In this document: in pieces, positions 1 to 11,796 of the stretch | Numbering within the stretch: position 1 is the stretch's first letter | Layout of the letters: every line of letters starts with the position of its first letter | From: Sulfurimonadaceae bacterium | GTDB taxonomy: Bacteria; Campylobacterota; Campylobacteria; Campylobacterales; Sulfurimonadaceae | Length of the DNA stretch: 11,796 bases | Reading direction: 5' to 3' | NCBI GenBank assembly: GCA_041562555.1 | Contig: JBFEXS010000069.1 | Location: forward strand, 1-11,796 | Program-made: the position numbers and the translations under genes | Notes under the pieces: generated by a model | What the model saw: only the letters and a program-made list of their open reading frames with translations | Told to the model about the DNA's origin: nothing | The model's database searches: none

Positions 1-566
1 ACTACCCGAGTGTTGAGCTGGAGAAGCTGCAGGAACGTCTACAGGAGTATTACCTTATCAATGCTTCGATCTTTCAAAGTCTTCCTGATTACTGGGGGCT
101 TGGACAACGTTTTCCGATTATGCCTATTCACAAACTGGACACCCCTGCTCTGCGCTCAGCATCGCTGTGGGATATCACTTGTGACAGTGACGGGGAGATA
201 GGGTTTTCATCCAATTCACCTCTGTATCTGCATGATATAGACCTTGATGAGGAAGATTACTTCCTTGGTTTTTTCAATGTCGGTGCTTACCAGGAGACCT
301 TGGGAATGGAGCATAATCTTTTCTCTCACCCGAGTGAGTGTACTGTCATCATCGATGAACATGGATATACGCTGGAGCAGATCGATGAGTCGGATTCTTT
401 ATTGAAGGTCGTTTCCAATCTTGGATATGATGAGAATCAAATCTTAATCCAACTAAAAAATTCTTTAGCACGTTCTACTTTTATCACAGAAGAAGAAAAA
501 AGTGATACACTTCAAAAGTTAGAACTCTATTTGTATCAAAATAGTTATCTAAGAACTACTAACTAG
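1..566 (+). CDS. speA: Biosynthetic arginine decarboxylase, 3' part (5'-truncated by the window)
   Basis: The frame of the 120..566 ORF is open from position 3 (YPSVELEKLQERLQEYYLINASIFQSLPDYWGLGQRFPIMP...), so ATG 120 is internal. SpeA motifs FQSLPDxW, WDITCDSDG and VGAYQE..HNLF are present. Stop TAG at 564-566. Confidence 0.95.
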   Translation, partial: YPSVELEKLQERLQEYYLINASIFQSLPDYWGLGQRFPIMPIHKLDTPALRSASLWDITCDSDGEIGFSSNSPLYLHDIDLDEEDYFLGFFNVGAYQETLGMEHNLFSHPSECTVIIDEHGYTLEQIDESDSLLKVVSNLGYDENQILIQLKNSLARSTFITEEEKSDTLQKLELYLYQNSYLRTTN

Positions 567-574
567 GAAAACTA

Positions 575-1276
575 TTGGGAATTTTTTCACAAATCAAAGA
601 AGATTTTACAAACGTTTATAACAATGACCCGGCGATTCACTCAAGAATAGAGTTGTTTTTCAATTATCCGGGGGTATGGGCTATCGCCAACCATCGCATA
701 GCCAACAGACTCTACAAGGCAAATTGGAAACGATTGGCACGTGTCATCATGGGTATCAATCAGATCATCACAAACATTGATATCCACCCTGCCGCCACTA
801 TCGGATCACGCGTATTTATCGACCATGGGACCGGTGTGGTCATCGGTGAGACGACGGTTATCGAAGATGATGTACTGATCTATCAAGGAGTCACCCTTGG
901 CGGGGTCAACCTTGTTGCAGGGAAACGTCACCCCACGATCAAAAGAGGTGCCGTTATCGGTGCCGGAGCAAAGGTACTTGGGAATATCACCATCGGTGAA
1001 AACTCTAAGGTCGGCGCCAATTCCGTCGTCGTCAAAGAGGTCCCTCCCCGTTCTACCGCTATCGGTATTCCAGCGCGTGTTGTAGACAAAGGACGGTGCC
1101 AAGATCCCTTTTCACACAACAAACTCCCGGATGTCAACAAGGAGATCTTTGAGTATTTGCTTAAACGTGTGGCTGTCTTGGAGCATGTCATGGTACAGGA
1201 CAACAAAGAGATTCTCGAACAAGACCTTGAACTTGAGCATATCTACGAGTCATTCATCAAGTCGATGAAATCTTAA
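575..1276 (+). CDS. cysE: Serine O-acetyltransferase (hexapeptide-repeat acyltransferase)
   Basis: Motifs DPA, YPG..A...HR, DIHPAATIG, FIDHGTGVVIGET, QGVTLGG and KRHPT. TTG start with AGGAAA SD (565-570) overlapping the speA stop. Confidence 0.96.
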   Translation: MGIFSQIKEDFTNVYNNDPAIHSRIELFFNYPGVWAIANHRIANRLYKANWKRLARVIMGINQIITNIDIHPAATIGSRVFIDHGTGVVIGETTVIEDDVLIYQGVTLGGVNLVAGKRHPTIKRGAVIGAGAKVLGNITIGENSKVGANSVVVKEVPPRSTAIGIPARVVDKGRCQDPFSHNKLPDVNKEIFEYLLKRVAVLEHVMVQDNKEILEQDLELEHIYESFIKSMKS

Positions 1277-1332
1277 GTGGCTTAGGCTGCGAACACTTCT
1301 TCTTATACGCAAGATAAATTCAACAAAAAACT

Positions 1333-1341
1333 TGTTATAAT
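1333..1341 (+). promoter_or_regulatory. Putative sigma70 extended -10 (TGtTATAAT) for the aminotransferase gene
   Basis: Exact TGnTATAAT about 60 nt upstream of ATG 1404. AAAGG SD at 1393-1397. Confidence 0.7.
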
Positions 1342-1403
1342 CTCACTACTAATAATGGTGTCTTTTCCATAGCGCCATATAAGCTTTATTTCAAAGGTTA
1401 CAC

Positions 1404-2570
1404 ATGCTATCAGATAGAATCAATATTCTTTCCGAGTCAATTACTATCGCAGTCACTACGTTAGCGCAAGAACTACGTGCTGCAGGAAAAGATGTCCTGA
1501 GCTTTTCAGCAGGAGAGCCTGACTTTGACACACCGCAGGTTATCAAAGATTCTGCGATCAATGCGATCAATGAAGGATTCACCAAGTATACTGCGGTTGA
1601 TGGCATTCCCGATCTTAAAGCCGCAGTCGCTGAAAAGTTAAAACGTGACAACAACCTTGAATATGCAGCCAACCAGATCATTGTAAGCAATGGCGCAAAA
1701 CACTCTTTATTCAACCTCTTTCAAGCGACCATAGGTGAAGGCGATGAAGTGATCATTCCTGCACCATACTGGGTGACTTACCCTGAATTGGTTAAGTACA
1801 GTGGAGGCACCGTTGTAGAGATAGTTACAGATGATACAAGCGGGTTTAAAATTACACCGGAACAGTTAAAAGCAGCAATCACTCCCAAGTCAAAGATGCT
1901 GATCCTTACTACCCCGTCAAACCCGACAGGTTCTGTTTACTCAAAAGAGGAACTCACAGCATTGGCAGATGTACTCAAAGGAACAGACATCCTTGTCGCA
2001 AGTGACGAAATGTATGAAAAACTTGTTTACGACGGTGAGTTCACATCCGCTGCGTCTATCAGTGAAGACATGTACAACCGTACCATCACGATCAACGGAC
2101 TGAGTAAATCTGTTGCCATGACAGGATGGCGTTTTGGTTACCTTGCTGCAAAAGACCCTGAATTGATCAAGGCGATGAAAAAGCTTCAAAGCCAGAGTAC
2201 ATCCAATATCTGTTCCATTACACAAAAAGCAGCCATTACAGGTCTTAACGGATCTGCGGACAAGGATATCGAGATGATGTGTCAGGCATTCTCCGCACGC
2301 AGGGATGAAGCGGTTGAACTTTTCAACAAGATCGACGGAGTTTCTGTTGTCAAACCGGATGGCGCCTTTTATCTTTTCGTGAACATTTCTCAAGTCGAGA
2401 AAGACTCACTGAAGTTTTCAAAATCACTGCTAGAAGAGACCGGCGTCGCTGTTGTTCCTGGCGTAGGTTTTGGATCAGACGGATATTTCAGGTTCTCGTT
2501 CGCTACGGATATCGAGAGTATTCGCGAAGGTATCAAACGTATAGAGACCTTTATCAATAACAACTACTAA
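1404..2570 (+). CDS. aspB: PLP-dependent class I/II aminotransferase, aspartate aminotransferase (AspB/AspC type)
   Basis: Motifs GEPDF, NGAKHSL, PSNPTG, DEMY and the PLP-lysine motif NGLSKSVAMTGWRFGY, plus PDGAFY and RFSFA. The speA-cysE-aspB order matches what I recall for Campylobacter. Confidence 0.9.
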   Translation: MLSDRINILSESITIAVTTLAQELRAAGKDVLSFSAGEPDFDTPQVIKDSAINAINEGFTKYTAVDGIPDLKAAVAEKLKRDNNLEYAANQIIVSNGAKHSLFNLFQATIGEGDEVIIPAPYWVTYPELVKYSGGTVVEIVTDDTSGFKITPEQLKAAITPKSKMLILTTPSNPTGSVYSKEELTALADVLKGTDILVASDEMYEKLVYDGEFTSAASISEDMYNRTITINGLSKSVAMTGWRFGYLAAKDPELIKAMKKLQSQSTSNICSITQKAAITGLNGSADKDIEMMCQAFSARRDEAVELFNKIDGVSVVKPDGAFYLFVNISQVEKDSLKFSKSLLEETGVAVVPGVGFGSDGYFRFSFATDIESIREGIKRIETFINNNY

Positions 2571-2577
2571 ACCTATT

Positions 2578-2603
2578 AGAGCACATCTTTCTCAGCGTGC
2601 TCT
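2578..2603 (+). terminator. Stem-loop right after aspB (possible terminator or 3' stabilising hairpin)
   Basis: Perfect 7-bp inverted repeat AGAGCAC-N12-GTGCTCT, 7 nt after the stop. There is no U-tract, so it is not a canonical terminator. Confidence 0.4.
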
Positions 2604-2656
2604 GTACCCCAAGCTTTATTAGCCCTTACAAACCCTGTCTTAATTTACAATATATA

Positions 2657-2680
2657 TTATTATATAGTTTATTATATAGT
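2657..2680. repeat. Perfect 12-bp tandem direct repeat (TTATTATATAGT x2)
   Basis: 2657-2668 and 2669-2680 are identical and lie in AT-rich intergenic DNA. Confidence 0.85.
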
Positions 2681-2730
2681 GAAATACATTTCCTCTGAAA
2701 GCTCCTGATGTTGCTCTTTGATATACTTTT

Positions 2731-2739
2731 TGATATAAT
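2731..2739 (+). promoter_or_regulatory. Putative extended -10 (TGaTATAAT) for the 101-aa ORF
   Basis: Exact TGnTATAAT 34 nt upstream of ATG 2774. A second TATAAT lies at 2743-2748. Confidence 0.6.
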
Positions 2740-2773
2740 ACTTATAATATAGATTAATCGATTAGAGTGCATC

Positions 2774-3079
2774 ATGAAATTAGAAAGCCAAAGTTTTTTA
2801 TATGACACAGCTTACAAGTATGAACAGGCGGATATCAAGACTTCCAAGGCTGCCGTAAACTCAAGAAACTTTTCAGATGTTAATAAAATAGATGATATTT
2901 CAGACCAGAATGTCGTCAGTGCCTATTTTGATCTCTTTGATGAAAGCTTCTCTGAACTCACAATCAAGAATCTCTTGAATCAACGGTTACAGCCCGCCTA
3001 TCTTCTCCCAAAAGTGCACAATACTGATCTTCTTGCCGCCAAGGCAAATGAGTTGTTAAACTTCTCTGTTGCTATTTAA
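2774..3079 (+). CDS. Hypothetical protein (101 aa)
   Basis: Free-standing ATG ORF filling the gap between two operons, with an upstream extended -10 and a protein-like composition. The SD is weak (AGAG). Confidence 0.7.
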   Translation: MKLESQSFLYDTAYKYEQADIKTSKAAVNSRNFSDVNKIDDISDQNVVSAYFDLFDESFSELTIKNLLNQRLQPAYLLPKVHNTDLLAAKANELLNFSVAI

Positions 3080-3135
3080 ACAAACACTGCTTATGCACAC
3101 AACCCCATATTTAATATAGAAGTAAATATTTCATG

Positions 3136-3164
3136 AAAAGTCCAAGTCCCAAGAAGGGACAGGA
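3136..3164 (-). terminator. Rho-independent terminator of the minus-strand ilv-lpxD run
   Basis: Minus strand reads TCC-T-GTCCC-TTCTT-GGGAC-TT-GGA followed by CTTTT, 16 nt past the stop at 3181. Confidence 0.65.
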
Positions 3165-3180
3165 TATTAAAAAATGCGGC

Positions 3181-3387
3181 CTATGATTTTAATGCTTGCA
3201 AGGCTGCAATGACATCATCAAGATTCGTCATAGGAAGGTGAACCTTCCACTCCGGGTTTTCTGCATCACCGGAAAGGGAGATACCTACACTGGCAACGGT
3301 TCCGCTGCCTTTGCCATAAGGTTCTTCAAGTTTGGTTACCGAGATAACCCCGTTTTTCGTACCGTCTAATGCAATTGTTTGACTCAT
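3181..3387 (-). CDS. Small hypothetical protein (68 aa)
   Basis: Strong SD (AAAGGA) before the ATG, 36 nt downstream of lpxD and followed by a terminator. Beta-strand-like segments followed by a C-terminal amphipathic helix. Confidence 0.85.
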   Translation of the reverse strand: MSQTIALDGTKNGVISVTKLEEPYGKGSGTVASVGISLSGDAENPEWKVHLPMTNLDDVIAALQALKS

Positions 3388-3423
3388 CTTCTTTCCTTTA
3401 ATATATGAGCACGCAAATGCCCA

Positions 3424-4380
3424 TCATTTGGTTTTCAATAGTCTAGCCAATTTTGCTTGAAGTTTCAACCATGCGCGTTGTTCCATCAATGGGAAACCAC
3501 CGTAGACCTTGGAACCGTCCGTCACATCATTGGTTACACCTGAACGTGCTGCAAACTGAGTGAATGGCGCGATAGTCAAATGTCCGGCCGTAGCACTTTG
3601 TCCACCCATAACGACATTACGACCCAACTTGGTGGAGCCGGCTATACCGCATTGTGCCACAAGGATAGTATACTCGCCGATATCGACATTGTGTCCAAAC
3701 TGCACAAGATTGTCGATCTTACACCCTTTACGGATATAGGTCGATCCAAATACAGCCCTGTCAATGGCACAGTTGGCACCGATCTCAACATCATCTTCGA
3801 TGACAACATTCCCGTTTTGATAGATCTTGACATGCTCACCCAGTTTTGTATGTGCAAACCCAAAACCGTCAGAGCCAACGGTCGTTCCCGAGTGAATGAT
3901 ACAATCCGAGCCTACTTCACAATCTCTGTACACTGAGACATTTGGGTGCAATATCGTATTGTCACCGATTCTGGCATTATCACCCACGAAGACGCCCGGC
4001 AAGAGTTTGACGTTCTTACCGATAACACTCCCCTTGCCCACGTATGCCGTAGGTGCGATAAAGCTGCCCTCGCCGATTTCAGGGTCCGTCCCCTCAGTCT
4101 CAATAACATTGGGAGCAAACAACTTAGAAGCAAGGGCAAGTTTCAGGTAAGGCTCTTCATCTATCAAAGCGATACACCCTTTTGGCACCTTCTGTGAAGC
4201 AGCTGCATTACACAAGACAGCCGCCGCTTTTGTCTCTTCAAGAGAGTTGATATACTTCGGATTATCCAAAAAACTCATTTGAGTCGATGTTGCATCACTA
4301 AGTGTATGAATACCTGTGATCTCCAGGTCTTCCCCACTAAACTCTACGCCAATTGCTTTTGCGATATGCGAGAGCTTCAC
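3424..4380 (-). CDS. lpxD: UDP-3-O-(3-hydroxymyristoyl)glucosamine N-acyltransferase
   Basis: N-terminal SFLDNPKY uridine-binding segment, hexapeptide repeats, GSDGFGFA, IDRA and KIDNLVQFGHNV (catalytic His). The GTG start overlaps the upstream TAG by 1 nt. Confidence 0.96.
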   Translation of the reverse strand: MKLSHIAKAIGVEFSGEDLEITGIHTLSDATSTQMSFLDNPKYINSLEETKAAAVLCNAAASQKVPKGCIALIDEEPYLKLALASKLFAPNVIETEGTDPEIGEGSFIAPTAYVGKGSVIGKNVKLLPGVFVGDNARIGDNTILHPNVSVYRDCEVGSDCIIHSGTTVGSDGFGFAHTKLGEHVKIYQNGNVVIEDDVEIGANCAIDRAVFGSTYIRKGCKIDNLVQFGHNVDIGEYTILVAQCGIAGSTKLGRNVVMGGQSATAGHLTIAPFTQFAARSGVTNDVTDGSKVYGGFPLMEQRAWLKLQAKLARLLKTK

Positions 4381-4850
4381 TACATCTCCATCGCAACGAC
4401 ACCGCTGCGAACGATCTCTTTAGGGTGAAAGCGTTTGATGGCACGTAAGAAGTTATCTACCCTGTGCGGTTCATCTGCAACGTTGGCGATGATAACATCC
4501 TCACTTACATTCACGATCTGTCCGTTATACGCCCCACACAATGCAGCAATATCGCTTAAACACTCGGATACAGGGAACTTGACAAGGGCCATCTCTTTTT
4601 CAACAAGATACTCATGTTCATATACCTTAAGCACCGGGATAAGCTTATGAAGCTGTTTGATGATCTGTTCGATCACACGGATCGAACCCTCTGTAACGAT
4701 CGTGATACGAGAGTACTTTGACTCCGGGATCGGAGCAACTGTTAAGGAATCAATATTGTATCCACGACCTGAAAAAAGACCGACAATACGGGAAAGTACC
4801 GAAGCCTCATTCATTACGATTACTGAAATTACGCGTCTCTCTTGCGCCAT
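4380..4850 (-). CDS. ilvN: Acetolactate synthase small regulatory subunit (IlvN/IlvH)
   Basis: ACT domain (VLSRIVGLFSGRGYNIDSLTV), EQIIKQLHKLIPVLKV and EIVRSGVVAM. TAATG overlap with the large subunit; AAGGA SD. Confidence 0.96.
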   Translation of the reverse strand: MAQERRVISVIVMNEASVLSRIVGLFSGRGYNIDSLTVAPIPESKYSRITIVTEGSIRVIEQIIKQLHKLIPVLKVYEHEYLVEKEMALVKFPVSECLSDIAALCGAYNGQIVNVSEDVIIANVADEPHRVDNFLRAIKRFHPKEIVRSGVVAMEM

Positions 4851-6544
4851 TATTTGTCCTTATACTCTAACATCATATTAAATAGTGAACCGCCCGCTGG
4901 AACCATTGGAAGTACATTCTCTAAACGGTTGACCGTTACATCGATCAGAGCAACCACGTTTTTCTCAACAGCATCTTTGATCGCTGCATCGAACTCTTCT
5001 TTCGTCTTGACACGGTAACCTACCCCACCAAAACTCTGTGCAAGCATGACAAAATCAGGTTGCATGGTAAGGTCAGTCGATGAGTGACGCTTGTCGTAGA
5101 ACATTGTCTGCCACTGACGTACCATACCAAGATAGTTGTTGTTCAAGATGACATTGATGACCGGAAGTTTGTACTCAACCGATGTCATCAACTCCTGGAT
5201 GTTCATCAGGATGGAACCGTCTCCCGTGACGTTGATACTTACCTTATCAGGGCACCCGCGTTTAACACCAAGTGCTGCAGGGAATCCGAATCCCATCGTT
5301 CCAAGACCACCTGAGGTGATCCATTGACGTGCACGGGAAAACGGATAAAACTGTGCTGTCCACATCTGATGCTGTCCAACATCCGTAGTGATATTTGCAT
5401 CATCACCAAGCAATTCACCCAAACGTTCAATAGCCCATTGCGGTTTGATGACTTCATCACTGTCTTCATACGCCAGAGGGTGCAGTTTGTCAAAGTTGGC
5501 TACTGTTTCGCGCCAACCCGCATAACGTGTTCCGTCAATTTTCTCTTTAGCCAATGGAATCATCTCTTCGATAACATTTTTGACATCTCCGACAATAGGG
5601 AAATCTGCCGGGACAAGTTTCGAAACACTCGCAGGGTCGATATCAATATGAATTACTTTGGCATGCTTGGCAAACTCTGAGAGCTTACCGGTAACGCGGT
5701 CATCAAAACGTGCACCGACGGCGATCATCAAATCCGCTTCAGACATTGACATGTTTGCCGCATACGAACCGTGCATGCCCAGCATAGAGATCAGGTTTTC
5801 ATTGTCAGCCCCCAGGACTCCTCTTGCCATCAGCGTCTCCACTGCAGGTATATTCGTCATATTGACCAACTCACGCACCTGCTCTGATGCATTCGAATTA
5901 ACGACACCACCACCTAGGTAGAAGATAGGGCGAGATGCCTCGGCAATAGCCTCAACCGCTTTTTTGATCTGGCGGGAGTTCCCTTTTACCGTAGGTTTAT
6001 ACGTCTCCATATCGACGCCATCCGGATAGACAAACTCCTCGATCTGCGCTGTGACATCCTTAGGGATATCGACATGGACAGGGCCTGGACGCCCGGTAGA
6101 TGCCACATAAAATGCTTCTTTCATAATACGTGGAAGATCTTTGGCATCTGTTACAAGATAATTATGTTTTGTACATGGACGGGAGATTCCCACCGCATCG
6201 ATTTCCTGGAAAGCATCCGTCCCGATAAGGGACATCGGCACCTGTCCAGAGATGACGACCATAGGGATTGAGTCCATATACGCATCTGCCAGACCTGTGA
6301 CAGCATTGGTAAATCCAGGACCGGAGGTAATCATCGCCACACCGACTTTTCCTGTCGCTTTTGAATATCCCTCTGCCGCGTGAATCGCCGCTTGCTCATG
6401 ACGAGCCAAAACGTGTTGAAAACCTTGTTGTTTATAAATTTCATCATAGACATTCATGATCGCTCCGCCTGGATAGCCAAAAACTACCTCGACATTTTCT
6501 GCGATCAAAGATTCTATAACCATTTGAGCACCGCTAATCTGCAT
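4850..6544 (-). CDS. ilvB: Acetolactate synthase large catalytic subunit (IlvB/IlvI), 564 aa
   Basis: Motifs FGYPGGA, RHEQ, TSGPG, RFDDRVTG, DVGQHQMW, SGGLGTMG and the ThDP motif GDGS..NN. Start placed at ATG 6544 (MQISGAQ), which has a GGAGAG SD, rather than at 6556. Confidence 0.96.
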   Translation of the reverse strand: MQISGAQMVIESLIAENVEVVFGYPGGAIMNVYDEIYKQQGFQHVLARHEQAAIHAAEGYSKATGKVGVAMITSGPGFTNAVTGLADAYMDSIPMVVISGQVPMSLIGTDAFQEIDAVGISRPCTKHNYLVTDAKDLPRIMKEAFYVASTGRPGPVHVDIPKDVTAQIEEFVYPDGVDMETYKPTVKGNSRQIKKAVEAIAEASRPIFYLGGGVVNSNASEQVRELVNMTNIPAVETLMARGVLGADNENLISMLGMHGSYAANMSMSEADLMIAVGARFDDRVTGKLSEFAKHAKVIHIDIDPASVSKLVPADFPIVGDVKNVIEEMIPLAKEKIDGTRYAGWRETVANFDKLHPLAYEDSDEVIKPQWAIERLGELLGDDANITTDVGQHQMWTAQFYPFSRARQWITSGGLGTMGFGFPAALGVKRGCPDKVSINVTGDGSILMNIQELMTSVEYKLPVINVILNNNYLGMVRQWQTMFYDKRHSSTDLTMQPDFVMLAQSFGGVGYRVKTKEEFDAAIKDAVEKNVVALIDVTVNRLENVLPMVPAGGSLFNMMLEYKDK

Positions 6545-6573
6545 GTGTCTCTCCATATTTAAAAATTCTTTGT

Positions 6574-6579
6574 ATTATA
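6574..6579 (-). promoter_or_regulatory. Putative -10 box (TATAAT) for ilvB-ilvN-lpxD
   Basis: Exact TATAAT about 30 nt upstream of the start, preceded by a T-tract. Confidence 0.6.
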
Positions 6580-6627
6580 GTAAAAAAATCTATGATAGAG
6601 GTTAAACATGAGCCTGAGGTCTTGATT

Positions 6628-7539
6628 CTAAGAAAGTTCAGGCCCTTGTTCACATGCAGTTATCGCCAATCCTTCACGCAGCCCGTCATCGATGATAACC
6701 GACGTCTCATAATCAAAGAGCCTAAAAAACTGTGCGTAGATCATGACACCTGCGAGGATCAACTCCTCACGCCCGACACCTACGTAGGAAGCTCTTTCAT
6801 CAAAATCAAGAGAAAGAAGATCATCCAAAGCTTCCATGCATTCAAAACAGTTCAGCGTTGAACCATTGATACGTTCAGCCTCATAATCATCATATTTCAT
6901 TCCCTGTCTAAAAGCACTTATTGTCGTTGGTGTACCTGCCGTCGCCACGAAAAAATCCGGTTTACCCTCGCGCGTATAATAGTTGTGAACATATTCACTT
7001 ATCTCAGAAAGTTCTGAAACAAGATGTCGATTCATCTCATCCCGTGAAGGATACTTCGATGCCATCGTCACGATACCGACGGGAAAACTCTTTGACTCAC
7101 TCACGTATCCTTTTTTAAAGATAACTTCCGTTGAACCGCCTCCGATATCAACCAACACAAAGGACCCTCGAAATCCAAGATCTTCCAACCGTCGTTCCAC
7201 TGCCAATAGTGTCAACTGAGCCTCTTTATGGGCTGAGATGATCTTGAACTCTACCCCCGTCTTCTCATGTATTCTTTTCAAAACACTCTCAGCATTGCTA
7301 GCACGACGCATCGCTTCCGTCGTCACTGCCACACATGTATGCGTATCAAAATCCAAATACTGCGATGCCTCTTTAAAACCTTGGAGTATCCGTTCCTCGG
7401 CAGCATCAGATATGATGCCCTGCGAATGTAACAGTTCTGCTGTTTTGACTATCTTTTCATATTCGGCAACAAACACTTTACCCGCACAATCCCTTTGAAT
7501 CATCCGAAGGGAATTCGAACCCAAATCAATAGCAATCAT
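6628..7539 (-). CDS. ppx: Ppx/GppA family phosphatase (short form, no C-terminal HD domain)
   Basis: ASKHA motifs IDLGSNS, TEAMRRA, EAQL, DIGGGSTE and DDGLREG; 303 aa. GGAG SD lies inside the end of the upstream gene. Confidence 0.9.
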   Translation of the reverse strand: MIAIDLGSNSLRMIQRDCAGKVFVAEYEKIVKTAELLHSQGIISDAAEERILQGFKEASQYLDFDTHTCVAVTTEAMRRASNAESVLKRIHEKTGVEFKIISAHKEAQLTLLAVERRLEDLGFRGSFVLVDIGGGSTEVIFKKGYVSESKSFPVGIVTMASKYPSRDEMNRHLVSELSEISEYVHNYYTREGKPDFFVATAGTPTTISAFRQGMKYDDYEAERINGSTLNCFECMEALDDLLSLDFDERASYVGVGREELILAGVMIYAQFFRLFDYETSVIIDDGLREGLAITACEQGPELS

Positions 7540-9660
7540 CTACATCTCCACAATGTCATTTATTATCATACTCGGTCTGAACAAAGTGATATCTCCATTC
7601 TGCATAGCAGACAGATGTAATACACCACCACGCTTACCTTCATACTTTTCCAGGAAGTTTTCCACATGCTCATCCAGACCAAACAGGCGGATATACTTTT
7701 CCAGTCCTCGTGCTATCAACACCTCTGACTTACCGGTACGCAGGGCTATGCCAAGCTGAGACATATATGCCTGCTGCATGACAATAGCCACAGACACATA
7801 TTTTGATTTGATCTCAAAAAAGTCTTTCAAACTCGAGACTACTCCCGACACATCTCCCCTTGAAGCAAACTTCTCGGCCAAAAGCAGATGCGCATACCAA
7901 TTCCCCTCTATCTCTTTGGCTTCTTTTCGCTCCATTAGATAGGGGTTCTTCCCAATCATTTCATACATCTTTGGCACATCATTAAGATGAAAGGCATCAC
8001 TGAAGTCTTGATACACTTTTGAACGTTCCATCATCTCCAGTACATCATCTTTGAAATCAGGAAAGAGCAAAAGTTCAGATGCATATTTCACACAATCAGC
8101 ATAATCCTCGTTTTCCAGGGACTGATGCGCTTTGATATACAGATTGTCCGCATAGGCAATCAGATCATCATATTCATCAAACTCCTTGATAAAGGGACAT
8201 CTTTCAAGCAGTGTGAAGAGAGCCTGGTAATCCTTTTGTGCCAGTTTCTTTTGAAATAGCATATACGCGGTACGCTGCTGAAACAATTCCTGTATCAAAA
8301 TAGATTTTTCAGATATCCCCTTGAAGGATGAAAGCAGTTTCCTGACCCTTTCGTCCCCATCCTTTTTAAGTAAGATGGTTTTAGCTTTGTTAAACTGTAT
8401 GTGCCACTCGTTTTCCATAAATCGATAAGCATCGCTCTTTTTGAAATGGGGGTGTCTGTTCGCCAGGGGATATGCCAGGGAGTATTTTTTCTCGTTCACA
8501 CAACGCACAAAGGTCTCATACTCACGATAATCCTTGAACAGCTCTTGAATAAGAGCTCCCTTTGATCGTACCTTTTCAAAGGGAGCAATGGTGTTCCTCG
8601 CATTCTCTTTTTGACCCATCTCTAAGAGTTTCGTCGCTTTTTTAAGGGTTGATTCCCACACCTGCTCAAGCTTGTTATAGACATAGGAATAGCGTAAAAG
8701 CGGATTCTCTTCTACTAAATCATACAAGACATCATACGCCTTAACTTTAAGCTGCTGTACTAGATAATGCTCTTTGGGGACTAGGGAGTAAAAGTTCAAA
8801 CGCCCGCTTTTGGTGCCGACCACCAATTGATTCTTTTGCTTAAGCACCGTCAGTGCGGTCACTTTTGTCGACTCTTTGACAAAGGAGCGTTTAAGACACT
8901 CCCCACTTTGAATATCATACAGCACTACATTCCCCAACTTGGTTCCCACAAAAAGAAACCTCTCGTCAGCACTGACACAAAAACAGTTCACGTCATCATT
9001 GATCTTTTTAAAACGCGTGATCGCCTTTGACGTACGAAGATCCCATAAAATGACATTTCCCGTCTTGTCCGCAGAGAGCATCTTCATCCCTTTAAGGAGT
9101 TTCATCTGTATGATCACACTCTGATGGCCGCTTAAGCGGATCGGTGTCTGCATCGTCGTAAGGTTAAGCACGGAAATATTTCGGTCATAGGAAGCAGATG
9201 CGATCCAGATACTGTTGATCTCCAAGGCCGTTATGTAATCTGCATGGGGAGGAAAGGAGTATACCAGTTTTGCCGTTTCCAGATTCCAGACATAGGTCTT
9301 CCCGTCCGTACCGCCGGTGACAAAATAGTGATTATCATCGTCCACACAGACAGATTCCAAATCACCCTTATGACGTGAAGTCGTATACAGAAGCTTTCTG
9401 TTGTGTATATCATAGAGTGCTGCTTTATTGCTCTTTGGGATAACACAGGCGGCATACTTTCCCGACGCCGAGACAGACATGTGATTTCCCCAGGAACGTT
9501 CCTGCTCTATCTTGGTCTTAAACCCGTCAATCGTCTTGTAGTTTTGCGCATCAATGTAACGCAGAGTACCCATCTTGTCCATGAGGATCAGATTGCCGTC
9601 ATGAAGTGCCTTGAGCGTAACAACAGGTGATTTGATCTCTACACTTTTATCGGCGATCAT
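7540..9660 (-). CDS. WD40 repeat protein: N-terminal 7-blade beta-propeller plus C-terminal helical repeats (706 aa)
   Basis: WD-type blades such as HKGDLESV..TGGTDGKTYVWN, HADYIT..SASYDRNISVLN and GHQSVI..SADKTGNVILWD. Residues ~304-640 form four ~84-aa helical repeats. Confidence 0.9.
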   Translation of the reverse strand: MIADKSVEIKSPVVTLKALHDGNLILMDKMGTLRYIDAQNYKTIDGFKTKIEQERSWGNHMSVSASGKYAACVIPKSNKAALYDIHNRKLLYTTSRHKGDLESVCVDDDNHYFVTGGTDGKTYVWNLETAKLVYSFPPHADYITALEINSIWIASASYDRNISVLNLTTMQTPIRLSGHQSVIIQMKLLKGMKMLSADKTGNVILWDLRTSKAITRFKKINDDVNCFCVSADERFLFVGTKLGNVVLYDIQSGECLKRSFVKESTKVTALTVLKQKNQLVVGTKSGRLNFYSLVPKEHYLVQQLKVKAYDVLYDLVEENPLLRYSYVYNKLEQVWESTLKKATKLLEMGQKENARNTIAPFEKVRSKGALIQELFKDYREYETFVRCVNEKKYSLAYPLANRHPHFKKSDAYRFMENEWHIQFNKAKTILLKKDGDERVRKLLSSFKGISEKSILIQELFQQRTAYMLFQKKLAQKDYQALFTLLERCPFIKEFDEYDDLIAYADNLYIKAHQSLENEDYADCVKYASELLLFPDFKDDVLEMMERSKVYQDFSDAFHLNDVPKMYEMIGKNPYLMERKEAKEIEGNWYAHLLLAEKFASRGDVSGVVSSLKDFFEIKSKYVSVAIVMQQAYMSQLGIALRTGKSEVLIARGLEKYIRLFGLDEHVENFLEKYEGKRGGVLHLSAMQNGDITLFRPSMIINDIVEM

Positions 9661-9666
9661 CTGGTA

Positions 9667-10878
9667 TTATTTCATCTCGCTACTTAAATATCCGTGTTCT
9701 TGCAATACATGCCTGATCTCTTCTTGGTGTGCTTTACCTTTGGTCTCGAGATGGATAGTGACATGAGCATCCCCGTAATCAAGTGTCGTAGATGTTCTGT
9801 CATAAGCGATATGTACAATATTTGCATACAGCTCTTTGAGCAATTCTGTCAATTTCATCAACGAACCTGGTTTATCCACCAGGGTAACCGTCAGCTTCAT
9901 TTTGCGATGCGACTTGAGCAGACCTTTTTCGATGATAACTGAAAGCATCGTTACATCGATATTCCCACCGCTGAGGATGACACCTATCTTTTTACCGGCG
10001 AAGGCTTCCAGCTTACCATGCAGCAGTGCCGCTACACCGACGGCACCGGCACCTTCAACCACAAGTTTCTGTTTCTCCAGCAGATAGAGGATCGCATTCG
10101 CGATCTCTTCATCATCAACGGAGATGACCTCATCAACACTTTGCAGCATATACTCGAGAGTGATTTCCGAAGTGTCCCTGACCGCAATACCATCGGCGAT
10201 AGTCCGGACCGAACTTGTATGGACGGCACGCTTCTGTTCAAAAGAGTTCTTCAAAGCCGGTGCACCTTTGGCACTTACACCGATAATCTTCACCTTAGGA
10301 TTGATCTGCTTCGCGGCAGAAGCCACACCCGAGATCAGGCCACCCCCACCTACAGGAACCACAATAAGGTCCAGATCAGGCTCTGCTTCAAGCATCTCTA
10401 TAGCTATACTTCCCTGTCCTGCGATGACCTCATCATCCTCAAAAGGGTGTATGAAAACCAGACTGTTCTTTTGGGCATATTCCGTCGCATAGGCATAAGC
10501 CTCATCATAATTGCTTCCGGCCAGTACAACTTCTGCACCCAAAGCACTCACTCCGTTGATCTTTGTGATCGGTGTAGATTCAGGCATCACGATAACGGAT
10601 TGGATATCAAAATGCTTTGCAGCAAAAGCGACCCCCTGGGCATGGTTTCCCGCACTCGCCGCAATCACACCCTTTTGTTGCTGCTCCTGTGAGAGTGAAG
10701 CCACCTTATTAAAGGCTCCACGCAGCTTAAAGGCTCCTGTGATCTGTAGGTTCTCTTTTTTGATGAACACCTGTGCTTCAGCTATTTCACTAAGTTGTGG
10801 TGCAAAGGCAAATGGCGTATTCACCGCGACGTTCTTTATCCGTTCAGCGGCTTTTTTGATCAGTTCTAACTCTAACAA
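9667..10878 (-). CDS. ilvA: Threonine ammonia-lyase (threonine dehydratase) with one C-terminal ACT domain
   Basis: Motifs KKENLQITGAFKLRGA (PLP Lys), SAGNHAQG, PVGGGGL and SGGNID, with ACT-domain DKPGSL. TTG start with AAGGA SD. Confidence 0.95.
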   Translation of the reverse strand: MLELELIKKAAERIKNVAVNTPFAFAPQLSEIAEAQVFIKKENLQITGAFKLRGAFNKVASLSQEQQQKGVIAASAGNHAQGVAFAAKHFDIQSVIVMPESTPITKINGVSALGAEVVLAGSNYDEAYAYATEYAQKNSLVFIHPFEDDEVIAGQGSIAIEMLEAEPDLDLIVVPVGGGGLISGVASAAKQINPKVKIIGVSAKGAPALKNSFEQKRAVHTSSVRTIADGIAVRDTSEITLEYMLQSVDEVISVDDEEIANAILYLLEKQKLVVEGAGAVGVAALLHGKLEAFAGKKIGVILSGGNIDVTMLSVIIEKGLLKSHRKMKLTVTLVDKPGSLMKLTELLKELYANIVHIAYDRTSTTLDYGDAHVTIHLETKGKAHQEEIRHVLQEHGYLSSEMK

Positions 10879-10886
10879 TTCAATCC

Positions 10887-11312
10887 TTATATTCCTGCAT
10901 GCTCAACCATGGTACATTTATTCTGAACGACCTTTATTCCTGCGTCTTCTACAATGCGGGCTGCTTCATTATTGACAATTCCCTGCTGTGCCCAAAAACA
11001 CTTCACATCTCCCCGGGCCAATACGGCTTCAGCTATTAACACCAATGCCTTGGGTTTACGAAAGACATCTACCATATCGATTTCAAAAGGGATCTCAGCC
11101 AATGAACGGTACACCTTCTCCCCCAGGATCTCATCCTCTTTCGGATAGATCGGGACAATCCTGAACCCCTGCCCTTTAAGGTACTTTGCCACCCGGTAAC
11201 TCGCCTTGGAAGGATCAGGGGAAAGTCCCAGAATCGCTATGGTCTTCGTTTTTGAAAAGATCTCTTTGATCTCATCATCTGTACTGTTCACCGTAGGAAA
11301 TTCACACTCCAT
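10887..11312 (-). CDS. CoA-binding protein (YccU-like)
   Basis: TIAILGLS, ASYRVAKYL, GEKVYRSLAEIP, IDMVDVFR, WAQQGI and VVQNKC fit the CoA_binding_2 family. AAGGAG SD. Confidence 0.92.
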   Translation of the reverse strand: MECEFPTVNSTDDEIKEIFSKTKTIAILGLSPDPSKASYRVAKYLKGQGFRIVPIYPKEDEILGEKVYRSLAEIPFEIDMVDVFRKPKALVLIAEAVLARGDVKCFWAQQGIVNNEAARIVEDAGIKVVQNKCTMVEHAGI

Positions 11313-11366
11313 ATGGACTCCTTAAAGACATTCAAACACTTGACCTGCCTTTTTGATAATTTTGGG

Positions 11367-11375
11367 ATTATATCA
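11367..11375 (-). promoter_or_regulatory. Putative extended -10 (TGaTATAAT) for the CoA-binding/ilvA/WD40/ppx operon
   Basis: Exact TGnTATAAT on the minus strand, about 55 nt upstream of ATG 11312. Confidence 0.7.
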
Positions 11376-11448
11376 GACTAAAACAAAGTTACGGATAAAC
11401 ACCCGAGATATCTGTTTGAAATCGATTCAAGTGAATAAGAAAATATTA

Positions 11449-11457
11449 TGATAGAAT
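11449..11457 (+). promoter_or_regulatory. Putative extended -10 (TGaTAGAAT) for the divergent ORF
   Basis: One mismatch to TGnTATAAT, 31 nt upstream of ATG 11489. Confidence 0.55.
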
Positions 11458-11488
11458 AGAACCAGAAAAGTAAAAACTGGAAACATTT

Positions 11489-11796
11489 ATGAATACCTCT
11501 GAGATTGAAAAATTAAAAGCAGAAAACAAGGCATTGCGTAAAGAACTCAATGCCTGTAATGCTTATGTCGACCGTCTTAACATGACTCTGGATGAACAAT
11601 ATGAATGGGTGTGGGAAGTCGATGCAATTACTCAAAATGAGGATTACTTTCATGACAATGCGGGGCAATTGTTCGATTTTGTCAATGCGTTTATGAATGA
11701 CCTGATATTTTGGAAGACCAAGATCTTTTATGAAGGTGCACCAAGTGTCGGTTTTCTCAACGATTCAATTACGACCAATGCCAATATGCTCAATGC
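11489..11796 (+). CDS. 3'-truncated ORF: N-terminal coiled coil followed by a probable PAS domain (signal transduction protein)
   Basis: Absent from the ORF track. I translated 102 open codons: MNTSEIEKLKAENKALRKELNACNAYVDRLNMTLDEQYEWVWEVDAITQNEDYFHDNAGQLFDF...FWKTKIF. GGA SD-like sequence and a promoter lie upstream. Confidence 0.75.
   Translation, partial: MNTSEIEKLKAENKALRKELNACNAYVDRLNMTLDEQYEWVWEVDAITQNEDYFHDNAGQLFDFVNAFMNDLIFWKTKIFYEGAPSVGFLNDSITTNANMLN

Follow-up and report, generated by a model that had tools for sequence, protein, structure and literature searches.

Gene Content and Domain Architecture

The window, the whole 11,796-nucleotide stretch of DNA analyzed here, carries a gene for a WD40 protein, P0001, within a string of genes for a CoA-binding protein, IlvA, a Ppx/GppA-family protein, IlvB, IlvN, and LpxD (Table 1). 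The ilvA stop codon lies 6 nt before the ATG of the WD gene, whose start is supported by the retention of M1 in at least 90% of 38 homologs of P0001, and the ppx ATG directly follows the WD TAG (0 nt), with a GGAG 9 nt upstream of that ATG. The Ppx/GppA-family neighbor scores 149.6 bits versus 307, well under the NCBIfam cut-offs for exopolyphosphatase and GppA. Scans of the whole window for tRNAs and Rfam families were empty; a search for sequencing runs carrying the stretch found no RNA runs and only three DNA runs, all from one marine-metagenome study.

Table 1. Coordinates of the features discussed in the text. Entries without a locus, genome, or contig prefix refer to the window.
Feature	Location	Strand	Remarks
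WD gene (protein P0001)	7540..9660	-	706 codons plus TAG stop, 81.5 kDa
Seven-bladed WD40 beta-propeller, aa 1-295	8776..9660	-	
Helical repeat R1, aa 306-389	8494..8745	-	five helices
Helical repeat R2, aa 390-474	8239..8493	-	most conserved unit
Helical repeat R3, aa 475-558	7987..8238	-	
Helical repeat R4, aa 559-642	7735..7986	-	
C-terminal cap	7543..7734	-	aa 646-677 form two helices; aa 678-706 are a conserved non-helical tail
CoA_binding_2 protein	10887..11312	-	first gene of conserved string
ilvA, threonine ammonia-lyase	9667..10878	-	upstream neighbor; TIGR01127 at 535 bits
Short Ppx/GppA-family protein	6628..7539	-	downstream neighbor; 303 aa; PF02541 at 120 bits
ilvB	4850-6556	-	conserved string
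ilvN	4380-4850	-	conserved string
lpxD	3424-4380	-	conserved string
ORF, ~101-102 aa	2774-3079	+	no Pfam or NCBIfam match
ORF, ~101-102 aa	11489-11794	+	runs off window; no Pfam or NCBIfam match
Paralog on contig C8	C8 10786-12870 (L013:6784-8898)	+	705 aa, 30% identical to P0001
Paralog on contig C62	C62 9249-11327 (L014:7250-9427)	+	726 aa, 24% identical to P0001
Tandem pairs	G070:C5 5024-9252; G082:C1 47186-51411; G006:C95 18909-23127; G097:C12 16280-20558		
Paralogs with in-frame stops	G138:C1:1013388-1014485; G006:C76:3495-5564; G006:C95:21238-23127; G008:C15:4687-6345; G046:C138:12946-14598		
Short-subfamily genes	L036:7066-8772; L061:7733-9439; L064:7399-9102; L066:7726-9405		
Clade I signaling loci	L031, L032, L035, L039, L048, L060, L072, L073, L077, L078, L080		
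RVT_1 reverse-transcriptase ORF	L026:2683-4167	+	495 aa

The N-terminal portion of P0001 is a canonical WD40 propeller (PF00400, 56.6 bits against a cut-off of 27; ANAPC4_WD40, 41.3 bits against a cut-off of 22.9) that is closed and built of four-stranded blades in a structure model of the full protein (pLDDT 90.9, pTM 0.81) and superposes on solved WD40 domains. No hydrophobic or membrane segment was found in P0001, and Pfam and NCBIfam scans detected no catalytic or NTPase domain. An earlier note, written from the sequence alone, had described seven WD blades followed by about 400 residues of helical sequence, with no transmembrane segment, enzyme, or NTPase motif; the profiles and the model bear out the propeller, the model and four homologous repeats bear out the helical stretch, and the scans agree with the lack of such segments and motifs.

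The Helical Half Is a Tandem Repeat of a New Kind

The helix pattern of the C-terminal half of P0001 has a period of about 84 residues, and the four units match one another in profile–profile comparisons of the sub-alignments 306–389, 390–474, 475–558, and 559–642 with a probability of 94–99% (E 1e-7 to 7e-18), while the last 64 residues of the protein gave no match to R1–R4 in such comparisons. Each unit is opened by a conserved N-P-x-L turn and is composed of five helices of roughly 10, 5, 22, 11, and 25 residues. The helical domain modeled in isolation reaches a pLDDT of 90.0 and a pTM of 0.61, and residues 691–700 have a pLDDT of 91–93 in the full and isolated-domain models alike.

No Pfam or NCBIfam model matches the helical part of P0001, single-sequence searches of PDB and Pfam with this domain returned nothing meaningful, and Foldseek with the isolated-domain model found no match at E ≤ 0.001. 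A Pfam scan of 14 helical domains of the family identified neither TPR nor any other consistent family at E ≤ 1. The profile search of PDB sequences gave one weak TPR-like match, of the kinesin-light-chain type, that spans the R3/R4 junction (E 4.6e-4). The last three helices of R3 (aa ~502–560) superpose locally on about 1.5 TPR units, in matches below noise level (rmsd 1.5–2.6 Å over 50–59 residues), and no global superposition on TPR structures was found. Matches in the ESM Atlas were sub-threshold: a Campylobacterota cluster of hypothetical proteins scored 0.87, and Verrucomicrobiota and TPR clusters scored 0.81–0.83. The helical half is thus a true tandem repeat of an unrecognized type, TPR-like and of a new 84-residue kind, and its TPR likeness is local only: R3 locally resembles classical TPR proteins such as NrfG, Sgt2, Tom70, BamD, MamA, and APC subunits, whereas their repeat has 34 residues and the five-helix unit of P0001 has 84. 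By repeat length and by the count of 0/14 domains matching TPR Pfam models, P0001 departs from the classical 34-residue TPR type.

Conservation of at least 90% across 71 family members is reached at ten positions, namely G116 and G120 of a WD turn and eight helical residues of R1–R3 (L322, A354, A396, Y397, E416, K452, Y497, and L530), of which A396, Y397, E416, and K452 belong to R2; blades 1, 2, and 5–7 are the least conserved parts. From this pattern, we infer a shared, family-defining module in the helical array and a variable, partner-specific one in the propeller. The rigid four-repeat array would serve in self-association or in binding a shared class of partners, and the propeller, with blades that vary between members, would provide specificity.

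Family Size, Distribution, and Paralogy

Sequence searches recovered about 40 full-length relatives of P0001 at 30–65% identity, labeled "hypothetical" or "WD40 repeat" and assigned to Sulfurimonas, Sulfuricurvum, an Arcobacter MAG, and Campylobacterota. A search of 1.84 billion representatives with a helical-domain HMM identified 505 proteins at E ≤ 1e-3, 318 of them at E ≤ 1e-30. Among the best 150 of the 505 relatives, none is longer than 726 aa and 130 have 540–726 aa, with the helical domain mostly starting from about residue 300; the other 20 are shorter and, as most of them are truncated at one end of the matched region, appear to be fragments. Judging from these lengths among the best 150, the propeller and the helical repeat form a fixed fusion without alternative partners. 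A minority form of about 550–570 aa lacks R4 and the cap. Twenty cluster look-ups returned no functional name, only "hypothetical," "WD40 repeat," and, once, an automatically assigned "YncE," and we found no literature on a WD40 protein of this kind in Campylobacterota, Helicobacter pullorum or H. hepaticus, Wolinella, Sulfurimonas, or Arcobacter. The family is without a name, model, or paper in the libraries and searches used, and the description of P0001 as uncharacterized holds across Pfam, NCBIfam, cluster names, and literature. The family defined here is unnamed, comprises at least 505 clusters at the 50% identity level, and has a helical repeat of a new kind as its C-terminal half.

Phyletic profiling, which the earlier note had proposed, placed the helical domain in 76 of 301 genomes from across the phylum, each at least 90% complete; every one of the 76 belongs to the order of the window's genome. 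By coded family, the matches amount to 20/23, 34/90, 0/124, 0/12, 6/7, 3/3, 1/15, and 0/6 for the first eight of 14 families and to 2/2, 0/1, 4/11, 4/4, 0/1, and 1/1 for the last six. The family with 34/90 includes enterohepatic Helicobacter (H. pullorum, H. rodentium, H. ganmani, H. apodemus, and H. turcicus), such that these proteins span free-living sulfur oxidizers and enterohepatic Helicobacter.

Three copies are encoded in the window's assembly (2.10 Mb, 89% complete). The paralog on contig C8 is preceded by pta-ackA and a YchJ/SEC-C protein; the one on C62 is found downstream of pyrG and recJ, from which two ORFs separate it, and is followed about 1 kb downstream by a REC-domain ORF that runs off the contig. 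Two or more helical-profile matches are frequent per genome of the family, some of them in tandem. Several genomes of the window's taxonomic family carry tandem full-length pairs 50–250 nt apart (Table 1). Some paralogs have one or two in-frame stop codons inside the match, which suggests pseudogenes or split genes and hence turnover within the family. We conclude that the family diversified by duplication inside Campylobacterales, with each paralog group keeping its own neighborhood.

Gene Neighborhoods of the Two Clades

Gene neighborhoods were compared at 70 loci, of which 69 yielded 71 family genes and the seventieth (L037) carries the gene by tblastn. The tree, built with FastTree and with several long branches flagged, resolves two clades in the family, both with local support of 97%: clade I, with 34 genes, and clade II, the clade of the window's gene, with 37 rows. 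The window's gene falls within a 12-row group from its own taxonomic family. The order CoA-binding, ilvA, WD, ppx is conserved at 10/12 loci of this group (the window and 9/11 others), the remaining two having no ppx adjacent to the WD gene, and recurs at 2/2 loci of another family (f12); junctions measure -49 to +29 nt across 11 measured ilvA-WD-ppx loci. Other clade II groups lie by polA and mobA-moaC, after dxs-msrA and shortly before CoA-binding/ilvA, or after pyrG-recJ facing fliI, the last of these taking in one other copy of the window's genome. The short form within clade II (560–570 aa, without R4 and cap), found in the Helicobacter family, follows at 4/4 loci a protein of 620–650 aa with a weak match to FapA_N (E 8.8e-5). 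At one of these loci (L036), a 782-aa DUF7494 and TPR protein is encoded just upstream and dnaK-grpE lies on the opposite strand. None of the 37 clade II rows has a signaling neighbor, the partial REC ORF downstream of the C62 copy having been skipped in that count.

The housekeeping string also occurs without the WD gene. In two sister genera of the window's taxonomic family (g7 and g10), CoA-binding, ilvA, ppx, ilvB, ilvN, and lpxD are found without it at 4/4 loci (L099–L102), and the helical domain matched 0/3 of their genomes in the phylum sample; a second search gave weak matches in 4/20 genomes (E 6e-6 or worse), which we took as propeller-only. Two of the four loci have a tandem second lpxD-like gene. 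An intact string lacking the WD gene indicates that the string is independent of it and weakens an obligatory tie to IlvA or Ppx. The earlier note had envisaged a cytoplasmic scaffold in a housekeeping operon: the string and the lack of a membrane segment agree with this, and the string also exists without the WD gene. WD orthologs are 34–61% identical where IlvA is 69–81% and IlvB 79–97% identical, and this faster drift is as expected for an adaptor rather than a core enzyme.

Eleven of the 34 clade I genes, from seven taxonomic families, have REC-PAS, PAS, REC- or PAS-GGDEF-EAL, or histidine kinase genes within four genes. At 9 of these 11 loci, a same-strand gene of the REC/PAS cluster lies directly upstream and ends -25 to +18 nt from the start of the WD gene. 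The REC-PAS and PAS neighbors lack an output domain, and the loci also carry genes for REC-GGDEF-EAL proteins, dCache histidine kinases, and hybrid kinases. Given that the outer flanks of these loci differ from family to family, the REC/PAS-WD pair survives rearrangement, which makes it the strongest functional hint in our data; the clade I WD gene and the REC-PAS/PAS set may constitute a conserved signaling module. The remaining 23 clade I genes have unrelated neighbors (MinD-MinE-deacetylase/DprA-RuvX, ispG, and others). Eight clade I genes of the Helicobacter family come immediately after MinD-MinE and a divergent polysaccharide deacetylase; in seven of these cases DprA is the next gene, and in four of the seven RuvX follows it. 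Gene strings of mixed function are perhaps usual in Campylobacterales and, if so, the neighborhood is a weak guide to function.

A Putative Adaptor for Signaling Proteins

We posit that P0001 is a soluble, nonenzymatic protein-interaction scaffold or adaptor with two docking modules, from a family coupled to phosphorelay and c-di-GMP parts, a statement to which, taken whole, we give slightly better than even chances; its signaling part by itself we hold less firmly. In clade I, a REC-PAS or PAS gene often overlaps the start of the WD gene, within histidine kinase and REC-GGDEF-EAL clusters. For this reason, members of the family would usually serve phosphorelay and second-messenger signaling proteins as an adaptor or output platform. 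Because its own clade shows no signaling neighbor, a signaling role for the window's copy would be an extrapolation from clade I. Working analogies for clade I (PMC12282931, PMC7033161) are RcbAB of Vibrio vulnificus, described as a TPR scaffold tuning c-di-GMP, and a FimV-type polar hub described as binding a diguanylate cyclase: by analogy, a repeat protein that is itself no enzyme would work together with c-di-GMP enzymes whose genes adjoin its own. Neither is described with a propeller. Scaffolds that combine a propeller with helical repeats are a known kind; the repeat type is new, and the link to signaling is suggestive. The overlap of an output-less REC-PAS regulator gene with that of a propeller-repeat protein in seven families provides a testable lead, and the pair may mark a new output route of two-component and c-di-GMP signaling in Campylobacterales.

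Alternative Interpretations

Members of the family could instead act as landmark scaffolds of the cell pole, division site, or flagellum and, in place of signaling as such, organize machinery at the poles or septum of these polar flagellates, which we consider unlikely. The eight Helicobacter-family clade I genes directly after MinD-MinE and the polysaccharide deacetylase, the 4/4 short paralogs that follow the weakly FapA_N-like protein (one locus also having the DUF7494 and TPR protein), the pyrG-recJ-WD group that faces fliI, and the group after fliH-dxs-msrA all point in this direction; however, the match to FapA_N is weak, no polar, division, or flagellar gene adjoins the window's copy, and in Campylobacterales the genes for flagella and division lie dispersed among unrelated ones, so that their adjacency to WD genes may be due to chance. 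A slightly lower probability is assigned to P0001 regulating its adjacent enzymes by tethering or controlling the Ppx/GppA-type phosphatase or the threonine dehydratase, which would link branched-chain amino acid synthesis to the stringent response through polyphosphate or (p)ppGpp turnover. The tight junctions of 6 and 0 nt and the ilvA-WD-ppx order at 10/12 loci of the window's family and 2/2 f12 loci are consistent with such a regulator, yet ilvA is directly followed by ppx at 4/4 loci of the WD-less sister genera, the WD gene is without an adjoining ppx at 2/11 other loci of the window's family, and the clade II copies of other families adjoin polA, mobA, or msrA instead. Complex prediction for P0001 and the Ppx-like neighbor (residues 1–293), run without controls, gave no answer (0.37, 0.00, and 0.00) and counts neither for nor against binding.

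The earlier note had also likened the architecture to that of protocoatomer proteins, and a coat-like P0001 would self-assemble on a membrane and shape it, as proposed for PVC bacteria. The layout itself stands, as the model and the repeats place an N-terminal propeller before stacked helices, the same order as in PVC coat-like proteins (Gemmata gp4978), clathrin, COPI/II, and scaffold nucleoporins; PVC coat-like proteins and the P0001 family are also alike in having multiple paralogs per genome. Kinship with coats finds no support past this layout: Foldseek, suggested in that note as a check, returned only weak matches, including IFT-A, nucleoporin, and APC chains (E 0.15–0.56), and no coat, nucleoporin, or clathrin chain rose above noise level in any fold search. 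Relative to PVC and eukaryotic coats, P0001 has no detectable sequence or significant fold relationship, and it has one propeller and about 400 aa of helices built of the 84-aa five-helix unit, in a different phylum. The match to eukaryotic WD40 and TPR scaffolds of the IFT-A type is local and within noise, and IFT-A subunits carry a pair of propellers and far longer TPR arrays. The definitions of such proteins in PMC2799638 and in bioRxiv 10.64898/2026.10.26.761892 fit the domain order of P0001; this order, the only ground for coat kinship, is nonetheless an architecture and not a criterion of homology. PMC2799638 describes the order as restricted to PVC among 175 bacterial proteomes, with 2005-era methods, and proteins with both domain types as occurring in most proteomes; the 2026 preprint reports coat-like proteins from Planctomycetota and some relatives and cites an updated account of such proteins in prokaryotes from 2023 (Ferrelli et al., J Struct Biol 215:107987). 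We regard a membrane coat as very unlikely and caution that a propeller plus a solenoid is by itself no evidence for one. Just as improbable, in our estimate, is a self-assembling propeller–solenoid scaffold outside PVC that would form a cytoplasmic lattice or polar matrix through its 84-residue repeats under REC-PAS control, with propellers holding clients and clade I members recruited or released by phosphorylated REC-PAS regulators; if true, it would represent an independent bacterial invention of a coat-type building block wired to two-component and c-di-GMP signaling.

Many bacterial WD40 arrays belong to STAND NTPases, and outside the family the propeller of P0001 has its sequence matches in cyanobacterial NB-ARC and kinase WD40 proteins. 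Together with the fast evolution and multiple copies of the family, this could mark P0001 as the remnant or the sensor arm of a conflict or defense system, whether STAND-type or other, which we judge the least probable of these readings. Against it stand the absence of any NTPase or effector domain in Pfam and NCBIfam scans, a core-genome position that is stable across genera, the lack of any protein longer than 726 aa among the best 150 relatives, and a PADLOC result limited to a weak match (E 4e-5 to 4e-8) between the propeller and the N-terminal end of a model with 1972 positions. Unlike bacterial WD40-kinase and STAND fusions such as PkwA of Thermomonospora curvata, P0001 has an N-terminal propeller without kinase or NTPase, and the only fusion partner of this propeller is the new helical repeat.

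Two minor observations concern sequences surrounding the WD genes. The lowest G+C of the window (0.38–0.40) is found at 2570–3424, between the aminotransferase and lpxD genes. In a genome of family f5, the RVT_1 ORF listed in Table 1 is encoded a few kb from the WD gene and may represent a group II intron or a retron.
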